Positions 1-64,000 of a stretch of DNA of 64,000 nt are shown piece by piece. Made by a program: the position numbers and the translations under genes. The stretch comes from an uncultured Cryomorphaceae bacterium (GTDB lineage Bacteria > Bacteroidota > Bacteroidia > Flavobacteriales_D > Cryomorphaceae), in NCBI GenBank assembly GCA_964635965.1, contig CAZWQX010000001.1, positions 18,014 to 82,013 on the forward strand. Reading direction: 5' to 3'. A model generated the notes under the pieces. It was not told where the DNA came from, made no database searches, and saw nothing but the letters and a program-made list of their open reading frames with translations. Numbering within the stretch: position 1 is the first letter of the stretch; the number at the start of each line of letters is the position of its first letter.

Positions 1-193
1 CGGGAAGAATAACGTGAGTATTTGATCCCGGAATATCAGAAGCAGGCATTCCGTCCTGGGTGACCCAATTAGAGAGATCGTCCCAGTTACCCGAGCCGGC
101 GTTCCATACCAATACTTGGGCGGATCCTGATAGCGTCAGAATCACTCCAATATTGATGAGCAAAACTCGGATGAAGGTTTTTAATGGTTTCAT
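1..193 (-). CDS. Secreted protein, 5' part only (runs off window start)
   Basis: Read manually: ATG at 193, MKPLKTFIRVLLINIGVILTLSGSAQVLVWNAGSGNWDDLSNW..., a Sec signal peptide with no stop before position 1. Lies 9 bp downstream of the porP-like gene. Confidence 0.75.
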   Translation of the reverse strand, partial: MKPLKTFIRVLLINIGVILTLSGSAQVLVWNAGSGNWDDLSNWVTQDGMPASDIPGSNTHVILP

Positions 194-202
194 TTTCCGT
201 CC

Positions 203-1141
203 TTAATCATATGCGTTGCAGGGCACAAAACCCACTTTTTGATTTCGTGGGCAAGCGCTGATTCCCAATATTATCTCGTGTCCATTAGAGGATCCCAATC
301 TCATTTTTGAGTAGTTGATGTCGTAAGCATAGGCAACGGTGAAGTAGTCCAAAAAGCTAAACTTCAACATTCCCGCCACGGCATCTTCTGATCGAAATGC
401 AACTCCAAGGGCCACGGTATTCATGTAATCAGCCCAGAAGTTTACGTCTAAAGAGGGTGTTGAGTTACCCGTAAATTTGAATTGAAATGCGGGGATGTAA
501 CTCATACGTTCGCCAGACTTATATATGCGTCCCGCCATAAGGTTAAAATTCGGTTGCATATTCACGTCTGTGCCGATATCATCGAGTGTCGGATTAGTTA
601 AGTGAGATCCACTAAATCCAACGAACCAATACTTACTGTATAGCCAAATCCCTGCCTTTATATCAGGAAATACAAGCTCTGTATCCGACGATTGAAGAAT
701 CGGGTCGGCCGGATTGGAAACAAAAACCTGCGAAGCGTCGAACCGGTATTGCATGGCACCAAGAGATACTCCAAATGATAAACGCGTTTTTCTGGATAAC
801 GGTAAATGGATCGCATAAGTAGCATGGAATGCCGTTCTGCTGGTGAATCCCGTGTTGTCTCCTTCTACAATCAGTCCAGCGCCATGAATGACACCTTTCT
901 CATTACTAATTGCGTCTATTCGTTGATGTGCCGAAAGAAAAATGGTTTTTGGATTGTTCTCAAATCCTACCCATTGGGTTCTGTAGCCGACTCTTGCATC
1001 CAGGCATTTCTTGAGTCCTGCTTGCGCAGGATTTAGCGCAAAAGAATTGAAAAGGAAATTCGTGAACTGCGCATTTTGTTGCCCGAAGCCTTGGCTAAAG
1101 CAGAATACCAGGAAAATCGCTGCCGTGAGTATTCGTTTCAT
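203..1141 (-). CDS. PorP/SprF family type IX secretion system membrane protein
   Basis: Signal peptide, QFTNFLFN...NPAQAG and YRTQWVG motifs, beta-barrel pattern, C-terminal YAYD...GHEI; adjacent to a type B CTD cargo gene. Confidence 0.92.
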   Translation of the reverse strand: MKRILTAAIFLVFCFSQGFGQQNAQFTNFLFNSFALNPAQAGLKKCLDARVGYRTQWVGFENNPKTIFLSAHQRIDAISNEKGVIHGAGLIVEGDNTGFTSRTAFHATYAIHLPLSRKTRLSFGVSLGAMQYRFDASQVFVSNPADPILQSSDTELVFPDIKAGIWLYSKYWFVGFSGSHLTNPTLDDIGTDVNMQPNFNLMAGRIYKSGERMSYIPAFQFKFTGNSTPSLDVNFWADYMNTVALGVAFRSEDAVAGMLKFSFLDYFTVAYAYDINYSKMRLGSSNGHEIILGISACPRNQKVGFVPCNAYD

Positions 1142-2178
1142 TATCTAAGTATCGTTACCGAACCGGTAATGGGTTCAGCATTAAAGTCAACTGGATTTAA
1201 TTCAATCACGTAGTAGTAAGTGGCGGCAGGCAGATCATCACCTCCCCAATCGTTCTCGTAGTTTGTCGATTGAAAAACTCTATTTCCCCAGCGCGAGTAA
1301 ACAAATATTTGAGCATTGGGCCACTCATCAATATTCTGTATTTCCCAAGTGTCATTGAACCCATCGCCATTAGGAGTGAAGGTATTGTATGGAATGATTG
1401 GTGGAAGAAGTACAAAGGAGACCTGACCGGTAAATATGCACCCGTCAACTTCGACTGTGGCGGTATACGTCACGGTTATGTCCACTCCTTCGGGATCTGC
1501 CGTAACCTCAGGTCCCGTCAAACTATTCAATTGAGGGCCTGACCACTGAATGGTGCCCAATCCACCTTCTGCTGTGAGGGTAACCGTTTCACCCGCAAAA
1601 ATGTCAGCTCTTCCCGGATTGACTTCAGGAAATGCGTCAACATCCAAATCGTATTCAAGAGCGGGACCTGAAACTCCGACGCTAAAACTACATTGAGAAG
1701 GGTCAGGACCAGATGTAGTCAATCCCGTAATCATTACAAAATAGGTAGTTGAAGGCTGCAACGACGCAAGATTGAACTGCCCTGATCCCTGGGTATCTGT
1801 TTCGCATAAAACCAAGTCAGTGAAAGTTGATCCATCACACAAATCAGAAGCCTGAAATACTGCAATTCCCAATGAGGTATCCGCCAAACAAGAATCTACT
1901 TGATAAACCAAGGTGGCCGTGCTATCGGTGTAGTCAATAAATGGAAAGGCATCCGTATCCTGAGTCTGAAAAGAATAGAATACTGCATTGGGAGCATCAC
2001 CAAAGCAAAATCCGGGACCTACATCAGAAGGAGCTCCATCCTCGTAAGTGTAGTTGGGAAAGTCTGCTAAAGGACAAAGAGTCTCGGGGGAGTTACAATC
2101 CTGAGCTTGCAAAGCGCAACTCAGAAGGAATACAAAACAAAAAGTCAGTACCTCCGATAAATGGGAGTTTACGGTCAT
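1141..2178 (-). CDS. T9SS type B sorting (gliding motility-associated CTD) protein
   Basis: C-terminal NTFTPNGDGFNDTW...FVYSRWGNRVF...YENDWGG...TYYY...GSVTILR; signal peptide; stop overlaps the porP start. Confidence 0.92.
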   Translation of the reverse strand: MTVNSHLSEVLTFCFVFLLSCALQAQDCNSPETLCPLADFPNYTYEDGAPSDVGPGFCFGDAPNAVFYSFQTQDTDAFPFIDYTDSTATLVYQVDSCLADTSLGIAVFQASDLCDGSTFTDLVLCETDTQGSGQFNLASLQPSTTYFVMITGLTTSGPDPSQCSFSVGVSGPALEYDLDVDAFPEVNPGRADIFAGETVTLTAEGGLGTIQWSGPQLNSLTGPEVTADPEGVDITVTYTATVEVDGCIFTGQVSFVLLPPIIPYNTFTPNGDGFNDTWEIQNIDEWPNAQIFVYSRWGNRVFQSTNYENDWGGDDLPAATYYYVIELNPVDFNAEPITGSVTILR

Positions 2179-2292
2179 TAAGGGGAGTTTGAATGTAAAC
2201 TTCTCTAATATACGTAACCTGCTATGCGGAAAGTTTCCCCCTTTTCGTTTTTTTCACATATTCCTGTGTGAAAGGGAAATGGGAATCCAAGG

Positions 2293-3708
2293 TCATAAAA
2301 GGAAGAAGAGACCCCATCCAAGGAAGGTAGAAATGGCTGAAGTGATCAAATTGGTGATATCATTATTCACCCTGGAGAAACCGATGTGTTTAGTGATTCT
2401 CTCGGGAATCTTACTATCAGAAAAGTTGCCGTTCGATTGCAAATACTTGACCTGAGCGTGTTTCCCAATGAGACTGTCTGTTACATTTCCAAGGAAGCCT
2501 ATTGAACCAATGAGAATAAAATGCTGAACTTCCATTCCAATGAAAGGCATGAGAGAAATGGATGCTAATCCAAAGGAGGCAATCAAACCTGCCAGGGTTC
2601 CTTGCAGCGTTACAGCGCCACTTTCTCCAATTTCAACTTTGGTATTGCTGAATATGTAAATGTGCCTTTTGCCATATCGAATTCCAATCTCCGAAGAAGT
2701 GGTGTCGCTTAGTGCAAAGGCAAATCCGGAGACAAAACCAAAAAGAAAGGCAGGGCTGCCAATGATCAAATAAAGCATCAAGAAAATCACTGGTATTCCT
2801 CCGTTTGCGAATACCTGCATAAGGTCCCTCGGATCATTTTTAATCTTGCTACCCGGTAGCTTGGACAATAAGCTACCGATGAGAAAAAAAACCAAGGGAA
2901 AAATAAAGTACCTAGGCTCAGGACCAATAAGAAGAATCCACCCCATTAAAAACGACCCCAGGGCTCCATCACCTGTTAACCATTTTCGTTTGAATGTCAA
3001 ATAAGCGAAGGGAGCTAAAGCACCCAACCACAAGAGGGATGATATCTCGAATTCTATCATGAGCCAATAGACTGATGCTGACGGTACCCAAATATTGTCG
3101 AGTCCTTTTGCAGAAACTGCTTCGAGAAGCGTGAGAAACAACGAAATAAAAACAGCCTCCAAAAGGGAAACAGGGTATCCATGAAGCTCGGGAATGAGAA
3201 CGGAAGAAAAAGCTAGAATTAGCAACGTTGCCATGAAGAAAGCCAGACTCCCCTCAACGGTTTTCTTCTCGGATGAGAAACTGTAAATATTCTTGCCAAC
3301 GGAAAAACCCACAATTGTGGCAAGACCATCGCCCCAAGCAAGTATGGCTAAAGGATAGTAAACCAAATATGGTTTCTCATCTCCAAAAAAGTACACCAAA
3401 ATAAAAAAGGCAATGGCAAAATAGATTATCCCGAAACTCCGCCTTCCGGTTTCAGCCTCGATAAAAAATCCCTTCCAAACCGCTAGAGCTAAAAATGGAA
3501 TCGCTGCACCAATAATGACGAGCAACAATGAGACATCAAAATAGAATACAGAAATAGCAGAGGCCGAGATTGCTCCGACGTGAAGTATCTTTCGAGCGAA
3601 TACAGGATGAATTACTGATCTTCGACGAAGAACTTCAGCTAAAAAAATAAACACTACTACCGCAATCGCCAGGACTAGCTCCAAAAGAAGAATTTTGATC
3701 GAATCCAA
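2293..3708 (-). CDS. Fused phytol/dolichol kinase-like (CTP-transferase family) + DUF92/TMEM19 membrane protein (VTE5-VTE6-like)
   Basis: N-half RKILHV, WGDGLATIVG, KTVEGS, GLDNIWVP; C-half QVFANGG, SDTTSSEIG, GESGAVTLQGT, TDSLIG, NNDITN; highly hydrophobic. TTG start uncertain. Confidence 0.85.
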   Translation of the reverse strand: MDSIKILLLELVLAIAVVVFIFLAEVLRRRSVIHPVFARKILHVGAISASAISVFYFDVSLLLVIIGAAIPFLALAVWKGFFIEAETGRRSFGIIYFAIAFFILVYFFGDEKPYLVYYPLAILAWGDGLATIVGFSVGKNIYSFSSEKKTVEGSLAFFMATLLILAFSSVLIPELHGYPVSLLEAVFISLFLTLLEAVSAKGLDNIWVPSASVYWLMIEFEISSLLWLGALAPFAYLTFKRKWLTGDGALGSFLMGWILLIGPEPRYFIFPLVFFLIGSLLSKLPGSKIKNDPRDLMQVFANGGIPVIFLMLYLIIGSPAFLFGFVSGFAFALSDTTSSEIGIRYGKRHIYIFSNTKVEIGESGAVTLQGTLAGLIASFGLASISLMPFIGMEVQHFILIGSIGFLGNVTDSLIGKHAQVKYLQSNGNFSDSKIPERITKHIGFSRVNNDITNLITSAISTFLGWGLFFLL

Positions 3709-4441
3709 AAATAAAGCAAAGAATTGGCGACTTCCCGAATTAGAAGATCAGGATTGGTTCCCCGGGATTTTAAGGGAATACCAAACGGTGTTTTTATCCA
3801 CGCTTGATAGAACAACAGGCCTATATCAACCCATTGAGGGCTTACTTACGAGAATAAATCCGAGACCTGCCGTTATAGTTGATTTGGCAAGCGGATCAGG
3901 AGAGACAACAAGGCGAACCGTATCTGCCCTTGAGTCGAACGGGACCGTTTTAAACCTCACAGACAAGTACCCACTGAGATTGAAATCCAACCCATGGTCA
4001 ATCGAAAAACTTGATGTTCTGAAAGATCCGTTTCCAAAAGCAGATTTATACACCATCTTTAATGCTTTTCATCACTTCAATCATGGCGAACGTCTACTGA
4101 TTACCGTCAAGGCAAAAAACACGGGAGGTAAGTTTCTGGCAGTAGAACCATTGCAACCCAGCCTCATTGTTTTCATTAAAGTTTTCTTCTCAACACTGCT
4201 GGGACCTCTTGTTCTTGCACCTTTTATGAGACCCTTTTCATTTTGGTGGATTCTATACACCTATCTATTACCCGTTGGTCTGCTATCAGTGTGGTGGGAC
4301 GGCATGGCTTCAATAACAAAGTCCATTAGGTATGATAGCTTTGACCTCATCAAAAAAGAAATGGAAGATCGAGGGAACCAAGTTGAGCTTGGCGAGTTGA
4401 AAGGAAGATTAGCAAAACTCCGATATCTCCTGGTCGAATGA
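3695..4441 (+). CDS. Class I SAM-dependent methyltransferase-like protein
   Basis: Motif I IVDLASGSG, acidic residue after beta2 (LTDKYP), FNAFHHF; stop overlaps the next ATG (ATGA). TTG start. Confidence 0.7.
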   Translation: MIESKNKAKNWRLPELEDQDWFPGILREYQTVFLSTLDRTTGLYQPIEGLLTRINPRPAVIVDLASGSGETTRRTVSALESNGTVLNLTDKYPLRLKSNPWSIEKLDVLKDPFPKADLYTIFNAFHHFNHGERLLITVKAKNTGGKFLAVEPLQPSLIVFIKVFFSTLLGPLVLAPFMRPFSFWWILYTYLLPVGLLSVWWDGMASITKSIRYDSFDLIKKEMEDRGNQVELGELKGRLAKLRYLLVE

Positions 4442-5301
4442 AAACCTTTTGGAAATTCACTCGTCCGCATACAATCATTGGTTCTTTCATCAGTGTTACT
4501 GCACTTTATTTGCTTTCGGTAAGGTCTTTCGAATTCTCCGTGACTTTTTACTTTGCGCTTCTGGCAGCTCTGTTCTGTAATATATTCATCACAGGCTATA
4601 ATCAACTTGTTGATATCGAATTAGATAAGGTTAATAAACCCTATCTCCCTTTGGCTTCGGGCGAAATGAGCGTCAAAACGGGAAGAATTATCGTGTTCTC
4701 TTCACTGATTTTGTCAATAGTCATTTCGATACTAACCTCTTTTGAGTTATTCGGATTGATTGGAGTTATTTCCTTTTTAGGATTTATCTATTCTTGGAAA
4801 AGAATCTATTTAAAGCGCTACCACCAGTTGGCCGCTACCGCGATAATCCTTGTAAGAGGAATATTGGTCAATCTTGGATTTTACGCCTTCTTCTCTGATT
4901 CCCTTGAATTTCCTCCTGAAATATGGACACTAACATTTTTTGTAGTTCTATTTAGTGCGGGAATTGCTTGGTTTAAAGACATCCCCGATATGGAGGGAGA
5001 CGCCGCAGATAATATCGGCAGCCTGGCCGTCTTGAAAGGAGCTAAAAAAACATTCGCCGCAGGGGTATGGTTGATTGGTTCGGCCTACACCTTAGCTGCT
5101 TTTGCTCCTTTGTTGTTTGAATTTGAGCTGGCAAAATCGGGCTTGATCATATTTGGACATGGTTTGCTGGGAGGGACCTTTTTAGGTTTTGCCTCCAGAA
5201 CGAATCCATCCAATAAACAAGCAATGAAACGATTCTACATGAGCTTTTGGGTGTTATTTTTTCTGGAGTATTTGCTTTGGGTAGCAAGCTTCTTTATCTA
5301 G
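4438..5301 (+). CDS. Homogentisate phytyltransferase-like UbiA-superfamily prenyltransferase
   Basis: RPHTIIGS, NQLVDIELDKVNKPYLPLASGE and KDIPDMEGD match the plant VTE2/cyanobacterial HPT motifs; multiple TM helices. Confidence 0.88.
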   Translation: MKTFWKFTRPHTIIGSFISVTALYLLSVRSFEFSVTFYFALLAALFCNIFITGYNQLVDIELDKVNKPYLPLASGEMSVKTGRIIVFSSLILSIVISILTSFELFGLIGVISFLGFIYSWKRIYLKRYHQLAATAIILVRGILVNLGFYAFFSDSLEFPPEIWTLTFFVVLFSAGIAWFKDIPDMEGDAADNIGSLAVLKGAKKTFAAGVWLIGSAYTLAAFAPLLFEFELAKSGLIIFGHGLLGGTFLGFASRTNPSNKQAMKRFYMSFWVLFFLEYLLWVASFFI

Positions 5302-5322
5302 GTAACTAACCCCTCATTTTCT

Positions 5323-5330
5323 TACTTTTG
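5323..5330 (+). promoter_or_regulatory. Bacteroidota sigma-A -7 element upstream of tRNA-Arg
   Basis: TACTTTTG = TAnnTTTG consensus, 34 nt before the tRNA. Confidence 0.55.
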
Positions 5331-5364
5331 AAGCCCCAAAGAGAATACTCGTTCTCGATTTCTT

Positions 5365-5436
5365 GGCCCCGTAGTTCAATGGATAGAATAGAAGTTTCCT
5401 AAACTTTTGATGCAAGTTCGATTCTTGCCGGGGCTA
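5365..5436 (+). tRNA. tRNA-Arg(CCT)
   Basis: Cloverleaf: GGCCCCG/CGGGGCT acceptor, GAAGT-TTCCTAA-ACTTT anticodon arm, GCAAG-TTCGATT-CTTGC T arm; CCA not encoded. Confidence 0.95.
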
Positions 5437-5438
5437 CT

Positions 5439-7499
5439 TTATCTCACCACACTTCCATCAGGCCAACCATCAGCCGGGCTAACAAAGGTTAATTTACCCT
5501 CTTCATCTTCGGCCATAAGGATCATTCCTTGAGATTCTACCCCTCGGATTTTCCGTGGTTCAAGATTTACCAAAACGCTCACTTTCCTTCCGGCCAATTC
5601 TTCGGGTTTAAAGAATTCGGCGATACCTGAAACCACGGTACGCTTATCGATTCCCGTATCCAGAGATATTTTCAAAAGCTTATCGGTCTTGGGAATTCGT
5701 TCAGCCTCCAGAATGGTGGCGGTGCGGATATCCATCTTAACAAAATCGTCAAAAGCAACATTTGGTTTTTGAGGCATCAGATTGGATTTTGGTTCTTCTT
5801 CCTTTTTGAGTTTATCGAGCTGAGCCTGGATCTCTTCATTCTCAATCTTTTTGAACAGTAGCTCAGTCTGGCCTATTTCGTGTCCGGCTTCAATGGCATT
5901 TGAGTTTCCTGCTGAAGACCAGTTACCCAAATCTATTTTCAGCATATCAGCCATTTTTTTTGAAGTATTCGGCAGGAATGGAGCACATACCACCGCCAAA
6001 TTCGCCGCTAATTGCAGACACTTTTCAATGACTTCGGCTGCCTGGTCAGGATTGGTTTTGTTCAATTTCCACGGTTCTGTTTCGGTGAGGAACTTATTCC
6101 CGGCACGAGCGAGGTTCATCATTTCATTTTGAGCATCTCTCATGCGATAAGCCTCAATTGCCGCAGCGATTTTATCGGGTGCAGTCTCGATAGCCTCGTC
6201 AACTTGACTCGTATCAATCGTTCTGTTCTTTATGGTTGGAACCGTACCACCGTAATACTTGTGGGTTAGAACCAACGTACGATTGACGAAATTTCCGAAT
6301 ATGGCCACCAGCTCGTTATTGATCCGGGTGCGGTAGTCTTCCCATGTGAACTCGCTATCCCGAAACTCGGGAGCAATCGCATTTAGCACATAGCGAAGCT
6401 CATCTTCTTTACCAGAAAAGTCTTCAAGGTACTCATGAAGCCATACAGCCCAATCACGTGAAGTAGAAATTTTCTTACCCTCAAGATTCAAGAACTCGTT
6501 GGCAGGTACGTTATCGGGAAGTATGAAATCACCATGTTCCCATAACAATATTGGGAATATGATACAGTGGAAAACGATATTATCCTTGGCTAAAAAGTGT
6601 ACCAACTTGGTTTCTTTATCCTGCCAATAGGGCTTCCAGTCTTTTCCTTTTTCTTCTGCCCAGGCTTTGGTCGCGGAAATATATCCGATTGGGGCGTCGA
6701 GCCAGACGTAAAGGACTTTTCCTTCGGCATTTTCAAGAGGCACTTTCACCCCCCAGTCGAGATCTCTGGTCATCGCTCTGGGCTGAAGTCCGCCGTCAAT
6801 CCATGATTTGCACTGACCAATCACTTGTTTTTTCCACTCGGCAGGATTGTGATGGGGCTCTCCTCTTAAAGTTCCTTTCTCAATCCAAGCTTTTAGCCAA
6901 CCTTCGTGGTTTTCCATTGGAAGAAACCAATGTGAAGTTTTCTTCAAAACCGGTTGTGAACCACTAAGGGTCGATTTCGGCTGAATCAAATCTCTCGGGT
7001 TCAATGTCGAACCACAGTTTTCACATTGATCACCGTAAGCATTTTCGTAACCACATTTTGGACAAGTTCCGGTGATATATCGATCAGCCAGAAATTGATC
7101 AGCCTCTGCATCGTAATACTGCTCAGTGGTCTTTTCCGAGAAGGAATCTTTCTCATTTAACTTGAGAAAAAAGTCTTGCGCGGTTTTATGATGAAGTGGA
7201 TCAGAAGTTCGGTGATATATATCAAAATCAATCCCAAACCTGCTGAAAGCATCCTTATTGATCCCGTGAAATTCATTCACGATTTGCTGAGGAGTTTTCC
7301 CTTCTTTTTTCGCTTTAAGCGTGATGGCTGCTCCGTGTTCATCGCTTCCACAAACAAAAACTACATCTCTTCCAGACATTCGCAGAAAGCGCACATAAAT
7401 GTCAGCGGGCACATAAACGCCAGCAATATGCCCGATGTGTAACGGACCATTTGCGTATGGCAGAGCGGCAGTAACTGTGTAACGTTTTGGGTTATTCAA
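5439..7499 (-). CDS. metG: Methionine--tRNA ligase
   Basis: PYANGPLHIGH, zinc knuckle CPKC..CENC, KISTS, C-terminal tRNA-binding OB domain. Confidence 0.98.
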   Translation of the reverse strand: MNNPKRYTVTAALPYANGPLHIGHIAGVYVPADIYVRFLRMSGRDVVFVCGSDEHGAAITLKAKKEGKTPQQIVNEFHGINKDAFSRFGIDFDIYHRTSDPLHHKTAQDFFLKLNEKDSFSEKTTEQYYDAEADQFLADRYITGTCPKCGYENAYGDQCENCGSTLNPRDLIQPKSTLSGSQPVLKKTSHWFLPMENHEGWLKAWIEKGTLRGEPHHNPAEWKKQVIGQCKSWIDGGLQPRAMTRDLDWGVKVPLENAEGKVLYVWLDAPIGYISATKAWAEEKGKDWKPYWQDKETKLVHFLAKDNIVFHCIIFPILLWEHGDFILPDNVPANEFLNLEGKKISTSRDWAVWLHEYLEDFSGKEDELRYVLNAIAPEFRDSEFTWEDYRTRINNELVAIFGNFVNRTLVLTHKYYGGTVPTIKNRTIDTSQVDEAIETAPDKIAAAIEAYRMRDAQNEMMNLARAGNKFLTETEPWKLNKTNPDQAAEVIEKCLQLAANLAVVCAPFLPNTSKKMADMLKIDLGNWSSAGNSNAIEAGHEIGQTELLFKKIENEEIQAQLDKLKKEEEPKSNLMPQKPNVAFDDFVKMDIRTATILEAERIPKTDKLLKISLDTGIDKRTVVSGIAEFFKPEELAGRKVSVLVNLEPRKIRGVESQGMILMAEDEEGKLTFVSPADGWPDGSVVR

Positions 7500-7525
7500 T
7501 GGGAAAATGCTTGATTTGTGAAGCG

Positions 7526-7533
7526 CAAAGATA
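7526..7533 (-). promoter_or_regulatory. -7 promoter element for metG
   Basis: TATCTTTG on the minus strand, 26 nt upstream of the start. Confidence 0.6.
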
Positions 7534-7544
7534 ATTACTTAAAC

Positions 7545-8450
7545 ATGCCGCACACGCCTCCCTTCCTTCAGCAAAATGATGAGATCAGGATTGTTTCAAC
7601 CGCCAGAAAGGTAGAAGCTGATTTCATTAAAAATGCCGTCTCTGAAATTGAACGACGAGGTTTCTCCGTGAGTTTGGGAGCAAATCTATTCAAGGAGTCT
7701 AACCAATTCGCTGGTAGCGACGAAGAACGCCTGTCTGACCTGAATGCAGCGATTAGAAATCCAGATGTAAAAGCAGTTTTTGCCGCCAGAGGGGGATATG
7801 GAACGGCCAGGTTACTGGAAGGTGCAGATCTAACTGCTCTGAAGGCCAATCCTAAATGGATTGTGGGATACAGCGACTTAACCGCGTTGATGAGCCATCT
7901 TTGGGAGATGGCAGAAATTGAAAGCATACACGGCACTATGCCGGTAAACTACTCCGCTAATACAAAAGCTGCCCTTGACAGTTTGTTCCATTTGCTTTCA
8001 GGAAAGACCGTGTCATATGAGTTTGAGGGGCGCTCAATGAATAGAGCTGGAGAGGCAAGCGGGAACTTAATCGGAGGAAATTTAAGCGTCCTCTACAGCC
8101 TTTTGGGGTCTTCGGCTCAGATTAAAACCAAAGGTTGTGTTCTGTTTTTAGAAGATCTTGACGAATACCTCTACCACATCGACCGGATGATGACTGCTCT
8201 TGACCGTGCAGGTATGCTAAAAGATTTAGCCGGATTAATCGTCGGGGGAATGACGGATATGAATGACAATACCATTCCTTTCGGTAAAACGGCAGAAAAG
8301 ATCATACTTGAGAAAGCTTCGAAGTACGATTTTCCCGTAAGTTTTGGTTTTCCAAGTGGACATCAAGACGACAATCGTGCGTGGATTCACGGAAAAAAAA
8401 TAAGGCTGACCGTGCGAGACGATCAGCCTTGTATCGTAGAATACGTTTGA
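7545..8450 (+). CDS. LD-carboxypeptidase (peptidase S66, LdcA/MccF family)
   Basis: ARGGYG, GYSDLT, GGNLS, LFLEDLDE, FPSGH motifs; start moved to ATG 7545. Confidence 0.9.
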   Translation: MPHTPPFLQQNDEIRIVSTARKVEADFIKNAVSEIERRGFSVSLGANLFKESNQFAGSDEERLSDLNAAIRNPDVKAVFAARGGYGTARLLEGADLTALKANPKWIVGYSDLTALMSHLWEMAEIESIHGTMPVNYSANTKAALDSLFHLLSGKTVSYEFEGRSMNRAGEASGNLIGGNLSVLYSLLGSSAQIKTKGCVLFLEDLDEYLYHIDRMMTALDRAGMLKDLAGLIVGGMTDMNDNTIPFGKTAEKIILEKASKYDFPVSFGFPSGHQDDNRAWIHGKKIRLTVRDDQPCIVEYV

Positions 8451-8454
8451 CGTA

Positions 8455-9099
8455 TTATTCTCTTTCGAATTTCGTGTAATCAGCAGGAATTTCGAAAAGT
8501 GAGTTATCCAAGTCAGCTCTTTCAACTTCATTTACTTGAAGCTTAGTAAGCTCAACTCCGTCAGTCTTCTTTTCGATACCCACCATTGGGAACATACCTT
8601 CAATTTCAGGAACGTTCATAAAATACACGGCAAGTTTATCTTTTCGATTCAAAGTCTCCAACATCGGAACCAAGAAATCGAAATCGTCATCAGCTACCCA
8701 AAAAGTAACTTCACGACCATCTTCTTTACCCGTTACTTTCACCTGAGTACATTTGTACCCATTGATTTCTTGAGTTTTGTTTGTTTTCTGTACATAAACT
8801 TCTGTCTCACGAGCAGGTCGCTTATTCGGAACATCAATGAACATTTTACGCTCAGGGCTCAACGCCTTCACCGTATTAGCTTTGGTGTCAACGATCATAA
8901 TTCCCTGAATTTCGCCGTTTTCACCTAGCTCTTCAACACGAACTAAGTCGCCTTTAACGTAATAAACATAGTTAGCAGTTACAGGACCAATCGTTTTGGT
9001 AAATTTGATCGTACCCTGGAAAGGACCGGAGGCAAAGCCTGCGATTCCCAACAATACCCCCAGCAAAACAGCTGCAATTTTTTGAGTAAATAATTTCAT
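8455..9099 (-). CDS. DUF4412-like secreted protein
   Basis: Signal peptide; KTNKTQEINGYKC..V...REVTFWV and C-terminal LFEIPADY pattern. Confidence 0.7.
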   Translation of the reverse strand: MKLFTQKIAAVLLGVLLGIAGFASGPFQGTIKFTKTIGPVTANYVYYVKGDLVRVEELGENGEIQGIMIVDTKANTVKALSPERKMFIDVPNKRPARETEVYVQKTNKTQEINGYKCTQVKVTGKEDGREVTFWVADDDFDFLVPMLETLNRKDKLAVYFMNVPEIEGMFPMVGIEKKTDGVELTKLQVNEVERADLDNSLFEIPADYTKFERE

Positions 9100-9146
9100 A
9101 ACGAACAGTTTAAAGGAACCAGTTAAGTTCTCAAGTTTTTGTTAGT

Positions 9147-9512
9147 ATGTCTAAATCGACCAATTCAATCGGCAAACTGGGCGAATCTCTGGCTTCTACG
9201 CATATGGTGGGGCTGGGTTACAAAATTCTTGAAAGAAATTGGCGATTCGGGAAAAAGGAACTCGATATAATTGCTGAAAATGAGGGATTTATAATTTTCA
9301 TAGAGGTTAAAACAAGAGAGCAAGAATTTGAGGATAGATTAGAAGAATACATTAATCGAAGCAAGCAAAAGAACATTATTGATGCCGCAAATGAATACTT
9401 GAGACGACACGAAACAGAAAAAGAAGCAAGGTTCGATGTTATTGCAATTGTATTAAATGGAGGTAATCCAAAAATCGAACACATCGAAGAAGCTTTTTAC
9501 CCAACTTTGTAG
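9147..9512 (+). CDS. YraN family protein
   Basis: GKLGE, ILERNWR, ELDIIA, FIEVKTR, RFDVI motifs. Confidence 0.92.
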   Translation: MSKSTNSIGKLGESLASTHMVGLGYKILERNWRFGKKELDIIAENEGFIIFIEVKTREQEFEDRLEEYINRSKQKNIIDAANEYLRRHETEKEARFDVIAIVLNGGNPKIEHIEEAFYPTL

Positions 9513-9526
9513 TCTCTAACAGAATC

Positions 9527-10489
9527 ATGAACGACAAGAAGAAATACGGCTCGAGGAAATCAGACCCAAAAGAAAGTGGTAAACGAAGGGTGAAGGGAAA
9601 GAATCCTGCTACGAGCAGAGAAGAATACGACAAACGGCACGGTAAAAAGAAATTTGAGCGATCAGCCGAAACCCCAACTTTTCAATCGAAGTTTTCGAAA
9701 AAGCCTTTTTCCCCAAGAAAATTCAAAGGGAAAAAAGGGAGCGAAGTTCTTCCCACTGAAAAAGGTTCGGTGGACGAAAGAATACGGTTGAACAAGTACT
9801 TGGCCAATTCGGGAATTTGCTCCAGACGCGACGCCGACGAATTCATCAAGTCAGGCCTGGTAGAAGTAAATGGTAAAACCATCACGGAGATGGGATTTAA
9901 GGTGCAACTCGGGGATGATGTGCGTTATGCAGGAGAAAGAGTCTCTCCGGAAAAACCCGTCTACGTTTTGCTTAATAAACCCAAGGATTATATAACGACT
10001 ACCAAGGATCCGCAAGGACGCAATACCGTAATGAGATTGATCCGTGGTATTGGCAACTATCGTGTTTTTCCCGTGGGAAGATTAGACCGCAATACAACCG
10101 GGCTCTTAATGTTCACCAATGACGGTGATCTCGCCAAGAAACTCACCCATCCAAAACACAACGTCAAGAAACTCTACCATGTGCATACTGACAAAAAAGT
10201 CAAACAAGAACATTTGCAGGCACTGATAGAAGGAGTAGAACTTGAAGATGGCACGATGGCGGCCGATGTTGTATCATACGTGGGCGATGGAACGGACAAG
10301 AGACAGGTAGGAATTGAGATTCACAGTGGGAAGAATCGAATTGTCCGAAGACTTTTTGAGAGTCTTGGTTACAAGGTCATAAAACTAGATCGGGTTGTTT
10401 TCGCGGGGCTAACTAAGAAAGACCTACCGCGTGGAAGATGGAGGCATCTAAATCCCCAAGAGATCAACTATCTGAAAATGCTGAAATAA
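9527..10489 (+). CDS. rRNA pseudouridine synthase (RsuA/RluB/RluF family)
   Basis: S4 domain RLNKYLANSGICSRR, catalytic GRLDRNTTGL, GKNRIVRR. Confidence 0.93.
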   Translation: MNDKKKYGSRKSDPKESGKRRVKGKNPATSREEYDKRHGKKKFERSAETPTFQSKFSKKPFSPRKFKGKKGSEVLPTEKGSVDERIRLNKYLANSGICSRRDADEFIKSGLVEVNGKTITEMGFKVQLGDDVRYAGERVSPEKPVYVLLNKPKDYITTTKDPQGRNTVMRLIRGIGNYRVFPVGRLDRNTTGLLMFTNDGDLAKKLTHPKHNVKKLYHVHTDKKVKQEHLQALIEGVELEDGTMAADVVSYVGDGTDKRQVGIEIHSGKNRIVRRLFESLGYKVIKLDRVVFAGLTKKDLPRGRWRHLNPQEINYLKMLK

Positions 10490-10534
10490 TCAGATGAAAA
10501 TCGGCGTTTTCGATGAAATGCTAATTCAGGAATT

Positions 10535-13147
10535 CTGAATCGAATCATCAAATATCTCTTCGCCGTAATTCTGATTCTATCGGGTTTACTTGTCGCCGCC
10601 TATGTTCTTGCAAAAAAGTACGAGCCGGAAGTAAGGGATGCCCTGGTTTATGAGGTTAATAAACACTTGGCCGTCCCTGTTGATGTAGAGGATATCAACC
10701 TAAGTTTGGTCCAGAAGTTCCCATATGCATCTCTGCGCTTCAGCAAGGTTGTAGTCCCGGAAGTGAATGTCGATTCACCTGATACCTTGTTATTCGTCGA
10801 AGATCTTTATCTGCAAATTGGACTACTCGATTTTTTCAGCGGAGACTATTTTGTCTCTGAAGCGGAATTCAACGGCGGATTCTTCAGGATGAAAACTTTG
10901 GAAGACGACTCAAAAAATTATGTTTTCTGGAAAACATCAACAGATTCAAGCGAATCACAGGTGAACCTATCGAATATCGAGTTAAAAGACTTTACCTATC
11001 AATTGACTCACAGAAACGATTTAAGTCTTTCCGTTACAATAGAAAAAGCGGATATCAATGGGGACTTCTCTGCGGAGGAGGTCGAATTGAATTCAGATTT
11101 GGATCTAACTCTCCTTTCCCTTGTTGTAGACCAAAAAGAACTGTACACAAATACGGAAATCTCAGGAGGAATCCTCTTTGCTTTCGGCTCGGAAAATGAG
11201 GTCTATACGTTCCAATCAAACCAGATCGAAATTGAAAATGAATCCTTCTCTCTGAACGGTCTTTATTCCAATGAAGAGATCTCTTTTTGGAAAGCGAGTT
11301 TAATAGGTGATAAGGTTAATGCAGAAAAATGCATGAATCTTATTCCGCTGGAAAGCAGGGAATCCTTGAAGAACTACGAAGTAGAAGGAAAAACAGGGCT
11401 CAATATTGACCTCGGTTCTAAAAACGGTTTCAGCGTGTTGGTTGATATTGATAATTTCAGAGGAAAGCTCAATCGAACTGGAACTTCAGCCGAGCTGATC
11501 CTGAATGGCTATTCAGGAAGTTATGCCCTCAATGACTCGAAGAGCAATCTTGATATTAAGAGACTCGATGGACAAATTGGTCCGGGAAAATTTTCGGTAA
11601 AGGGAGCGATCCACTCGTTTACCAGACCACGTTTTGACCTAGACCTTCAAGGGAAATTGGAACTCGATGAATTAAAAGACTTCCTGAATATCCAATTCGC
11701 CGAGAAAATGGAAGGAGAAGTAAACTTTGATGGGGTATTATCGGGAGATATCCGCTCCAATAAGGTGGATAACGTCACTTTGCTCAAAGGAATCAACTTC
11801 AAGGGCGACATAGAATTAAAAAATGGGATTCTTAAAATCAGAGATCACAACCAGTCATTTACCGATGTCGAAGGACTTCTTGAGATTGCCGAAAATGCAG
11901 TTGTGGCCAACAGGCTTTCAGGTAAGTTAGGAAGTAATTCGTTTGTCTTAGAAGGTAAAATTGATAATGCTCTTCCCTTTTTAACAGGAGAAGGAGAAAG
12001 CATTTACGTTACCGCAGATCTGAAAATGCCCGTCTTAAAATTAGAAGAAGTTCTTTCTTCTTCTAGTGACGCTGAGTCTCCACCGAGCTTGAGTTTTCCT
12101 GAAAAGGTAGGATTTAAACTAGGGGTGGAAATCGGAGAAATCACATATAAATCCTTCAAGTCTTCTCAAATTACCGGGATAGCCACCTATTCGAATGGAC
12201 TATTTAGTCTGAACCCTGTCTCGATGGGATTCGGAGAAGGAAGTATTCGGGGCAAATTGAAGCTGAGAGAAATCGAAGGGGGATTTGAAGTAGCCTCAAC
12301 CGCGCTGATACAGTCTGTTGAAGTTGACAAACTATTTGAAGGCTTTGACAATTTTGGCCAACAGGTGGTTACCTCAAAAAACCTGGATGGTCAAATAAAT
12401 GCCGACATAACCTTTGGGTGTGTGATGGACAGCTTTCTTAACATCAATAAAGAGAGCATAGGTTCAAATGTAAATTTGACAATTGTCGACGGAAAACTGC
12501 AAAATGTTCAATCACTGGTTGAGGTGGCGGATTATATAAGATCGGAACCTCTCTGGAACACATTCATCAAGACAGAAGAGTTGAAATCCAAATTAAAGAA
12601 TATTGAGTTTGATACTTTCCGGAACAACTTGACCATTGAAAATCAAAACGTTACGATTCCCGAGATGGAGATTTCATCTTCTATTTTAACCTTGACCGCA
12701 TCAGGAGTTCACGGCTTTGACAACTCAATTGATTACTCAATGAGTTTTCGATTAAGCGAGTTATTACAAACGGGAAGAGAGAAAGAAAGTGAATTCGGTT
12801 ACATCGTTGATGATGGAACCGGTTTTAAAATCTTTATAAGAGCTTCAGGAAGTTTGGAAAATCCTGTTTTTAGCAAGGACAAAGCGTCAGCACGTCAAAG
12901 TCGAAAAGAAAAATTTGAGGAAGAGAAACGAAACTTTAAGGGTATCCTAAAAGAGGAATTTGGCTTATTCAAATCGGATACAACTGCAACCCTTCCACAA
13001 AATCAGGTAGACGAACCTGAGCCCTTCATAATGGAAGTAGAATTCGGACCTGGTGATACTTTACCTGACTCAACCCAAACAAAGAAAAAGAAGGGTAAAA
13101 GAAAGAAGGACGATTATGAAGGTTTGGAAGATGATGATGACCTCTGA
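10535..13147 (+). CDS. AsmA-like (bridge-like lipid transfer superfamily) envelope protein
   Basis: Long beta-rich protein with AsmA-like C-terminus (SSILTLTASGVHGFDNSIDY). Frame is open upstream of the TTG call to CTG 10535, adding an N-terminal TM anchor. Confidence 0.72.
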   Translation: MNRIIKYLFAVILILSGLLVAAYVLAKKYEPEVRDALVYEVNKHLAVPVDVEDINLSLVQKFPYASLRFSKVVVPEVNVDSPDTLLFVEDLYLQIGLLDFFSGDYFVSEAEFNGGFFRMKTLEDDSKNYVFWKTSTDSSESQVNLSNIELKDFTYQLTHRNDLSLSVTIEKADINGDFSAEEVELNSDLDLTLLSLVVDQKELYTNTEISGGILFAFGSENEVYTFQSNQIEIENESFSLNGLYSNEEISFWKASLIGDKVNAEKCMNLIPLESRESLKNYEVEGKTGLNIDLGSKNGFSVLVDIDNFRGKLNRTGTSAELILNGYSGSYALNDSKSNLDIKRLDGQIGPGKFSVKGAIHSFTRPRFDLDLQGKLELDELKDFLNIQFAEKMEGEVNFDGVLSGDIRSNKVDNVTLLKGINFKGDIELKNGILKIRDHNQSFTDVEGLLEIAENAVVANRLSGKLGSNSFVLEGKIDNALPFLTGEGESIYVTADLKMPVLKLEEVLSSSSDAESPPSLSFPEKVGFKLGVEIGEITYKSFKSSQITGIATYSNGLFSLNPVSMGFGEGSIRGKLKLREIEGGFEVASTALIQSVEVDKLFEGFDNFGQQVVTSKNLDGQINADITFGCVMDSFLNINKESIGSNVNLTIVDGKLQNVQSLVEVADYIRSEPLWNTFIKTEELKSKLKNIEFDTFRNNLTIENQNVTIPEMEISSSILTLTASGVHGFDNSIDYSMSFRLSELLQTGREKESEFGYIVDDGTGFKIFIRASGSLENPVFSKDKASARQSRKEKFEEEKRNFKGILKEEFGLFKSDTTATLPQNQVDEPEPFIMEVEFGPGDTLPDSTQTKKKKGKRKKDDYEGLEDDDDL

Positions 13148-13217
13148 GAAAGATTTTTAATTTTGGATCAAAATGTCGCCTATCGGATAGTTCTACTCAG
13201 TTCTTGAGCTTAATCGA

Positions 13218-14726
13218 ATGAATCTATACTCTCGGAAGCAACGTTGGAAGGCAGTATTGCTGATCGTTGCTGCGGTGATCGTAGGCGTTTCTCTTTGGTA
13301 TTCCAACTACATCGTAAACAAAATACGCGAAGAAGAACGACTTAAAGTCCAGCTATGGAGCGAAGCCGTGCAACGCAGATTGTCTTTGATCAATTACACG
13401 GAAAATCTCTTCTCTGATATGCGTCGCGAGGAGCGAAACAAGGTTGCGGTATGGGCTCAGGCCACGGGAAGGATAACTGTAGCTGACGATAGTGAGTTGC
13501 CCTTTTTACAAAACATCATTCAAAACAATACCACCATTCCCGTTGCGGTGGTAAACGCCGAAAACGAAGTTCAATTTATCAGGAATCTCGATGAAGAGTT
13601 TATCTCAACTCCTGAGAAGAAGGATAGCACACTTTCGGCAATGCGCGCTCAATACAGGCCAATTCCCATCAGTATTATGGGGATTGAACAGAAAGCCTAT
13701 TACAAGGATTCTCGAATTATTACCGAATTAGAAAAAACGCTGGATGATCTTATCAATTCATTCATCAGCGAAACGGTGATGAACTCAGGCTCGGTGCCGG
13801 TCTTGGTAACCGACTCCTCCGGGGCTAATGTGGTAAGCTTTGCCAACATCGATTCTACTGCAGTATTTGATTCTACTCAGGTGTCGGTTCTTATTTCGGA
13901 TATGTCCGAAAAGAATGAACCTATACAAGTTACGTTTGGCGACCATGTGGTAAACTACATTTATTACACGGACTCAATCATCATCACTCAGTTGCGATAC
14001 TTCCCTTTCATCCAATTGGTGATCATTGGTTTGTTCCTCTTCATATCATACCTGATTTTCAGCACCTTTAAGAATGCAGAGCAAAATCAAGTCTGGATTG
14101 GGATGGCCAAAGAAACGGCACACCAGCTAGGTACGCCGCTTTCCAGCCTTATGGCTTGGGTGCAATTGCTTGAATCACGCGGAACCGATCAAGAAACAAT
14201 CGCCGAGCTCAATAAAGATCTCAGGAGATTGGAAATGATAACTGACCGTTTTTCCAAAATAGGTTCAGCACCCGAGCTAAAAGAAACGACGATCTCAGAT
14301 GTAATGAATCGAACCATTGATTATCTGCGTCCTCGTATCAGCAATAAGGTGGTCTTTGAAATCAATCAAAATCAAGCGGGTGAAGTCAAGGCAATGATTA
14401 ATCGTCCGCTTTTTAGCTGGGTAATTGAAAATGTGATTAAAAATGCCGTCGATGCAATGAACGGCAAAGGAAAGATTACAGTTGACATTTCAAATGAAAT
14501 CCAGACAGTTTACATCGATATAACTGATACCGGAAAAGGAATCTCATCTTCCAGTCATAAAGCAGTGTTCCAGCCAGGCTATACCACGAAGAAACGCGGC
14601 TGGGGATTAGGTCTTTCGCTGGCCAAGCGCATCATTGAAAATTACCACAACGGTAAAATCTTCGTTAAGCGAAGTGAAGCAAATGCAGGAACGACTTTCC
14701 GTATTGTCCTGAAGACCAATAACTAG
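13218..14726 (+). CDS. Orphan sensor histidine kinase
   Basis: H-box ETAHQLGTPLS, N-box ENVIKNA, DTGKG, GYTTK, GWGLGL; two TM helices flank the sensor. Confidence 0.93.
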   Translation: MNLYSRKQRWKAVLLIVAAVIVGVSLWYSNYIVNKIREEERLKVQLWSEAVQRRLSLINYTENLFSDMRREERNKVAVWAQATGRITVADDSELPFLQNIIQNNTTIPVAVVNAENEVQFIRNLDEEFISTPEKKDSTLSAMRAQYRPIPISIMGIEQKAYYKDSRIITELEKTLDDLINSFISETVMNSGSVPVLVTDSSGANVVSFANIDSTAVFDSTQVSVLISDMSEKNEPIQVTFGDHVVNYIYYTDSIIITQLRYFPFIQLVIIGLFLFISYLIFSTFKNAEQNQVWIGMAKETAHQLGTPLSSLMAWVQLLESRGTDQETIAELNKDLRRLEMITDRFSKIGSAPELKETTISDVMNRTIDYLRPRISNKVVFEINQNQAGEVKAMINRPLFSWVIENVIKNAVDAMNGKGKITVDISNEIQTVYIDITDTGKGISSSSHKAVFQPGYTTKKRGWGLGLSLAKRIIENYHNGKIFVKRSEANAGTTFRIVLKTNN

Positions 14727-15863
14727 GTGGCAGGAATTTACATTCACATACCTTTTTGCAAACAAGCTTGCACCTATTGCGATTTTCATTTCTCAACTTC
14801 TCCGAAGCTTATGAGTCGAGTGACGTCTGCTATTTCAAAAGAGGCAGAGCTCAGAAAAACGGAGGTTTCAGGTATGGTTAATACCATTTATTTCGGTGGT
14901 GGTACTCCGGGAATTCTCCCTGATGAAATCCTGGAAACAATATTCGATTCCCTGAGAAAAAACTTTTCGATCTCTGAACAAGCCGAAATCACGCTAGAGA
15001 CTAACCCCGACGATGTGACTTTTGAGAAAGCGCGTTTCTGGAAGGAAATGGGTGTCAATCGCTTGAGTATCGGAATCCAAAGCTTTTCCGATGAATACCT
15101 CAAGTGGATGAATCGGGCGCACAATGCTACTACAGCTGAAGCGTGCATTCGTATCGCTCAAAAATCGGGATTCGACAACCTAACCATCGATTTGATTTAT
15201 GGTCTCCCCAATCTGTCAATACAAAATTGGAAAAAGGATATTGAACGAATAATAAATCTTGGGGTTCCTCATGTTTCTTCCTATTGCTTAACGGTTGAGC
15301 CTAAGACGGTCTTGGCGCACAACATCGAAAAGGGCAAGGACAAGCCCGTTGATGATCAGGCAGCGGCTGAGCAATTCAAGACCCTTCAGGAAGTTTTGGA
15401 TAAAAATGGGTATCACCAATACGAGGTGAGTAATTTCTCTTTACCAGCCATGGAATCAAAGCACAACTCAGCTTATTGGAAAGGAACTCCATATGTCGGT
15501 CTTGGTCCATCTGCTCATGGTTTCACGGGCTCATCGAGATATTCTAACATCGCTAATAACGCTCGCTACTGTGCTGCAATAGAACAAAATGAGCTTCCTC
15601 AAGAAGTAGAGCTTCTATCCAAAGAAAATAGATTCAATGAATGGATAATGACACGATTGAGGATGACTGAAGGTATTTCCCTCACTCAGGCCAAAGCCGA
15701 GTTTGACGTGAATTTGCAAGAGGACTACCAAGACGTAATCAATCGAAGAATTTCTCAAGGCCATTTAACCCTGATGGAAGGGCGAATAAGACTGACCAGG
15801 GAGGGTTTGTTTTTTGCCGACGGGATTGCGGCCGAATTCTTTATTTTAGATCATGAAGATTAA
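14727..15863 (+). CDS. hemW: Radical SAM heme chaperone HemW (HemN-like)
   Basis: YIHIPFCKQACTYCDF, GGGTP, YEVSNF, HNSAYW; GTG start. Confidence 0.88.
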   Translation: MAGIYIHIPFCKQACTYCDFHFSTSPKLMSRVTSAISKEAELRKTEVSGMVNTIYFGGGTPGILPDEILETIFDSLRKNFSISEQAEITLETNPDDVTFEKARFWKEMGVNRLSIGIQSFSDEYLKWMNRAHNATTAEACIRIAQKSGFDNLTIDLIYGLPNLSIQNWKKDIERIINLGVPHVSSYCLTVEPKTVLAHNIEKGKDKPVDDQAAAEQFKTLQEVLDKNGYHQYEVSNFSLPAMESKHNSAYWKGTPYVGLGPSAHGFTGSSRYSNIANNARYCAAIEQNELPQEVELLSKENRFNEWIMTRLRMTEGISLTQAKAEFDVNLQEDYQDVINRRISQGHLTLMEGRIRLTREGLFFADGIAAEFFILDHED

Positions 15864-16632
15864 AGTCGACATCAACGGTTCTGAATATTCGGCAAATCTG
15901 AGTGAACCAATAGATATTTCTATTCCCTTGCACCCAGATGGTCCGAGGGCTTGGTATGTAGATCCTCTTTCGATAGAACCCGTCAGAACCGAACGATTTA
16001 CCGGAAGTATAGCAGAAGGCGGCGCGGTAAATTTTCGAAATATCAGCTTTAACCCTCACGGGCATGGCACCCACACAGAATCCGTGGGACATATAGACAA
16101 AGGTGTAACATCAATAAATACGGTGCTAAAGAATTATTTCTTTTTAGCTAATCTGGTAACCATTGAGCCCGAAGTGTGCGAGGTTTCTGACAATAAATTT
16201 CAAGAGAAGGGAGATCGCATTATTTCTAAAAGCCAGCTAACTCTCATTGACCTCGAAGATAATTGTGAGGCCTTGGTAATCAGAACTGTTCCCAATGAGG
16301 CTGATAAAAGATCAAAGAATTATTCAGACACCAATCCGCCATACATAGCTCCTGAAGGTCTTTCTTATTTGAGAAATTCAGGGATCAAACACCTATTGAT
16401 TGATCTACCATCGGTTGATCGTGAAGTAGATGGAGGTCTCTTGAAGGCACATCACGCATTTTGGTTTGGCGAAAGGAGTGACGATTCTGAGTGCACGATA
16501 ACTGAAATGGTATACATTGAAAACGCGATCAAAGACGGGACTTATCTTTTGAATCTACAAACAGCTCCCTTCGAAAACGATGCCACCCCTTCACGACCTT
16601 TACTCTTCAAACTATCCAAACATGCACATTGA
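15853..16632 (+). CDS. Cyclase family metal-dependent hydrolase (kynurenine formamidase-like)
   Basis: HGHGTHTESVGH, IDLPSVD, ITEM, LQTAPFENDATPSRP. Confidence 0.82.
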   Translation: MKIKVDINGSEYSANLSEPIDISIPLHPDGPRAWYVDPLSIEPVRTERFTGSIAEGGAVNFRNISFNPHGHGTHTESVGHIDKGVTSINTVLKNYFFLANLVTIEPEVCEVSDNKFQEKGDRIISKSQLTLIDLEDNCEALVIRTVPNEADKRSKNYSDTNPPYIAPEGLSYLRNSGIKHLLIDLPSVDREVDGGLLKAHHAFWFGERSDDSECTITEMVYIENAIKDGTYLLNLQTAPFENDATPSRPLLFKLSKHAH

Positions 16633-16969
16633 CGAATTCCGCGAATACTGTCTAAAGCGACAGGGAGTAACTGAAGAGTTTCCCTTTGACAATTCTACAT
16701 TGGTTTTTAAGGTGAAAGGAAAAATGTTCGCATTATGTAATGTAGAGCGTTACGAAAGCTTTAACCTCAAATGTGATCCGGAAAGAGCAATTGAATTGCG
16801 TGAACTCCATCCTGATTTGATAAAACCAGGTTACCACATGAGCAAAAAGCATTGGAACACGGTAAGCGCTGAGGGCCTCCAACCAAAACTTCAAAAAGAA
16901 CTGATCGACCACAGCTATGATCTGGTGGTGGCGAGTCTACCAAAAAGGGTTCAATCTGAATTAAAGTAA
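16622..16969 (+). CDS. MmcQ/YjbR family protein
   Basis: FPFD...VFKVKGKMFAL, NLKCDP, PGYHMSKKHWNTV, LIDHSYDLV; start set at ATG 16622. Confidence 0.9.
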   Translation: MHIDEFREYCLKRQGVTEEFPFDNSTLVFKVKGKMFALCNVERYESFNLKCDPERAIELRELHPDLIKPGYHMSKKHWNTVSAEGLQPKLQKELIDHSYDLVVASLPKRVQSELK

Positions 16970-16978
16970 ATTTGAATC

Positions 16979-17566
16979 GTGAAAAAGAACTCACTCATCA
17001 AGAGCCTTTTCGGATACTTCTTTAGAGGACTGTTACTAGTGGTGCCAGCCACTGTAATTATCTACATCATCTACCAATTATTCATCTTTTTGGATCAGCT
17101 CATCCCAATGGAGATTCCAGGCTTGGGTCTATTGGTTTTGCTTTCAGGAATTACCGTGATGGGGTTTTTAGGCTCAACTTTCATCGCTGAACCAATCATT
17201 CGAAGGGCAAATCGAATTCTGGATAGAATACCTTTGGTCAAGACCATTTACACGGCAATTACCGATCTTCTTTCGGCTTTCGTAGGTCAGAAAAAGAGCT
17301 TCTCACGCCCTGTCTTGGTGAAACTGAATAGAGAAAGTGAAATTGAGAAACCTGGATTTATTACCTGCGAAGATTTGGAAAGCCTTAACATAAAAACGGG
17401 AAAAATCGCGGTTTATCTACCCCACAGCTACAACTTTTCGGGTAATATTTTCATTGTACCTATTGAAAACGTGACACCGGTAGAAGCAAACACTGCAGAA
17501 TTCATGAAATTCATCGTTTCAGGCGGGGTAACTGATGTAGGCAAAAAACAAGATGAAGCGAGCTAA
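16979..17566 (+). CDS. DUF502 domain membrane protein
   Basis: GLLLVVP, IPLVKTIY, VYLPHSYNFSG, FIVSGG. Confidence 0.85.
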   Translation: MKKNSLIKSLFGYFFRGLLLVVPATVIIYIIYQLFIFLDQLIPMEIPGLGLLVLLSGITVMGFLGSTFIAEPIIRRANRILDRIPLVKTIYTAITDLLSAFVGQKKSFSRPVLVKLNRESEIEKPGFITCEDLESLNIKTGKIAVYLPHSYNFSGNIFIVPIENVTPVEANTAEFMKFIVSGGVTDVGKKQDEAS

Positions 17567-18470
17567 ATTCGGAAATCTCCTCCTGCTCCACATTGTGGTT
17601 TTCATCTTTGGTTTTACGGGAATTCTCGGAAAACTTATTGAAACAGATTCGGATATTCTTGTTTGGTGGCGGATGTCAATAGCAGCCATTGCCATATCCA
17701 TCTATGCCTATCCTGCCAAAAAAATCACCTCCTCCATTTGGCAAAATTCACCAACTTATCTGGGAGTTGGGTTTATTATTGCCTTTCATTGGATTACATT
17801 CTTTCAAGCAATCAAGATTTCAAATGTCAGTGTGACCTTGGCCTGCCTCAGCTCCGCTTCTCTTTTCACCGCCGTTCTGGAACCTCTGTTCTTTAAGAGA
17901 CGAATTGATTTGGCGGAAATACTCTTCGGAATTATGGTAGTCGCAGGTCTCGTTCTGATTTTCAGCTTTGAGTCTGAATACACTGAGGGAATAATAATGG
18001 CACTGGTGTCGGCCTTTCTGGCCTCGCTCTTTACCGTTATCAATGGCCGTTTGATCCAAAAAGACAATCCATATCGAATCAGCCTGGTAGAGATGATAGG
18101 AGGAGTGATAGGTATATCGATTTGGCTGGGTTTCTCAGGGAAACTCGGGGTAAATATGATCGATATCCCCGGGGCCGACTGGTTTTGGATCCTGATTTTG
18201 GGAATAATCTGCACCGCTTTTGCATTCGTTGCAAGTGTCAAAGTGATGGAAGAATTAACTCCCTTTACTGTTTCGCTCACCATCAATCTGGAACCTGTTT
18301 ATGGGATTATTCTGGCATTCCTAATTTTCGGATCCAGCGAAGAAATGACCCCGGGATTCTATATTGGAACCGTACTTATTTTAGGTGCCCTTTACCTCAA
18401 TGCCCTGAACAGAAAAGGGAAACTCCGAATACGCAAATCGGCAGCAAGTCAAAAAACAAACCATACCTGA
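17553..18470 (+). CDS. DMT/EamA family transporter
   Basis: About ten TM helices in two EamA repeats (HWITFF; NLEPVYG). Confidence 0.88.
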   Translation: MKRAKFGNLLLLHIVVFIFGFTGILGKLIETDSDILVWWRMSIAAIAISIYAYPAKKITSSIWQNSPTYLGVGFIIAFHWITFFQAIKISNVSVTLACLSSASLFTAVLEPLFFKRRIDLAEILFGIMVVAGLVLIFSFESEYTEGIIMALVSAFLASLFTVINGRLIQKDNPYRISLVEMIGGVIGISIWLGFSGKLGVNMIDIPGADWFWILILGIICTAFAFVASVKVMEELTPFTVSLTINLEPVYGIILAFLIFGSSEEMTPGFYIGTVLILGALYLNALNRKGKLRIRKSAASQKTNHT

Positions 18471-18502
18471 AAGCGTTAACTTCGTATTAAACCAAACCAG
18501 CC

Positions 18503-20461
18503 ATGTCGGCAGTTATTTCAGAAGACCAGATTTATTGTCCTAATCCAGTAGCCTACGATCGATTTGTCACTCGATCCGTTAAAATTGGATCGATTGAAAT
18601 GGGAGGAGATAACCCTATTCGCGTTCAATCGATGACCACAACGGACACCATGGACACCGATGCGACCATTGAACAGTCTATCCGAATGATAGAGGTGGGT
18701 TGCGAATTGGTTAGAATTACCGCTCCGAGTAAAAAGGATGCGGAAAATTTAGGTCCGATTAAAGAAGGAATCCGCTCAAAAGGGTATGATACTCCTTTGG
18801 TGGCAGATATTCACTTTACCCCTAATGCAGCCGAAATTGCAGCTCGCATTGTTGAGAAGGTAAGGGTGAATCCAGGTAATTACGCCGATAAAAAGAAGTT
18901 CGAAACAATTGATTACACTGACGAAAGCTACCTGGCAGAGTTAGATAGAATTCGCGAGCGTTTTACCCCTTTGGTGAAGATCTGTAAGGAAGAAGGTACA
19001 GCAATGAGAATTGGAACCAACCATGGCTCATTAAGTGACCGAATTCTGAGTAGATACGGAGATACCCCATTGGGAATGGTTGAATCGGCTATGGAGTTTT
19101 TACGCATTTGCCGTGATAACGATTTTCACGAGTTGGTTTTGAGTATGAAAGCCAGTAATCCTCAGGTGATGGTTCAAGCTTATCGACTGCTGGTGAATCA
19201 CATGATGGCAGAAGGTATGAACTATCCCTTACACCTCGGAGTAACAGAGGCCGGTGAAGGTGAGGACGGCAGAATAAAATCTGCTGTAGGGATTGGCACC
19301 TTATTAGAAGACGGGCTTGGGGATACTGTGAGGGTAAGCTTGACCGAAGAACCTGAAGAGGAAATTCCTGTTGCTCGTGTCTTAGTTGATAGATATGAGA
19401 ATCGAAAAGGTCATGATGAAATTCCTGAAATTCAAAATAACCCCATTGGCCCATTTGAATACAATCGAAGGAATTCGCGAAAGGTGCTAAACGTAGGAGG
19501 AGGCCAAGTACCAATAGTATTTGGTGATTTATCTGCCAAGGACTCCATCTCTCCTGCTTCCTTTTTTGCCTTTGGATATAATTACAGTGTTCCCTTGGAT
19601 AAATGGAACCTGAGCGATCAGGCTGCAGATTTCATTTACGTTGGCCATAACAAAATAGAATTTGAAATTCCGGGAACCTTAGGGGTAGTGATGGATGAAG
19701 ATGCGTGGAGGTCGGAATCATCAAAACCAAGGACCTTTCCCATGATTACGGCTGAATCATTTGCGCAAAACGGCGAGCTATCCGAGTCTATGAACTTTAT
19801 CCTGGCTAAGGATGAAAACGCATTTGATTCAGACTTTCTGGAGAAAATTAATAAGGCTAAGAACTCCATCCTCGTCCTGACAACGGATAATGAACATGCG
19901 ATGCCTTCATTGAGGCGAGCATTTATCGAGTTGATGAACCATCAAATTGATGTCCCTGTAGTTATCGCACGTAGCTTTAACAAAATCGACAAAGAAGAAT
20001 TCAGAATTTACGCTTCAACGGATGCAGGTGGACTTCTTCTCGATGGTTTAGGAGATGGTATTTGGATTAAAGCCGAAGGAGTTGATTCAAGAACTTCCAA
20101 CTCCTTGAGTTTTGGTATCCTTCAAGCAACTCGAACCAGGATTAGTAAAACCGAATATATCTCATGCCCTTCTTGCGGAAGAACCCTATTTGATCTTCAG
20201 GAAACTACGGCTAAGATTAGGGCTAGAACTGAACACTTGAAGGGTGTCAAGATTGGCATCATGGGATGTATTGTTAACGGTCCGGGAGAAATGGCAGATG
20301 CCGATTATGGCTATGTTGGGACTGGAGTCGGAAAAATCACTCTTTACAAAGAGAAAGAGGTTGTAAAACGTAACGTTCCATCCGAGGATGCAGTGGATGA
20401 GCTCATCAATCTCATTAGGGAACATGGAGACTGGATCGAGCCGAAAGAGGTTGGAGTTTGA
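18503..20461 (+). CDS. ispG: (E)-4-hydroxy-3-methylbut-2-enyl-diphosphate synthase, long form
   Basis: VQSMTTT, ADIHF, RVNPGN, RIGTNHGS, HLGVTEAG, SCPSCGR...MGCIVNGPGE; internal extra domain. Confidence 0.96.
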   Translation: MSAVISEDQIYCPNPVAYDRFVTRSVKIGSIEMGGDNPIRVQSMTTTDTMDTDATIEQSIRMIEVGCELVRITAPSKKDAENLGPIKEGIRSKGYDTPLVADIHFTPNAAEIAARIVEKVRVNPGNYADKKKFETIDYTDESYLAELDRIRERFTPLVKICKEEGTAMRIGTNHGSLSDRILSRYGDTPLGMVESAMEFLRICRDNDFHELVLSMKASNPQVMVQAYRLLVNHMMAEGMNYPLHLGVTEAGEGEDGRIKSAVGIGTLLEDGLGDTVRVSLTEEPEEEIPVARVLVDRYENRKGHDEIPEIQNNPIGPFEYNRRNSRKVLNVGGGQVPIVFGDLSAKDSISPASFFAFGYNYSVPLDKWNLSDQAADFIYVGHNKIEFEIPGTLGVVMDEDAWRSESSKPRTFPMITAESFAQNGELSESMNFILAKDENAFDSDFLEKINKAKNSILVLTTDNEHAMPSLRRAFIELMNHQIDVPVVIARSFNKIDKEEFRIYASTDAGGLLLDGLGDGIWIKAEGVDSRTSNSLSFGILQATRTRISKTEYISCPSCGRTLFDLQETTAKIRARTEHLKGVKIGIMGCIVNGPGEMADADYGYVGTGVGKITLYKEKEVVKRNVPSEDAVDELINLIREHGDWIEPKEVGV

Positions 20462-21105
20462 AAGTCGTTGTTGCTGGCGGAACAGGGCTCATCGGCAGCT
20501 TTCTCTTAAAAATTCTTGAGTCTTCTTCAGAAATTGAAACCGTCAGGGCCCTGACCAGAAGAGAGCAAAGATCTCAAGGTATGATAGACTGGCGCACCAC
20601 AGATTTTGAGAATACAGATCAACTGGAAAAGGCCTGTCAGGGTGCTAAACTGGCCTTTTGCTGCCTGGGTACCACAATTAGAAAAGCCGGTTCACAAAAA
20701 GCCTTTATCAAAGTAGATCACGAATTCGTGATTGCTTTTGCCAGAGCAGCCAAATCAGAAGGCATCAAATCTTTTGGTGTCGTGAGCGCCATTGGAAGCA
20801 ATCCAGAATCGGGAATATTCTATAATCGGGTAAAAGGCCAAATGGAAAAGGAGCTTAGCCAGATCGGATTTGAAAGTTTGACAATCATGCATCCTTCCAT
20901 TCTGCTTGGACCGCGAAAAGAATTTCGATTTGGTGAGAAAATAGGAAGCTTCTTTATGAGGCTGTTTACTCCACTAATGAATGGATCGTTCAGGAAGTAC
21001 CGACCCATCCATGTTCGAGAAGTTGCCAAAGGCATGTTTTATCATGTTAAGAAAGCAAGACCAGGGGTGAATCATATCGAATACGACGATATGATGAACA
21101 CGTAA
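20458..21105 (+). CDS. NAD(P)-binding Rossmann-fold protein (atypical SDR)
   Basis: AGGTGLIG, CCLGTT, VDHEFV, YNRVKGQME, HPSILLG. Confidence 0.8.
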   Translation: MKVVVAGGTGLIGSFLLKILESSSEIETVRALTRREQRSQGMIDWRTTDFENTDQLEKACQGAKLAFCCLGTTIRKAGSQKAFIKVDHEFVIAFARAAKSEGIKSFGVVSAIGSNPESGIFYNRVKGQMEKELSQIGFESLTIMHPSILLGPRKEFRFGEKIGSFFMRLFTPLMNGSFRKYRPIHVREVAKGMFYHVKKARPGVNHIEYDDMMNT

Positions 21106-22596
21106 TTACTGCTCTGAATTGTATAACTCCTCTCCTGCCTCGTAATACTTATCACCCTCTACCCAATACGGGCGATCTTCCATATTTCCTACCAACCGAC
21201 AAGCATGAACATAAGCCTTGGTGAACTTGTAGAGATATTCGTAATCTACAGAATCAGGATTATCTGCCGCCTGATGATAATACTTCAATAAAGTCTCATC
21301 GAATGCGGTCAATCCCAAGCTGTACATTATGGCAGGTACACCTTTTCGTGCAAAACTCACCTGATCCGAGCGATCAAAAAGGTTTTGATCAGGAACCGGA
21401 TCTTTAATCGCTTCAAGACCATAAGTTTCAACGGATTCCACTAGCTTATCCATAGCTGTAGTTCTTTCCAGTCCTACAATCGTGGTGATTTCGGTGTTGT
21501 TGTATCCCGCATTATCACTGTTGAAACACATCACAATGCTTTCAAGAGGGACTACAGGGTGTTCAACAAACCACTCACTTCCCAAAAGCCCTTTCTCTTC
21601 ACCGGTGAAGAAAATGAACATTGCGGTTCGATCCAGCGGATACTTTGCAATGTTGTTGGCAGCTTCTAAAACGGTGATGGTTCCAATGCCGTTGTCACGA
21701 GTTCCATTATATATGGTATCTCCAATTGCATCAGGTCGACCGAGACCGACATGATCGTAATGAGCTGAGTACACCACGATTTCATCCTTTAAACCAGGAT
21801 TGATCCCCTCAACCATACCAATTACGTTGTTCGCTGAGAACTTCTCGATTCGCAATCCCCCAACATTTAGTGACGCCTTCCCTTTTATCGAAGAGAAAAA
21901 CTCATCCTTGTTCTTGGCTGAATCATCTAGCCATAAATGGGGAATACCTTTGTCTTCTTCCTCGCCCATATCAAGCGATATTGAAGGGCCTCCAATGTAA
22001 TTCTTAATCAGCTGCCAACTGATTTGAGTTGAGGTATAGAGTTCTACTAAGGCAAGAGCGCCTTTTTCGGCTGCTCTTTCCCTTTTCTCGCGACCTGCAT
22101 AAAACGCTTTTCGAACATTTGGTTCACCTTTTTCCCCTAGCCGGACAACTGCTATTTTCCCTTCTACTTTCGTTTTTTCAAAATCTTCCTCACTTCCATA
22201 ATTCAGAAAAACCACCTTTGCCTCAATATCCTTTGAGTCACCATCCAAGAGAACGATATCCTCGCCGAGTGCAAAGGTCGAATCCTTTGCAACAAACTGT
22301 CCGTCATTCGGAGGTGTGACCTTCTTAAATTGAACCGACTGATGATAGCTCTCCATTCCGGGAGCCATTTTAACGCCCCATTCCTTCATTCTGGTAGAAA
22401 GGTATTTTGCCGCAATATCCTGTTCAGGGGAAGGTGTGTCCCGTCCTTTCAATTCATCTGAGGCGATGAATTCAATTTTCGCCTGTACCCCTGAAGGCGT
22501 AACGGTTTCTTCAACAATCTCTTGAACCGTTTGGGCACGGGTTCCGAGAACTATAAAGAGACCAAAGAGGAAAGTGCAGATTGACTTGAGCGACAT
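21106..22596 (-). CDS. M28 family peptidase with PA domain
   Basis: SAHYDH, NGTRDNG, TGEEKGLLGS, RSDQVSF, YHQAAD; start set at ATG 22596. Confidence 0.88.
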   Translation of the reverse strand: MSLKSICTFLFGLFIVLGTRAQTVQEIVEETVTPSGVQAKIEFIASDELKGRDTPSPEQDIAAKYLSTRMKEWGVKMAPGMESYHQSVQFKKVTPPNDGQFVAKDSTFALGEDIVLLDGDSKDIEAKVVFLNYGSEEDFEKTKVEGKIAVVRLGEKGEPNVRKAFYAGREKRERAAEKGALALVELYTSTQISWQLIKNYIGGPSISLDMGEEEDKGIPHLWLDDSAKNKDEFFSSIKGKASLNVGGLRIEKFSANNVIGMVEGINPGLKDEIVVYSAHYDHVGLGRPDAIGDTIYNGTRDNGIGTITVLEAANNIAKYPLDRTAMFIFFTGEEKGLLGSEWFVEHPVVPLESIVMCFNSDNAGYNNTEITTIVGLERTTAMDKLVESVETYGLEAIKDPVPDQNLFDRSDQVSFARKGVPAIMYSLGLTAFDETLLKYYHQAADNPDSVDYEYLYKFTKAYVHACRLVGNMEDRPYWVEGDKYYEAGEELYNSEQ

Positions 22597-22651
22597 AACT
22601 AAGAAGTTGGAAAAGTGAGTCGCGAAAGTAGGAAAAACCAACGAGGTCTTC

Positions 22652-22939
22652 CTATTTGCCTAAGTACGCAGAGATATCATTCACGTATTTCTCAAAAGCA
22701 TCTCTCCCCTTTTTAGTCAAGGAAACTTGGGTATTGGGGTAGTTATTCTTAAATGATTTTTTGATTTTGATATAGTCGGCATCCGCCAATTTTTTCAATT
22801 GTGCACTTAAATTTCCCTGTGTGGCATTGGTCTCTTCCTTTATAAATCCAAACTCAGCAGACTCCAAGCCGATTAATAAGCTGACAACAGCCAATCGTAA
22901 TTGAGAATGTAGCACCGGATCAAGCGGAGTAAATGCCAT
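22652..22939 (-). CDS. Winged-helix transcriptional regulator (MarR/ArsR-like)
   Basis: LDPVLHSQLRLAVVSLL, TQGNLSAQLKKL, TKKGRDAF. Confidence 0.85.
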   Translation of the reverse strand: MAFTPLDPVLHSQLRLAVVSLLIGLESAEFGFIKEETNATQGNLSAQLKKLADADYIKIKKSFKNNYPNTQVSLTKKGRDAFEKYVNDISAYLGK

Positions 22940-22940
22940 A

Positions 22941-23513
22941 TTAAGCTCTCTTTAAAAGATAGGCGGGGACAAGGTAACTTCCGAGAATACTCAAGGCAAG
23001 AAATAACAACATTGTTCCAGGGTTGGACGTAAGCTTAAGAATCAAGGCCAAGAAGGAAAGAACGAAACTGAAAATACCTCCAAGAACCAATGGCCTAAAA
23101 CGTAGAATCCCACCCGAAACGGTCGTACCCATTCCATACAAAGCAATAATAAAAGCATAGGAAGATCCCCAAGACAATCCTCCCATTCCCGTGAATAACA
23201 GTATAATAAAAAGCAGCGCCGACCAAGCTGACCATAAGTAAGCCAAGGATCGATCAGCATAAGTCATTGTCCGCTTCGATGAAGCCATTCGCGAGCTTTT
23301 GAAAATTGTCAAGGTAACCGCTACCAATATGGCAATCGGCCAAACCATGAAGTGATATTCAAATTCGAAGAAAATAAGCGCTACATACTCAATAGAGGAA
23401 GCCAAAAAAATGCTCCAGCCCCAGATCATGTAAAAGCCTGATTGCTCGCGAAGGTTGCTCTTCGTTCTGTCAAGCATACTTACAATAATTTCTAAACTCT
23501 CTTTTTCGGTCAT
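22941..23513 (-). CDS. Hypothetical multi-pass membrane protein
   Basis: About six hydrophobic helices; 1 bp from the regulator, so probably one operon. Confidence 0.7.
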   Translation of the reverse strand: MTEKESLEIIVSMLDRTKSNLREQSGFYMIWGWSIFLASSIEYVALIFFEFEYHFMVWPIAILVAVTLTIFKSSRMASSKRTMTYADRSLAYLWSAWSALLFIILLFTGMGGLSWGSSYAFIIALYGMGTTVSGGILRFRPLVLGGIFSFVLSFLALILKLTSNPGTMLLFLALSILGSYLVPAYLLKRA

Positions 23514-23575
23514 TTTAGTTTAATTTTAATTCAAATGTAGTTTAGTTTACTTTATAAACCAAATAATGAAAAAAA

Positions 23576-24817
23576 TTAGCTCAGCTCATCCGACTGAATT
23601 TGGTCGAGAATGACATTCAAACTATCACTTTTGGTTTTAAATATTGTTGAATATTGTTGAGGGATAGGGTCACCTGACGGCAGGTCTTGCCGATATGGAT
23701 CGACTTGCTTACCATTAACCCAAAAACGATAACATACATGAGGGCCCGTAGCCAATCCTGTTGATCCCACATAACCAATCACATCTCCCTGCCTTACAAA
23801 TTCACCTTTCTTAGCCTCCCTTTTAGACATGTGCAGATATTGCGTGGTATAAGTACTATTATGTCTAATCTTCACATAATTGCCATTGTATTTACCATAT
23901 GCTGAAGCTATCACTTCTCCGTCGGCGGTGGCAACTATTGGTGTGCCCCTCGGAGCGGCATAATCCGTCCCTAAGTGGGCTTTCCACCTCTTTTGAACAG
24001 GGTGATAACGCTTCATTGTATATCTCGATGAGATCCGAGAAAATTTGACCGGTGCCTTTAAAAAAGCTCTTCGAAGATTCTCACCTTCCTCATCATAATA
24101 TTCGCTCAGCTCCCCCTCCTCAAACAGAAAGCCTTTAAATACCTCATCCCTGTGCCCGAATTCGGCTGCAATAATTTCCCCGACTCCTATCCTTCTCCCT
24201 TCGACAAATAATTCTTCAAAGATGACTTTAAAATAATCCCCTTTTTGAATTCTATAAAAGTCTACGGTCCAAGCGTAGATTACGCTCAACTCCATCGCCA
24301 ATTCAATGGGTAGGTCGTTATCGGCAATTGTCTGATATAAGGAACTATTAATTACTCCTCCTGCCTCACGCAAACGCCTCTCAATAGGTTTCTTGCCCAA
24401 ATAAGCCGAAATGGTATCATTCAACTGATATACCACATAATTCGCAGGACCTGTCTCTACAACAAAATAACTCGCTTGCTCCGTGCTATCTCGGTTCGTA
24501 AAAACTGCATACTTATCTCCTGCTTTTAACTTTCGTACATCATGCACGTCTTTGCTCACCGACTCAAGAGTCGCAATATTCGCGTAAGGAACTCCGTAGC
24601 CCAATAAAATATCGGCAAGGAATTGATTGGGTTTGATAGTTCCCTCATGAATCTTGTAGGCATTCTCTTCTATCCCGTATCTCATGGGAATTTCATCTGC
24701 CTCAATAGAAACATCCTCGGCTTTTAAATCCTCATTTGTTTTTACCTCGCTCGAACAGGAGGCGAATCCCATAAGGATCACGAATAGAAAAAGGGGAAAA
24801 GAAGTGCACCACTTCAT
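23576..24817 (-). CDS. M23 family peptidoglycan endopeptidase (MepM-like lipoprotein)
   Basis: Lipobox FASC, HLGTDYAA, YLHMS, TGPHVCY. Confidence 0.9.
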   Translation of the reverse strand: MKWCTSFPLFLFVILMGFASCSSEVKTNEDLKAEDVSIEADEIPMRYGIEENAYKIHEGTIKPNQFLADILLGYGVPYANIATLESVSKDVHDVRKLKAGDKYAVFTNRDSTEQASYFVVETGPANYVVYQLNDTISAYLGKKPIERRLREAGGVINSSLYQTIADNDLPIELAMELSVIYAWTVDFYRIQKGDYFKVIFEELFVEGRRIGVGEIIAAEFGHRDEVFKGFLFEEGELSEYYDEEGENLRRAFLKAPVKFSRISSRYTMKRYHPVQKRWKAHLGTDYAAPRGTPIVATADGEVIASAYGKYNGNYVKIRHNSTYTTQYLHMSKREAKKGEFVRQGDVIGYVGSTGLATGPHVCYRFWVNGKQVDPYRQDLPSGDPIPQQYSTIFKTKSDSLNVILDQIQSDELS

Positions 24818-24847
24818 ATGGTGCGAATATAAAAATGGAGATTCAAA

Positions 24848-25666
24848 TCAGTCGACTTTGGCAATAGGGTTTGAGATTTTATCGTATTCAACCAATTCCA
24901 TTTTGATAGATCCAACCAGAACTTTTGCCTTCGCCAGCACGGGAATCTTGTTTTCGTCATCCGTAATCCAAACGGTCATATCCTCTTCTTTTTCGAATAT
25001 ACGTCCCTCCTGAACAACCGGAACAAATTTTAAACATCGATATGTTCCCGTGCGGGATTTTAGCTGTTCCCTTCCCAAAAATTTTATCATCAAAGGGTAT
25101 TCTTCTTCATCAACAAATGTTGGTATGGTGAAGATATCCCCTGGTTTAGCGGAAGAGAAGTCGATTGTTCGGGCATAGTAAAAGGATGAAAGCATGTCCT
25201 GAGACATAGCAGGGATTTTAAACGTATCGCCTTTATGGGTGCTGACAGCTGATTGAAATTGATGAAAACGATAGTTTTCGTCCTTGGAATAACCACCTTC
25301 TCGAACTTGACGAACAAATTCCCAAGGTACAATTGTCTCGCGGTCCAAATAAGTCTCGTATCTGTCTCTGACCTTATAAAACCAGTTAAAAGCACCTAAG
25401 GTGCGACCGGTCCCAACCACGTGATAAGCGTCTCTCCCATCAAACTTTCTGCTGCTTCGGTAAACCTTAAGTTCGGCCTCACCCGCATCGATGATTCCAT
25501 AATGAAGCCTGAATCTGAGGTACTCTCCTTCAGCAAAAGCCTGTTGCCCAATATCGGGAAGACTAATTGCGGGAAGGGTGTCAAGGCTCGCTTTCGGCGG
25601 CTTAACCTGTGAAAAAGCAAAACCTGCAATTAAGAAGGCACAAACGAAGAGAACAATTCTTTTCAT
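24848..25666 (-). CDS. DUF3108 domain protein
   Basis: AFAEGEYLRFRLHYG, FYKVRDRYE, DMLSSFYYAR, WITDDENKIPV. Confidence 0.78.
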   Translation of the reverse strand: MKRIVLFVCAFLIAGFAFSQVKPPKASLDTLPAISLPDIGQQAFAEGEYLRFRLHYGIIDAGEAELKVYRSSRKFDGRDAYHVVGTGRTLGAFNWFYKVRDRYETYLDRETIVPWEFVRQVREGGYSKDENYRFHQFQSAVSTHKGDTFKIPAMSQDMLSSFYYARTIDFSSAKPGDIFTIPTFVDEEEYPLMIKFLGREQLKSRTGTYRCLKFVPVVQEGRIFEKEEDMTVWITDDENKIPVLAKAKVLVGSIKMELVEYDKISNPIAKVD

Positions 25667-25741
25667 GCAGTGATTAGGTCAAATTCCATTCCAAAACGTT
25701 GAATTCCCTTATTCCATTGCCTTTATATGGACCATTTAGTT

Positions 25742-28700
25742 CTAGAGTACAACGTTTACGATTCTCTTTGGAACAACTATTACTTTCTTAGGTGTTTTGC
25801 CATCCAAATACTTGGCTGCTTCAGCCGAATCTAAAACTGCTCGCTCCACTTCTTCTTTTGGTAAATCAGCCGCTAAAGCCAGCTTAAATCTCATTTTTCC
25901 GTTAAAAGATACAGGATACTCAAACTCATCATCTTCCAAATATTTAGCCTCGAACTTCGGCCAAGGCTGTGCCAAAACGGAATCTGAATTCCCTGCCTTT
26001 TCCCATATCTCTTCTGCAAAATGCGGAGCGTAAGGAGATATTAATATTGCGAGTTTTTCAATCGACCACCTTGATGTTTCATCGATGGCTGTCAATTCAT
26101 TCACCGCAATCATTAAAGTACTCACAACGGTATTCCATGAAAGCCGCTCGAGATCATCTGTTACTTTTTTGATGCAGCGATGGACCGTCTGGAGCTCTTT
26201 CTTGGAAGGATCTCCCTCATTTAGCTCAACATTCCCTTCCTGATTGTGAATCAACCGCCAAAACTTTCGCAAAAAGTTATGCACTCCACTAATCCCCTGT
26301 GTATCCCAGGGTTTGGACTGCTCCACCGGTCCCAGAAACATCTCGTACATTCTCAATGTGTCGGCACCGTACTCATCACATAATGAATCGGGAGTAACAA
26401 CATTATACCAGCGCTTAGACATCTTTTCGATTTCGTGTCCACAAACCATTTTTCCCTGCTGATTAGGGATAATATAAGCATCTGCATACTGTTTTCTCCA
26501 ACTTCTAAACCCTTCAATATCAAGGATATCATTATCGACCAAATTAACATCGACGTGGATTGGAGTGACGGTAAATTCAGCTGTAGCATTACTGGTATCC
26601 ATTCCACTGATTTCTTTTAGCTGCTCATGGAGTAGAATTTGAAGTTTGTGAATTACCTCTTGCCTATTCTCTGTGAGATAACCATGTTTCTTCCAATCAT
26701 CATAAATCTCTTTTGAGACGAATATTTCAGGAAAATATCTTGGAGAAGGAAGGTCTTCACCGTTAGAAAAACCAGGTATATCATAGTTGATGATATCCAA
26801 GCGATAAACCAAACTCGACCGTCCAAGAATCATCCCTTGATTGATCATTTTGGAAAAAGGCTCATCAAAATCAATACGGCCAAGATCATGTAAAAACTTT
26901 GTCCAAAAACGCGAATAGAGCAAATGTCCCGTTGCATGCTCCGAGCCACCGATATACAAATCAACCGATCCCCAGTATTTCGCCTTTTCCTCCGAAAACG
27001 GTGCTTCTGAATTCGCAGGATCCATATAACGTAGGAAGTACCAAGAAGAACCCGCCCAGCCAGGCATAGTATTGTATTCCATCCTATCACCTTTAAAAAT
27101 TGGCCAGTCCTCTTTTTTAGCTCTCGCCAAAGGCGGCTCACCTGTTTCGGTTGGCAAGTATTTATCGATAGGAGGCAAAGTCAGCGGCAATTCATCTTCT
27201 CCTAACAATTTCGGGAGTCCATCTTCATAATAGACAGGGAAAGGCTCACCCCAGTAACGTTGACGAGAAAAAATGGCATCTCTTAATCGGTAATTCGTTT
27301 TACCATATCCAATCCTTTTTTCTTCCAATTCGAAGATGACGGTGTCCATGGCTTTCTCATATCCCATTCCAGTTAAGAAAGCCGATTCAACCAATTTGGC
27401 CTCTTTACCGGGATATGCATCTTCGGATACATCCTTTCCGTCAAAAATATTCGGAATCGGCAAGTCAAATTTTTGAGCAAAAGCGTGGTCGCGTTCGTCT
27501 CCCGAAGGCACGGCCATAACAGCCCCCGTTCCATATCCCGCCAGAACGTAGTCTGCGATCCATACAGGTATATTCTCTCCGGAAAATGGATGCTTGGCAT
27601 AGGCGCCGGTAAATTCCCCGCTTACCGTTTTCACTTCACTCTGTCGTTCTCTTTCCGATTTAGCCATGCTCTTTTTGACATAAGCTTCCACGGCCTCACG
27701 CCTGTCTTCTGATGTAATCGATTTTACCAACTCGTGTTCAGGTGCCAACACCATGAAACTAACTCCGAAAATTGTGTCTGGTCTGGTTGTAAAAACGTCG
27801 ATATGACCCGGGTGATCCGCGAGCATGAATCGCACCATTGCCCCTTTGGATTTTCCGATCCAGTTTCGTTGCATTTCCTTAATTGAGTCTTGCCAATCAA
27901 CTGAATTCAACCCTTCCAAAAGACGATCCGCATATGCGGTAATTCGAAGGCTCCACTGTTTCATGAGGCGCTGCTCAACAGGATGTCCACCCCTTTCGCT
28001 CAACCCATCTTTTACTTCATCATTAGCTAATACCGTTCCAAGAGCTTCACACCAATTCACCCAGGTTTCGCTCAGATAGGCCAAACGGAAATGACTCAAC
28101 ACTTCCTCCTTTTGGGCATGGGTCAGGACTTTCCAATCCGTTGCTGTCATTTCACCCACAAAGAATTCGCCAAACGGATATCCGCTCAGATCAAGGGCTT
28201 TGTACCAGTCGCGATCAACGAATGCTTCTACACCGTAAGTTCCGTTTTCTTCGAGTAACTCAATGAGACTTGAAATGCTCTCGGCTCTATTCGTTTTATT
28301 GTTATACCAGCTATTATAGAGTTGCACAAAAATCCATTGTGTCCATCGATAATACTCGGGATCACTGGTTCTCAGCTCTCTACTCCAGTCATAGTTAAAT
28401 CCCATTCTTTGAAGTTGCTCTTTGTAACGAGCAATATTCTCTTTGGTAGTGATTGCGGGGTGTTGCCCTGTTTGAATAGCATACTGTTCTGCAGGAAGAC
28501 CAAAAGAATCAAATCCCATAGGATGTAAAACATTGTATCCTAGGTGTCTTTTATACCTCGCTATCACATCAGAAGCGATGTATCCAAGGGGGTGTCCTAC
28601 ATGAAGCCCCGCACCTGATGGGTAAGGAAACATATCCAAAACGTAATACTTTTCCTTGTTGGGATCTTCGGAGACTTTATAAGCTTCTGTCTCTTTCCAA

Positions 28701-28744
28701 TGAGACTGCCACTTTGCTTCTATTTCCCTGAAATTATATTCCAT
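25742..28744 (-). CDS. leuS: Leucine--tRNA ligase
   Basis: MFPYPSGAGLHVGH, FTTRPDT editing motif, SRQRYWGEP, GGSEHA, KMSK(R). Confidence 0.97.
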   Translation of the reverse strand: MEYNFREIEAKWQSHWKETEAYKVSEDPNKEKYYVLDMFPYPSGAGLHVGHPLGYIASDVIARYKRHLGYNVLHPMGFDSFGLPAEQYAIQTGQHPAITTKENIARYKEQLQRMGFNYDWSRELRTSDPEYYRWTQWIFVQLYNSWYNNKTNRAESISSLIELLEENGTYGVEAFVDRDWYKALDLSGYPFGEFFVGEMTATDWKVLTHAQKEEVLSHFRLAYLSETWVNWCEALGTVLANDEVKDGLSERGGHPVEQRLMKQWSLRITAYADRLLEGLNSVDWQDSIKEMQRNWIGKSKGAMVRFMLADHPGHIDVFTTRPDTIFGVSFMVLAPEHELVKSITSEDRREAVEAYVKKSMAKSERERQSEVKTVSGEFTGAYAKHPFSGENIPVWIADYVLAGYGTGAVMAVPSGDERDHAFAQKFDLPIPNIFDGKDVSEDAYPGKEAKLVESAFLTGMGYEKAMDTVIFELEEKRIGYGKTNYRLRDAIFSRQRYWGEPFPVYYEDGLPKLLGEDELPLTLPPIDKYLPTETGEPPLARAKKEDWPIFKGDRMEYNTMPGWAGSSWYFLRYMDPANSEAPFSEEKAKYWGSVDLYIGGSEHATGHLLYSRFWTKFLHDLGRIDFDEPFSKMINQGMILGRSSLVYRLDIINYDIPGFSNGEDLPSPRYFPEIFVSKEIYDDWKKHGYLTENRQEVIHKLQILLHEQLKEISGMDTSNATAEFTVTPIHVDVNLVDNDILDIEGFRSWRKQYADAYIIPNQQGKMVCGHEIEKMSKRWYNVVTPDSLCDEYGADTLRMYEMFLGPVEQSKPWDTQGISGVHNFLRKFWRLIHNQEGNVELNEGDPSKKELQTVHRCIKKVTDDLERLSWNTVVSTLMIAVNELTAIDETSRWSIEKLAILISPYAPHFAEEIWEKAGNSDSVLAQPWPKFEAKYLEDDEFEYPVSFNGKMRFKLALAADLPKEEVERAVLDSAEAAKYLDGKTPKKVIVVPKRIVNVVL

Positions 28745-28764
28745 GTTTCTGCGTTAGAGAGCTG

Positions 28765-28772
28765 CAAATTTA
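28765..28772 (-). promoter_or_regulatory. -7 promoter element for leuS
   Basis: TAAATTTG on the minus strand, 20 nt upstream of the ATG. Confidence 0.55.
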
Positions 28773-28863
28773 TTAAATCCTGATGGTGGAATTGCTTTGT
28801 TTTATGCTTGATTTGAAAGGATTGATCAAGCAATTGGAAATATTTCTACTTTAGCCCTCCTCA

Positions 28864-29739
28864 ATGTCAAATGCTCCTGATAAATACGCAAAAAGAAGAG
28901 CTAGAACCAGCGCCGTATCTACGGTAATTGGGATAAGTTTAGTGCTCTTCATGTTGGGGATTCTATCGATATTGGTATTGAATGCGAGCAAGCTTTCGAC
29001 CTATGTCAAAGAGAACATTCGAATAGAACTTTTTCTTGAACAGGATTTGAGTGAAGGTGAGATAACTCGATTGCGAAAAGAGATAGATGCCTTGCCTTTT
29101 GCGAGAACTAACACCTACATTTCAAAAACTGAAGCTGCTGAGAAATTACAAAATGAACTCGGGGAAGACTTCATGGCTTTTCTCTCCTACAATCCTCTAC
29201 CGGACGTTCTTGAGCTCGGAATAGAATTGGAATACACAAAACCGGATAGCATTTCAACTATCGCGGAAATGCTGGAAAACAGATCAGAGATAAATGAGGT
29301 GGTTTATAGTCCGAATTTGGTGCGACAAATCGACAGGAATGTCAACAAGATTAGTCTGGCGCTCTTGGCATTCAGCGGATTGCTGCTTCTGGTTGCAATC
29401 GCTCTCATAAATAATACCATACGACTGACTATTTACTCGAAGCGCTTCACCATCAGGAGTATGCAATTAGTAGGAGCTACTTCGGGATTTATCCAAAGAC
29501 CTTTTGTTTGGAATGGAGTTCTTCAAGGACTTTATTCGGGCTTCATAGCCATCTTGTTGATATTAGGAATTCTTTTCGCAGTAAAATCAGAGATTCCCGA
29601 GTTTTTTGAATTCAATGACCTCGTAATGTTTGTTAAACTATTCGGGTTGGTTTCCGTTTTAGGAATGTTCATATCAGGAATATCCACGTTATTTGCAGTA
29701 CGGCGTTATCTTAGGATGGACGCTTCAAAAATCTATTAA
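28864..29739 (+). CDS. ftsX: Cell division permease FtsX
   Basis: One TM, periplasmic domain with NPLP, then INNTIRL...MQLVGAT..FIQRPF and three TMs. Confidence 0.93.
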   Translation: MSNAPDKYAKRRARTSAVSTVIGISLVLFMLGILSILVLNASKLSTYVKENIRIELFLEQDLSEGEITRLRKEIDALPFARTNTYISKTEAAEKLQNELGEDFMAFLSYNPLPDVLELGIELEYTKPDSISTIAEMLENRSEINEVVYSPNLVRQIDRNVNKISLALLAFSGLLLLVAIALINNTIRLTIYSKRFTIRSMQLVGATSGFIQRPFVWNGVLQGLYSGFIAILLILGILFAVKSEIPEFFEFNDLVMFVKLFGLVSVLGMFISGISTLFAVRRYLRMDASKIY

Positions 29740-29743
29740 TAAA

Positions 29744-30001
29744 ATGAGCCGCGCCGATAATACTAGTCAAGAAACTTTCGCATTAGCAAGAAGCAACTAC
29801 AAACTCATGTTGATTGGTATAGGAGTTGTTGTTTTGGGATTTATTCTGATGATTGGCGGTGGAACAGAAGATCCAATGGAGTTTAATGAGGACATCTTTA
29901 GTTTCAGAAGGATTACACTTGCTCCGATAATTGTTCTTGCCGGATACGTGGTAATCTTCTATTCGATTCTAAAAAAAGGCGGTTCGACTAAAGAGTCATG
30001 A
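29744..30001 (+). CDS. DUF3098 domain membrane protein
   Basis: NYKLMLIG...GFILMIGG...FSFRRITLAP; start set at ATG 29744. Confidence 0.85.
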   Translation: MSRADNTSQETFALARSNYKLMLIGIGVVVLGFILMIGGGTEDPMEFNEDIFSFRRITLAPIIVLAGYVVIFYSILKKGGSTKES

Positions 30002-30798
30002 GTGTATTAGAAGCCTTGATTCTCGGAATCATTCAAGGTCTTACGGAGTTTCTTCCCGTTAGCAGTTCAGGTCACTTGGAGTTAACTAAAGCCCTTTTCG
30101 GTGATGGGTTAGCCGCCGAAGAAAGCATGCTCTTTACTATAGCCGTCCATGGGGCTACAGCGCTCAGTACTGTTGTCGTTTTTCGAAAGGATATAGCACA
30201 ATTAGTTTCAGGCTTATTTCAATTTAAGAAGAACGAAAGCTCAGCATTTGCACTCCATGTAATCGTAAGTATGATTCCTGTTTTCTGTGTGGGAATGTTT
30301 TTCAAGGATGAGATCGAACAACTTTTTGAGGGCAATCTTCTTTTAGTAGGTGCCTCCTTGATATTCACCGCAGTATTGCTTTACAGCACAACGCGAATTC
30401 CGGCTAAGGAAGGAAAAGTTACGGTAGGAAAGGCACTGCTTATAGGTATTTCGCAAGCCATTGCTGTTTTACCCGGGGTATCGCGCTCAGGATCTACTAT
30501 TTCGACTGCCCTTCTTGCGGGTGTTTCAAGGGAAAGAGCGGCCAGGTTTTCATTTCTCATGGTTTTACCTGTAATCCTCGGGGCAATGATTTTAGAATTC
30601 AAAGATTTTCTTGAAGTTCAACCACAGCGCACAATTGATAATAATGCCTTGATTACGGGCTTCACGGCGGCATTCTTTTCCGGAATTCTCGCTTGTCGGT
30701 GGATGATTGCTCTTGTCAAAAGAAGCAAGCTGGATTATTTTGCCTATTACTGTTTAGCCGTCGGAGCAATTGCCGTTGCCTATTCCTTCTTTGCATGA
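29998..30798 (+). CDS. uppP: Undecaprenyl-diphosphate phosphatase
   Basis: QGLTEFLPVSSSGH, PGVSRSG, ARFSF. Confidence 0.96.
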   Translation: MSVLEALILGIIQGLTEFLPVSSSGHLELTKALFGDGLAAEESMLFTIAVHGATALSTVVVFRKDIAQLVSGLFQFKKNESSAFALHVIVSMIPVFCVGMFFKDEIEQLFEGNLLLVGASLIFTAVLLYSTTRIPAKEGKVTVGKALLIGISQAIAVLPGVSRSGSTISTALLAGVSRERAARFSFLMVLPVILGAMILEFKDFLEVQPQRTIDNNALITGFTAAFFSGILACRWMIALVKRSKLDYFAYYCLAVGAIAVAYSFFA

Positions 30799-31526
30799 AT
30801 TACAACCCCGCAACCGAGGTTGAAAGGTTTCTTGAAGGTCAACTTTTACTGATCGATAAACCCCTGGGCTGGACCAGTTTCGATGCCGTGAAATCTGTTC
30901 GATTTACTATTCGAAAAAAATTTGGGCTTCGAAAATTAAAGGTTGGGCATGCAGGAACTCTAGATCCTCTTGCCACAGGTTTGTTGGTTATCTGCACCGG
31001 AAAATTTACCAAGAAAATCAGTGATCTATCGCAAGAGCATAAGACCTATACCGGAGTGATTCGTTTGGGTTCAACAACTCCATCTTATGATCTGGAAACT
31101 GAACCTGAAAACGAAAAGTCTACTGATCACATTAAGTCTGCTGACGTTGAAACTGCCTTGGAGAAATTTCGAGGTCCAATTATGCAAGTTCCACCGATTT
31201 TCTCGGCCAAAAAAGTTGATGGAAAACGAGCCTACAACGCAGCGAGAAAAGGAGAAGACTTAGTTTTAGAACCGAGGCCTGTGATCATTCATAGTTTCGA
31301 AGTTTCTACAGATACATTCCCTGACATATCTTTTAAAATTGAGTGTAGCAAGGGAACATATATTCGATCGATAGCACATGATCTTGGCCAAACCCTTGGC
31401 TGTGGAGCCCACTTGATTGAGCTGAGGCGCACTAAAGTTGGGGATTACGCAGTCGAAAACGCCATCGATCCGGAAGATTTCAGGAAGATACTTTGGGGTG
31501 ATGATGAGATCATAAATGATAGGTGA
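30795..31526 (+). CDS. truB: tRNA pseudouridine(55) synthase
   Basis: DKPLGWTSFD, GHAGTLDPLATG, CSKGTYIRS; ATG 30795 overlaps the uppP TGA. Confidence 0.96.
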   Translation: MNYNPATEVERFLEGQLLLIDKPLGWTSFDAVKSVRFTIRKKFGLRKLKVGHAGTLDPLATGLLVICTGKFTKKISDLSQEHKTYTGVIRLGSTTPSYDLETEPENEKSTDHIKSADVETALEKFRGPIMQVPPIFSAKKVDGKRAYNAARKGEDLVLEPRPVIIHSFEVSTDTFPDISFKIECSKGTYIRSIAHDLGQTLGCGAHLIELRRTKVGDYAVENAIDPEDFRKILWGDDEIINDR

Positions 31527-31586
31527 ATTATTCACCCGTTTTCATTAACTTCGCAGCCGCTTTTTTGCCCCATAAAAACGTATTGG

Positions 31587-32636
31587 ATGAAACTTTCGAA
31601 GTTCAAATTCAACCTTCCTCAAGAGCTCATAGCCCAGTATCCTTCAGAAAACCGAGATGAAAGCCGCCTTTTAGTTCTTCATCGTGAAACAGGAGATATT
31701 GAGCACAAAACCTTTAAAGAGGTTCTTGATTATTTTGATGAGAATGACTCTTTCGTGATGAACAACACGAAGGTATTTCCTGCGAGATTATATGGGAATA
31801 AAGAAAAGACCGGAGCAAAAATTGAGGTGTTTCTCCTCCGCGAGTTAAACAGAGAAAGCTTGCTTTGGGATGTGCTTGTTGATCCTGCGCGTAAAATTCG
31901 AATCGGAAACAAACTCTACTTTGGAGAAAACGATGAGTTGGTAGCAGAAGTAATCGACAATACTACCTCTAGAGGAAGAACGTTGCGATTCCTCTTTGAC
32001 GGACCATACGAAGATTTCAAGAACACCATGATGTCCTTGGGTGAGACACCTGTGCCCAAGTATATCGGGCGTCCTGTTGAAGAGATGGATGAGGATCGTT
32101 ACCAGACGATATTTGCCGAAGTTGAAGGAGCCGTAGCCGTTCCAACAGCTGGTTTGCACTTCAGCCGCGAGTTGCTAAAACGAATGGAGCTCAAGGGAAT
32201 TCACTTTGCCCCAATTACTCTGCACGTTGGTTTAGGAACATTCCGCCCTGTTGAAGTCGAAGATTTAACCAAGCATAAAATGGACAGCGAACAAATGTTC
32301 ATTAGTCAAGGATCAGCTGACAGGGTAAATCAAACAAAACTTGCAAAAGGGAAAGTTTGCGTTGTGGGAACTACCGCAATGAGAGCGGTTGAAACTTCTG
32401 TATCAACGGAAGGCTTATTGAAGCCATTTGAAGGTTGGACGAATAAGTTTATTTTCCCTCCATATGAATTCTCAATCGCCAATGCGATGATCAGCAATCT
32501 TCACGCTCCTGAGAGCACCTTGCTGATGCAAGTTGCCGCTTTCGGAGGATATGAGAATGTGATGAACGCCTACAAAGTAGCAATCAAAGAGAAATACCGT
32601 TTCTTGGCATATGGGGATGCCATGTTGATTATCTAA
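31587..32636 (+). CDS. queA: S-adenosylmethionine:tRNA ribosyltransferase-isomerase
   Basis: [47 protein letters not shown]. Confidence 0.96.
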
Positions 32637-32643
32637 GTTTCCA

Positions 32644-33315
32644 ATGGGGAAAAAGGCCGTAATCATCGTTGCCGGGGGAACCGGAACACGAATGAATCTC
32701 AATACGGCCAAGCAGTTTTTACCACTTGGCGAGAAACCGATTATCCTTCACACATTCGAGGCGTTTCGACTGTACGATCCCTCAATGGAGTTTATACTCG
32801 TGCTCTTTAAAGAATTGCATGGTGAATGGGACAAAATCCGTAAGGATTACGGTTTCGAACTTTCTCACAAAGTAGTTGAGGGCGGCAAAGAACGGTTTCA
32901 TTCTGTTTTGAATGGAATCAATGCACTTAGTGATGAAGTAGAGCTGGTAGCCGTTCACGATGCAGTGCGTCCTTTCGTTTCCTCCAATACTATTGATCGC
33001 TGCTTTGGAGAAGCCGAGATTTCCGGTGCGGCCATCCCGGGAATTCCCGTAACGGATACCATTCGAAGAGTTCGAGATGCATCGAGCGTTACCATCCCTC
33101 GAAAGGAACTTATGGCCATACAAACTCCTCAATGTTTCAAAGCAAACACCTTAAAAGAAGCATATCGAACTGAGTATCGCGACGTTTTTACCGATGATGC
33201 ATCTGTAGTAGAATTCGCCAACCAGCCCGTTCAAATAGTTGAAGGAAACAGGAGGAATATAAAAATCACCACCCGCGAAGATTTACTCATAGCACATGCA
33301 TTTTTAAAAGGTTAA
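32644..33315 (+). CDS. ispD: 2-C-methyl-D-erythritol 4-phosphate cytidylyltransferase
   Basis: AGGTGTRM...KQF, GGKERFHSV, HDAVRP, QTPQ, TDDAS, NIKITT. Confidence 0.93.
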   Translation: MGKKAVIIVAGGTGTRMNLNTAKQFLPLGEKPIILHTFEAFRLYDPSMEFILVLFKELHGEWDKIRKDYGFELSHKVVEGGKERFHSVLNGINALSDEVELVAVHDAVRPFVSSNTIDRCFGEAEISGAAIPGIPVTDTIRRVRDASSVTIPRKELMAIQTPQCFKANTLKEAYRTEYRDVFTDDASVVEFANQPVQIVEGNRRNIKITTREDLLIAHAFLKG

Positions 33316-33358
33316 CCCTTATCAAGTCGTTGGTTTCATTCCACCTTATCGCATTCAG

Positions 33359-33366
33359 TACCTTTG
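33359..33366 (+). promoter_or_regulatory. -7 promoter element for rlmN
   Basis: TACCTTTG, 5 nt before the GTG at 33372. Confidence 0.55.
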
Positions 33367-33371
33367 CATCC

Positions 33372-34433
33372 GTGAAAGCACCCAAAGACATTCGAAAACT
33401 AAGCAAAGCGGAGTTGATTGAACACTTCGAGCAGATGGGGGAAAAATCATTTCGAGGTAAACAGGTTTTCGAGTGGCTCTGGACAAAACGGGCTCGCGAT
33501 TTTGACGAAATGACAAATCTGCCTTTGTCACTTAGAGAGCGACTTAAAGAAGAGTTTGTCATAAAAAGCATGCGAATTGCAGACAAACAAATTAGCTCAG
33601 ACGGAACCATCAAATACGCGTTCAAAATGAGCGATGGCCCCGTAGTGGAAGGAGTTCTAATTCCAACACAGAACCGAACTACGGCATGTATTTCTTCTCA
33701 AGTGGGCTGTAGTTTGAGTTGTAAATTTTGTGCAACAGGCAAATTAAAGAGGCTTAGAAATCTGGAGGCATATGAGATTTATGATCAGGTCTCAGAGATA
33801 TACCAAGATGCGGAAATTCTTCGCGATAAACCCCTTTCAAATATTGTTTACATGGGAATGGGAGAACCCTTATTGAATTACGGAAATGTGCTTGAGTCAA
33901 CTTTCCGCATTGCTGATGATAAAGGGCTCGGAATGTCACCGAAGCGAATTACGGTCAGCACGGCCGGAATTGCTAAAATGATTCAAAAGCTCGGCGATGA
34001 TGAAGTAAGATTTAATCTGGCATTGTCACTTCATGCGGCAAATGATGCGAAGCGAAATGAGATTATGCCAATTAACGAGTCGAACAACCTCGAAGTATTG
34101 GCCGATTCATTGAAGTACTTTCACGAAAAAACAGGCAGTCGGGTCACGTTTGAATACATAATTTTTAAAGGCTTCAATGACGAAATTGAAGATGCTCAGG
34201 AACTGGCTGAATTTGCAAAATGTGTCCCTTGCAAAATCAATATCATCGAGTACAATCCAATCGATGGAGAGGAATTCGAACAGGCTGACCCTGAAAAAGT
34301 TGATGCCTTTGCCGACTATTTGGAGAGCCGGAATCTAATCGTGAATGTTCGTCGAAGCCGTGGGAAAGACATCGATGCTGCCTGCGGCCAACTAGCGAAT
34401 AAAAATAAAGCTGCCCTCAAGTCAGCGCCCTAG
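33372..34433 (+). CDS. rlmN: 23S rRNA/tRNA A2503/A37 C2-methyltransferase
   Basis: CISSQVGCSLSCKFC, MGMGEP, SLH, DIDAACGQL; start set at GTG 33372. Confidence 0.96.
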   Translation: MKAPKDIRKLSKAELIEHFEQMGEKSFRGKQVFEWLWTKRARDFDEMTNLPLSLRERLKEEFVIKSMRIADKQISSDGTIKYAFKMSDGPVVEGVLIPTQNRTTACISSQVGCSLSCKFCATGKLKRLRNLEAYEIYDQVSEIYQDAEILRDKPLSNIVYMGMGEPLLNYGNVLESTFRIADDKGLGMSPKRITVSTAGIAKMIQKLGDDEVRFNLALSLHAANDAKRNEIMPINESNNLEVLADSLKYFHEKTGSRVTFEYIIFKGFNDEIEDAQELAEFAKCVPCKINIIEYNPIDGEEFEQADPEKVDAFADYLESRNLIVNVRRSRGKDIDAACGQLANKNKAALKSAP

Positions 34434-35098
34434 AATCCCAGTCCTAATCGAACACCAAAATCCCAACCAAAAGCAATTTCTTCCAGAGGCTCAATGAAGT
34501 AAGCCGACGGATCATTTAAGTCCGTTGATCTGACAATTTGAAAGTCTTTGAATCGAATCGCCGGTCCTGTATAGATATCGAAGAATAAATTACTTGTAAG
34601 GGAAAGGAGTTGGAACCCGATTTTCGAAGAAGCGCTCAGAATATTTCTATTGTCTTCAAATACATCTCCGGTGAGGGTTCCCGTAGAATCAAAAACGGCA
34701 AAACCCTTGGAATAAGTCCTGTAGTTGATCCCGAGATCCAGATACAATCCGTCAGGTTCTTCGAGATCTTCAAAATACCGTCTCACCGAGAAGGATATGC
34801 TGTATCCGGTCTGAATATCAATATTTTCACCAAAGTTATCCAATTCATAATCGAACCAGCCTGCGGTATAATTCCTACGAGTTATCCCTGCAGCTATTTG
34901 GAATGAAAATTGATTCGAAATTACCCGCTCGTAATAAATCCGAAAATCTCCATAAAGAATCTGAACCGGATCGAATTTTATGGCGTTTTGAATAAGGATT
35001 AGGGTGTCTTGCTCAAATTCATATTCCTCCTCGGCTTCATTTTGTCCAAAGGCATATTGTGCGCAAAGTAGGGCCAACAAGAATGTATATTTGTGCAA
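34430..35098 (-). CDS. Predicted outer-membrane beta-barrel protein (DUF3575-like)
   Basis: Signal peptide, alternating beta-strand pattern, C-terminal GVRLGLGF. Start uncertain (TTG 35098, or 35137). Confidence 0.6.
   Translation of the reverse strand: MHKYTFLLALLCAQYAFGQNEAEEEYEFEQDTLILIQNAIKFDPVQILYGDFRIYYERVISNQFSFQIAAGITRRNYTAGWFDYELDNFGENIDIQTGYSISFSVRRYFEDLEEPDGLYLDLGINYRTYSKGFAVFDSTGTLTGDVFEDNRNILSASSKIGFQLLSLTSNLFFDIYTGPAIRFKDFQIVRSTDLNDPSAYFIEPLEEIAFGWDFGVRLGLGF
35086..35093 (+). promoter_or_regulatory. -7 promoter element for the 35151 gene, inside the divergent gene
   Basis: TATATTTG. Confidence 0.45.
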
Positions 35099-35150
35099 GG
35101 TAATCTTCAATTTGACGCTGTTTTTGAAGCAAGCCAAGATAGTTAGATTT

Positions 35151-36695
35151 ATGAAGGTCCGTTTCTTTCACTTGTTTTCACTTTTTTTCTTCTCTGTCGG
35201 CATCGTGTTCGCTCAGTCGGAGTCGAAATTTACTTTCAGCACGGGCCCTGAACTTGAAGAACGAAAAGGGGATGCACTTTTAAATACCTTTGGTCACCAT
35301 CAAGATTTTTTCTTTACCCTGAGGAACAACCGAAGAAGAAACGGCGAGTTCATCCTGGAAAAAATCGATACGGATAGCTTGAGCGTACTCCTCACTCAAA
35401 ACTTCTCATTGCCTGAACTAAAAGGGATGGTGCCCATCCTCGCCTATCCGATTTCTTCAAAAACGAGTAGTTTCTTGATTGCAACCGCTGAAGACCCGGA
35501 AGATGAAGACCTATTCATTTTAGCTTATCAAATAGGTGATGACTTATCGATATCAAAACAACCCATCGTTCTCGGCATCGGAAATCGAAAAGCGATATTA
35601 GCGGAGAATGGGTTTCTCCTTTTTAAGACAGATAACGAAGAAAAAATCGCCTTACTTGTTCCTGCGGAAGCGAATGAAGCGCGGAATGAAAAATTCCAGA
35701 TTCGCTATTTCAATTCTGACTTTAAGCTTGAAAGGTCGGAGAAATTGGAAATACCATATTCTTCGGGGCAGGTCTCTCTTCGAAGTGCCGTATTGTCGCC
35801 TTCAGGAACACTTCATGGAGTTATAGCAGTATCCAGGTCTTCGGATATGGCTGTCACTCCAGATGGTTATGCCCTTTTGACTTACAATCCTACTGACGGA
35901 ATAGTCAAGGAAAAGGCCCTTTCTCTAGGTTCAAAATGGTTTTATGATCTCAAGCTTACACTTACTCCCGATACCAATTTGTGGCTGGCGGGATATTACA
36001 GCAATATGGTTGAACCTTCGATGGCCGGCACATTCTCTGTGTTGATTGAATCACGAACCGGAGATTTATTGGATACAGGATTATATCCATTTGACAGAGA
36101 ATTTAGGTTGATTTTTAGATCGGATTTAAAAAGCGGAGAGGACGATCTGGGTCAATTTAAATTGGATCAAGCATATATTGGAAAGGATAGTCACTTGAAA
36201 CTGATAAGTGAAAAGCGATACAACAGGTCTAGTACGATATTTAACCCTGCGACCGGCACGTATTCCATCATCCAGATATACAGCTATGATGAACTTCTGA
36301 TCTCAGATATTCGATCGAACAGCACTATTGAAAAAAACATAGTCATACCGAAGTATCAATCATCTTCCCGAGAGGAAGGTAGATTCACCTCTTACCTTCT
36401 TCTCGAAGATGAAGAGACAACCTGGATATTTTACAATGATCATGTTCGAAATGCAAATTTGGCCTTAAATGATTACAACTCATACCGCCAACTGAACAAC
36501 GAGAACAACATAGTAATAACGCATCTTCAAATAGATGGTTCCAACATCCAAAAAGGAATAATTGATCCTAAACTAACGGACGACTACCTGTTAGATCCCG
36601 TGCATCACTATGAAACAGATAATGCTCTTATTCTGACAACCTACAAGGGATACCGCACAAGGTATCTCAAGGTAAACTTACCTGATTCACAATGA
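35151..36695 (+). CDS. Secreted hypothetical protein (beta-rich, possibly propeller-like)
   Basis: ATG 35151 gives signal peptide MKVRFFHLFSLFFFSVGIVFA; no recognised domain. Confidence 0.65.
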   Translation: MKVRFFHLFSLFFFSVGIVFAQSESKFTFSTGPELEERKGDALLNTFGHHQDFFFTLRNNRRRNGEFILEKIDTDSLSVLLTQNFSLPELKGMVPILAYPISSKTSSFLIATAEDPEDEDLFILAYQIGDDLSISKQPIVLGIGNRKAILAENGFLLFKTDNEEKIALLVPAEANEARNEKFQIRYFNSDFKLERSEKLEIPYSSGQVSLRSAVLSPSGTLHGVIAVSRSSDMAVTPDGYALLTYNPTDGIVKEKALSLGSKWFYDLKLTLTPDTNLWLAGYYSNMVEPSMAGTFSVLIESRTGDLLDTGLYPFDREFRLIFRSDLKSGEDDLGQFKLDQAYIGKDSHLKLISEKRYNRSSTIFNPATGTYSIIQIYSYDELLISDIRSNSTIEKNIVIPKYQSSSREEGRFTSYLLLEDEETTWIFYNDHVRNANLALNDYNSYRQLNNENNIVITHLQIDGSNIQKGIIDPKLTDDYLLDPVHHYETDNALILTTYKGYRTRYLKVNLPDSQ

Positions 36696-36727
36696 GTGAT
36701 CATGAATTGTGATATTTGTCGCCTCTT

Positions 36728-37687
36728 ATGATGAGTGTTGGAGAAATAAAAACGCCTATAGCTGCCGAAATGAAAGAGTTCGAACAACGCTTTCGAGACT
36801 CAATGCGCAGCAATACGCCTCTTTTGGATAAAATCACTCATTACATCGTAAAGAGGAAGGGAAAACAGATGCGTCCAATGTTCGTTTTCCTTTCAGCGAA
36901 ACTGAGTGGTAGAATAAATGATTCTACATATGTAGCCGCTTCATTGATCGAACTGCTCCACACCGCAACACTTGTTCATGACGATGTTGTGGATGATGCT
37001 CACCTCCGAAGAGGGTTCTTCTCAATCAACGCACTTTGGAAAAACAAAATCGCCGTTTTGCTTTCAAGAGGGCTTCTAATGAGTGTTGAAGAGGGTGAAT
37101 TTGAACTCTTGAAGATTGTAAGCCGAGCGGTTAAGGAAATGTCTGAAGGAGAACTCCTTCAAATGGAAAAAGCGCGAAAGTTAAATATCACTGAATCGGT
37201 ATACTTCGACATCATAAGACAGAAAACAGCCTCTCTCATTTCAGCTTGTTGCGAAAGTGGGGCTCATTCTTCAAGCGACAATCCCGAGGTTCGGGAAAAA
37301 ATGCGTGTTTTTGGCGAAAAAACCGGGATCGCATTTCAAATTAAAGATGATCTATTCGATTACAACGCAAACGGAAAAATAGGAAAGCCCACAGGTATTG
37401 ATATCAAGGAGAAGAAGATGACTCTGCCTCTGATTCATGCTCTGGAAAATTCGATTCATTCTGATCGAAAATGGATTATCAATACCGTTAAAAACCGCAA
37501 TGAAGATAAAAAAGAGGTTGCTAAAGTAATTGACTTTGTTGTGAGTTCGGGAGGTATTGAATACGCACGTGATCAAATGCATGATTACAAAAATCAGGCT
37601 TTGGAAATTCTTCATACTTTTGAAGATAGCGATGCCAGAAGATCGCTGGAAGGCTTGGTTAATTACACCATCGAACGCAAAAAATAG
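36728..37687 (+). CDS. Long-chain polyprenyl diphosphate synthase (IspB-like) with an internal 5-codon deletion
   Basis: GKQMRP, FARM LVHDDVVD..RRG, SARM FQIKDDLFD, GKPTGIDIKE; lacks the VGDxL motif. Confidence 0.9.
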   Translation: MMSVGEIKTPIAAEMKEFEQRFRDSMRSNTPLLDKITHYIVKRKGKQMRPMFVFLSAKLSGRINDSTYVAASLIELLHTATLVHDDVVDDAHLRRGFFSINALWKNKIAVLLSRGLLMSVEEGEFELLKIVSRAVKEMSEGELLQMEKARKLNITESVYFDIIRQKTASLISACCESGAHSSSDNPEVREKMRVFGEKTGIAFQIKDDLFDYNANGKIGKPTGIDIKEKKMTLPLIHALENSIHSDRKWIINTVKNRNEDKKEVAKVIDFVVSSGGIEYARDQMHDYKNQALEILHTFEDSDARRSLEGLVNYTIERKK

Positions 37688-37698
37688 TTCCATTTATA

Positions 37699-38127
37699 AT
37701 GAGATTTTCAGCATGGATTATCGTGCTTTTCATTTGTGCTTGCGGCTCGAATGTCGAACCTGAGATTAGTGATCAGACGGAAGTTCCTGTTCAAAACAGT
37801 GCTGAAATCATTGACGTTGTCGAATATCACCCAAACGGAGCCGTAAAGCTTCGCGGAAAAAGTCAAGACGGGAAAAGGTTGGGAAAATGGGAATCCTTTT
37901 ACCCGAGTGGCTACCGATGGAGTGAAGTAGAATATCGTTCGGGTCTCCGAGAAGGGGATGCCATTTCCTACTACGACAATGGAATGATGCGCTATCAAGG
38001 GAGGTATTACAACGATGAGCAAACAGGTGTTTGGAGTTTTTACGATACAACCGGAGCTCTGGTAAAACGAATTGATATGGACACTTTGCAATCAAGTCGT
38101 CTCTCTTCAACCCCACAAACGGATTAG
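37699..38127 (+). CDS. MORN-variant repeat lipoprotein (YwqK-like annotation family)
   Basis: Lipobox FICAC; repeats YHPNG/FYPSG/YYDNG...G.W..Y. Confidence 0.72.
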   Translation: MRFSAWIIVLFICACGSNVEPEISDQTEVPVQNSAEIIDVVEYHPNGAVKLRGKSQDGKRLGKWESFYPSGYRWSEVEYRSGLREGDAISYYDNGMMRYQGRYYNDEQTGVWSFYDTTGALVKRIDMDTLQSSRLSSTPQTD

Positions 38128-38128
38128 A

Positions 38129-40066
38129 TTGATCAGTAAGGATACCATCGACAGAATTTTTGAAGCCGTTCGCATTGAAGAGGTTGTGGCCGAGTTCGTT
38201 CAACTGAAAAAAGCAGGATCGAACCTCAAAGGATTGAGCCCATGGACCGATGAGAAGACTCCCTCATTTCTTGTTTCGCCTGCTAAAGGAATCTACAAAG
38301 ATTTTAGTTCAGGGAAAGGAGGTAATGCGGTTTCGTTTCTAATGGAGCTGGAACACATGACCTATCCGGAAGCTCTAAGGTTTCTTGCAGAGAAATACTC
38401 CATCGAAATTGAAGAGACAGGTGTGGAGCCTCAAGATCTGGAAGAAAGGAGTCAAAGGGAGGCGATGGCTCTCGTTAATAAGTTCGCTCTTGAACTCTTT
38501 CAGGAAAATCTTTGGGAGGTAGAAGAAGGAACCAAAATTGCCCTCAGTTATTTCAGAGAGCGGGGTTTCAGCGATAAAACCATCAGAAAGTTTGCCCTTG
38601 GTTATGCCTTGGACAAAAATGACGATGTACTCACAAAAGCGAAAGATGCGGGTCATAACGAAGAACACTTGTTAAACCTCGGGCTCGCAAAAGAAGGAAA
38701 CTACGGGCGTTACGATTTCTTTAGGGGAAGGGTCATCTTTCCGATTAGGAATGTAAGTGGCAGAACGATTGCCTTTGCGGGGCGGACGCTGAAAAGTGAC
38801 AATAAGGTTAAGTACATTAACTCACCCGAGAGTGAGTTATACGATAAAAGCAAAACCCTTTACGGTCTATACGAAGGAAAACAGAGCATAATTAAAGAAG
38901 ATCGATGCTTTTTGGTTGAAGGATATACGGATGTTATTTCGCTTCACCAAGCTGGCGTCGAATATGCCGTAGCCTCTTCAGGAACATCACTCACCGTTGA
39001 GCAGGCCAAGCTGATAAAGCGCTATACCAAAAATGTTTCTGTGCTTTACGATGGCGATAAGGCAGGGGTAAAAGCTGCTATTCGAGGGATTGACCTTCTC
39101 CTTCAAGAAGGCCTCCAGGTGAAAGTTTTGTTGTTTCCCGAAGGTCATGATCCCGACTCCTTTTCAAGATCTGTCTCTCAATCAGAGTTAGAAGAATACC
39201 TATCCGGCCAAAGCCAAGATTTCACCGACTTTATGATCGATGTGATGCTGGATGGTCACGAAAATGATCCCATTAAGAAAGCCGAGGTTTCGAGAAAAAT
39301 AGTCGAAAGTCTCTCGTTCATAGCCGATCAGATCACGAGAAGTATTTATATCCAGCGTTGCAGCAAAAAGCTCGACTTACCTGAAAAAGCGTTGGTTAGC
39401 GAGCTGAACAAATTTCTCAGGCAAAGGCATCTCAAGAAAGCGGGAGTCGCACCTGAAATCATCAAAGAAGAAAGAGAAAAAGCGACGGGTGGTGTCGAAG
39501 AGTTGGCACCTGAAGAACCCGGTGTATGGGAGCGCGAAGTGGTCAGAATTCTTTTAAATTATGGCTCGAAGAAATTCCAGGTTTCAGTGTTAAATGAAAC
39601 CGAAGAAGAAGAAAAAATTGAAGTAGCCGTTGCCGAGTACATCCTTCACGATCTCAATCAAGATGAAATCAATTTTGAATCACCAGTTTATTCCAGGGTA
39701 GTAGACTTGTTTAGGACTGGGTTTGAAGAAAATGGTCAATACCCTGATACGAATGAATTAGTGCGAGAAGCTGATTTGAATGAAATTATTGCTGCACTCA
39801 TTACCAACCCTTATGAACTGAGTGATAACTGGGCTGAACGACATAAAATTTACACCCATACTGAAGAACACGACTTGAGAAGAACCGTTTTAGACCCACT
39901 GATGCGTTTAAAACTGAATAAGATCAAAAGCAGGATGAAGTACCTTGATACTGCAATTCGTCAGGCAGAGAACGAAGAAGAGTTACATTTACATCTCCGT
40001 GAAAAAGTGAAGTTGGATAAAATGAAAATCCGTGTAAGCGACTTTTTCGGTAGCTCAATTATTTGA
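38129..40066 (+). CDS. dnaG: DNA primase
   Basis: N-terminal zf-CHC2-like region (GLSPWTDEKTPSF), FFRGRVIFPI, KYINSPE, TOPRIM VEGYTDV and YDGDKAG; start set at TTG 38129. Confidence 0.96.
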   Translation: MISKDTIDRIFEAVRIEEVVAEFVQLKKAGSNLKGLSPWTDEKTPSFLVSPAKGIYKDFSSGKGGNAVSFLMELEHMTYPEALRFLAEKYSIEIEETGVEPQDLEERSQREAMALVNKFALELFQENLWEVEEGTKIALSYFRERGFSDKTIRKFALGYALDKNDDVLTKAKDAGHNEEHLLNLGLAKEGNYGRYDFFRGRVIFPIRNVSGRTIAFAGRTLKSDNKVKYINSPESELYDKSKTLYGLYEGKQSIIKEDRCFLVEGYTDVISLHQAGVEYAVASSGTSLTVEQAKLIKRYTKNVSVLYDGDKAGVKAAIRGIDLLLQEGLQVKVLLFPEGHDPDSFSRSVSQSELEEYLSGQSQDFTDFMIDVMLDGHENDPIKKAEVSRKIVESLSFIADQITRSIYIQRCSKKLDLPEKALVSELNKFLRQRHLKKAGVAPEIIKEEREKATGGVEELAPEEPGVWEREVVRILLNYGSKKFQVSVLNETEEEEKIEVAVAEYILHDLNQDEINFESPVYSRVVDLFRTGFEENGQYPDTNELVREADLNEIIAALITNPYELSDNWAERHKIYTHTEEHDLRRTVLDPLMRLKLNKIKSRMKYLDTAIRQAENEEELHLHLREKVKLDKMKIRVSDFFGSSII

Positions 40067-40070
40067 TCAC

Positions 40071-41177
40071 ATGAACGACTTTCTCGGCTACAGCCTTTAC
40101 GAATCTGAAGTTGTTTCGATTACGATCGGAAACATTTTGTCGTTGCTACTGATCATTGTAGCCACCCGTTTCCTTCTTCGTTTCTATAAGGTATTTGTCC
40201 ATCGAAAAATTCGAGCTTTAGACGTTTTCGACAAGGAAAGGGAACAACTTTTTCTGAAATCGGGAAGGAACATTCTACTCGCGATCAGCACCGTGATAGC
40301 AATAATTAGCTTAGGACTTTCACCCTTACTAGAGCTAATATTTGACTATACCCTCTTTCATACTGAGAATGTAGAAATAACAGTCGGCAAGATTCTCATA
40401 TTCATATTAATCCTCTTCGTCGCAAGGATAATTTCAAGATTGATTCGAATCATTCTGAAAAAGAACTTTTCGCGTAAAGCCTGGGTTGATGAGGGTAAAG
40501 AATACACCGTATTTAAGCTAACGAAGTACGGGCTTTATGGGGTAGCCGTGCTGTTAGGGCTTACCAGTATTGGTATCGATATGAAGTTGATACTGGCAGG
40601 TGCAGGTGCGTTGTTAGTGGGTATTGGATTTGGACTTCAGTATTTATTCTATGATCTGATTTCAGGGTTGATCATTCTTTTTGAGGGTCCGATAAAAGTT
40701 GGAGATGTCATTGAAGTTGACGGTCTGGTTGCTCGGGTGAAGCAAATCGATATTCGGACTTCTAAAGTGATGACACGCGATGGGAAATACATCATCATTC
40801 CCAACTCCAAACTAATCGGAGAAAACGTGGTAAACTGGAGTCATGGTAGCACACTTACCCGATTTAATATCAAAGTAGGGGTGAAATACGGCAGCGATAC
40901 CGCCCTGGTGAAAGAGGTGCTTTACAACTGTGCTTTGCGCCATCCCGATGTGAGTAAGAATCGTGAAATAATTGTCCGATTTGACGACTTCGGCGATAGT
41001 GCCTTGATGTTTTCCGTTTTCTTTTGGGCGAAGAAAACCTGGGTTGTTGAGACCCTACAAAGTGAAATCCGATTTGACATTGACCGTCAGTTCAGAGAAC
41101 ACGATATTCACATTCCTTTTCCTCAAAGAGACCTGCACATCATCAGCAACCCTGATTCCAGAGCTAAGGAAACCTGA
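40071..41177 (+). CDS. Small-conductance mechanosensitive channel (MscS family)
   Basis: GIGFGLQ...DLISG, IKVGDVIE, IIPNS, VGVKYGSD, IPFPQRDLH. Confidence 0.92.
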   Translation: MNDFLGYSLYESEVVSITIGNILSLLLIIVATRFLLRFYKVFVHRKIRALDVFDKEREQLFLKSGRNILLAISTVIAIISLGLSPLLELIFDYTLFHTENVEITVGKILIFILILFVARIISRLIRIILKKNFSRKAWVDEGKEYTVFKLTKYGLYGVAVLLGLTSIGIDMKLILAGAGALLVGIGFGLQYLFYDLISGLIILFEGPIKVGDVIEVDGLVARVKQIDIRTSKVMTRDGKYIIIPNSKLIGENVVNWSHGSTLTRFNIKVGVKYGSDTALVKEVLYNCALRHPDVSKNREIIVRFDDFGDSALMFSVFFWAKKTWVVETLQSEIRFDIDRQFREHDIHIPFPQRDLHIISNPDSRAKET

Positions 41178-42951
41178 GATCCTTGGCGACGAGCTGAATT
41201 GTTCTTTTCCCTTTCCAGTTGTTCTCTTCAATCGTGTATGCCAACTCAAATGGAATCCCTCGGCTTATTGCCTTTATATGGTCAGCAAAGCCAAATGCAA
41301 TAACGGGTAGCAGGGACGACGGCTTACCATCTTGAAAAACCTTCATCTTTAAATGATTATCACCGACGGGATAAACTTCTTTTGCGCGACAATGAGGGGT
41401 AGAGAAGATTGGAGGCAAATTATCGGGACCAAAAGGCCTGAATTTATTTAATTGAGCAAAGAATTCGGGATAATTGTCAGAATACCAATCGCAAAAGTCC
41501 AAGGACAACGCCAAATTGAGTTTTGGTTTCAATTCCTTTCTCTCAATCTCCTCAGAAGCTATTTTCCTGAAGGCCAGCTTAAAGGCCTCAAAATTGTTCG
41601 ACTCTAAGGTTAATCCTGCTGCAGCTGAATGACCACCATGTCGTACAAGATATGTGGTCAATCTGTTTAGAGCATGACTAATATTAAATCCCTCCACACT
41701 TCTTGCACTTCCAGTGAATACACCTTCTTTTTCGGAAAAGACAATCGTAGGACGATGGTATACCTCCATTAAGCGAGAAGCGACAATTCCGATTACTCCT
41801 TTATGCCATGAACTGTCAGCGACGATTGTTGCGGAATGGTTTTCGCTGCCTTCCTCTTCTCTGACTTTTAATAATGCGGCCTCTGTAATTTTCTTGTCAA
41901 GATGCTTGCGTTCATTATTGAGTACTTCTATATGGTCTGCTCGCTCTTGAGCTCTTTCAGTATTTTCCTCTGTCAGAAGCTCCACTGCATGCTTTGCATG
42001 TTCCAACCTTCCTGCAGCATTAATCCTAGGACCAACCTTGAAAACCACGTCACTTACATTAAGAGGAGTAGACGACTGACCTGCGGTTTTCAGGAGGGCT
42101 TTTATACCGGCATTCTTAGAATTACTGAGTACTGACAGTCCTTTAGAAACGATTGCCCGGTTGACACCTATCATTGGTACAATATCACAACAAGTAGCAA
42201 TGGCCGCGAATTCGAAGCTAGAATCAAGATCTTTCTCAACTACGTTGAACCTAGGTGCAATGCTTCTAATTAACATCAATGCTACTCCGCAACCGCAGAG
42301 CACTTTATCTTTAAAAGAACAGTCTTCTTGTTTGGGATTTAAAATCGCATTTGCTTTCGGAAGCGTTCTACCTGCTTCATGATGATCGCAGATAATTGTT
42401 TTAATCTTGGACTGGCTTAACCTGTCTATTCCTTCTATGGCACGAATACCACAATCAAGAGTTATAAGCAAGCTAACACCATCTGCATCAGCAGCTTCAA
42501 CCCCCCTTTCACTTAATCCATAACCCTCATTGTATCTATCAGGTATATAGTAGTCAACGTTAGCTCCCAACTTTTTCAAGAATAGGTACATCATTGCTAC
42601 GGAGCTTACTCCATCTACATCGTAATCACCATAAAGTCGGATATGATTCTTATTTCGAACCGCTTCTTCCAATATATCAGTGGCAATTTCGAGGTCCTTG
42701 AGATATCCTGCATTCGAAATTCTTGATAGATCAGTTGAAAAATAGTCTTGAATTTCACTACCGTTCGTCAATCCTTTTGCCACTAATAAAGAAGCAATTA
42801 CAGGATGTAAGTTTGAAAATCGTTCGCAAAGCTCATGAACCAAACTTGTTGATGGTGAGTTGGGTTCGATCCACTCAAATCTTGTGCTGAATGGCTCTCT
42901 GACATTTTCAGAAGTATGAAATCCTGTTTTTGGAATCATCGATTCACTCAT
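41164..42951 (-). CDS. recJ: Single-stranded-DNA-specific exonuclease RecJ
   Basis: GDYDVDG, IPDRYNEGYG, TLDCG, CDHH, GPRINAAGR, GSARS, GGHSAAAG. Confidence 0.96.
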   Translation of the reverse strand: MSESMIPKTGFHTSENVREPFSTRFEWIEPNSPSTSLVHELCERFSNLHPVIASLLVAKGLTNGSEIQDYFSTDLSRISNAGYLKDLEIATDILEEAVRNKNHIRLYGDYDVDGVSSVAMMYLFLKKLGANVDYYIPDRYNEGYGLSERGVEAADADGVSLLITLDCGIRAIEGIDRLSQSKIKTIICDHHEAGRTLPKANAILNPKQEDCSFKDKVLCGCGVALMLIRSIAPRFNVVEKDLDSSFEFAAIATCCDIVPMIGVNRAIVSKGLSVLSNSKNAGIKALLKTAGQSSTPLNVSDVVFKVGPRINAAGRLEHAKHAVELLTEENTERAQERADHIEVLNNERKHLDKKITEAALLKVREEEGSENHSATIVADSSWHKGVIGIVASRLMEVYHRPTIVFSEKEGVFTGSARSVEGFNISHALNRLTTYLVRHGGHSAAAGLTLESNNFEAFKLAFRKIASEEIERKELKPKLNLALSLDFCDWYSDNYPEFFAQLNKFRPFGPDNLPPIFSTPHCRAKEVYPVGDNHLKMKVFQDGKPSSLLPVIAFGFADHIKAISRGIPFELAYTIEENNWKGKRTIQLVAKDLRFP

Positions 42952-42983
42952 TTATCAATGTGATCACTAGAAACAACTTTGAT

Positions 42984-42991
42984 TATATTTG
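42984..42991 (+). promoter_or_regulatory. -7 promoter element for the Cys-rich lipoprotein gene
   Basis: TATATTTG, 56 nt upstream of the ATG. Confidence 0.5.
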
Positions 42992-43047
42992 GGCGTCTCT
43001 AGTGTATACAATCACTGGGATAATAGCCCGTATCCAACCTTATTTAG

Positions 43048-44715
43048 ATGAAATTTAATTTTCTGAGACTACTCTTCATCACCGTTTCGATTGCTTTTGC
43101 CGTTACCTCCTGTAGGAATGAAGATAACAAAATCGAGCCTACTTGTTTCGATGAAGTCCAAAATCAAGGAGAAACAGGAATAGACTGCGGAGGACCATGT
43201 GAAGAATGCCTTCCAACTTGCACCGATGGGATCGCTAATGGAACCGAGTTTTTTATTGACTGTGGTGGGGAAGAATGTTTGCCTTGTGCAACATGTGACG
43301 ATAATATTCAAAATGCTCACTGGGTATTTGATCCGAATCTGACTATGGCCGATTTCGGAAGTGAAGGAGTGGGTATGGCTAATGGAGTACTTTTCCGCCT
43401 TGTAATGGAACAAGGAATTGATTGTGGCTATCCTTGCGAAAACTTCTGTACTCCGACTTGTGATGACGGAATCCAGAATGGTGATGAAGAAGGGGTTGAT
43501 TGCGGAGGAACGCTTTGTGAATTTCCCTGTCCTCCGCCAAATTGCGCTGATGGAATTCAAAATGGTCTTGAGACAGGAGTTGATTGTGGGGCACCTGGTT
43601 GTCCTGATTGTCCAATGCCTACGTGTAATGATGGCATTCAGAACGTTCATATTGAATACGTAGAAATCAGCCCTTCAGCGCCGCAAGGATATATTGTGGT
43701 AGTAGAAGAAGGAATTGACTGCGATAGCAATTTCGAAACGTCTTGTCCGGATTGTCCGCTTCCAACATGTTTCGATGGAATTTTAAACCAAGGTGAAGAA
43801 GCCATCGACTGCGGAGGTCCTTGCCCGAATGCTTGCGACCCAACACCGAGCTGTGCCAATGGAATACAAGACGGTACTGAAACCGGAGTGGATTGCGACG
43901 ACGATCCGAATACTCCTTGTCCTAACTGTGCCACCTGTTCAGATGAGATTCAAAACGGTCCTGAACTAGAAGTTGACTGCGTTGATTATCCTATTCCCCA
44001 ATACGATGGTGGAACGTGTGCACTTTGTATTTCTTGCCACGATTTGGTTCAGAATCAGAATGAAGTTGACGTGGATTGTGGAGGTCCGAATTGTGAGCGA
44101 TGTACTCAGTTCATTACCGCAACCGGAATTGGTGCCGGTGATAACCCAAGCAGTTTTGCCGACCAACAAACTTTCAATGAGTTATTGGCCACTGCGGGGC
44201 AAGACACTCTCACGATAACCGCTTCTACAGGTCCTGATGGCTTGTTTATTGAAAAGGTTAGCAACTTCTCCGGACCTGATTATCTAAAAGCAACAGCTAT
44301 TTCAGAATTAGAAACTCCCGAGGGAGAAAGATTCAGGAGAACGCTTGTGTTATATCTGCCGATGCCGGAAGGAATTGGACAAGATAATCCTGTTCCTGTG
44401 ATCTTGATTCCACCCCTTCTTCCAACGGGTGATATTGGATTCCCTATTGAAGAGGTACCATTTATATTCTATCGTGAGGAGCTTGTAGGAAATCCAAATT
44501 TTGTAGTCAGAAATTTCTCTTCTTGGAATATATCCATGGATGCAGAGTTGACTTATACTTATGAATTCTCGGATGTCCTAAGTGGTTTTTATGTGCAAGG
44601 AAGTTTCTCTGATCTAGAAATAGTTGCCCCTATTTTTGTTCCAGGTGGAGATGATGAAGCAATTCTCGGTTCGGCAAATGGAATTTCGTTTGCCTTTGAT
44701 TATTCTCCATTCTAG
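43048..44715 (+). CDS. Lipoprotein with ten Cys/Asp-rich repeats and an unknown C-terminal domain
   Basis: Lipobox AVTSC; repeats of TCxDGIQNxxExGxDCGGxCxxC. Confidence 0.8.
   Translation: MKFNFLRLLFITVSIAFAVTSCRNEDNKIEPTCFDEVQNQGETGIDCGGPCEECLPTCTDGIANGTEFFIDCGGEECLPCATCDDNIQNAHWVFDPNLTMADFGSEGVGMANGVLFRLVMEQGIDCGYPCENFCTPTCDDGIQNGDEEGVDCGGTLCEFPCPPPNCADGIQNGLETGVDCGAPGCPDCPMPTCNDGIQNVHIEYVEISPSAPQGYIVVVEEGIDCDSNFETSCPDCPLPTCFDGILNQGEEAIDCGGPCPNACDPTPSCANGIQDGTETGVDCDDDPNTPCPNCATCSDEIQNGPELEVDCVDYPIPQYDGGTCALCISCHDLVQNQNEVDVDCGGPNCERCTQFITATGIGAGDNPSSFADQQTFNELLATAGQDTLTITASTGPDGLFIEKVSNFSGPDYLKATAISELETPEGERFRRTLVLYLPMPEGIGQDNPVPVILIPPLLPTGDIGFPIEEVPFIFYREELVGNPNFVVRNFSSWNISMDAELTYTYEFSDVLSGFYVQGSFSDLEIVAPIFVPGGDDEAILGSANGISFAFDYSPF
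43141..44103 (+). repeat. Ten tandem, degenerate protein-level Cys/Asp repeats
   Basis: Counted by eye from TCFDEVQNQGETGIDCGGPCEEC to SCHDLVQNQNEVDVDCGGPNCERC. Confidence 0.85.
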
Positions 44716-44733
44716 AAAAATTCAACTCATTTT

Positions 44734-44766
44734 AAAAGGCCGGTCTTGATCGGCCTTTTTTTTTTT
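44734..44766 (+). terminator. Intrinsic terminator
   Basis: AAAAGGCCG-gtcttgat-CGGCCTTTT followed by a long T run. Confidence 0.85.
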
Positions 44767-44893
44767 GAAATTCTTAATCGGCCGAATAACTATTTCAAAT
44801 AATAAGTATAATTATACCGATAAGTGGAGATCCGAAACCACAAAAACGAGGCGTTACCGAAAAGCCAAATGAGTAGGACCTAATTAATATATT

Positions 44894-45184
44894 ATGAAGC
44901 TATTTAAAAATCTCTTTTTCCTCGGTGCGGGAATTATGATGCTCAGTTCATGCTACGTAAATACCGTGGTTGTAGGAAATGGAGCTCAAGGAAACAAAGA
45001 AGTCAAAGCTTGGAATCATTATGTGATTTATGGATTAGCGCCTGTTGGCGTAGCCGATCCTGCTAAGCTCGCAGGAGACGCCAAGGATTACGATGTGGAA
45101 ATCAAGCACTCATTTGTCAATGGATTAGTTGCCGGTTTAACCTTTGGAATCTACACCCCCACAACTACGACTGTAATTAAGTAA
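44894..45184 (+). CDS. Bor/Iss family lipoprotein
   Basis: Lipobox LSSC; WNHYVIYGL and HSFVNGLVAGLTFGIYTP pattern. Confidence 0.8.
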   Translation: MKLFKNLFFLGAGIMMLSSCYVNTVVVGNGAQGNKEVKAWNHYVIYGLAPVGVADPAKLAGDAKDYDVEIKHSFVNGLVAGLTFGIYTPTTTTVIK

Positions 45185-45208
45185 TACGGTCAACATCCGC
45201 AGAACAAG

Positions 45209-45403
45209 ATGAAATTCATTTTTGGAATATCCATTCTGATCCTCCTAATCAGTATTATCATGGGAATTCGAATTTTGATCATTGTAAGTTCCGGCGAAGT
45301 CACCCCATTTGGTTACGGCTACTCTACCGGAATACTTATTCTATTTACCATAGGATTGCTCGGTACGATTCTTTCAGGAAGAAAGATATTCCGAGAAAAC
45401 TAG
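45209..45403 (+). CDS. Small two-TM membrane protein
   Basis: 64 aa, two hydrophobic helices; lies between bor and a terminator. Confidence 0.55.
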   Translation: MKFIFGISILILLISIIMGIRILIIVSSGEVTPFGYGYSTGILILFTIGLLGTILSGRKIFREN

Positions 45404-45426
45404 GAGAGTTACAATTTGAACAATGT

Positions 45427-45458
45427 AAAAGGCGACACCAAATGGTGTCGCCTTTTTT
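45427..45458. terminator. Bidirectional intrinsic terminator
   Basis: AAAA-GGCGACACCA-aa-TGGTGTCGCC-TTTTTT; T tracts on both strands; separates the bor block from the tRNA-like gene. Confidence 0.85.
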
Positions 45459-45459
45459 G

Positions 45460-45574
45460 CTGTAGGGGAAGGATTCGAACCTTCACGGAGCAGTTAGCCG
45501 ATAGCAGCGCCGATTTATCCCTTAACTCCACCCCCGAGACAGGAGGGCATGTCTGCCGGTTTCATCACCCTACA
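45460..45574 (-). tRNA. Non-canonical tRNA-like RNA: Asp (GTC) anticodon, 46-nt variable region, 115 nt
   Basis: TGTAGGG/CCCTACA acceptor + G73; ATG/CAT D stem with GG; CCCTC-CTGTCTC-GGGGG anticodon arm; GAAGG-TTCGAAT-CCTTC T arm. Confidence 0.85.
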
Positions 45575-45702
45575 TTGTTGACACTAAGGTATATTTAATA
45601 CCGATAAAATGCATATTTCGTTACTATTTATGATTATTTTTACGATATAATCAAAATATAGCCGATCCATTGCATATTACGCAATCCAATCTAAATAATT
45701 GA

Positions 45703-46182
45703 ATGAGCAATTACCAAATTGACAATGTAGATCTCCAAATTCTGGAAATTCTTAGCGAGAATGCACGAACTGCTTACACGGAAATCGCCGAAAAGCTACT
45801 CGTATCCCCGGGAACCATTCACGTCAGAATGAAAAAAATGGAAGCTGCCGGAATGGTAAAGGGTACTGAAATCGTAGTAGACCCAATCAAACTGGGATTT
45901 GATCTTACCGCTTTTATTGGCGTTTTCCTTGACAAGGGCGCCACATACAATGATGTGATAGATCAACTCAAAGAAATTGACGAGATCACCGAGGCATACT
46001 ACACAACAGGAGGTTACAGTATCTTCTTGAAAGTAATGTGCAAGAACACGGAAAACCTAAGAGACGTGTTAAACCAAAAAATCCAAAGAGTAGGGGGAAT
46101 TCAGAGGACCGAGACTATCATCTCTCTTGAGCAAAGCATTCGTCGAAAGGCACCGCTAAGAACGATTAAACCCAGGCGTTAA
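45703..46182 (+). CDS. asnC: Lrp/AsnC family regulator, close to E. coli AsnC
   Basis: NARTAYTEIA..L.VSPGTIHVRMKKM, EAYYTTGGYSIFLKVMC, QRTETIISL. Confidence 0.88.
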   Translation: MSNYQIDNVDLQILEILSENARTAYTEIAEKLLVSPGTIHVRMKKMEAAGMVKGTEIVVDPIKLGFDLTAFIGVFLDKGATYNDVIDQLKEIDEITEAYYTTGGYSIFLKVMCKNTENLRDVLNQKIQRVGGIQRTETIISLEQSIRRKAPLRTIKPRR

Positions 46183-46262
46183 ACTTTTTTTCGATTTCTG
46201 TCCCCGAACCTGAAATCAGTTTCGTCACTTGAGTAAATTAATAATCTTAAAAACTAATTATC

Positions 46263-46613
46263 ATGAAAGACTACATGCTGTTATTCTTGGGAGCTGATTA
46301 CGGGACACTAGGATTATCACCGGAAGAAATTCAAATGAGAATGGGTAAATGGATGTCCTGGTCGGAAAAGTTGTACGAAACCGGAATAGCCAAAGGAGGG
46401 GAGGCTTTACATGCCGATGGAATTAAGAGAATCTCGGGAGCCGATCAAACCGTAACCGATGTTGCAGCCGCCGAGCTTAAAGAACTAATTGGCGGATATT
46501 TCATCGTCAAAGCCAACAATGTTGAAGAGGCCATAAAAATTGCCGAAGATTTTCCCGATTACGATCTGGGAGGAACGGTTGAAGTAAGAGAGGTCATTGT
46601 TTTCGATCGATGA
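46263..46613 (+). CDS. YciI/DGPF-like protein
   Basis: YMLLF, GGEAL, KELIGGYFIVKA, GGTVEVREV (the DGPF motif itself is degenerate). Confidence 0.8.
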   Translation: MKDYMLLFLGADYGTLGLSPEEIQMRMGKWMSWSEKLYETGIAKGGEALHADGIKRISGADQTVTDVAAAELKELIGGYFIVKANNVEEAIKIAEDFPDYDLGGTVEVREVIVFDR

Positions 46614-47860
46614 TTGAAGGCAACAAACAAATAGATCATCTTTTCCGCCATCAGAGCGGGAAGATGGTCTCTGTTTTTACCCGAATATTCGGTCTTCACA
46701 ATTTGCAAACCATTGAAGATGCGGTCCAAGACACCTTTATACAAGCAGCTAAGGTTTGGCCAAAAAGTCCTCCCGACAATCCCGAAGGTTGGCTTACGAC
46801 AGCAGCTAAGAACAGAATCTTAGACCTTTTTCGAAAAACAAACTCAGAACGAGATCGGCACCTGAAAATTGACTTCGGGGCAACCGCTATTCCAATCCAA
46901 GAATTATTTTTGGAAGGAGAAATCGAAGACAGTCAACTTCGAATGATCTTTACTGCATGCAACCCCTTACTGGACAGCAGGGATCAAATTTCATTCGCAT
47001 TAAAAACAGTTTCGGGGTTCAGCACGAAAGAAATTGCCAGTGCTCTTTTGACCAAGGAGGAAACGATCAAGAAAAGACTAAGCAGAGCTCGAAGAGCCAT
47101 TTCTGATAATCAAATCAAATTCGAAATTCCCACAGGTAACGATCTTAATGAAAGAAGAGGTAGAGCCCTTTCGGTCATTTACCTCATCTTTAATGAAGGG
47201 TTCCACTCGACAAATAAAAACCAACTGATTCGTAAAGATCTCTGCGCTGAGGCAGCACGACTAGTCAAGCTGATATCTAATCACCCCTTAGCAGGTCACC
47301 CAAGTGCGCACGCGGTGCATGCATTGTTTTGCTTTCATTCTGCACGGCTTGACACAAAAATTGATGAAAATGGAGATGTAGTTAGCCTTAAGGATCAAGA
47401 TAGAAGCTGTTGGAATAAGGAGCTGATTTTTCTGGGTAATGCCTCAATGCATGAAGCAATGAAAACCGATAAGTTTTCGGTCTTTCACTATGAAGCAGCC
47501 ATAGCTTCAGAGCACGTGATTGCCGCTTCGTTTGAAGCTACCAATTGGAAAAATATCCTGCATTGTTATGAACGTTTGAATGCACTAAAACCTTCTTCAA
47601 TGAATAGTTTGAGTATAGCCACTGTATACCTTCAAATGAAAGAATTCGATCGCGCAAGAAGAATTCTCGATAGCCTCAATCCAAAGGAACTTGAGCAAAG
47701 GGAATACTTATTCTACGGACTTAAATCAGAATATCTTTTTCTTAAAGGTGAACGCACAGCTGCCGTCGAGGAGTTAGACAAAGCAATTGGACTTACGCGA
47801 AACGAACACGAAAAGAAATATCTCTTGACCAAAAAAGCAACGTTCATCGCATCTAAATAA
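46610..47860 (+). CDS. ECF sigma factor with C-terminal TPR-like extension (ECF42-like)
   Basis: EDAVQDTF, WLTTAAKNR, LRMIFTACNP, IYLIFNEG, LHDQ-like LKDQDRSCW; coupled to a YciI-family gene. Confidence 0.85.
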   Translation: MIEGNKQIDHLFRHQSGKMVSVFTRIFGLHNLQTIEDAVQDTFIQAAKVWPKSPPDNPEGWLTTAAKNRILDLFRKTNSERDRHLKIDFGATAIPIQELFLEGEIEDSQLRMIFTACNPLLDSRDQISFALKTVSGFSTKEIASALLTKEETIKKRLSRARRAISDNQIKFEIPTGNDLNERRGRALSVIYLIFNEGFHSTNKNQLIRKDLCAEAARLVKLISNHPLAGHPSAHAVHALFCFHSARLDTKIDENGDVVSLKDQDRSCWNKELIFLGNASMHEAMKTDKFSVFHYEAAIASEHVIAASFEATNWKNILHCYERLNALKPSSMNSLSIATVYLQMKEFDRARRILDSLNPKELEQREYLFYGLKSEYLFLKGERTAAVEELDKAIGLTRNEHEKKYLLTKKATFIASK

Positions 47861-47938
47861 TTCCAATAACGAAAAGGGTATCGTCAAATTCTATTTAACG
47901 ATAGCAAGAGTAAGTGTCTGATCAACGCAAAGTCTATT

Positions 47939-47946
47939 TACCTTTG
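47939..47946 (+). promoter_or_regulatory. -7 promoter element, near-leaderless cysH transcript
   Basis: TACCTTTG, 4 nt before the ATG. Confidence 0.55.
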
Positions 47947-47950
47947 GCCT

Positions 47951-48604
47951 ATGAAGGTTCAGGAAATCCATTCTGAGTTGAAAAACATGCTTGAAGAAGG
48001 TAAGAAACTCTTTCTCACCTCCTCATTTCAAACACACTCTATTCCACTTCTTCACATCATAAGTAAATTAGATCATGCCATTCCGATCTATTGCTTAAAT
48101 ACAGGGTTTTTGTTTCCCGAAACACTGGCCTTTAGGGATAAACTTGCTGATGAATTCAATTTAGACATCCGCACCATTTCGTCAACCGTTCCGAAGCATC
48201 AGCAACGCGACGCAAATGGAAATCTCTTCTTCACTTCCAATCCTGATTACTGTTGTCATATCAATAAAGTAGAGCCTACAGAAGGGCTGCTTCGCGAATA
48301 TGATGTTTGGGTTAACGGTGTACGTGCGGACCAAAATCTCAATAGACGGAACATGAAAACATATCAGAACGCGAAGTTCGGGAAGATGCGTTTCCATCCG
48401 ATTCTAGACTGGACTTCGAAGGATATCTACGCCTACATCAGAGAAAACGACCTGCCAAAGCACCCACTTGATGCAGAAGGTTACCAGAGCATTGGTTGTA
48501 TTCCATGTACACGAAAGATGGACTTAAGCGACCCTAGAGCAGCTCGCTGGTACGGATTGAGTAAAACAGAGTGTGGACTACACACGGAACTCGCTGAAAA
48601 ATAA
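47951..48604 (+). CDS. cysH: Adenylylsulfate/PAPS reductase, [4Fe-4S]-type motifs
   Basis: TSSFQ, NTGFLFPET, CCHINKVEP, GVRADQ, SIGCIPCT, ECGLH. Confidence 0.9.
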   Translation: MKVQEIHSELKNMLEEGKKLFLTSSFQTHSIPLLHIISKLDHAIPIYCLNTGFLFPETLAFRDKLADEFNLDIRTISSTVPKHQQRDANGNLFFTSNPDYCCHINKVEPTEGLLREYDVWVNGVRADQNLNRRNMKTYQNAKFGKMRFHPILDWTSKDIYAYIRENDLPKHPLDAEGYQSIGCIPCTRKMDLSDPRAARWYGLSKTECGLHTELAEK

Positions 48605-48608
48605 GGCT

Positions 48609-49520
48609 ATGAAAGTATTAATAACTGGAGGTGCGGGTTACTTGGGTACCGAAATCACGCTTCGCTTAATGCGAAATGCCAAAATTGATTCAATCAGAAT
48701 TTACGATAACCTAAGCAGAAAGAATTACAACATCTTCTTGGGTCCTGAAAAATTTAATGGGAAGGTGAGTTTTGTTGAAGCGGATATATTGGATTCATAT
48801 ACATTGGGAAAGGAGCTGGACCAAGCTGATACTGTCATACACCTTGCGGCAAAAGTTAGCACTCCTTTTGCCGATATAAGTCCTCATCTCTTCGACCAAG
48901 TGAATCATTGGGGTACGGCGGAGCTCAGCTATGCTCTGGAAAGATCGTCTTGTCAAAACGTGATTTATATGAGTAGTGCCAGTGTTTACGGCTCAGGTGA
49001 AGAAGCGGCAACTCCCGAATCCACTCCTAATCCGAGAACTTTCTATGGAATCTCAAAGCTCAAAGGCGAAGAACATATTTCAAGAATTGCTGGAAAAAAG
49101 GGAGTTTCAATCGTTCGTTGCGCCAATGTGTATGGCTACTCGAAGAGCATGAGGTTTGACTCAGTTATTAACCGTTTCGTTTTTCAAGCAAAGAATTTTG
49201 GGCGGGTGAACATCAATGGTTCAGGTGAACAAAAGAGAGCGTTCATAAACATAGAAAGGATTACAGATTTTATGGAGAAACTCATTTTTTCCAAGAATCG
49301 TAAGAAGATATACAATCCTGTAGATAGGAATCTTACTGTCAATGATGTAGCATATACATTAAAAGAAATTCTGCCCGAAATGGAAATGCTCTACGTGGAT
49401 CAACAATTAAAACTGAGAGAAATTAATGTAAGCGAGGATGCCAACGTCAGGGCTTTAATTGGACCACCCCAAACCGAGTTCAAAGAAGAACTTGAAATCT
49501 TTTTAAGCAAAATGGCTTAA
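48609..49520 (+). CDS. NAD-dependent epimerase/dehydratase (extended SDR)
   Basis: TGGAGYLG, HLAA, SSASVYG, YGISK; start set at ATG 48609. Confidence 0.88.
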   Translation: MKVLITGGAGYLGTEITLRLMRNAKIDSIRIYDNLSRKNYNIFLGPEKFNGKVSFVEADILDSYTLGKELDQADTVIHLAAKVSTPFADISPHLFDQVNHWGTAELSYALERSSCQNVIYMSSASVYGSGEEAATPESTPNPRTFYGISKLKGEEHISRIAGKKGVSIVRCANVYGYSKSMRFDSVINRFVFQAKNFGRVNINGSGEQKRAFINIERITDFMEKLIFSKNRKKIYNPVDRNLTVNDVAYTLKEILPEMEMLYVDQQLKLREINVSEDANVRALIGPPQTEFKEELEIFLSKMA

Positions 49521-50548
49521 GACCAAAATACGGCCAGCTTACCGATCGTTTTCCTTCCTTCTAAATCTGCATGCGCCTCAGAAATCCGCTCTACGGGATA
49601 CGCCTCGTGAATTACAGGTTTGAGGACCCCTTCTTTTGTAAGTTTCACTGCCTCTTGCATCGCAGCGGTGACAATTTGAGGTTTATAGTCTCCAACCTTT
49701 AAAATATTGATTCCAATTATTGACTTAGACCTCATCATGAGTGCCAAGGGAGTATAAAATCCTGTTTGCCACAATAGTTTCAATCCGGCCAACATTCCCT
49801 TAGAGCCACCTGCTCTGGTAGCTGCCCCAAAAATCACGAGTTTCCCACCAGCACCCAGTAATTTCAAGTCCTTCTTAATACTACTTCCCGCGAGAGAATT
49901 AAAAGTGGCATCTAGTCGACCTCCATTGAGAATTCGCATAACCTCCCTCTCATAATTCTTTTCTCGGTAGTTAATGGCATGTTGAACTCCCATGTTTTTG
50001 AGAAACGCCAGTTTATCAGGTTGGCTGGCTGTCCCAAAAACAATGCACCCCTTAGCGAGAGCCAGCTGACATAACATCAGGCCTACTCCACCTGCTGCCG
50101 CATGCACTAGCACTTTGTCTCCCTTGTAGAGATTCATACTTTCTTCCAAACAGATATAAGCAGTGCTACCTTGGGTTCCAAGGGCAAGGGCATTAGCAGC
50201 ATCCATCTCATCGGGAATTTCTGTGAGCGCGCGGTAATCTGTAGTTGCGTATTCTGCATATCCGCCGAAACGGGTGAGTGCTATCACCCTTTTTCCAATC
50301 AAATTTTGATCAGCATTGATTCCCGCTTTTTCAATTCTCCCAACCACTTCATACCCCAAAATACAGGGAGTTGGTGGCGTCTCAGGATACATTCCACTTC
50401 GCGCCAATACATCCGCGAAATTGAGTCCAAATGCTTCAACCTTTATTAAAACCTGAGATTCTTTGCATGGTGGAATATCCGTCTCGCGAATTTCAAAAGC
50501 ATTATCAGGACTACCGAATGATTTTAGAAAAACAGCTCTCATCTTCAT
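49517..50548 (-). CDS. Zinc-independent MDR quinone oxidoreductase (VAT-1/QOR-like)
   Basis: GLNFAD...G.Y, GYEVVG, HAAAGGVG, GRKTIGK. Confidence 0.87.
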   Translation of the reverse strand: MKMRAVFLKSFGSPDNAFEIRETDIPPCKESQVLIKVEAFGLNFADVLARSGMYPETPPTPCILGYEVVGRIEKAGINADQNLIGKRVIALTRFGGYAEYATTDYRALTEIPDEMDAANALALGTQGSTAYICLEESMNLYKGDKVLVHAAAGGVGLMLCQLALAKGCIVFGTASQPDKLAFLKNMGVQHAINYREKNYEREVMRILNGGRLDATFNSLAGSSIKKDLKLLGAGGKLVIFGAATRAGGSKGMLAGLKLLWQTGFYTPLALMMRSKSIIGINILKVGDYKPQIVTAAMQEAVKLTKEGVLKPVIHEAYPVERISEAHADLEGRKTIGKLAVFWS

Positions 50549-51216
50549 TTCTTTCCTTGGACAATTAAAACGATTTCTCCTTTTGGTGGATGCTCCCTAA
50601 ATCTTTCAACCAATTCTGCTAAAGTCCCTCTAACAGTTTCTTCATGAATTTTTGAGATTTCCCTAACCAGGGCTGCCTGACGTTCTTCTCCAAAAAACTC
50701 CTTGAATTGCTCCAATGATTTTAGGATTCGATGAGGTGATTCATAAAATATCATCGTTCGATCTTCGTCTTGGAGCGCCGTCAACCTTTTATTTCTGCCC
50801 TTCTTTGGTGGCAAAAAGCCTTCAAAACAAAACCTGTCACTCGGTAGCGCTGAGTTCACGAGGGCAGGGATAATGGCCGTAGCTCCCGGCAGAGTTTCTA
50901 CTTCAATGTCATTTTCGGCGCAAGCCCTCACCAATAAGAATCCAGGATCAGAAATGCCAGGAGTTCCCGCATCGGTTACCAAAGCCAAATCCTCCCCGTT
51001 TTTCAATTTATCGATCATTCGATCCAGGACCCTGTGCTCATTATGGGCATGAAAAGGAACCATAGTGTTCTCGATTTCAAAATGCTTTAGCAGCTTTCCC
51101 GACGTTCTGGTGTCTTCTGCAAGAATAGAATCCACGGACTTGAGCACTTCAATTGCTCTGAAAGTCATATCGCCCAGATTGCCAACAGGAGTAGGAACAA
51201 TAAAAAGTTTGCCCAA
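50545..51216 (-). CDS. rsmI: 16S rRNA (cytidine1402-2'-O)-methyltransferase
   Basis: VPTPVGNLGDMT, AEDTR, DAGTPGISDPG, YESPHR, REISKIHEE. Confidence 0.96.
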   Translation of the reverse strand: MGKLFIVPTPVGNLGDMTFRAIEVLKSVDSILAEDTRTSGKLLKHFEIENTMVPFHAHNEHRVLDRMIDKLKNGEDLALVTDAGTPGISDPGFLLVRACAENDIEVETLPGATAIIPALVNSALPSDRFCFEGFLPPKKGRNKRLTALQDEDRTMIFYESPHRILKSLEQFKEFFGEERQAALVREISKIHEETVRGTLAELVERFREHPPKGEIVLIVQGKK

Positions 51217-51217
51217 T

Positions 51218-52444
51218 TCAGAGGGTTTTGGTGAATTCCACGATCAATGTAAAAACTTCCTCATAGTTAGCCCAATCAATGCCTTCACTCACGTCATACA
51301 CATCGTGGTAAGCAGTAATATTCCCTTCTGTATAGATGAAGATTGCCGGCACTCCAGATTCAGCAAACCAATAATGATCACTGTTGGGAGTATTACCTCG
51401 CAGTTTTATTTTGGGAACAAGGTTTTGCTCTTGGTTGATCATGGACATCCGATTCATCTGAGTTCGATGTTGCTTTCCATTAACAACGGTAATTCCCTTT
51501 TCTGCAGAGCCCATCAAGTCGAGATTGATCAAAAACTTAACTCTTGAAAGATCAAAAGCGGGATTGGTAACCATGTATTTAGATCCTTTGAGGCCAGCTT
51601 CCTCTGCAGCGAAAAAAACGAAATACGTATCGAACTCAGGTGTTGTCTTTGAATAGTATTTTGCCAAATCGAGAGTCATTGATGTCCCTGTTGCATTGTC
51701 GCTTGCTCCCGGAAACATAGCATTTCCCATCATTCCCAGGTGATCGTAATGGGCGGTGAAAACTATGGTGCTATCAGATCGGTGTCCCTTTATTTTTCCA
51801 ATAACATTTTCCATTTCAATATTCTTCTCTTCTGAAAAAGTATTAATCCAAATGGTACTTCCATCAACTTCATCGGTAACCAAACTACGATCGACCTCAA
51901 TTATCGGAAACGGATATTCCCTTTGACCAACAGACCATGTAAGCTTCTCCCGAAGAAGAATTATTGGCCCCACTTCCACCCTCGATATCAAGAATTCTCG
52001 GAAAAGGGTAATCTCTTCAGGAGACTTGAAACGATCTGCGTCAACGATAGGTATTTCCCCTTCTTGAAGTGCTATGGGCCGCCCGCTGAGAATTGTATCT
52101 GCTGCCACAAATCTTGCCGTGCCTTTTCCCTGAAAACCCGAAGATCGGGGATCGAGGATATAGTCTTTACCTTCTTTGAGCCTTCCTGGTCCCAGTTTTA
52201 AGGACGAGTTTCTGGGAAAAGTGTTGACCAGGATTTCAAATGATTGTCTTTCAACAGTTTCAACTTCGATTTCCTTCAACCTCTCCTCCAGATAATTGGC
52301 AGCATTTTGGATTCCCTCCTTCACATATCCTCTTCCCGCAAACTCCTCAGAAGTGAGCTTTTCAAGATCTTTTTTCACCTGCGACAAGTCTTGCCCAAAA
52401 AGAGAACCCGTGAATAAGGATAATACGAGGAAAATGTTTTTCAT
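51218..52444 (-). CDS. M28 family peptidase
   Basis: TAHYDH, GASDNATG, AAEEAGLKGS, NLDLMG, SDHYWF, YHDVYD. Confidence 0.88.
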   Translation of the reverse strand: MKNIFLVLSLFTGSLFGQDLSQVKKDLEKLTSEEFAGRGYVKEGIQNAANYLEERLKEIEVETVERQSFEILVNTFPRNSSLKLGPGRLKEGKDYILDPRSSGFQGKGTARFVAADTILSGRPIALQEGEIPIVDADRFKSPEEITLFREFLISRVEVGPIILLREKLTWSVGQREYPFPIIEVDRSLVTDEVDGSTIWINTFSEEKNIEMENVIGKIKGHRSDSTIVFTAHYDHLGMMGNAMFPGASDNATGTSMTLDLAKYYSKTTPEFDTYFVFFAAEEAGLKGSKYMVTNPAFDLSRVKFLINLDLMGSAEKGITVVNGKQHRTQMNRMSMINQEQNLVPKIKLRGNTPNSDHYWFAESGVPAIFIYTEGNITAYHDVYDVSEGIDWANYEEVFTLIVEFTKTL

Positions 52445-53091
52445 ATGTAGCGACGCTCAACCAATTGACGCAATTCTTGGACCAACTGATCCTTTAGAGA
52501 CCAGCCGTAATACTCTTTCAAGGAGTTTACAAAGTATTCGTCTGCCTCGATGAATGAGGTAAATGAATTGAGTTTGGTTAAAGCATCGTCAAAGGCGGTT
52601 TGGTCATCTTCGAAAAGCGAATTGATCATTCTAAAACGCTGATTGATGCCTATTGCATTGGCCAAATCATCAACGGGTTTTTTTTGTAATGATTCCTTAA
52701 TGGTTTGCTTTTCCCCTTGCTCTTTAAACTGGTCATTCAAACTCGTCTCCATTCTTTTGATTTCCTCAATAGAATCGATCAATGAAATTTGATTCGGAGC
52801 GATAGTAGCCGTTCCAACAGGAATCTCGGGTCTTTCTTCTGTCGAGTCAGGCTCCGCTACTCCACTTGCGTTATCAACCTCTTCAGATTTTTCAATCGCA
52901 CGCTGATCTGCAAGCATCTGCTCATAAATTTTATGCCTTATCACAGTAAGTCGTTCATAGAGATCACGACTTAAATCAGCCATGCCTTCAACTTCGTCGG
53001 TAGAAAGTTCCCCTGATTCCAATCCGTTTGCGTATTTGCCCAGTTCATTGACCAAACTACTGATTGATAGAAAATCATCTGAGGTGTTCAT
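52441..53091 (-). CDS. Hypothetical protein
   Basis: Clean 216-aa ORF heading the minus-strand operon; helical N- and C-terminal blocks; no recognised function. Confidence 0.65.
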   Translation of the reverse strand: MNTSDDFLSISSLVNELGKYANGLESGELSTDEVEGMADLSRDLYERLTVIRHKIYEQMLADQRAIEKSEEVDNASGVAEPDSTEERPEIPVGTATIAPNQISLIDSIEEIKRMETSLNDQFKEQGEKQTIKESLQKKPVDDLANAIGINQRFRMINSLFEDDQTAFDDALTKLNSFTSFIEADEYFVNSLKEYYGWSLKDQLVQELRQLVERRYI

Positions 53092-53143
53092 ATTACTGAG
53101 ATTCGCTGAGCTCTTGGATAAGGGCTGAGCTAGCTATTAATGT

Positions 53144-53151
53144 TAAATTTG
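53144..53151 (+). promoter_or_regulatory. -7 promoter element for tdk
   Basis: TAAATTTG. Confidence 0.5.
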
Positions 53152-53203
53152 TCAACACACAAAACTACAGCTTAATCACCGAAAGGCGAACTCGCAGGTT
53201 CAG

Positions 53204-53809
53204 ATGTTTTTAGAAGATACCAGGAAATCAAAACGAAGAGGAGAAGGTTGGATAGAGGTAATCTGTGGCTCCATGTTCTCAGGTAAAACGGAAGAACTTA
53301 TCCGAAGACTGAACCGAGCAAAATTTGCCAATCAAAGTATCGAAATATTCAAGCCCAAAATCGACACGCGCTACGATGAAGAAGAAGTAGTTAGTCATAA
53401 TCGAAATGCTATTCGAAGCACTCCTGTAGATTCTGCAGAGCATATTCTACTCCTTGCCTCTGATGTTGACGTAGTTGGTATTGATGAAGCGCAGTTCTTT
53501 GATGACAACCTACATAACGTGTGTAATCAACTTGCGAATCAAGGAATACGCGTTATAGTAGCGGGTCTTGATATGGATTTTCAAGGAAATCCTTTTGGCC
53601 CAATGCCAGCCGTTTTGGCTGTTGCCGAATACGTAACAAAGGTCCATGCAATCTGCGTGAAAACAGGAAAATTGGCCAATTTTTCGCACCGAATAAGTGG
53701 AGGCTCAAACACCATTGAGTTAGGTGAATCTGATCGTTACGAACCACTGAGTCGTGAAGCTTTTTTAGCAGCACGCGAAAAACACGAGGAAGCTAAAAAT
53801 GAATCCTGA
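53204..53809 (+). CDS. tdk: Thymidine kinase
   Basis: [38 protein letters not shown]. Confidence 0.96.
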
Positions 53810-56273
53810 AGAATACTCCCTGGATTCTATTGCTAAAGCTATTGACGCCGAAAAGTATATTACGGACAATAAAGTTGTCCGGAACATTTTGAATGACAGC
53901 CGGAACTATAGTGGAGGTGAAGATTATTTGTTCTTCGCCCTGAGTGGTAGGCATCAAGATGGACACGAATTCATCAGAGAACTCTATTCAAAAGGTCTTA
54001 GAAATTTTGTGGTAACCAATCAAAAGGGATTTGAAGATCTGGACGAAATGAATCTTCTGGTGGTTCCTGATGTGTTATCAGCACTGCAAAAATTGGCTTC
54101 TTATCACCGTGCGAACTTTGAGTTTCCCGTTATCGGGATCACCGGTAGTAACGGAAAAACGATAGTCAAAGAATGGCTCTTTCAATTACTTGGAGACAAA
54201 TACCAAATTGCCAGGAGCCCGCGAAGTTTTAATTCCCAACTCGGCGTTCCTCTATCCCTTTGGCAGATAAAACCTTACCATAATTTGGCAATTATCGAAT
54301 GTGGCATTTCTCAGCCTGGGGAGATGGATAGGATAGAGAAAATGGTAAAACCCGATTGGGGTATTTTCACCAATATAGGACCACCTCATCAAAAGAATTT
54401 CGAAAGCTTCAGAGAAAAGGCCTTAGAAAAGATTCAGTTGTTCAGGCACTCAAAGTTGCTTTTTTCCTGTGGAGACCACAAGATAGTACAAGCTGTAATT
54501 AAGGAAAACTTCAATGGCACAAATCTTACCTGGGGTGATAAGGATAAAAACACGCTACAAATCACCAAAACAGTATCAAAAGAAAATCAACTTTTGATCA
54601 CCGGCCTTTATAAAGATGAAACACATTCAATAAACTTACCTTTTAGCGACGAAGCATCTCTGGAGAATGCTTGTCATTGTTGGCTGGTCATGTTGCATCT
54701 CGGATTTTCAGATGAGGAGATCAAGAACAGTATGGCTCGTCTGGCTCCGGTCGCCATGCGTTTAGAAAAGCGCGCAGGAATCAATGATTGCATCCTAATA
54801 AATGATGCTTACAACTCAGATTTTGCCAGCCTGGAGATTGCCTTAGATTTTCTCAATCAACAGTCTAAAGGAATGAAGAGAATTGCCATTTTGAGTGACA
54901 TACTTCAATCCGGCGAAAAACATGAAATTCTTTATGCAAAGGTTGCCAGGCTTTTGGTTCGTAAAGGAATTGAAAAGGTTTATGCCATCGGTCCTGAAAT
55001 AGGGGAATTAAAGGATTCATTCAAAGATCTCGATGCGGATTTTATTCCCGATACAGAGAGCTTTTTACGGTCTATTAAATCTGATAAATTCAAAGAGAGC
55101 GGAGTTTTGGTGAAAGGTGCTCGAAAATTTCAATTCGAACGCATTGTTAATCGCCTAGAGGCGAAGTCGCATGAAACAACACTGACGATCGATCTTAATC
55201 GAATGATCGATAATCTGAACTATATCAGAACTCGCATCAATCCCAAAACCAAAATCATGGCAATGGTCAAGGCCTTTGCTTATGGCAGCGGAAGTGCTGA
55301 AATAGCTGCCGCCTTGAATCATGCTGGGGTTGATTATTTGGCCGTAGCCTATGCGGATGAGGGAATTCAATTGAGAGAATCAAATATTTCGACACCTATC
55401 ATGGTGATGAATTCTGAAAACTCGGCATTTGATGCCATGATTAGGTATCGACTTGAGCCACAGATATTCAGCTTCGAATCCCTCCGAAAATTAATAAGCG
55501 AGCTAAAAAGAAGTTCACTCACCCAGCCTCTTCCCATTCATGTTAAGATCAATACGGGCATGAATCGCTTGGGATTTAATCTCGATGAAATCGACAAAGT
55601 GGTTGTAGTACTCAAAGAAAACAACACTCTAGTAGAGGTTAAATCGGTTTTCTCACATTTGGCTGCCAGCGACGAATCAGATTTTGATGGCCTCACGACC
55701 AAACAAATAGAACGATTCCTGAAAGCATGTATTAGGTTGGAGTCAGGAGGTATCAAAGGTTTCTTCAGACACATCCTAAATTCAAACGGGATACTGAGAC
55801 ATCCGGAGGCCCAGTTCGAAATGGTACGTCTTGGATTAGCACTTTATGGGCTCTCTTCGCATGAATCATTTAGGGAAGCTCTAAGTCCTATTGGCTCCTT
55901 AAAATCCGTGATTTCACAAATAAGAACCGTCTCAGCGGGAGAAGGGATCGGATATTCGCCGAAAGAGACGCTACAGGAAAATAAGCGAATAGGGGTTATT
56001 GCCATTGGTTATGCAGATGGGCTGAGAAGGGTGATGGGGAACGGAGCAGGATATGTTTTTCTGAACGGAAAGAAAGCTCCATTTATCGGAAACATTTGCA
56101 TGGACATGTCAATGATTGATCTCGAAGGAATTCCGTGTCGAGTGGGCGATGAAGTAGAAATATTTGGAGATAATATCTCCATCTACGATTTTGCCAAAAC
56201 GGCTGAAACGATCCCTTATGAAATCTTGACCGCCGTTTCAGGCAGGGTAAAAAGGGTCTACTTCCGTGAATAG
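53799..56273 (+). CDS. alr: Bifunctional MurF / alanine racemase
   Basis: [15 protein letters not shown], then MVKAFAYG (PLP Lys), [26 protein letters not shown]. Confidence 0.95.
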
Positions 56274-56364
56274 GTATCCAAGAATTTGAACAAGAATAGG
56301 CCTATTGTAGTTGATAGTGGCGAATTCTCTTACCATTTTAGCAATCTTAAAAATTCCACCAATA

Positions 56365-59058
56365 ATGAAGACAAGATTTAGCGCAGTTGTATTCCTCATT
56401 CTGACTGCGATTACATTGAATGTGAAGGGGCAAATGAGTCATGTACCTGGAGAACTCCTCGTACAGATTCACGAAGGAGTTGATATCAATGAACTGGCTT
56501 CTGATTATTCGAGACCATGGAGTTTACAAGTGGATAAAATGATCGCATCCCCAATGCGGGTCTACAAGTTGCAGTTTGATTCTGAGACAGATGAAAATCT
56601 TTTGTTGAGGCAAATTCGACAAGACCAAAGGGTGAGCTTGGCTCAATTTAACCATTTCGTGACCAGGCGATGTGAAGAAATAAATGATCCACAATATACT
56701 GAGCAGTGGCATCACAACAATACAGGACAAAATGGAGGCATCGTCGATTCAGATATCGATACTGATTTAGCCTGGGGATTGACCACGGGCGGGACAACCG
56801 CGTTAGGAGATACAATTGTGGTTTGTGTAATTGAGGGTGGAAACCTTAATCACCCTGACCTGCAAGAGAACGCATGGAAAAACTACCAGGAAATTCCAAA
56901 TAATGGCATCGATGACGACAACAACGGATATAGCGATGATTACCTCGGATGGGATGTCCAATTGAATAGCGATGGTGGATCCGTGCTTCAAGGTAATCAC
57001 GGAACAAATGTGATGGGTATGATAGGTGCCCGAGGTGGAAATGGACAAAACGTCATTGGCGCCAACTGGGATGTAAAAATTATGTCCGTTTCGGGTGAGA
57101 ATATTTTCCAAGAGTCATCGGTGATTTCGGCCTATATGTATCCCTTGATCATGCGGATAAAATACAATGAGACTCAAGGTGATTCCGGTGCTTTTGTGGT
57201 AGCCACAAATGCTTCTTGGGGAATTGATGGTGGAAATCCTGATGATGTGCCTCTATGGAATGCCATGTATGACTCTCTGGGAGTGTACGGCATTTTGAAT
57301 TGTGGTGCAACCGCAAATAATAATGTAAACATCGATGTAGTAGGAGATATCCCAACGGCTCTTCCCAGTGACTACATGGTGAGCGTAACGGCAACTAATA
57401 GTTCTGATGTTCGAACTTTTTCGGCATTTGGCCAAGCAACCGTTGATCTCGGCGCCCCTGGACAAGCAGTGGTTACTACGAGTGGCAATGGTGGAATTAC
57501 CACCACGTCAGGAACTTCATTCGCCTCACCTTTGACTGCCGGCGTGATTGCGCTTCTCTATTCCGCACCAAGTGAAAGTTTTGCAACGTTTGTGAATGAA
57601 AACCCCCAAGGTGGAGCAGATTTTGTGAGGCAAGCGCTTTATGATGGTGTGGATGTTGTACCAAACTTGATTGACGAAACGGTGACCGGAGGTCGAATCA
57701 ATGCCTTTAACAGCCTGCTTGAAATTTTGGAAGAATTTGACTCAGATGAAGGAGTTTATGTTCCGGCGGGGAACTTCCAATCCGAATTAGTTGACGACAC
57801 CGTTTACACTTTCAACTGGTCAAACCCGAATGATGTCGAAGTCATCTTCCGGTACCGATTGCAAGGTGAAGCTGACTGGATTGTTGTCGAAAACATTGAG
57901 GGCAACGCGCTTACATTCGACACACTTTTATATTGTTCGACGTATGAATTTGAGTTGGGTACTGCTTATTGTGGAGTCGGGGAAGATTTTGAATTCATCG
58001 AAGGCACGGTTTTGACAACCCTCGGATGTTGCAAAGCTCCAGACGAGTTCGAAGTCACTACCGATCAAGAAACAGAAGTAAATCTTGAGTGGTCCACCGA
58101 TTTTGCAATCACGAGCTACGAAATTTACTATCGCGAATTAGGAGAATCGGACTGGATATTATTCAGCGATGAGCCCAATACTTATCCCCTTTCAGAAGAT
58201 GCAACTGTAGAAGGACTTCTTCCTTGCACGGAGTATGAGTTTTTAATTGCTCAAAGCTGTTTGGATGATATCGAAGAGGGGAACCTCTCTTTAGTAAGAA
58301 CCAAGGGCTGCGGAGCTTGTCTCGATTTCGATTATTGCCCGAATTTCTCCAACAATAGCTCTGAAGAGCATATCGAAAGTGTAGAAGTGGGTCCGTATGA
58401 ATTTGAGACAGGTAATAATGGCGGTTATGCACTTTTCGAAGATTTTGAGATTATTCTCGGAGCAGGTGAAACGTATGATGCGGTCGTAACCCCTGGTTTC
58501 CCGGGTCAATCTTTTCCAGAGTTCATCAAAATTTGGATCGATCTAAACCAGGATGGAATATTCTCCGAAAACGGCGAATTGTTATTGAGTTCAACTCAAG
58601 GATCTTCAGATCCTGTTGAAGGTCAGATTTCAATTCCTGCCGAAGCACCGCTAGGTGCTACCAGAATGAGGGTTGCGATGAAATATGTGGGAGGTTTCAT
58701 CCCGGATAATGTTGCAGCTTGTGAAAATTACCAATGGGGTGAAACAGAAGATTATTGTTTGACTATTGCAGATGTGACTTCAACCCAGGAAGAAAATGCA
58801 TTCACACAGTTCTCCCTTTTCCCAAATCCAACCGAATCTTTAGTGAACATCAGTTTCAGATTAAACAGAACACTCACGTTTGAAGGAGCTGTATTTTCTA
58901 TGTTCGATATTTCGGGAAAACTCGTAATGCAAGAGAATCTGTCGGAAGGAAACTCAACCCTGGATGTCAGTCGATTTGAAAATGGGCTCTATTTGTATGA
59001 GCTTAGAACAGCTGATGGTGCTGCATTGAAAACCGGGAAATTGGTTGTTGGCCGCTAA
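56365..59058 (+). CDS. S8 subtilase with FN3-like, GEVED and T9SS type A sorting domains
   Basis: HGTNVMG, NASWG, GTSFASP, GETEDY, LFPNPT...GLYLY..KTGKLVV; start set at ATG 56365. Confidence 0.9.
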   Translation: MKTRFSAVVFLILTAITLNVKGQMSHVPGELLVQIHEGVDINELASDYSRPWSLQVDKMIASPMRVYKLQFDSETDENLLLRQIRQDQRVSLAQFNHFVTRRCEEINDPQYTEQWHHNNTGQNGGIVDSDIDTDLAWGLTTGGTTALGDTIVVCVIEGGNLNHPDLQENAWKNYQEIPNNGIDDDNNGYSDDYLGWDVQLNSDGGSVLQGNHGTNVMGMIGARGGNGQNVIGANWDVKIMSVSGENIFQESSVISAYMYPLIMRIKYNETQGDSGAFVVATNASWGIDGGNPDDVPLWNAMYDSLGVYGILNCGATANNNVNIDVVGDIPTALPSDYMVSVTATNSSDVRTFSAFGQATVDLGAPGQAVVTTSGNGGITTTSGTSFASPLTAGVIALLYSAPSESFATFVNENPQGGADFVRQALYDGVDVVPNLIDETVTGGRINAFNSLLEILEEFDSDEGVYVPAGNFQSELVDDTVYTFNWSNPNDVEVIFRYRLQGEADWIVVENIEGNALTFDTLLYCSTYEFELGTAYCGVGEDFEFIEGTVLTTLGCCKAPDEFEVTTDQETEVNLEWSTDFAITSYEIYYRELGESDWILFSDEPNTYPLSEDATVEGLLPCTEYEFLIAQSCLDDIEEGNLSLVRTKGCGACLDFDYCPNFSNNSSEEHIESVEVGPYEFETGNNGGYALFEDFEIILGAGETYDAVVTPGFPGQSFPEFIKIWIDLNQDGIFSENGELLLSSTQGSSDPVEGQISIPAEAPLGATRMRVAMKYVGGFIPDNVAACENYQWGETEDYCLTIADVTSTQEENAFTQFSLFPNPTESLVNISFRLNRTLTFEGAVFSMFDISGKLVMQENLSEGNSTLDVSRFENGLYLYELRTADGAALKTGKLVVGR

Positions 59059-60170
59059 CGAGCTACTGATTTTTTAGGCAAGGCATTAATAAGCGCTTCG
59101 AGGTTTTCTTTGAAGCGCTTTTTTGTTAGTCTTTTTCCAATATGTTTTCGTGAATTTGGAAGAGCGCCATTTTGCAAGTGTAAGGTCATTAAGTCGTCGT
59201 CTGATAAAGAGGATCCGTTTCCATATTCGACTGAGTATTTGCCATTATCAAAAAGCTCATTCCCAATCAGGCATTTCCTCGATATGGGTAATATTCCTGA
59301 AAGCAATGTGCGGTAAGCCACCCCAAGAAATGGTTCAAGTTCGGGATCGACCATGCAGGCGTCCAACCCCATGTAAAATTGAGGATCATATACCTGATAA
59401 GACGAAATAACAATTCTATGCTCATCAACAAAAAGGTCAGGTATCTTTTCCTTGAGGTAGTCTATGCTCCCCGCTGATCCGTTCAAACTCAGTCTTACAT
59501 CAGAGTGAACTTTCAACAACTCAGTTAAGACCTTACCCGTTGTTTCAATGAACCCTACCTCGTCAGGTACATGCCAACCGATTATTTTAGGGTCTGAATC
59601 ATTGGGAAACAATTGCGTTTTCGCCTTATGTCTCTCTTCATCAGAAAAATCAAATTGCTTTCGAGAAATAGGAATGGGAATGACGTGTACCTTACTGTGA
59701 TCCAAATTTGTGCCTCTTTTGACATCGGTTGCCGTATGGTTTAAAGGGGTTAGCCAAGCATCAATCTGATTGAATCTAAACGTATGAAGGAAGTCTCTTT
59801 TCATTTCGGCCAAAGGCCTGTCCTGAATGTAGATTAACCGGAGTCTTCCCTTCATCAAAAACTTGGTAGTAACCAACAGACCCGTTTCTTTGTGATCTCG
59901 AAAAATCAACGTAGAAATCCCCTCCTCTCTCAAGGTATTAGCAAATCTTAAAGAAGCATTAAAGTCGTTTCTAACACTGCTTTTACCTAATCCAATACGA
60001 TGCAGTCCTGAATGCTTTGCCTTTTTATAAGGTTCTCCTTTCTTTCTACCAATCAAAACGAATTCCAGCGAATCTTTTGAAAGCATCTGCCCTGTCAAAA
60101 GCATCTCCCGCTTGACAACGTCATAGTGTTTATCCCCAATAAACAATCCTATTTTGAGCCCTTTCTTCAC
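59055..60170 (-). CDS. Divergent GT-B fold glycosyltransferase-like protein
   Basis: KVHVIPIPI, IIGW, FYMGLDACM...EPFLG...SGILPI resemble a degenerate GT4. Confidence 0.5.
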   Translation of the reverse strand: MKKGLKIGLFIGDKHYDVVKREMLLTGQMLSKDSLEFVLIGRKKGEPYKKAKHSGLHRIGLGKSSVRNDFNASLRFANTLREEGISTLIFRDHKETGLLVTTKFLMKGRLRLIYIQDRPLAEMKRDFLHTFRFNQIDAWLTPLNHTATDVKRGTNLDHSKVHVIPIPISRKQFDFSDEERHKAKTQLFPNDSDPKIIGWHVPDEVGFIETTGKVLTELLKVHSDVRLSLNGSAGSIDYLKEKIPDLFVDEHRIVISSYQVYDPQFYMGLDACMVDPELEPFLGVAYRTLLSGILPISRKCLIGNELFDNGKYSVEYGNGSSLSDDDLMTLHLQNGALPNSRKHIGKRLTKKRFKENLEALINALPKKSVAR

Positions 60171-60194
60171 ATATTAAATGTAAGGAATACAGAA

Positions 60195-61733
60195 CTAGTT
60201 TGCACCATTCCTATACGCTGAAAACAGTGATGTGAAAAAGGCAATAAAGGTCACCCCGGCTTGAGTCTCAAGGGTATCCTCTGTCATAAAAGACAACGCA
60301 GCGACACAGAAAAAAAAGAAAAAACCAGGGTGCTTTACTGATCTGTGAAGAACGATTCCTAAACCGGCAAAAAAATAAATAAGACCAACTATCCCGAAGG
60401 TCACGAAAAAGGTGATATACTGATTATGAGCCCTTAGCCTATACCTGGGATCAATATCAATAGGGTACTCCTCATATGCTTTTAAGAAAACATCTTTGAC
60501 ATCCCCTGTTCCTGTTCCGAATAACCAGTAGTCCTTGGCTATCGACAATCCAATATTCCAATAAACCACTCGCTGGAAAAACGAAGACCCTTGGACTTCT
60601 CCTGAGCTGAAAAACATATGAGCTCCGTGCAGGAAGGAGTGAATTCGAAGAGGCAATCCATAACTTTCCGCGTAAATCGCTGCCGGAAAACCTGATTCTA
60701 TTCGCTCAATATCCTCATCATTTAATGAATTAACACCAACACTATCTTTTGTCAATCCCTTCGACGTGAGGTACCTAACCAAACAATCAATAGTTGGAAT
60801 ATTTATCATCGGATCGTAACCGATCTTAGAATCGCTCCGTTTATTCCACTCCCTGGCCAATTCAAGCTCACAGATATTGGAGTATACCATATTCCCGTTT
60901 TCGATTTGATCAGTTGAATAATGATTAAATGGATTTCCTGCTTCAGTGACAGGTAATTTGGGAATTGCGTCATCCGATAGGATGAAATAGTCGTCGTAGG
61001 TTCCTTTTAAATAGAAGAATAATACCACGGGAATAATAGAAAAAACCGAGATTGAGGCGATGCGTTTTGATCCTTTCACTCCCGTCAAAAAATAAGAGGT
61101 AAGAACGATTATAACCGAAATAATGAGTGTAATAAATGCTGTCAGCGCCTGAAGTATGTAGAGAAAGATCAGAACATTTACCACGGTCACGATTATGATG
61201 GTCTTCCATCCTTTAGAAACATTCTTATATATCCAAAGCATCAATCCCAAGAGGGTGATCATCATTAGTCCCAATCGAATATGCGAGATATCAGGAACAA
61301 TAATTCTCGGCGAAATATCAGCCCCATCGAGGGTGAAATAATTAAAATACCCAACCAGGATAGCTATCCAAACCCCAACTCCTAATGAGAGAATCACGAT
61401 TTTTAACTCCTGGAATTTGAGTGGGTAAACGCCTAATGAGATTGCCAAAACCAAAAGCGGAAGCTTTATTCTCAAATCTTTGAAGGCATACTCAAAGTTT
61501 TGCGTATTGATCAGCCAAATTACATGAAGAAGAAAGAGGCCAACAAGCCAGAGTGCGGGTTCGGAAGACCGAAGACCTGACAGTCTCGCTTTGATCTTGA
61601 ATTCAACCAAAAAAAGAATGAGCAACAGGATGGTACCTATGCTCATCAATAAGTTTAAATTCGGCATTCCCGCCGCTAATATGCAAGTTGCCGAAAGCCT
61701 TAGTTTTCGGATGGTCTGTTCCCTCGCGATCAA
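60195..61733 (-). CDS. O-antigen ligase-like (Wzy_C) membrane protein
   Basis: Many TMs; SHIRLG; QRVVYW...FGTGTGD...RAHNQY. Confidence 0.82.
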   Translation of the reverse strand: MIAREQTIRKLRLSATCILAAGMPNLNLLMSIGTILLLILFLVEFKIKARLSGLRSSEPALWLVGLFLLHVIWLINTQNFEYAFKDLRIKLPLLVLAISLGVYPLKFQELKIVILSLGVGVWIAILVGYFNYFTLDGADISPRIIVPDISHIRLGLMMITLLGLMLWIYKNVSKGWKTIIIVTVVNVLIFLYILQALTAFITLIISVIIVLTSYFLTGVKGSKRIASISVFSIIPVVLFFYLKGTYDDYFILSDDAIPKLPVTEAGNPFNHYSTDQIENGNMVYSNICELELAREWNKRSDSKIGYDPMINIPTIDCLVRYLTSKGLTKDSVGVNSLNDEDIERIESGFPAAIYAESYGLPLRIHSFLHGAHMFFSSGEVQGSSFFQRVVYWNIGLSIAKDYWLFGTGTGDVKDVFLKAYEEYPIDIDPRYRLRAHNQYITFFVTFGIVGLIYFFAGLGIVLHRSVKHPGFFFFFCVAALSFMTEDTLETQAGVTFIAFFTSLFSAYRNGAN

Positions 61734-61737
61734 TCAA

Positions 61738-63390
61738 TCAAGGTGTAAGAATGGAACGATAGGATTGTCCATCTTGATGAATTTCCAATGCGGCCTCAAT
61801 AGCGGGATCGTCTGCCAGTGTATTTTCAATTCTTCCGCGTTGAAAGTGATACCTCGAAACAATCTCATTTTCCAGAATCGGTTTAATGTCGTCTTGAAAA
61901 ATTTGAAGATCATCACTCTTATGTGAAGTAATTGCCGTCTCCAAAGTTTCAAAAGCCTGCTGACTCAGACCGTAGTATTTTTCATCCTTTGCAATGGAAA
62001 CAAGTTGTTCAAATTCCTTTTCTGTATCTGTGGTATAGGAGTAATTCTTATCATCAAGAAACTCTACAAATTCCATATAATCTTTTTCGGACAGCCTAAA
62101 CTCAGCCGCCGAGCCAATGCCCTCGTGACTCCTGGCAAATTCATTCGCATACTTGAAGAAGAGATTCTCTGTGAGCAAACTAACGATGATATGGGGAATC
62201 TCGTCGTTTCTAACTTTGACATCAGGTTCTATACCTCTTCCATCAATCACCTCCCTTCCATTTGCAGTTTTGAATTTTTTCAAAAGAGAATCGGGAACTT
62301 CATCGGCAATTCCATTTTCGTTTTTATGCGAATAGTCGAGTTTTTGGATCAATCTGCCACTTGGGATATAATACTTTGCGACGGTAAGTTTCAATTTGCT
62401 GTTGTACTGCAAATCTTTCGTTTGCTGCACAAGCCCTTTGCCAAAAGTTGTATTTCCAATGATTACCCCTCTATCGAGATCTTGCATGCAGCCGGCAACA
62501 ATTTCAGAGGCGGAAGCGCTTCCTTGATCTACGAGAATCACCAAAGGAATCTCCAGATCTAAAGGATCATTAAGCGCAATATGTGTCTGATCCCATTCCG
62601 AAATTTTCCCTTTTGTCCTTACCACTTCTTGTCCTTTCGGAACAAAAAAGTTCACAATGTTTACCGCCTCACGGAGGAGTCCTCCTCCGTTTCCTCTCAG
62701 ATCAAAAATTAATTTCTTCATCCCCTGCTCTTCCTTTAAATCCTTAAAGGCTGCCTTTACTTCTTTGCTTGCCGTTTGAGTAAAGCTGTTCAAACTAATG
62801 TAACCAACTTCTTCATTCAGCATGCCATAATAAGGCACATCGGGAATCTTAATATCCTCTCGGACTATTTCAACCTGACCAACCTCGCCATACCGCTCAT
62901 ATTCTACGGTTAAAGAAGTTCCTGACTGTCCTTTTAACAACGTGCTGATTTGTTCTTGGTCTTTGCCCTCAACTTCAATACCATCGACCTTTAACAATTG
63001 GTCACCTGCAATCAACCCTGCCTTTTGGGCAGGAGATCCCTCGTAAGGCTCGGATATATAAACGCCTCCATCAACGGATCTAATCAAGCTTCCTATCCCG
63101 CCATACTGACCTGTAGTCATAAAGCGGTAATCTTCAATGTTACTCTCCGTTATGTAGTTCGTGTAAGGATCAAGAGATTCTAACATCGCATCGATACCCG
63201 TTTTCATTAGCTCTCCGGGCTTTGTTTCATCCACATAGTAGATATTAAGCTCCTTGTAAAGAGTTGCGAAAATTTCAAGATTCTTTGAAACTTCGAAGAA
63301 ATTGTCACCTGGTGAAACAGCTCTAAATCCTAGAAATGCTACCGCCACAATCGCCACGGGGATAAGGATTCTTTTGATTCTCATTTTCAT
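61738..63390 (-). CDS. S41 carboxy-terminal processing protease
   Basis: LDPYT, PDZ GSPAQKAG, DLRGNGGG, SASASEI, TFGKGLVQ, GIEPD. Confidence 0.94.
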   Translation of the reverse strand: MKMRIKRILIPVAIVAVAFLGFRAVSPGDNFFEVSKNLEIFATLYKELNIYYVDETKPGELMKTGIDAMLESLDPYTNYITESNIEDYRFMTTGQYGGIGSLIRSVDGGVYISEPYEGSPAQKAGLIAGDQLLKVDGIEVEGKDQEQISTLLKGQSGTSLTVEYERYGEVGQVEIVREDIKIPDVPYYGMLNEEVGYISLNSFTQTASKEVKAAFKDLKEEQGMKKLIFDLRGNGGGLLREAVNIVNFFVPKGQEVVRTKGKISEWDQTHIALNDPLDLEIPLVILVDQGSASASEIVAGCMQDLDRGVIIGNTTFGKGLVQQTKDLQYNSKLKLTVAKYYIPSGRLIQKLDYSHKNENGIADEVPDSLLKKFKTANGREVIDGRGIEPDVKVRNDEIPHIIVSLLTENLFFKYANEFARSHEGIGSAAEFRLSEKDYMEFVEFLDDKNYSYTTDTEKEFEQLVSIAKDEKYYGLSQQAFETLETAITSHKSDDLQIFQDDIKPILENEIVSRYHFQRGRIENTLADDPAIEAALEIHQDGQSYRSILTP

Positions 63391-63460
63391 TTAAATCCGT
63401 TTAATCTTTAAAGTTAGTATAGTTAACGAAGAAAGAACAGGCTTGAAACCCGAAGCCATA

Positions 63461-63850
63461 CTAATTCTTGTTAATCTGCGGCCATTGTTTCTCTATCCAA
63501 TCTTTGAATGATTTCTCGAGTAAATGGTATTGAGGAATCCCTTGACCCATATATAAAACGGCTAGGAGCACTCTTTTATTGGAATGAGACTGATATTGCT
63601 GAACCATTTCATTTTTGTTCAGCCTAATCACTTCTCTCAGTCTGCGTTTAACCTTATTTCGATCAACCGCTTTCTTCACCGACCTCTTCGGAACGATAAC
63701 CAAAAACTTTGCCTTGGGCCAATCAGAAGAATCTACTTCGAGCATACGAAACTTCAGTATGCCTTGTGAGGAGAATTTTCCCGTACGGAAAAGCTCGTCC
63801 ACTTCTCTCTTGGAGCAAATTCTTTCTGCTTTGGTAAATCGGTTTGACAT
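63461..63850 (-). CDS. rnpA: Ribonuclease P protein component
   Basis: F.KAERI, VPKR..KKAVDRNKVKRRLREVIRLNK; true start at ATG 63850. Confidence 0.93.
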   Translation of the reverse strand: MSNRFTKAERICSKREVDELFRTGKFSSQGILKFRMLEVDSSDWPKAKFLVIVPKRSVKKAVDRNKVKRRLREVIRLNKNEMVQQYQSHSNKRVLLAVLYMGQGIPQYHLLEKSFKDWIEKQWPQINKN

Positions 63851-63859
63851 AGAAACAAC

Positions 63860-63890
63860 AAAAAAAGGCAACCGAAAAGGTCGCCTTTTT
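63860..63890 (-). terminator. Intrinsic terminator after hemD
   Basis: Minus strand GGCGACC-TTTTC-GGTTGCC followed by T7. Confidence 0.8.
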
Positions 63891-63908
63891 CCAAGTATTG
63901 TAAAAAAA

Positions 63909-64000
63909 CTATTTAGCCTTTTTGATGTAATTCTCGATGGCCATTGACATTGACGGTAGTCCCGGTGCGGGAGCATGCACGTTCAAGTTTAATCCCGCCT
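63909..64000 (-). CDS. hemD: 3' end of probable uroporphyrinogen-III synthase (partial)
   Basis: Manual translation ...AGLNLNVHAPAPGLPSMSMAIENYIKKAK* resembles the Bacteroidota HemD C-terminus; upstream of rnpA. Confidence 0.6.
   Translation of the reverse strand, partial: AGLNLNVHAPAPGLPSMSMAIENYIKKAK

What the first reader, a model, noticed from the sequence alone, without database searches (positions are those of the whole stretch)
2293..5301. Tocopherol/plastoquinol-type prenylquinol cluster in an apparent non-photosynthetic Bacteroidota
Seen: three adjacent genes encode a phytol-kinase-like + DUF92 fusion, a SAM methyltransferase-like protein, and a UbiA protein with the RPHT, NQxxDxxxDKVNKP and KDIPDxEGD motifs of homogentisate phytyltransferase. 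Established: in plants and cyanobacteria, VTE5 and VTE6 (DUF92) convert chlorophyll-derived phytol to phytyl-PP, VTE2/HPT condenses it with homogentisate to MPBQ, and methyltransferases then modify it. That pathway is regarded as typical of oxygenic phototrophs. Inference: this heterotroph may salvage algal phytol (or its own free prenols) and make a methylated phytyl-benzoquinol or chromanol antioxidant/quinone. No tocopherol cyclase or hppD is in the window, so the end product is open.
Basis: partly seen in the sequence, partly recalled or inferred. Interest (0 to 1): 0.88.

Follow-up and report, generated by a model that had tools for sequence, protein, structure and literature searches.

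The report
Bacteroidota prenol-salvage and prenylquinol gene trio
A rhodopsin-bearing, chlorophyll-free Cryomorphaceae bacterium carries a widely conserved three-gene set (a fused two-step prenol kinase, an unclassified methyltransferase and a vitamin-E-type homogentisate prenyltransferase) that probably makes a methylated prenyl-benzoquinol, a lipid studied so far only in plants, algae and cyanobacteria; no experiment has tested this.

Summary
Three ORFs lie exactly where stated. A 471-aa membrane protein (minus strand) joins a dolichol/phytol-kinase-superfamily domain to a DUF92 (VTE6-family) domain. A 248-aa protein with no Pfam family has a confidently modelled class I SAM-methyltransferase fold. 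Its stop codon overlaps (ATGA) the start of a 287-aa UbiA protein, which scores above NCBI's curated cut-off for homogentisate phytyltransferase.

The UbiA protein sits in a Bacteroidota-only clade, in a trichotomy with cyanobacterial-type and plant HPT clades. The trio is the only conserved neighbourhood across 80 loci (Cryomorphaceae, Saprospiraceae, Chitinophagaceae). The methyltransferase occurs only where the prenyltransferase does.

The genome (97% complete) has hppD next to an hmgA-like gene, phytoene synthase, MenA and a rhodopsin. It has no photosystem genes, chlorophyll synthase, tocopherol cyclase or geranylgeranyl reductase.

Best reading: a salvaged prenol is diphosphorylated, joined to homogentisate and ring-methylated, and the product stays a quinol or quinone rather than a tocopherol. 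Substrates and product are inferred.

NCBI and JGI already name these proteins "homogentisate phytyltransferase". This scan found the same module before in another Bacteroidota genome. I found no published study of it.

The parts
2293..3708 (-). 471-aa polytopic membrane protein: a fusion of two homologous CTP-transferase-fold domains, the predicted prenol kinase plus prenyl-phosphate kinase
   Evidence: ORF. AlphaFold2 model has mean pLDDT 92.4 and is all-helical. Full-length orthologues occur in 53 of 80 HPT loci. Full-length relatives also exist in Treponemataceae, Calditrichaeota and Heimdallarchaeota proteins.
3025..3708 (-). N-terminal domain (residues 1-228): dolichol/phytol-kinase-like (COG0170 / PF01148 superfamily)
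   Evidence: The window's own copy has no Pfam hit. Of 44 orthologous N-halves, 7 hit PF01148, best E 8e-6. Invariant residues are K40, H43, G93, D127, G134, E196, D204, N205 and P209. hhalign against the DUF92 half gives 82% probability, E 1e-5, and aligns D127 with the DUF92 Asp. The same architecture is described in archaea (PMC5898192).
2332..3012 (-). C-terminal DUF92 domain (residues 233-459), the family of plant and cyanobacterial phytyl-phosphate kinase VTE6
   Evidence: Pfam PF01940 E 2e-46, 158.8 bits. TIGR00297 scores 96.7 bits, below its 205.85 cut-off.
3695..4441 (+). 248-aa unclassified class I SAM-dependent methyltransferase with an inserted hydrophobic helical cap (residues about 157-225)
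   Evidence: No Pfam or NCBIfam family. AlphaFold2 mean pLDDT 93.9. Foldseek against the PDB: top hits are all small-molecule SAM methyltransferases (BelI 9fce E 8e-7, Plu4890-95, ASMT, Coq5, BchU). Invariant residues are G67, D90, N123, H126, H127 and E151; D63, S66 and G69 of the DLxSGSG motif are nearly invariant. The family has 506 members, all named 'hypothetical' apart from occasional 'UbiE' labels, none with a Pfam domain.
4438..5301 (+). 287-aa UbiA-superfamily prenyltransferase of the homogentisate prenyltransferase (HPT/HST/HGGT) family, Bacteroidota subclade
   Evidence: NF009525 scores 250.4 bits against a cut-off of 226; the next family scores 84 bits and ChlG 57 bits. Both Asp-rich motifs are invariant.
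4438..4441 (+). ATGA overlap of the methyltransferase stop and the UbiA start (likely translational coupling)
   Evidence: Sequence read directly.

Best explanation
This is a self-contained three-gene module for making a methylated prenyl-benzoquinol in the cytoplasmic membrane.

Inferred steps:
1. The fused kinase phosphorylates a free C20-type prenol twice, presumably with CTP. The alcohol would be phytol released from algal or cyanobacterial chlorophyll, or geranylgeraniol. The N-domain makes prenyl phosphate and the DUF92 domain makes prenyl diphosphate, possibly channelled within one protein.
2. HppD, encoded elsewhere in the genome, supplies homogentisate from tyrosine breakdown.
3. The HPT-clade UbiA enzyme joins the prenyl chain to homogentisate with loss of CO2, giving a 2-methyl-6-prenyl-1,4-benzoquinol.
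4. The co-translated membrane-associated methyltransferase methylates the ring. C-3 methylation, as VTE3 does, is the most likely site; O-methylation is not excluded.
5. No tocopherol cyclase is present, so the product stays a quinol/quinone. It would resemble a short-chain plastoquinol, and most likely serves as a membrane antioxidant in a carotenoid- and rhodopsin-bearing surface-water heterotroph.

Shown: gene identities at family or fold level, co-conservation, and the genomic presence or absence of the partner genes. Inferred: all substrates, the methylation site, the product and its role.
For: UbiA protein:
- It passes the curated HPT model.
- It forms a Bacteroidota clade (SH-aLRT 99). 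That clade is in a trichotomy (support 93) with a clade holding a cyanobacterial HPT and a clade holding plant HPT1.

Co-conservation:
- Only three gene clusters recur across the 80 loci: UbiA 76, methyltransferase 61, fusion 53.
- Of 65 loci with enough upstream DNA, 53 have the methyltransferase directly upstream and 49 have the divergent DUF92 gene.
- In the window's GTDB family (27 genomes), HPT is in 23, the fusion in 25 and the methyltransferase in 20. The methyltransferase is never found without HPT.

Partner genes:
- hppD is present here beside an hmgA-like gene and in 47 of 50 other carrier genomes.
- No VTE1-type cyclase here or in 47 of 50 carriers.
- No geranylgeranyl reductase here, which fits salvage.
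- In two Saprospirales loci a GG-reductase-family gene sits directly upstream of the HPT gene, pointing to a saturated chain in at least some lineages.

Other proteins:
- The methyltransferase fold and SAM-motif residues are conserved.
- The two kinase halves are homologous and keep the key Asp.
Against: - No member of the Bacteroidota HPT clade, the methyltransferase family or the fused kinase has been assayed.
- The N-domain's kinship to VTE5 rests on weak profile hits. Foldseek of the whole fusion found nothing significant.
- hppD is nearly universal in this family whether or not HPT is present (26 of 27), so its presence does not discriminate.
- The fusion also occurs in two related genomes that lack HPT, so it is not dedicated to HPT.
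- GGPP is made de novo here (phytoene synthase), so salvage is not strictly required.
- Half of the carrier genomes do have a GG-reductase-family gene.
- To my knowledge, chemotaxonomy of Bacteroidota reports only menaquinones.
Confidence: 0.55

Rival explanations
1. The head-group chemistry is the same, but the prenyl donor is made de novo: GGPP, or the C30-C35 diphosphate also used for menaquinone. The product would be a tocotrienol-precursor-like or plastoquinone-like benzoquinol, possibly a higher-potential electron carrier beside menaquinone. The kinase fusion would serve general prenyl-phosphate recycling and not feed this enzyme specifically.
For: Phytoene synthase shows that GGPP is made. 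MenA shows that a long-chain diphosphate is made. The fusion occurs without HPT in two related genomes. Ten of 65 loci have the methyltransferase and HPT but no fusion nearby. No GG reductase is present.
Against: The divergent fusion is the commonest neighbour of the methyltransferase-HPT pair across orders. In six loci it is the only partner next to HPT. Fusions of the same kind sit beside other UbiA enzymes in other phyla (scan notes, not checked here).
Confidence: 0.2
2. The UbiA enzyme prenylates an aromatic acceptor other than homogentisate, as plant HPT/HST descendants that act on flavonoids or coumarins do. The methyltransferase would then modify that different head group.
For: No characterised enzyme lies in the Bacteroidota clade, which is a separate lineage at 36-44% identity to plant and cyanobacterial-type members. 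hppD is not linked to the module and is present regardless of HPT. The methyltransferase is unrelated to VTE3 or gamma-TMT at family level.
Against: The curated HPT model is passed by 24 bits, and all other UbiA models score far below their cut-offs. hppD is present in 47 of 50 carriers. A neighbouring clade contains HPT genes beside a tocopherol cyclase and a methyltransferase, so homogentisate use is the family's ancestral state as far as is known.
Confidence: 0.15
3. The module is part of a complete tocopherol (chromanol) pathway that uses a non-homologous, unrecognised cyclase.
For: The first steps are present. Another Bacteroidota lineage is reported by this scan to carry a VTE3/gamma-TMT/HPT operon (not checked here).
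Against: PF14249 is absent here (97% complete genome) and in 47 of 50 carriers. No fourth conserved gene lies in the neighbourhood.
Confidence: 0.05

Closest known systems
Plant and cyanobacterial homogentisate phytyltransferase (VTE2/HPT, Synechocystis Slr1736) and its paralogues HST and HGGT
   Same: Same UbiA family: it passes the NF009525 cut-off, keeps both Asp-rich motifs, and has 36-42% identity to plant-length members. It lies in a trichotomy with the cyanobacterial-type and plant clades. hppD is present to supply the acceptor.
   Different: It forms a separate Bacteroidota-only clade with no assayed member. The host lacks chlorophyll, photosystems, tocopherol cyclase and GG reductase. 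The partner methyltransferase belongs to a different family from VTE3 and gamma-TMT.
VTE5 (phytol kinase) plus VTE6 (phytyl-phosphate kinase, DUF92/COG1836): phytol salvage of plants and cyanobacteria
   Same: The same two protein superfamilies occur in the order expected for two successive phosphorylations. DUF92 is clearly recognised. The link of COG1836 to phytol-phosphate metabolism was itself first drawn from prokaryote comparative genomics (PMC3223725; PMC9782597).
   Different: The two activities are fused in one polypeptide here. The N-domain is too divergent for Pfam in this genome. The organism has no chlorophyll of its own, so any phytol must be exogenous. The alcohol actually used is unknown.
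Archaeal COG0170 (Sec59-like) plus COG1836 fusions, e.g. Methanosarcina barkeri Mbar_A3310 (Makarova et al. 2015, PMC5898192)
   Same: Same two-domain architecture, with the catalytic aspartates conserved in both halves. Full-length relatives are found in Heimdallarchaeota and other phyla.
   Different: The archaeal genes are linked to uppS and were tied to glycosylation lipid carriers. Here the conserved partner is an aromatic prenyltransferase.
VTE3 (MPBQ/MSBQ methyltransferase) and Sll0418 of cyanobacteria
   Same: The predicted role, SAM-dependent ring methylation of the prenylated quinol, and the position beside the prenyltransferase gene match arrangements seen in other bacteria (a Methyltransf_11 gene coupled to HPT in L098).
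   Different: It is not the same family: there is no Methyltransf_11 or UbiE-family match above threshold. It has a distinctive FNAFHHF motif and an inserted hydrophobic helical cap.
EboC / Ubi-297 prenyltransferase of marine Flavobacteria (PMC9235831)
   Same: It is a UbiA-superfamily aromatic prenyltransferase in Bacteroidota.
   Different: It is a different family: the window protein scores 27.6 bits against EboC's cut-off of 250. That survey of eight flavobacterial genera found no homogentisate prenyltransferases at all.

Membership tests
Homogentisate prenyltransferases (HPT/HST/HGGT; NCBIfam NF009525, KEGG K09833) | UbiA fold with NQxxDxxxD and KDxxDxxGD Asp-rich motifs | tested here: met
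   PF01040 scores 133.5 bits. The motifs are at residues 55-63 and 180-188 and are invariant in 17 relatives.
Homogentisate prenyltransferases (HPT/HST/HGGT; NCBIfam NF009525, KEGG K09833) | Score above the curated equivalog cut-off and well above other UbiA families | tested here: met
   NF009525 scores 250.4 against a cut-off of 226. The next family scores 84.3, ChlG 56.7 and DGGGPS 44.2. In the GTDB family, 23 of 27 genomes score above the cut-off.
Homogentisate prenyltransferases (HPT/HST/HGGT; NCBIfam NF009525, KEGG K09833) | Phylogenetic position among cyanobacterial and plant HPT/HST | tested here: met
   The Bacteroidota clade (support 99) is in a trichotomy (support 93) with a clade holding a cyanobacterial MAG HPT and a clade holding Zingiber HPT1. 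Reference labels are database names, not the assayed proteins themselves. The outgroups are distant paralogues only.
Homogentisate prenyltransferases (HPT/HST/HGGT; NCBIfam NF009525, KEGG K09833) | Decarboxylative prenylation of homogentisate | not testable with these tools
   This needs an enzyme assay. Only the supply side was tested: hppD is present here (453 bits) and in 47 of 50 carriers.
VTE5-type phytol kinase / dolichol kinase (COG0170, PF01148 superfamily) | Recognisable match to the cytidylyltransferase / dolichol-kinase profile | tested here: inconclusive
   The window's N-half has no hit even at E 10. Of 44 orthologous N-halves, 7 hit PF01148, best E 8e-6. NCBIfam and PDB profiles gave nothing.
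VTE5-type phytol kinase / dolichol kinase (COG0170, PF01148 superfamily) | Conserved catalytic acidic residues shared with the CdsA/DUF92 fold | tested here: met
   D127, D204 and N205 are invariant. hhalign of the N-half against the DUF92 half gives 82% probability and aligns D127 with the DUF92 Asp.
VTE6 / DUF92 (PF01940, COG1836) | Pfam DUF92 domain | tested here: met
   158.8 bits against a cut-off of 27.5, residues 233-459. TIGR00297 scores only 96.7 against 205.85.
VTE6 / DUF92 (PF01940, COG1836) | Prenyl-phosphate kinase activity | not testable with these tools
   This needs an assay with prenyl phosphate and CTP or another NTP.
Class I SAM-dependent methyltransferases | Rossmann-like seven-strand fold with a glycine-rich SAM motif and acidic ribose-binding residue | tested here: met
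   The model has pLDDT 93.9. There are 231 PDB matches at E<=0.001, and the 50 listed are almost all SAM methyltransferases. The DLxSGSG motif and D90 are conserved.
VTE3 / gamma-TMT / UbiE methyltransferase families | Membership of Methyltransf_11 or Ubie_methyltran above threshold | tested here: not met
   No family reaches E 0.01 for the window protein. Among 52 orthologues there are only weak Methyltransf_25 hits (21, best E 0.0011) and Ubie_methyltran in 2 (E 0.013).
Complete tocopherol pathway | Tocopherol cyclase VTE1 (PF14249) | tested here: not met
   No match in the 97%-complete genome. Only 3 of 50 other carrier genomes have a match.
Complete tocopherol pathway | De novo phytyl-PP supply by geranylgeranyl reductase | tested here: not met
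   The best TIGR02032 hit scores 41 bits against a cut-off of 158.8. tblastn with a Saprospirales GG-reductase finds nothing. Among other carriers, 24 of 50 have one.

The most novel reading that the evidence does not exclude
Heterotrophic Bacteroidota that live among algae and cyanobacteria take up the phytol tail of degraded chlorophyll. They activate it with a single fused kinase and attach it to homogentisate, building their own methyl-phytyl-benzoquinol. This would be a vitamin-E-precursor-type antioxidant made outside oxygenic phototrophs, from a phototroph's waste lipid, using a methyltransferase family not yet described.
Probability: 0.3. Interest if true: 0.8.

Novelty: new variant of a known kind. 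Interest (0 to 1): 0.6.

Why it matters
Tocochromanol- and plastoquinol-type lipids and the VTE5/VTE6 phytol salvage route are treated as hallmarks of oxygenic phototrophs.

This conserved module is present in 23 of 27 genomes of this Cryomorphaceae family. It is also common in Saprospiraceae and Chitinophagaceae. If it works as predicted, it would:
- extend homogentisate-derived prenylquinols to abundant aquatic and soil heterotrophs;
- add a benzoquinol to a phylum known only for menaquinones;
- give a function to an uncharacterised methyltransferase family of about 500 proteins;
- provide a compact single-protein prenol-to-diphosphate kinase, useful for studying or engineering prenol salvage.

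It would also suggest a route by which chlorophyll-derived phytol is recycled in microbial food webs.

Cultured carriers exist (Cryomorpha ignava, Ferruginibacter species), so the question can be tested directly.

Tried and rejected
Searches that gave nothing useful:
- Foldseek of the full-length fusion model against the PDB gave nothing significant. CdsA 4q2g was rank 4 at E 0.68. The two-domain query probably hampers alignment, and I could not cut the model.
- The PDB sequence profile and NCBIfam scans of the N-half gave only noise.
- Ten literature searches found no paper on HPT-type enzymes, this methyltransferase or this fusion in Bacteroidota. The VTE6 paper (vom Dorp 2015) is not held.

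Tests that did not discriminate:
- hppD co-occurrence as a test of homogentisate use. hppD is in 26 of 27 genomes of the family regardless of HPT. The 47 of 50 result is therefore only consistent. I did not run a phylum-wide background.

Alternative identities of the UbiA protein, rejected on model scores:
- Chlorophyll/bacteriochlorophyll synthase: 56.7 bits against a cut-off of 313.
- DGGGP synthase: 44 bits against 353. A separate paralogue exists on contig C39.
- EboC: 27.6 bits against 250.
- MenA: 19.8 bits against 277. The true MenA is on contig C71.

Other:
- No fourth conserved gene was found. Clustering all ORFs of the 80 loci gave only the three families.
Full report
**1. What is in the sequence**

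Three ORFs match the finding's coordinates:
- 2293-3708 on the minus strand, 471 aa;
- 3695-4441 on the plus strand, 248 aa;
- 4438-5301 on the plus strand, 287 aa.

The second and third genes share an ATGA stop/start overlap. The first gene is divergent, and its annotated start overlaps the second gene's start by 14 bp. So this is a divergent pair of transcription units, not one operon.

The flanking genes are unrelated:
- upstream, a T9SS CHU_C cargo protein and a PorP/SprF protein;
- downstream, methionyl-tRNA synthetase, an LD-carboxypeptidase and a DUF4412 protein.

**2. The prenyltransferase**

The 287-aa protein is a UbiA-family member (PF01040, 133.5 bits). It passes NCBI's curated equivalog model for homogentisate phytyltransferase: NF009525 scores 250.4 bits against a cut-off of 226. 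The next best UbiA model scores 84 bits, chlorophyll synthase 57, DGGGP synthase 44 and EboC 28.

A full scan of 1.84 billion representative proteins gave 162 hits below 1e-30. In a FastTree of the best 150 and an IQ-TREE of 58 chosen rows:
- The window protein lies in a clade of Bacteroidota proteins (support 99).
- That clade forms a trichotomy (support 93) with two others. One contains a cyanobacterial MAG protein named HPT. The other contains about 400-aa eukaryotic proteins, including Zingiber HPT1.
- An Asgard (Hodarchaeales) group and a group that JGI names HST fall outside.

Caveats: the reference labels are database names rather than the assayed proteins, and the only outgroups available were this genome's own distant paralogues.

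**3. The kinase fusion**

Residues 233-459 are a clear DUF92 domain (E 2e-46). This is the family of the plant and cyanobacterial phytyl-phosphate kinase VTE6. The family's link to phytol-phosphate metabolism came from prokaryote-plant comparative genomics (PMC3223725; PMC9782597).

The N-terminal 228 residues have no Pfam match in this genome, even at E 10. Supporting evidence for the N-half is as follows:
- Of 44 orthologous N-halves, 7 hit PF01148, the cytidylyltransferase/dolichol-kinase family that also holds VTE5, with a best E of 8e-6.
- The invariant residues (K40, H43, D127, G134, D204, N205) fit that superfamily.
- A profile-profile comparison shows the two halves are homologous to each other (82% probability, E 1e-5), with D127 aligned to the conserved DUF92 aspartate.

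Makarova et al. described exactly this architecture (COG0170 Sec59-like plus COG1836) in archaea, and noted the conserved catalytic aspartates in both halves (PMC5898192). Full-length relatives occur in Treponemataceae, Calditrichaeota and Heimdallarchaeota.

The AlphaFold2 model is confident (pLDDT 92.4). Foldseek of the whole protein against the PDB found nothing significant.

**4. The methyltransferase**

The 248-aa protein matches no Pfam or NCBIfam family. Its orthologues give only weak class I methyltransferase hits, and a profile against PDB sequences reaches only E 0.02.

The AlphaFold2 model built on 52 orthologues is very confident (pLDDT 93.9). Its PDB matches are almost all SAM-dependent small-molecule methyltransferases: BelI, the Plu4890-95 anthraquinone O-methyltransferases, ASMT, Coq5 and BchU. 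The best E is 8e-7, probability 1.0.

Conserved features:
- The canonical SAM-binding positions are kept: the DLxSGSG motif and D90.
- A distinctive motif, N123-x-x-H126-H127, and E151 are also conserved.
- A hydrophobic helical insert at about residues 157-225 probably sits on the membrane.

The family has about 500 members. They are named 'hypothetical protein', with occasional 'UbiE' labels, and none carries a Pfam domain. It is not the VTE3, gamma-TMT or UbiE family.

**5. Co-conservation**

A scan of one genome per prokaryotic species found at least 271 loci encoding relatives of the UbiA protein. The best 80 come almost entirely from Bacteroidota: Cryomorphaceae, other Flavobacteriales, Saprospiraceae and Chitinophagaceae, including cultured Cryomorpha ignava and Ferruginibacter.

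Clustering every ORF in those loci gave only three recurrent families: UbiA in 76 loci, the methyltransferase in 61 and the fusion in 53.

Among 65 loci with at least 2.6 kb upstream:

| Arrangement upstream of the UbiA gene | Loci |
|---|---|
| Methyltransferase directly upstream | 53 |
| Divergent DUF92 gene | 49 |
| All three parts recognisable by tblastn | 34 |
| Neither partner | 5 |

In the window's GTDB family (27 genomes, 8 genera; it contains Cryomorpha ignava):
- HPT is above the cut-off in 23 genomes.
- The fusion is in 25.
- The methyltransferase is in 20.
- The methyltransferase is absent from all four HPT-negative genomes.
- The fusion is present in two HPT-negative genomes, so it is not exclusive to this pathway.

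**6. The rest of the genome (3.96 Mb, 97% complete)**

Present:
- hppD at 453 bits, next to a divergent hmgA-like gene, so homogentisate is made and also catabolised.
- Three other UbiA paralogues: heme O synthase, MenA and a DGGGP-synthase-like protein.
- Phytoene synthase, which implies GGPP is made.
- A microbial rhodopsin.

Absent:
- A chlorophyll synthase among the UbiA paralogues.
- Type II and type I reaction-centre genes.
- Tocopherol cyclase.
- A geranylgeranyl reductase family member. The best hit scores 41 bits against a cut-off of 158.8, and tblastn with a Saprospirales GG-reductase finds nothing.

In 50 other carrier genomes:

| Gene | Genomes with it (of 50) |
|---|---|
| hppD | 47 |
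| GG-reductase family member | 24 |
| Tocopherol-cyclase-like gene | 3 |

In two Saprospirales loci a GG-reductase-family gene (225 bits) lies directly upstream of the HPT gene.

**7. Interpretation**

The best-supported reading is a membrane module in four steps:
1. It activates a free C20-type prenol to its diphosphate.
2. It attaches the prenyl chain to homogentisate.
3. It methylates the ring.
4. With no cyclase, it stops at the quinol/quinone stage.

This genus cannot reduce GGPP. A phytyl chain would therefore have to come from exogenous phytol; otherwise the chain is geranylgeranyl.

The rhodopsin and carotenoid genes indicate a light-exposed lifestyle. A lipid antioxidant would be useful there, and chlorophyll-derived phytol is available.

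All substrates and the product are inferred. Rival readings are scored in their own section of this report: a de novo prenyl donor with the fusion serving general recycling, a different aromatic acceptor, and a hidden cyclase.

**8. What is already known**

NCBI and JGI pipelines already name these proteins 'homogentisate phytyltransferase', so the family assignment is not new.

I found no paper that studies them. A 2022 survey of UbiA enzymes in eight flavobacterial genera reported no homogentisate prenyltransferases (PMC9235831).

This scan has met the same module before on other DNA (note e1-4426141) and related fusion-UbiA pairs in Acidobacteria. I reached the same reading independently from this window's data.

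Overall I rate it a new variant of a known kind:
- known enzyme families in a new host group;
- a fused kinase;
- a new methyltransferase family;
- probably a different end product.

Noticed in passing
own genome contig C39:19429-20193 (L085), outside the window: A fourth UbiA paralogue resembles archaeal digeranylgeranylglyceryl-phosphate synthase (NF009513 227.8 bits, NF009512 180 bits, both below their cut-offs). This kind of gene has been discussed for FCB-group bacteria as ether-lipid potential. It could be another consumer of the kinase fusion's product.
   Followed up: partly
L098:1724-4954 (metagenome contig carrying P0206): A bacterial contig outside the Bacteroidota clade carries a Tocopherol_cycl gene, then a Methyltransf_11 gene coupled to an HPT-family gene, with a glyoxalase-fold gene nearby. 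It looks like a complete tocopherol-type cluster in an unidentified bacterium.
   Followed up: no
L077:4548-5801 and L058:61-1008: In two Saprospirales genomes a geranylgeranyl-reductase-family gene (TIGR02032 225 bits) lies directly upstream of the HPT-clade gene, in place of the methyltransferase and kinase fusion. This is a variant module that points to a saturated side chain.
   Followed up: partly
genomes G002 and G003 (same GTDB family): The kinase fusion is present (E 1e-132 to 1e-139) in two genomes that lack both the HPT-clade gene and the methyltransferase. The fusion must therefore have another client there.
   Followed up: no
proteins P0222 / P0338 (Candidatus Hodarchaeales): Asgard archaeal MAGs encode proteins that NCBI names homogentisate phytyltransferase. 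They branch just outside the plant/cyanobacterial/Bacteroidota trichotomy.
   Followed up: no
window 203-2178 (-): A CHU_C (T9SS type B sorting domain) protein is followed by a PorP/SprF protein, with a one-base overlap between the two ORFs. The pair is conserved next to the module only in the closest relatives (10 loci).
   Followed up: partly
own genome contig C45:21174-21863 (L103): A microbial rhodopsin (PF01036, 142.6 bits) is present, so the organism is probably a rhodopsin photoheterotroph. Phytoene synthase is split across the ends of contigs C110 and C3.
   Followed up: no
window 3682-3708: The annotated TTG starts of the divergent fusion and methyltransferase genes overlap by 14 bp, and the same geometry recurs in L002 and L003. 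Either a downstream TTG (3684-3682, minus strand) is the real fusion start, or both promoters lie inside the opposite coding region.
   Followed up: partly

Follow-up and report, generated by a model that had tools for sequence, protein, structure and literature searches.

What kind of RNA carries the anticodon of tRNA-Asp on a class II body, opens with a U1-A72 pair, and bears an extra arm several times the usual size? A gene of this description lies within the window, i.e., the 64,000-nt stretch of an uncultured Cryomorphaceae genome analyzed here (Table 1). The initial annotation had proposed a specialized RNA, either aspartylated and then amidated to Asn or used outside translation as a decoy, sensor, or aminoacyl donor. 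Comparative analysis establishes that the giant-arm RNA is a real, conserved, stand-alone gene of tRNA shape in Bacteroidota and their phages. It is apparently undescribed so far, with no published description found in literature searches and no matching Rfam family. Regarding function, our results favor the Asp-to-Asn route over the decoy, sensor, and donor alternatives. We assign a probability of roughly 0.45 to the reading in which AspRS would charge the RNA with aspartate and GatCAB would amidate the product to asparagine, away from the ribosome.

Table 1. Features of the giant-arm RNA locus (window coordinates)
Feature	Position	Strand	Description
Giant-arm tRNA-like RNA gene	45460..45574	-	115 nt, position 1 to discriminator G73
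Acceptor stem, 5' strand	45568..45574	-	U1 G2 U3 A4 G5 G6 G7; pairs with 45461-45467
D arm, Leu-type	45549..45565	-	3-bp stem ATG/CAT, 11-nt loop with A14, G18 G19
Anticodon arm	45531..45547	-	5-bp stem CCCUC/GGGGG, loop CUGUCUC, GUC at 45540-45538
Extra (variable) arm	45485..45530	-	46 nt; basal stem, internal-loop motif, apical hairpin
T arm	45468..45484	-	GAAGG/TTCGAAT/CCTTC; canonical G53, T54, T55, C56, A58, C61
Acceptor 3' strand, G73, C74	45459..45467	-	G73 at 45460, encoded C74 at 45459; CCA not encoded
Candidate promoter -7 box	45584..45591	-	TACCTTAG; from upstream alignment of relatives
Intrinsic terminator	45427..45456	.	Strong hairpin, flanking A- and T-runs; bidirectional
AsnC-type regulator gene	45703..46182	+	Divergent, 128 bp upstream of the RNA

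Detection and distribution of the giant-arm RNA

A covariance model built from relatives retrieves the element at 127 bits (E 2.9e-30; G000:C1:63473-63587, equivalent to window 45460-45574), and sequence conservation among relatives begins and ends at these same two borders. Every part that the initial annotation had listed is present in the sequence where it was placed. The detector runs proposed there as a check gave no call: ARAGORN reported neither a tRNA nor a tmRNA at the element, in the window or in a long-armed Dyadobacter member, and Rfam at its gathering threshold matched neither of the two. In an E-value search, the Rfam tRNA model (RF00005) aligned only with the T arm, as a 14-bit fragment.

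The single-sequence fold gains no stability over shuffles (z = +0.57), so the case for structure is built on comparison rather than on thermodynamics. A search for homologues and covariation had also been suggested; homologues were found, and their compensatory changes are strong. For 106 distinct homologues, the fraction of cells that pair is 97.8%, compared to 85% in shuffles, and both-sided changes occur in 20 of 32 pairs. Family members match the covariance model at 83 to 132 bits versus at most 58 bits for true class II tRNAs, the top nonfamily match being the tRNA-Leu(gag) of the same genome (58 bits).

Within the family to which the window's genome belongs, the model located the RNA in 20 of 21 genomes; its wider range covers Flavobacteriales, Cytophagales, and Chitinophagales, with carriers that include Dyadobacter, Spirosoma, Cyclobacterium, Algoriphagus, Marivirga, Saprospiraceae, and Cryomorphaceae. 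Tandem arrays reach five copies. On the chromosome, the gene has been inherited vertically and in synteny beside AsnC over three orders, lies outside defense islands, and, like the phage copies described below, is evidently under purifying selection. In three genomes (G003, G018, and G031), small insertions lie near a duplicate or a remnant of the 3' part of the RNA, a pattern also seen where elements integrate at tRNA genes.

An element of this kind might be a disguised tRNA-Asp, with the arm as an intron, or a functionless decaying tRNA or integration-site remnant. The silence of ARAGORN and Rfam would fit such an origin, as would the 3' duplications and remnants. However, removal of the arm would leave Y37, a variable position 33, and U1-A72 in place, and the arm itself has a conserved, covarying structure with neither a bulge-helix-bulge motif nor group I features. 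A normal tRNA-Asp is also encoded by the genome, and purifying selection across orders and phages argues against decay, so that we regard this as the least probable of the explanations considered. The initial annotation had already read the intact stems as evidence against decay, and the comparison supports an intact, specialized, stand-alone RNA.

At least 120 viral contigs from uncultivated phages carry the RNA within tRNA arrays, where it adjoins real tRNA-Asp and tRNA-Asn genes; one such contig encodes a terminase. A blastn search of 50,697 deposited phage genomes gave zero matches, and phage copies are so far found only in the uncultivated viral contigs. Because phages carry it in tRNA arrays, we place the RNA in the world of tRNAs and aminoacylation. 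The same arrays, together with an anticodon loop similar to the one in tRNA-Asp except at positions 33 and 37, could also suggest a decoy against anticodon nucleases or tRNA-targeting toxins, chiefly for phage counter-defense, with bacterial copies as a source or a defense accessory. We consider this role very improbable given the vertical, syntenic inheritance of the chromosomal gene beside AsnC in three orders, outside defense islands, and the lack of a match in the deposited phage genomes; a decoy would also leave unexplained the AsnC link and the nesting within GatB-positive genomes detailed below.

Cloverleaf, extra arm, and identity elements

The cloverleaf comprises a 7-bp acceptor stem, a 5-bp T stem, a TTCRA T loop, U8, A14, and G18 G19. 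In the acceptor stem (TGTAGGG/CCCTACA, 45574-45568 with 45467-45461), pairs 4-69, 5-68, and 7-66 covary (AU/GC/UA), while U1-A72, G2-C71, and U3-A70 are nearly invariant among 101 sequences (U1-A72 in 100 of them). Covariation extends to D-stem pairs 10-25 and 11-24 and T-arm pairs 50-64 and 51-63. G73 and C74 are kept in all homologues examined, and the ordinary tRNA genes of the same genome likewise end in N73-C74 followed by non-CA sequence.

Among class II tRNAs, the body most resembles tRNA-Leu, with which it shares the 3-bp D stem and 11-nt loop as well as the geometry at the base of the arm (1 nt before, 2 nt after). The D arm is nearest in sequence to that of the same genome's tRNA-Leu(gag), and both it and the arm base follow the Leu rather than the Ser pattern. 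The resemblance does not extend to identity, which is not that of a Leu, Ser, or Tyr tRNA: in contrast to tRNA-Leu, the giant-arm RNA has G73 rather than A73, U1-A72 rather than G1-C72, and an Asp anticodon. Leu and Tyr identities are excluded because G73 is listed as an antideterminant for both (PMC9976931).

The extra arm differs from the simple hairpin of about 10 to 24 nt found in class II tRNAs in being two to five times longer and in containing a conserved internal loop. It measures 46 nt here and about 39 to 115 nt across the family, with a further module in many members; among natural tRNA variable arms, we know of none extended further. Its conserved order is a basal stem (45529-45526 with 45490-45487), a 2-bp R-Y helix (G54.U83, G55-C82), a UAA/GAN-like internal loop (GAUAAA opposite CUAA), and a variable apical hairpin. 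All four basal pairs covary, as does the R-Y helix. In the window, the motif GGGAUAAA at 45521-45514 faces CUAAC at 45497-45493. The apical hairpin changes in sequence and length among homologues with pairing kept, and in other lineages the tip is enlarged to a 60- to 110-nt module with a conserved GGGUUGACCAC block. Of the three arm pairings drawn in the initial annotation, comparison retains the GGAG/CTCC basal stem, whereas TTA/TAA and GATA/TATC are not conserved. Pairing of the arm GGAG with the anticodon-side CUCC was considered and rejected: the anticodon stem is invariant, and the covariation of GGAG is with the 3' CUCC instead.

With regard to identity, the aspartate determinants reviewed in PMC9976931 (G73, G34 U35 C36, C38, and G2-C71) are all present, together with the GatCAB determinant U1-A72 reviewed there. 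G73, GUC, C38, G2-C71, and U1-A72 are near-invariant, while neighboring acceptor pairs covary freely. Other features of tRNA-Asp (G1-C72, a class I body, a short variable loop, G10, and purine 37) are replaced by U1-A72, the giant arm, A10, and U37. The RNA also conforms to the rule for GatCAB substrates, in which U1-A72 is present and the antideterminants G1-C72 and U20a are absent (PMC9976931). The combination of Asp-type identity, U1-A72, and a class II body proposed at the outset is thus upheld by comparison. Since G1-C72 helps E. coli AspRS to place the 3' end (PMC9976931), aspartylation could be weakened by U1-A72 and by A10 in place of G10.

The invariance of the anticodon arm in alignment A3 is partly ascertainment, because that arm was the pattern used in the collection scan; loop variation is therefore described here from model-found samples. 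In these, the loop reads YNGUCYC, with U, G, or C at position 33, mostly U or C at 37, and C38 kept. The pyrimidine at 37, pointed out earlier for the window (where it is U), is therefore also usual across homologues, and the elongator combination of U33 and purine 37 in a 7-nt loop is lacking. One lineage, represented by two tandem copies in G284, reads UUC rather than GUC. With U33 unconserved and position 37 usually a pyrimidine, decoding is improbable, and the giant-arm RNA is probably a nondecoder.

GatB, the AsnC-type regulator, and the asnA slot

GatB is too common in the window's own order (130 of 151 genomes, many of them without the RNA) to be informative, and we therefore used a family of mixed state (f22). 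There, GatB is present in 42 of 42 carriers and the RNA in 0 of 22 GatB-less genomes (Fisher p 1e-12). Dispersed over an AspRS tree, the GatB-less genomes require at least 7 to 12 state changes. In independent pairs differing in GatB, the RNA follows in 4 to 6 and does the opposite in none; this comparison uses a single-gene (AspRS) tree, and its sign test gives a borderline result (median p 0.06). The same nesting appears in a class-level sample (10/13 versus 0/~22) and in a second family (f11); across all samples, the RNA was absent from every GatB-less genome. A third factor, such as a missing GlnRS, could account for the association.

The genome containing the window encodes AsnRS, one AspRS, and GatB, as well as ordinary tRNA-Asp and tRNA-Asn; GlnRS was not detected in it, so GatCAB would be present for glutamine and hence available. 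To our knowledge, GatCAB has not been described as handling class II bodies. A special AspRS type was not seen in carriers: each genome has a single AspRS, and carriers and noncarriers are intermixed on the AspRS tree. A shortage of asparagine synthetases in carriers was rejected, with AsnB-family genes present in 130 of 151 order genomes, all carriers included. AsnA is rare (6/151) and is present in the window's genome, on contig C153. Given the AsnB genes of carriers and this asnA, the giant-arm RNA is not the sole route to asparagine.

The gene has a candidate promoter of its own. A TAnnTT(T/A)G box is kept in the aligned upstream regions of 18 relatives, six of which have exact TAnnTTTG (e.g., TATATTTG, TAGATTTG, and TACATTTG), the Bacteroidota -7 consensus. 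At the other end, the initial annotation had given the RNA its own terminator; the hairpin and T-run are present, but the structure is bidirectional and can therefore also end the convergent plus-strand gene at 45209-45403. Most relatives have a terminator of unrelated sequence at the equivalent place.

The divergent regulator has the Pfam domains AsnC_trans_reg and HTH_AsnC, scores 190.7 bits against the NCBIfam AsnC equivalog (cutoff, 227; next family, 88), and has E. coli AsnC (2cg4; E 5.8e-44) as its best solved relative. All carriers in the order sample have an AsnC-type gene as the divergent neighbor of the RNA. The same adjacent, divergent arrangement is present at 46 of 79 loci in other orders (the remaining 33 are not beside AsnC), and the gene is divergent in 7 of 12 unbiased phylum matches. 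The arrangement recalls the asnC-asnA unit of E. coli, likewise a divergent pair with a short AT-rich spacer, except that the partner here is an RNA gene rather than a synthetase gene. Two RNA-less Flavobacteriales relatives (G026 and G099) have asnA opposite the same regulator, in the divergent arrangement known from E. coli. Homeostasis of free asparagine is thus suggested by the links to AsnC and asnA, and we infer asparagine regulation of the AsnC/RNA locus. In other Flavobacteriales families, the AsnC slot is occupied by derived RNAs: these consist of the acceptor/T-arm half only, have lost the GUC arm, and carry an AAGGA(A/U)AAA-like motif; one genome with such a half-RNA (G087) has no GatB match. 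Some slots hold a short AGAGGTAGTAGTCTT element and a terminator.

This variety in the AsnC slot, which seems open to small RNAs generally, also fits a regulatory or sensing RNA that carries no amino acid. Such an RNA might be an AsnC-controlled mimic that titrates or reports AspRS, GatCAB, or another tRNA-binding protein, or it might act through its conserved arms, with the tRNA-like half serving processing and stability. Sequence conservation of the anticodon stem-loop goes far beyond what pairing requires, the arm contains a conserved internal loop, and carriers have AsnB and AsnA genes, all of which suit this explanation. A mere mimic, however, needs no exact G73, GUC, C38, G2-C71, C74, or tRNA-type gene end; nesting in GatB-positive genomes would require an extra assumption, and phages place the RNA among real tRNA genes. 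We judge a purely regulatory function unlikely.

The anatomical case for charging is identical if the RNA were instead an aminoacylated donor for another process, passing Asp or Asn to a lipid, a cell-wall precursor, or a peptide, or if it served deliberate, rare decoding of GAY. Nonproteinogenic tRNAs that feed cell-wall synthesis are precedents for a donor, and a high demand is suggested by tandem arrays with as many as five copies. Yet no transferase gene is conserved beside the RNA, the neighbors other than AsnC being unrelated housekeeping genes, and the AsnC and asnA links indicate homeostasis of free asparagine; the decoding variant is opposed by the unconserved U33 and by Y37. A donor role thus appears decidedly improbable.

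Proposed mechanism and relation to known systems

For the preferred Asp-to-Asn reading, the anatomy suggests the following course. Transcription would start at the gene's own promoter, with the divergent AsnC-type regulator probably in control, and the transcript would be processed in the manner of a tRNA by RNase P and 3' trimming, with CCA completed after the encoded G73-C74. Housekeeping AspRS would charge it through G73, G34, U35, C36, C38, and G2-C71. GatCAB, needed anyway for Gln-tRNA, would then accept the Asp-RNA and make Asn-RNA, since U1-A72 is present and the tRNA-Asp antideterminants G1-C72 and U20a are absent. Finally, the asparagine would be freed or handed on, such that the RNA and two housekeeping enzymes would together act as an asparagine-regulated asparagine synthase. 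The Asn-charged GUC species would be barred from the ribosome by pyrimidine 37, by the lack of conservation at position 33, and by the giant structured arm. For phages, a gene of ~150 nt within a tRNA array may be a cheap boost of the same capacity. Slightly more tentatively than the charging route itself, we propose that the RNA is a reusable cofactor that would turn AspRS and GatCAB into an asparagine-responsive synthase, AsnC controlled in the place of asnA, portable by phages, and with minihelix sister forms.

The closest chemical counterpart is bacterial tRNA-Asn of the indirect pathway (nondiscriminating AspRS and GatCAB, transamidosome), which also has U1-A72 and G73 and lacks U20a; the proposed chemistry, amidation of an Asp ester to Asn on the RNA, is shared. 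The giant-arm RNA differs in its class II body, its arm of about 39 to 115 nt, a loop unfit for decoding, an AsnC-type regulator, and a product proposed not to be destined for the ribosome. It also has GUC rather than GUU, and an ordinary, discriminating AspRS could therefore charge it. The cell-wall tRNA-Gly of Staphylococcus, tmRNA, the Y RNA YrlA, and allo-tRNAs use parts of the tRNA fold in roles outside normal decoding, but none has the Asp identity set, a giant arm, or a link to AsnC and GatCAB. The giant-arm RNA has a 7/5 acceptor/T arrangement, with A and G, on either side of the acceptor stem, unpaired, rather than the 8/4, 9/3, or 8/5 arrangements of allo-tRNA and tRNA-Sec. In contrast to tmRNA, it has U3-A70 instead of G3.U70, is 115 nt long, and has no mRNA-like domain, and it lacks the Ro-binding stem of YrlA.

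Whatever its mechanism, the giant-arm RNA gene is widespread and strongly conserved in environmental Bacteroidota and their phages and is absent from annotation pipelines. It offers a natural case of how AspRS, GatCAB, EF-Tu, and the ribosome distinguish a tRNA from a look-alike, and the existence of harmless, cultivable carriers makes each proposed step testable. If the proposal is true, it would represent RNA-scaffolded amino acid biosynthesis uncoupled from translation. tRNA-dependent synthesis, usually viewed as a relic tied to decoding, would become a self-contained metabolic device, equipped with an RNA cofactor and an amino-acid-sensing regulator of its own, and one that phages trade.

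Architecture and detection of the giant-armed RNA

The initial annotation described a tRNA-like RNA gene on the minus strand at window positions 45460-45574 (115 nt from U1 to the discriminator G73; here, the giant-armed RNA). Its layout was read directly from the sequence, with acceptor, D, anticodon, and T arms, a 46-nt extra region, and G73 all in place; the terminator claimed for it, a hairpin and T-run, is likewise present (see the table). The D arm and the base geometry of the extra arm match those of tRNA-Leu, positions 2-71, 3-70, and 73 agree with the tRNA-Asp of the same genome, and position 1-72 agrees with Asn/Gln-type tRNA.

Features of the giant-armed RNA gene and its upstream region, in window coordinates
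Feature	Description	Coordinates	Strand	Basis or location
Acceptor stem	UGUAGGG with CCCUACA, 7 bp, perfect	within 45574-45460	minus	sequence
U8 and G9			minus	sequence
D arm	11-nt loop (A14, G18 G19 inside) on 3-bp stem		minus	sequence
Single G	between D arm and anticodon arm		minus	sequence
Anticodon arm	CCCUC with GGGGG (5 bp), loop C-U-G-U-C-U-C		minus	sequence
Extra region	46 nt, between anticodon arm and T arm		minus	sequence
T arm	GAAGG, UUCGAAU, CCUUC; canonical		minus	sequence
3' end	G73 then C74		minus	sequence
Terminator	strong hairpin and T-run	45456-45427		begins three bases 3' of the RNA
Candidate promoter box	TACCTTAG	45591-45584		upstream of the RNA; aligned upstream regions
Lrp/AsnC-family regulator gene		45703-46182	plus (opposite to RNA)	128 bp upstream of the RNA

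In the window, ARAGORN did not call the giant-armed RNA, its sole call being an unrelated tRNA-Arg; Rfam at gathering thresholds likewise passed over it, matching that same tRNA-Arg and a DUF805 RNA motif (44819-44883). With permissive thresholds, Rfam recovered no more of the locus than its T arm, at 14 bits, and its terminator, and the minimum-free-energy fold was not better than that of shuffled sequence (z = +0.57). For the single sequence, the tRNA-like design is striking and program support nil. No family describing the RNA was found in Rfam, and a literature search found no published description.

Across the 274-contig assembly of this genome, ARAGORN did not call a tmRNA. Three tightly packed, AT-rich, low-quality tRNA calls (Arg-ACG, Phe-GAA, and His-GUG) lie on one small contig (G000:C134:6097-6323); these are unlike the other tRNA genes of the genome, and the bin may here include DNA of phage or organelle-like type.

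Conservation, distribution, and covariation

A 126-nt stretch containing the giant-armed RNA was used as a BLAST query against 24 genomes of the same family, 19 of which contain it at 79-91% identity. The block conserved among relatives starts exactly at U1 and stops at G73-C74, with unrelated flanks; the giant-armed RNA is a conserved gene. Over 151 genomes of the order, a cloverleaf covariance model built from an alignment of 20 copies scored true homologues at 83-132 bits, apart from ordinary class II tRNAs at ≤58 bits (the highest being this genome's own tRNA-Leu(gag)). Of the 21 family genomes, 20 contain a homologue, and sporadic homologues occur in five other families; the apparent family exception, G006, has a run of N exactly at the expected gene position.

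When one genome per species was scanned with a sequence pattern, at least 120 stretches matched. Those listed include Cytophagales (Dyadobacter, Spirosoma, Cyclobacterium, Algoriphagus, Belliella, Arcicella, Marivirga, Fulvivirga, and Persicobacter), Chitinophagales/Saprospiraceae, and Flavobacteriales/Cryomorphaceae; among them, length ranges from 108 to 185 nt and tandem arrays reach five copies. An unbiased model search across the phylum found the RNA in 12 of 151 genomes. In IMG/VR, at least 120 viral contigs match the pattern, and many of the matches listed lie on the same strand within arrays of 7-25 tRNA genes, among which ordinary genes for tRNA-Asp and tRNA-Asn are often present. Genes for a large terminase, an exonuclease, and an HNH endonuclease lie on one of these array-bearing contigs; blastn of 50,697 deposited phage genomes found no copy. 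A decoy function against nucleases, considered alongside these viral copies, appears very improbable.

The initial annotation had proposed a homology and covariation search as a check, and this yielded homologues across Bacteroidota and both-side, compensatory changes in 20 of 32 pairs among 106 distinct sequences. Standard pairs occupy 97.8% of cells in this alignment, compared with 85.2% in shuffles and 56-61% with partners slid, and the covariation score is 0.348, compared with ∼0.09 in slid controls. Covariation supports the cloverleaf and extra-arm structure: it is seen at 4-69, 5-68, and 7-66 in the acceptor stem, at 10-25 and 11-24 in the D stem, at 50-64 and 51-63 in the T stem, and at every pair of the extra arm. 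Set beside such maintained pairing, a spliced or decaying tRNA is hardly credible. U1-A72, G2-C71, U3-A70, G73, and the entire anticodon stem hardly vary, the invariance of the anticodon arm being partly due to the scan pattern.

For this reason, loop variation was read from the model-based samples, in which the loops CUGUCUC, CUGUCCC, CUGUCAC, CUGUCGC, UUGUCUC, UCGUCUC, and CGGUCUC occur, with CUUUCUC in one genome. U35, C36, and C38 are kept, as is G34 except in the CUUUCUC genome; position 33 is not conserved, and position 37 is mostly a pyrimidine. This pattern fits a protein that reads GUC and C38, and the loose position 33 and pyrimidine 37 are a misfit with codon reading on the ribosome. 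We regard it as unlikely that the RNA is a rare decoder or an aminoacyl donor to another process. The CUUUCUC genome (G284; L176/L186, C1:3852069-3852399) carries two tandem copies in which UUC, a Glu-type anticodon, replaces GUC; an AsnC orthologue still adjoins them.

From its base outward, the extra arm runs from a covarying 4-bp stem through a 2-bp R-Y helix and a conserved internal loop with GAUAAA opposite CUAA, which resembles the UAA/GAN motif, to a variable hairpin. The inner pairings first proposed, TTA/TAA and GATA/TATC, are not conserved among homologues. The hairpin gives way to a larger module of 60-110 nt in many members from Cytophagales and Chitinophagales (e.g., L079:3446-3606, L080, L091, and L062). 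The module contains a UAAU...GGGUUGACCAC block that is nearly invariant, includes an extra hairpin in some copies, and has no match in Rfam.

The AsnC slot and a putative transcription unit

The divergent regulator scores 190.7 bits against the NCBIfam AsnC equivalog (cutoff of 227 bits not reached) and 88 bits against the next family; among solved structures, AsnC (2cg4) matches at E 5.8e-44 and the next at 1.8e-21. It is far nearer to Escherichia coli AsnC than to any other Lrp/AsnC member. An AsnC orthologue adjoins the RNA gene and diverges from it in all family relatives, in every genome of the order sample with the RNA, at 46 of 79 loci in other orders (136-320 bp away), and in 7 of the 12 unbiased phylum matches; of the 151 order genomes, 43 have the orthologue. 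Loci without it adjoin unrelated housekeeping genes. In G026 and G099, which lack the giant-armed RNA, the orthologue lies next to asnA and diverges from it, as in the classical asnC/asnA unit of E. coli; the RNA thus sits in the slot of an asparagine synthetase gene. This genome also has an asnA homologue (272.9 bits; G000:C153:7214-7951), which lies on a contig of 9 kb whose G+C is typical and which has no AsnC gene beside it. None of the 21 other family genomes has asnA; the copy here may reflect lateral gain or contamination of the bin.

Elsewhere, the slot is occupied by derived RNAs in which the UGU...ACA-G-C acceptor stem and T arm are retained but the middle part differs. Those of family f14 (L319, L321, L323, and L318) are 79-93 nt long and share a UGCAAGGAA block; those of G026, G087, and G107 (L316, L325, and L326) form two or three tandem copies of 117-118 nt. 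D and GUC arms are missing from these RNAs, which lie beside AsnC orthologues in other Flavobacteriales and appear to be sister families of the giant-armed RNA. A regulatory mimic that is not charged, considered here in view of the regulator gene and the derivatives lacking a GUC arm, is possible though doubtful. In G152, G053, and G063 (L315, L320, and L322), the slot holds a short conserved AGAGGTAGTAGTCTT element followed by a terminator hairpin; this element could be a small RNA or leader with no relation to the others.

Upstream of the giant-armed RNA, 18 relatives share a TAnnTT(T/A)G box (exactly TAnnTTTG in six), with a GCAAT block ∼20 nt further upstream; in Bacteroidota promoters, TAnnTTTG forms the -7 element. 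At a constant place downstream, intrinsic terminators unrelated in sequence are present in most relatives, and tandem arrays have one behind the last copy only. C directly follows G73 in every copy, with divergence from there on; ordinary tRNA genes of this genome likewise end N73-C74 and lack CCA. We infer a transcription unit with tRNA-like processing. A 60-amino-acid ORF with a TTG start overlaps the gene on the opposite strand (45416-45598, plus), but a protein-coding reading is very likely spurious, since length changes among homologues are not multiples of three and conservation tracks RNA pairing.

In the region 44819-45403, the DUF805 RNA motif (RF03081, 66.9 bits) is followed by a gene for a Bor-like lipoprotein (44894-45184) and a 64-amino-acid ORF rather than by a DUF805 gene. 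Because this segment is absent from the closest relatives or located elsewhere in them, the 3' flank is a variable insertion spot. G003 carries two full copies of the RNA 1.7 kb apart (L009/L022, C4:64227-66088), with an AsnC fragment and two Bor-like genes between them; in G018, a full copy and a 43-nt 3' copy are separated by 1.5 kb (L017/L024), and in G031 the 3' two-thirds alone remain, adjoining AsnC (L021, C37:10282-10404). This pattern is that left by elements integrating into tRNA gene 3' ends; no integrase was seen around these copies.

GatCAB and a putative asparagine carrier

This genome encodes AsnRS (600 bits), one bacterial AspRS, and GatB, with no GlnRS above noise (the best match, at 54 bits, is a GluRS); GatCAB is thus needed for Gln-tRNA and at hand. 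GatB is too common in the order to be informative (130/151 genomes), and in family f11 the RNA is limited to one of two GatB-positive genera. In the class-level part of the phylum sample, the RNA occurs in 10 of 13 GatB-positive and 0 of ∼22 GatB-less genomes. In family f22 (71 genomes, 70 genera), all 42 genomes with the RNA have GatB, 7 have GatB without the RNA (mostly fragmented assemblies), and none of 22 GatB-less genomes has the RNA (Fisher p 1.3e-12, ignoring kinship). Because relatives are not independent, a single-gene tree was built from the one AspRS of 65 genomes. GatB-less genomes are scattered on it (at least 12 state changes, at least 7 forced by well-supported branches), and AspRS itself does not split by presence of the RNA. 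Among phylogenetically independent pairs with contrasting GatB states, presence of the RNA follows GatB in 4-6, runs opposite to it in 0, and does not differ in 1-3; the direction is uniform, and the sign test on this tree is borderline (median p 0.06).

The strong determinants of AspRS are G73, G34, U35, C36, and C38, with G2-C71 minor; U1-A72 confers amidation by GatCAB, against which tRNA-Asp carries the antideterminants G1-C72 and U20a (PMC9976931). The conserved nucleotides of the giant-armed RNA are the AspRS determinants; U1-A72 is present, and the RNA lacks G1-C72 and U20a. Combined with the AsnC/asnA slot and with nesting in GatB-positive genomes, these nucleotides make an Asp-to-Asn carrier the most economical mechanism, to which we assign a probability of roughly 45%. 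AspRS would charge the RNA with Asp, GatCAB would convert Asp-RNA to Asn-RNA, and asparagine would be released or passed on, with loop and arm features keeping the charged RNA out of translation. A nondiscriminating AspRS is not required, because the anticodon is GUC. Against this reading, U1-A72 and A10 may weaken aspartylation, genomes with the RNA also contain AsnB-family genes (plus asnA in this genome), and many GatB-positive genomes lack the RNA. Minihelix-type derivatives without a GUC arm also occupy the AsnC slot, in G087 with no GatB match, and a UUC anticodon variant exists.

Detectors, U33, R37, and arm length exclude the giant-armed RNA from the canonical tRNA family. It differs from class II tRNAs in discriminator and arm, from tRNA-Asp at 1-72, class, and position 37, and from tRNA-Asn in anticodon; tRNA-Sec, allo-tRNA, and tmRNA identities were each rejected. 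It is a tRNA-derived RNA, closest in its proposed working to the tRNA-Asn of the indirect pathway and sharing its regulatory setting with asnA. If the carrier mechanism is true, the giant-armed RNA would be a new kind of system.

Follow-up and report, generated by a model that had tools for sequence, protein, structure and literature searches.

A conserved tRNA-like RNA gene divergent from an AsnC-type regulator gene in Bacteroidota, with a probable link to asparagine homeostasis

The gene of an AsnC-type regulator and a gene for a tRNA-like RNA stand back to back in the window, by which we mean the whole stretch of 64,000 nucleotides that was analysed. Together they are a real, hitherto undescribed RNA-regulator module. 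The RNA represents a large, well-structured and uncatalogued family with a fixed genetic partner, and this holds even if the mechanism put forward here should be wrong. Judging from the marks kept on the RNA, the module probably ties a non-decoding relative of tRNA to asparagine homeostasis. In the explanation that we favor, the RNA would be controlled by AsnC, loaded with aspartate by AspRS and amidated by GatCAB so that it carries asparagine. As a whole, this explanation is plausible but unproven, and we put its chances somewhat below even.

Organization of the locus

The RNA gene and the regulator gene diverge from a short spacer. The following features were assigned.

45431-45452: GC-rich hairpin with A- and T-run flanks, read from the sequence
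45460-45574, minus strand: tRNA-like RNA gene, 115 nt, with U1 at 45574 and G73 at 45460 (sequence, fold, alignment of 22 sequences, covariation)
45461-45467, minus strand: acceptor stem, 3′ strand CCCUACA (fold, alignment, covariation)
45468-45484, minus strand: T arm GAAGG UUCGAAU CCUUC (fold, alignment, covariation)
45485-45530, minus strand: extra (variable) arm, 46 nt, built of a basal stem GGAG/CUCC, an internal loop that is conserved (GAUAAA facing CUAAC) and a distal hairpin that varies
45531-45547, minus strand: anticodon-like arm with stem CCCUC/GGGGG and loop CUGUCUC, GUC at 45538-45540 and U at position 37
45549-45565, minus strand: D arm of class II (tRNA-Leu type), 3-bp stem AUG/CAU and 11-nt loop AAACCGGCAGA
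45568-45574, minus strand: acceptor stem, 5′ strand UGUAGGG, pairing with 45461-45467
45575-45702: divergent control region, 128 bp, AT-rich, between the RNA and the ATG of asnC
45584-45591 (minus strand) and 45635-45642 (plus strand): candidate back-to-back promoters of the Bacteroidota type, -7-like boxes
45610-45620 and 45671-45681: direct repeat TGCATATTNCG in the spacer, candidate regulator boxes
45703-46182, plus strand: asnC-type regulator gene, 159 aa, with HTH_AsnC and Lrp/AsnC ligand-binding domains (Pfam)

The original prediction had described only 128 bp of AT-rich DNA between the 5′ end of the RNA and the start codon of the regulator, a regulator resembling AsnC of E. coli, and no Asn/Asp enzyme nearby. 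All three statements were borne out. The spacer has a GC content of 26 % versus 55 % for the RNA, and no Asn/Asp enzyme is encoded by the ten ORFs from 41164 to 50548. The best NCBIfam match of the regulator was by far the AsnC equivalog NF008384 with 190.7 bits, though below its curated cut-off of 227 bits, and the next family reached 88 bits. The alignment with E. coli AsnC (PDB 2CG4) covered residues 1-148 with 153 bits and an E-value of 6e-44.

The roles as promoters and operators that we assign to the spacer elements are putative, and a consensus scan for terminators and promoters listed nothing useful. By comparison of spacers, the conserved blocks TAAAAATA and TTNGCAAT...TAnnTTTG became visible. 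The motif CGAATAT was enriched in spacers, being observed in nine of 37 against an expectation of 1.25, but relatedness of these genomes limits the comparison. The hairpin at 45431-45452 likely terminates transcription in both directions, ending the RNA on the minus strand and a 64-aa ORF on the plus strand; this is a reading and no tool call, the hairpin being absent from the strict consensus terminator scan.

Structure of the RNA

Folding of the RNA yielded a cloverleaf whose ends form the acceptor stem. In the alignment of 22 homologues, 96 % of the base-pair cells were paired and five helices showed compensatory changes, whereas sliding the partners by 1-3 columns reduced the paired cells to 50-61 %. 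In the acceptor and T helices, 100 % of the cells were paired; the acceptor stem comprises 7 bp and the T stem, which carries the loop UUCGAAU, 5 bp, a 7/5 architecture. Covariation of the D stem and the acceptor stem was seen across families, the D stem occurring as AUG/CAU, GUG/CAC, UUG/CAA and ACG/CGU. This covariation led us to discard a GGCA/UGCC hairpin as an alternative to the 3-bp D stem. Pair 31-41 of the anticodon stem covaries as well (C-G, U-A and U-G), and compensatory changes reside in helices 4-6 of the extra arm. The length of this arm ranges from 39 to 149 nt within the family, and the motif GGGUUGACCAC is common to the long forms.

ARAGORN missed the RNA, its only call in the window being a tRNA-Arg. 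The Rfam tRNA model RF00005 did not match the RNA even at E-values up to 10, and Rfam 15, applied with permissive thresholds to the window and 20 related loci, returned nothing at the RNA. The label "Asp-tRNA-like", under which the RNA had originally been predicted, is thus appropriate as a reading of the fold, but not as a tool call. Because tRNA finders miss it, the family is presumably unannotated in public genomes; a full-text literature search retrieved no paper describing it.

The next-best matches of our covariance model were class-II tRNAs with 45-59 bits. The 3-bp D stem and the 11-nt loop make a D arm that is near-identical to that of the genome's own tRNA-Leu genes. The extra arm sits in the same place between the same flanks (one nucleotide before, GU after), which are those of tRNA-Leu and not of the Ser type, and the 7/5 architecture is shared as well. 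The RNA departs from tRNA-Leu by its discriminator, which is G73 and not A73, by the pair U1-A72 and by U37 in an anticodon loop of the Asp type. Its extra arm is two- to sevenfold longer and contains conserved internal loops. In view of the Leu-type arm geometry and the discriminator G73, charging by SerRS or LeuRS was judged unlikely.

Three other tRNA-like classes were considered. YrlA-type Y RNAs were rejected, since YrlA is circularly permuted while the ends of our RNA form the acceptor stem, and tmRNA was rejected on topology, the tmRNA of this genome being located on another contig. Neither class was matched by Rfam, and the RNA shows neither a permuted module with the Ro-binding stem of Y RNAs nor the tag reading frame and pseudoknots of tmRNA. 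The RNA was also rejected as an allo-tRNA, whose architecture is 8/4 or 9/3 (PMC7609411).

Identity elements on the RNA

Aspartate identity is determined strongly by G73, G34, U35, C36 and C38 and, in bacteria, to a minor extent by G2-C71 (PMC9976931). The RNA of the window has this set in its entirety. G73 and C74 do not vary among cellular copies, in contrast to the remaining acceptor stem, which covaries. U1-A72 and G2-C71 are fixed in 42/42 cellular and in 50-53 of the 53 viral copies (U1-A72 in 50), with covariation at positions 3-7. The nucleotides U35, C36 and C38 are near-invariant in the 42 cellular copies and kept in nearly all copies including those of phages, and the anticodon loop almost always reads CUGUCNC. 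At position 34, A replaces G in one listed copy of the 42 and C in one further copy outside this set, and some copies have G33. Position 37 is U in all 53 viral copies and U, C, A or G in cellular ones. The anticodon stem contains a U-U mismatch in one family.

The genome's own tRNA-Asp has A37, G1-C72 and the loop CUGUCAC, from which the loop of the RNA differs only at position 37. Canonical features of tRNA-Asp, namely a purine at position 37, a short variable loop and G1-C72, are missing in the RNA, as it has U37, the 46-nt arm and U1-A72. The latter pair, together with the D-loop, is a determinant of bacterial GatCAB, for which a supernumerary D-loop base is an antideterminant (PMC2811023). 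The D loop of the RNA is of the long class-II type with 11 nt and contains extra nucleotides. Depending on whether the tail domain of GatB accepts such a loop, these nucleotides may speak against a carrier of asparagine. The A34, C34 or G33 of a few copies speaks against it as well.

Could the RNA be a genuine decoding tRNA, either an odd tRNA-Asp isoacceptor or one that mis-incorporates Asn or Ser at Asp codons under special conditions? We give this reading a slim chance. It would agree with the full cloverleaf, the canonical T loop, U8, A14 and G18G19, with the presence of the RNA inside phage tRNA clusters and with the tRNA-like end of its gene: as read from the sequence, C74 is encoded at 45459 directly after G73, and all ordinary tRNA genes listed for this genome likewise encode C after the discriminator. 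There is also precedent, since allo-tRNAs with GUC are known and serylation is possible for class-II tRNAs that combine G73 with a long arm (PMC7609411). However, a decoder is difficult to reconcile with a position 37 that is a pyrimidine or can be any base, the U-U mismatch, the substitutions G33, A34 or C34 and the variants that have no anticodon arm. In addition, the arm geometry and D arm are of the tRNA-Leu and not the Ser type, G73 excludes LeuRS, the architecture is 7/5, and a normal tRNA-Asp exists in the genome. As far as the sequences tell, U37 and the extra arm of 39-149 nt argue against decoding, and we regard the RNA as a probable non-decoder.

Conservation of the asnC-RNA pairing

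The RNA was found in 21/26 genomes of its own family. At every locus of this family, and in seven further families of Flavobacteriales, asnC is divergent from the RNA; the same arrangement recurs in other orders and in one other class of Bacteroidota. Altogether, two classes and no fewer than 12 families show the pairing, which affirmed the expectation that the divergence is conserved across Bacteroidota. The distance between the ATG of asnC and the RNA is 124-171 bp in 35/42 copies from many families, and no gene other than asnC is common to the flanks of 10 kb on either side of 20 loci.

The two genes might still be neighbors by inheritance only, AsnC regulating something else. In favor of such a functionless adjacency, 24 of the 80 copies retrieved by a pattern scan do not adjoin asnC, which those genomes have elsewhere, and phage copies occur without it. 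On the other hand, asnC is the sole conserved neighbor across the 12 or more families while the other flanking genes change, the spacing is near-constant, three genomes of the own family lack asnC and the RNA alike, and the module can be duplicated, as with L009/L027 in G003. To judge from these comparisons, the conservation is far in excess of what shared ancestry of neighboring genes explains, and we assign mere adjacency a very slim chance. The copies of this wider scan that are not beside asnC (about 30 %), like the viral ones, also count against the carrier model.

Variants of about 80-94 nt that have lost the anticodon arm were detected in one family. AspRS could hardly read them, an observation that goes against a carrier loaded by this enzyme. 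Even in these variants, the acceptor/T-arm minihelix persists together with its U1-A72, G2-C71 and G73, and so do the GG elbow and the CUAAC loop. A universally kept core of this kind would suit a tRNA mimic that binds rather than carries, i.e., an RNA whose level is set by AsnC according to asparagine and which titrates or modulates GatCAB, AspRS or AsnRS, or acts through its extra-arm loops on an mRNA or a protein. The first three acceptor nucleotides of the RNA, UGU, point in the same direction, as they equal the 5′ end of the genome's tRNA-Gln, which is an obligatory substrate of GatCAB in this setting. Furthermore, unrelated small RNAs that are not tRNA-like and possess terminators occupy the same slot beside asnC in some genomes, which would fit a slot for regulatory RNAs. 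Like the variants with no anticodon arm and the phage copies, they do not support the interpretation given with the original prediction. We nevertheless consider a sensor or regulator of this type unlikely. U35, C36 and C38, needless for a pure acceptor-end mimic, are kept in nearly all copies, among them the phage copies, which were found without reference to asnC. Moreover, no target was identified, and no conserved partner other than asnC emerged, neither a protein within 10 kb on each side of 20 loci nor a gene at the 24 loci without asnC.

Copies of the RNA on viral contigs

By use of a looser pattern for the 5′ half, the RNA family was detected on at least 120 viral contigs. The strict RNA pattern matched only one viral contig, and blastn with the RNA gave no match to GenBank phages. 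Among 80 viral copies examined, 70 were full length, 42 were located at most 1.5 kb from tRNA genes, some of them inside clusters of 13-25 tRNAs, and none was accompanied by asnC.

These findings could be taken to mean that the RNA protects the tRNA pool, as a decoy or spare for tRNAs with GUN anticodons (Asp, Asn, His, Tyr) when anticodon nucleases or further defense or attack systems target tRNAs, and that phages carry it for the same reason. The conserved U33-G34-U35 and the tandem arrays of up to five tRNA-like copies are consistent with such a role as well. Yet it would leave unexplained the tight and widespread pairing with AsnC orthologs at fixed spacing, the invariance of U1-A72, the co-occurrence of asnC orthologs with gatB and the absence of the RNA from five genomes lacking gatB. 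Since, in addition, no nuclease or defense gene was found as a conserved neighbor at the 20 loci and the 24 loci without asnC, we regard protection of the tRNA pool as quite improbable.

Asparagine synthetases, GatCAB and genome co-occurrence

The RNA had been proposed to stand in for asnA or asnB. This did not hold, because the genome possesses asnA, five asnB-type genes and asnS; contamination as the origin of the contig with asnA was rejected, as its GC content matches the genome. With these genes and AsnRS present, an RNA route to asparagine is not required, and this weighs against the carrier model. Among 151 Flavobacteriales, asnA is rare (six genomes), whereas asnB-type genes are nearly universal and also reside in almost all genomes bearing asnC or the RNA, a further point against a carrier. 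No anticorrelation of the RNA or asnC with asnA or asnB was found in these 151 genomes.

The expected correlation with gatCAB and with the absence of asnA and asnB therefore stood in its first part only. Within the Flavobacteriales, 41/42 asnC-bearing genomes contain gatB, and in the families f17 (17/21) and f22 (6/8) the asnC-positive set is identical to the gatB-positive set. Five genomes that lack gatB and yet have an asnC-type gene are devoid of this type of RNA; in two of them (G172 and G378), a different small RNA adjoins asnC. GatCAB is also common without the RNA (89/109 genomes of the order sample). The genome studied here contains gatB and lacks glnS, so GatCAB is needed anyway. That missing glnS accounts for GatCAB, and that RNA-less genomes commonly have it, speaks against the carrier model.

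In a few genomes, relatives of the regulator face enzyme genes. The asnC ortholog of Pontibacter is divergent from a gene for an AsnRS-like asparagine synthetase A (306 bits), a partner that, of six genomes checked, only Pontibacter had. G028 has asnA (336 bits) opposite an AsnC paralog, and four tRNA-like units in tandem opposite the ortholog. By positional analogy, the RNA occupies the slot that is filled elsewhere by an asparagine synthetase.

Discussion

The asparagine-carrier explanation may be set out as follows. The AsnC-type regulator, presumably responsive to asparagine, would control the divergent promoter of a stand-alone, non-decoding tRNA relative, which would occupy the slot held by asnA in E. 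coli. The RNA would be transcribed with a short leader, cut by RNase P at its 5′ end, trimmed at the 3′ end and completed to CCA after the encoded G73-C74. It keeps the nucleotides read by AspRS (G73, G2-C71, G34-U35-C36 and C38), and in place of G1-C72 of tRNA-Asp it has U1-A72, the pair required by bacterial GatCAB. Given the AspRS marks together with U1-A72, the likeliest working would be that AspRS loads aspartate, which is then converted to asparagine on the RNA by GatCAB, an enzyme whose substrates carry Asp or Glu as a mischarged ester. U37 and the giant extra arm would keep the RNA out of decoding, and we infer that the product feeds or reports the asparagine pool. Against this model, we know of no enzyme able to free asparagine from a carrier of this kind.

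Among the closest known systems is asnC-asnA of E. coli, to which the module is similar by the full-length alignment with AsnC, the divergent orientation, the short AT-rich spacer and the related regulators in Pontibacter and G028 that face asparagine synthetases. It differs in that the partner is an RNA gene and not an enzyme gene and in the NCBIfam score below the equivalog cut-off. To our knowledge, AsnC has so far been known only to switch an enzyme gene.

In its chemistry, the proposed route is reminiscent of the indirect tRNA-Asn pathway of Thermus, Deinococcus and Helicobacter, in which AspRS and GatCAB cooperate. U1-A72, G73 and a GUN anticodon loop are shared with the tRNA-Asn of this pathway, gatB is present, and loading of aspartate followed by amidation through GatCAB is what we propose here. 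In contrast to that tRNA-Asn, the RNA has the anticodon GUC and not GUU, and an ordinary discriminating AspRS would therefore suffice. It further differs by its tRNA-Leu-like body with the 46-nt arm and U37, by its probable lack of decoding and by a gene that is paired with a transcription factor in a genome also containing AsnRS, asnA and asnB-type genes. As far as we know, tRNA-dependent amidation occurs only on decoding tRNAs themselves.

Retention of a tRNA scaffold for recognition by tRNA enzymes, with decoding features relaxed, is a trait of several non-decoding tRNAs and mimics, namely the cell-wall tRNA-Gly of S. aureus, tRNA-Other of B. cereus, the YrlA Y RNAs, the tRNA-like domain of tmRNA and allo-tRNAs; the resemblance to the first two is one that we presume. 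Unlike our RNA, none of them has an amino-acid regulator as its genetic partner or possesses such an extra arm.

In its widest form, the proposal says that Bacteroidota and many phages use a dedicated non-decoding carrier to make asparagine off the ribosome via AspRS and GatCAB, switched on by AsnC at asparagine shortage, with the RNA gene in place of asnA and the phage copies boosting the supply. This we regard as doubtful at present. The RNA occurs in cultured and tractable genera, i.e., Pedobacter, Mucilaginibacter, Hymenobacter, Algoriphagus and Chitinophaga, so that the question is directly testable. If true, a regulator-controlled non-decoding tRNA relative carrying aspartate to asparagine would be a new RNA-based wiring of amino-acid metabolism, and the family would constitute a new class of non-translational tRNA as well as a novel type of auxiliary gene in phages.

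The tRNA-like RNA gene and the divergent regulator

The analysis dealt with the following features of the window:

45574 (U1) to 45460 (G73), minus strand: tRNA-like RNA of 115 nt (sequence, cloverleaf fold)
45459, minus strand: encoded C after G73 of the RNA (sequence)
45431-45452, 3′ of the RNA: GC-rich hairpin between A and T runs, the putative end of a convergent 64-aa ORF as well (read from the sequence)
45703, plus strand, opposite to the RNA: start of an asnC-type ORF of 159 aa (ORF call)

The RNA folds into a cloverleaf with a 7-bp acceptor stem (UGUAGGG paired with CCCUACA), a D arm with an 11-nt loop on a 3-bp stem, an anticodon-like arm with the loop CUGUCUC on a 5-bp stem, an extra arm of 46 nt and a T arm of textbook form (GAAGG-UUCGAAU-CCUUC). 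In its D arm, and likewise in the nucleotides flanking the extra arm (1 nt before, GU after), it matches the tRNA-Leu genes of the genome, not its tRNA-Ser genes. Since every ordinary tRNA gene listed for the source genome ends with the discriminator followed by C, the 3′-end of the RNA gene is of the normal tRNA type. The RNA was seen neither by ARAGORN nor by Rfam, the tRNA model at E values up to 10 included; no Rfam family matches it, and full-text literature searches returned no paper describing it.

The divergent regulator consists of an AsnC-type HTH and an Lrp/AsnC ligand domain. Its top NCBIfam model is the AsnC equivalog (190.7 bits, which is below the curated cut-off of 227 bits; next family 88 bits), and its residues 1-148 align with E. 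coli AsnC (PDB 2CG4; 153 bits, E 6e-44), against 80 bits for the next solved relative. The spacer of 128 bp (26 % GC) contains a direct repeat, TGCATATTNCG, at 45610-45620 and 45671-45681, and the ten ORFs between 41164 and 50548 include no gene for an Asp or Asn enzyme. Thus, what had originally been observed, an AsnC-like regulator at this distance from the RNA and no Asp or Asn enzyme nearby, was correct as written. Back-to-back candidate promoter elements of the Bacteroidota type are visible in the spacers of the family, 9 of 37 of which contain a CGAATAT-type motif where 1.25 would be expected, an enrichment among related genomes. AsnC may control transcription of the RNA.

A structured RNA family with conserved nucleotides

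The RNA is real and structured. By blastn it was found in 21 of the 26 genomes of its own family and, elsewhere in the order, in a few more. Among 22 homologues, 96 % of the base-pair cells were paired in the cloverleaf versus 50-61 % when the partners were slid by 1-3 columns, and the anticodon and T stems as well as the extra arm showed both-sided changes. In a wider set, acceptor positions 3-7 covary, as does the D stem (AUG/CAU, GUG/CAC, UUG/CAA, ACG/CGU). A covariance model gave 85-133 bits for true homologues and 42-59 bits for two divergent full-length copies; ordinary class-II tRNAs came next with 45-59 bits, tRNA-Leu(GAG) of the source genome reaching 58.9 bits.

Because 42 cellular copies were collected by means of the T arm and acceptor pairing, this set is unbiased by the anticodon. 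U1-A72, G2-C71, G73 and C74 are fixed in all 42, the remaining acceptor stem being free to vary. The loop nearly always reads Y-U-G-U-C-N-C, with U, C, A or G at position 37; G33, A34 or C34 occurs in a few copies, and in one family the anticodon stem contains a U-U mismatch. Extra arms range from 39 to 149 nt; their basal stem is conserved, as is an internal loop with GAUAAA opposite CUAAC, and the long forms have the motif GGGUUGACCAC in common.

Strong aspartate determinants are G73, G34, U35, C36 and C38, with G2-C71 as a minor bacterial one (PMC9976931, a review), and bacterial GatCAB recognises U1-A72 and the D loop in its substrates and rejects G1-C72 (PMC2811023). Judged by these published determinants, the RNA joins the marks of AspRS to that of GatCAB and loses decoding features. 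AspRS may charge the RNA, and GatCAB may amidate the charged form. The anticodon loop differs from that of the genome's own tRNA-Asp at position 37 only. A true decoding tRNA is very improbable in view of the lost features.

Conservation of the RNA-asnC pairing

As predicted, the linkage is conserved. By tblastn, the regulator was divergent from the RNA at every locus of its own family and, with 54-62 % protein identity, in seven more families of Flavobacteriales. Orthologs of asnC occur in 42 of 151 Flavobacteriales and, in a phylum-wide sample, in 55 of 401 genomes; at 12 of the 20 phylum-level loci inspected, two of them from another class, the RNA is divergent from asnC. In 35 of the 42 copies, 124-171 bp separate U1 from the start codon of asnC. 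Within 10 kb on either side of the pair, asnC is the sole common gene (20 loci, at least 12 families). Three genomes of the own family are without both the RNA and an asnC ortholog, and in a fourth, the expected place of the RNA is filled with N.

A pattern scan with one genome per species yielded at least 120 matches. All 80 loci listed by name belong to Bacteroidota, among them Pedobacter, Mucilaginibacter, Hymenobacter, Algoriphagus, Cyclobacterium, Fulvivirga, Chitinophaga, Saprospiraceae and Persicobacter. At these listed loci, asnC is adjacent in 45 cases, a contig end intervenes in 11, and asnC is not adjacent in 24; five of the latter genomes were checked, and all five carry an asnC ortholog elsewhere. 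With the pair divergent in so many families, and even with the 24 separate loci taken into account, we regard an accidental adjacency as very improbable.

Some copies are multiplied. Persicobacter diffluens has five in tandem with a 172-bp period, not adjoining asnC (L148, 6448-7230). A genome of the same genus as the source (G003; L009 and L027) has two copies 1.7 kb apart, the second of which carries GUU in place of GUC and adjoins what remains (77 aa) of an asnC-like gene, and thus looks like a duplicated, decaying module.

On the side of the RNA away from asnC, a gene for a 555-aa Cys-repeat protein (43048-44715, plus strand; no Pfam or NCBIfam match) is a conserved neighbour within the own family but not outside it. 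Directly downstream of asnC (46263-47860, plus strand) lies a YCII-domain gene that runs into the beginning of a gene for an ECF-type sigma factor (DUF6596 domain); outside close relatives this pair is not retained. At 44819-44883 (plus strand), the DUF805 RNA motif of Rfam (RF03081) matches with 66.9 bits, above its gathering score, just upstream of a gene for a 96-aa Bor-family lipoprotein (44894-45184) and not of a DUF805 gene.

Other RNAs beside asnC and viral copies

In some lineages, asnC is adjoined by tandem units of some 130 nt whose interior differs and contains a UGUU motif (G028, L059 2113-2555; G089 and G109, L072 and L073). They share the U1-A72/G73 acceptor end and the T arm of the RNA, and the arrays are preceded by a mini-unit of about 50 nt made up of acceptor stem and T arm only. 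In family f14 (L065, L066, L068, L070), RNAs of 80-94 nt beside asnC have no anticodon arm; what remains is the acceptor/T-arm minihelix together with a GGCA loop, CUAAC and a UGCAAGG motif. At further loci (L067, L069, L074, L075, also L078 and L079) short RNAs that are not tRNA-like occupy the slot, either as a hairpin AAGA-GGUAGUAG-UCUU plus terminator or as a GGUUAUAAUUGGUU motif plus terminator; both genomes with the second type are without gatB. A binding or sensor role of the RNA, which such replacements might suggest, is unlikely.

A 5′-half pattern detected the family on at least 120 viral contigs as well. Of 80 viral copies examined, 70 are full length, 42 have tRNA genes within 1.5 kb, some in clusters of 13-25, and none lies beside asnC; GenBank phages gave no blastn match to the RNA. 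Among 53 distinct viral copies, U1-A72 is present in 50 and G2-C71, G73, C74 and U37 in all. The company of tRNA genes might fit a decoy for the tRNA pool, an explanation that we consider quite improbable beside the pairing of the cellular copies with asnC.

Asparagine enzymes and gatCAB

In Pontibacter ummariensis, the asnC ortholog, which scores 179 bits with the AsnC model, lies divergent to a gene for an AsnRS-like asparagine synthetase A of 317 aa (306 bits versus NF005054; Pfam tRNA-synt_2). G028 has an AsnC-type gene divergent from asnA (TIGR00669, 336 bits), and there the ortholog of the window regulator faces four tandem tRNA-like units. These synthetases opposite related regulators are evidence that this group of regulators deals with asparagine, and the RNA thus lies at the position that an asparagine synthetase has elsewhere.

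The original prediction, an AsnC-induced scaffold for tRNA-dependent Asn synthesis or signalling in place of asnA, expected gatCAB to be present and asnA and asnB to be absent. The first part held: gatB occurs in the source genome and in 41 of the 42 asnC-bearing Flavobacteriales. The exception, G089, has a variant RNA whose UGUU motif possibly includes an Asn-type GUU anticodon, and neither asnA nor asnB was detectable there. In two other families, the asnC-positive genomes are identical with the gatB-positive ones (17 of 21 and 6 of 8 genomes); in a third, the two genomes lacking gatB retain asnC with an unrelated small RNA beside it. No RNA of the window type was found in five gatB-lacking genomes carrying an asnC-type gene. 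As the genomes are related, all these counts overstate independence. GatCAB is common also in genomes without the RNA, and since glnS is absent from the source genome, GatCAB is needed there for Gln-tRNA regardless of the RNA.

The second part was not borne out, as the source genome has asnA, on a contig with normal GC content, five asnB-type genes and AsnRS. In the order, asnA is rare (6 of 151) and asnB-type genes occur in 129 of 151 genomes, nearly all RNA carriers included.

Two observations were made in passing. In the order sample, gatB was present in fifteen small Flavobacteriales genomes of family f7 in which asnA, asnB-type genes and asnC all went undetected; tRNA-dependent synthesis of the classical kind may be their source of asparagine. 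In G210, which lacks gatB, a more distant asnC-like gene is closely followed by a genuine tRNA-Asn(GUU) gene (L096, about 168-243) in convergent orientation.

The best-supported account is that of a non-decoding tRNA relative, putatively controlled by AsnC, which AspRS might charge and GatCAB might amidate on its charged form. The full carrier mechanism, whose charging, amidation and regulation we infer, is possible and proposed tentatively. The RNA would thereby be tied to asparagine supply or sensing.
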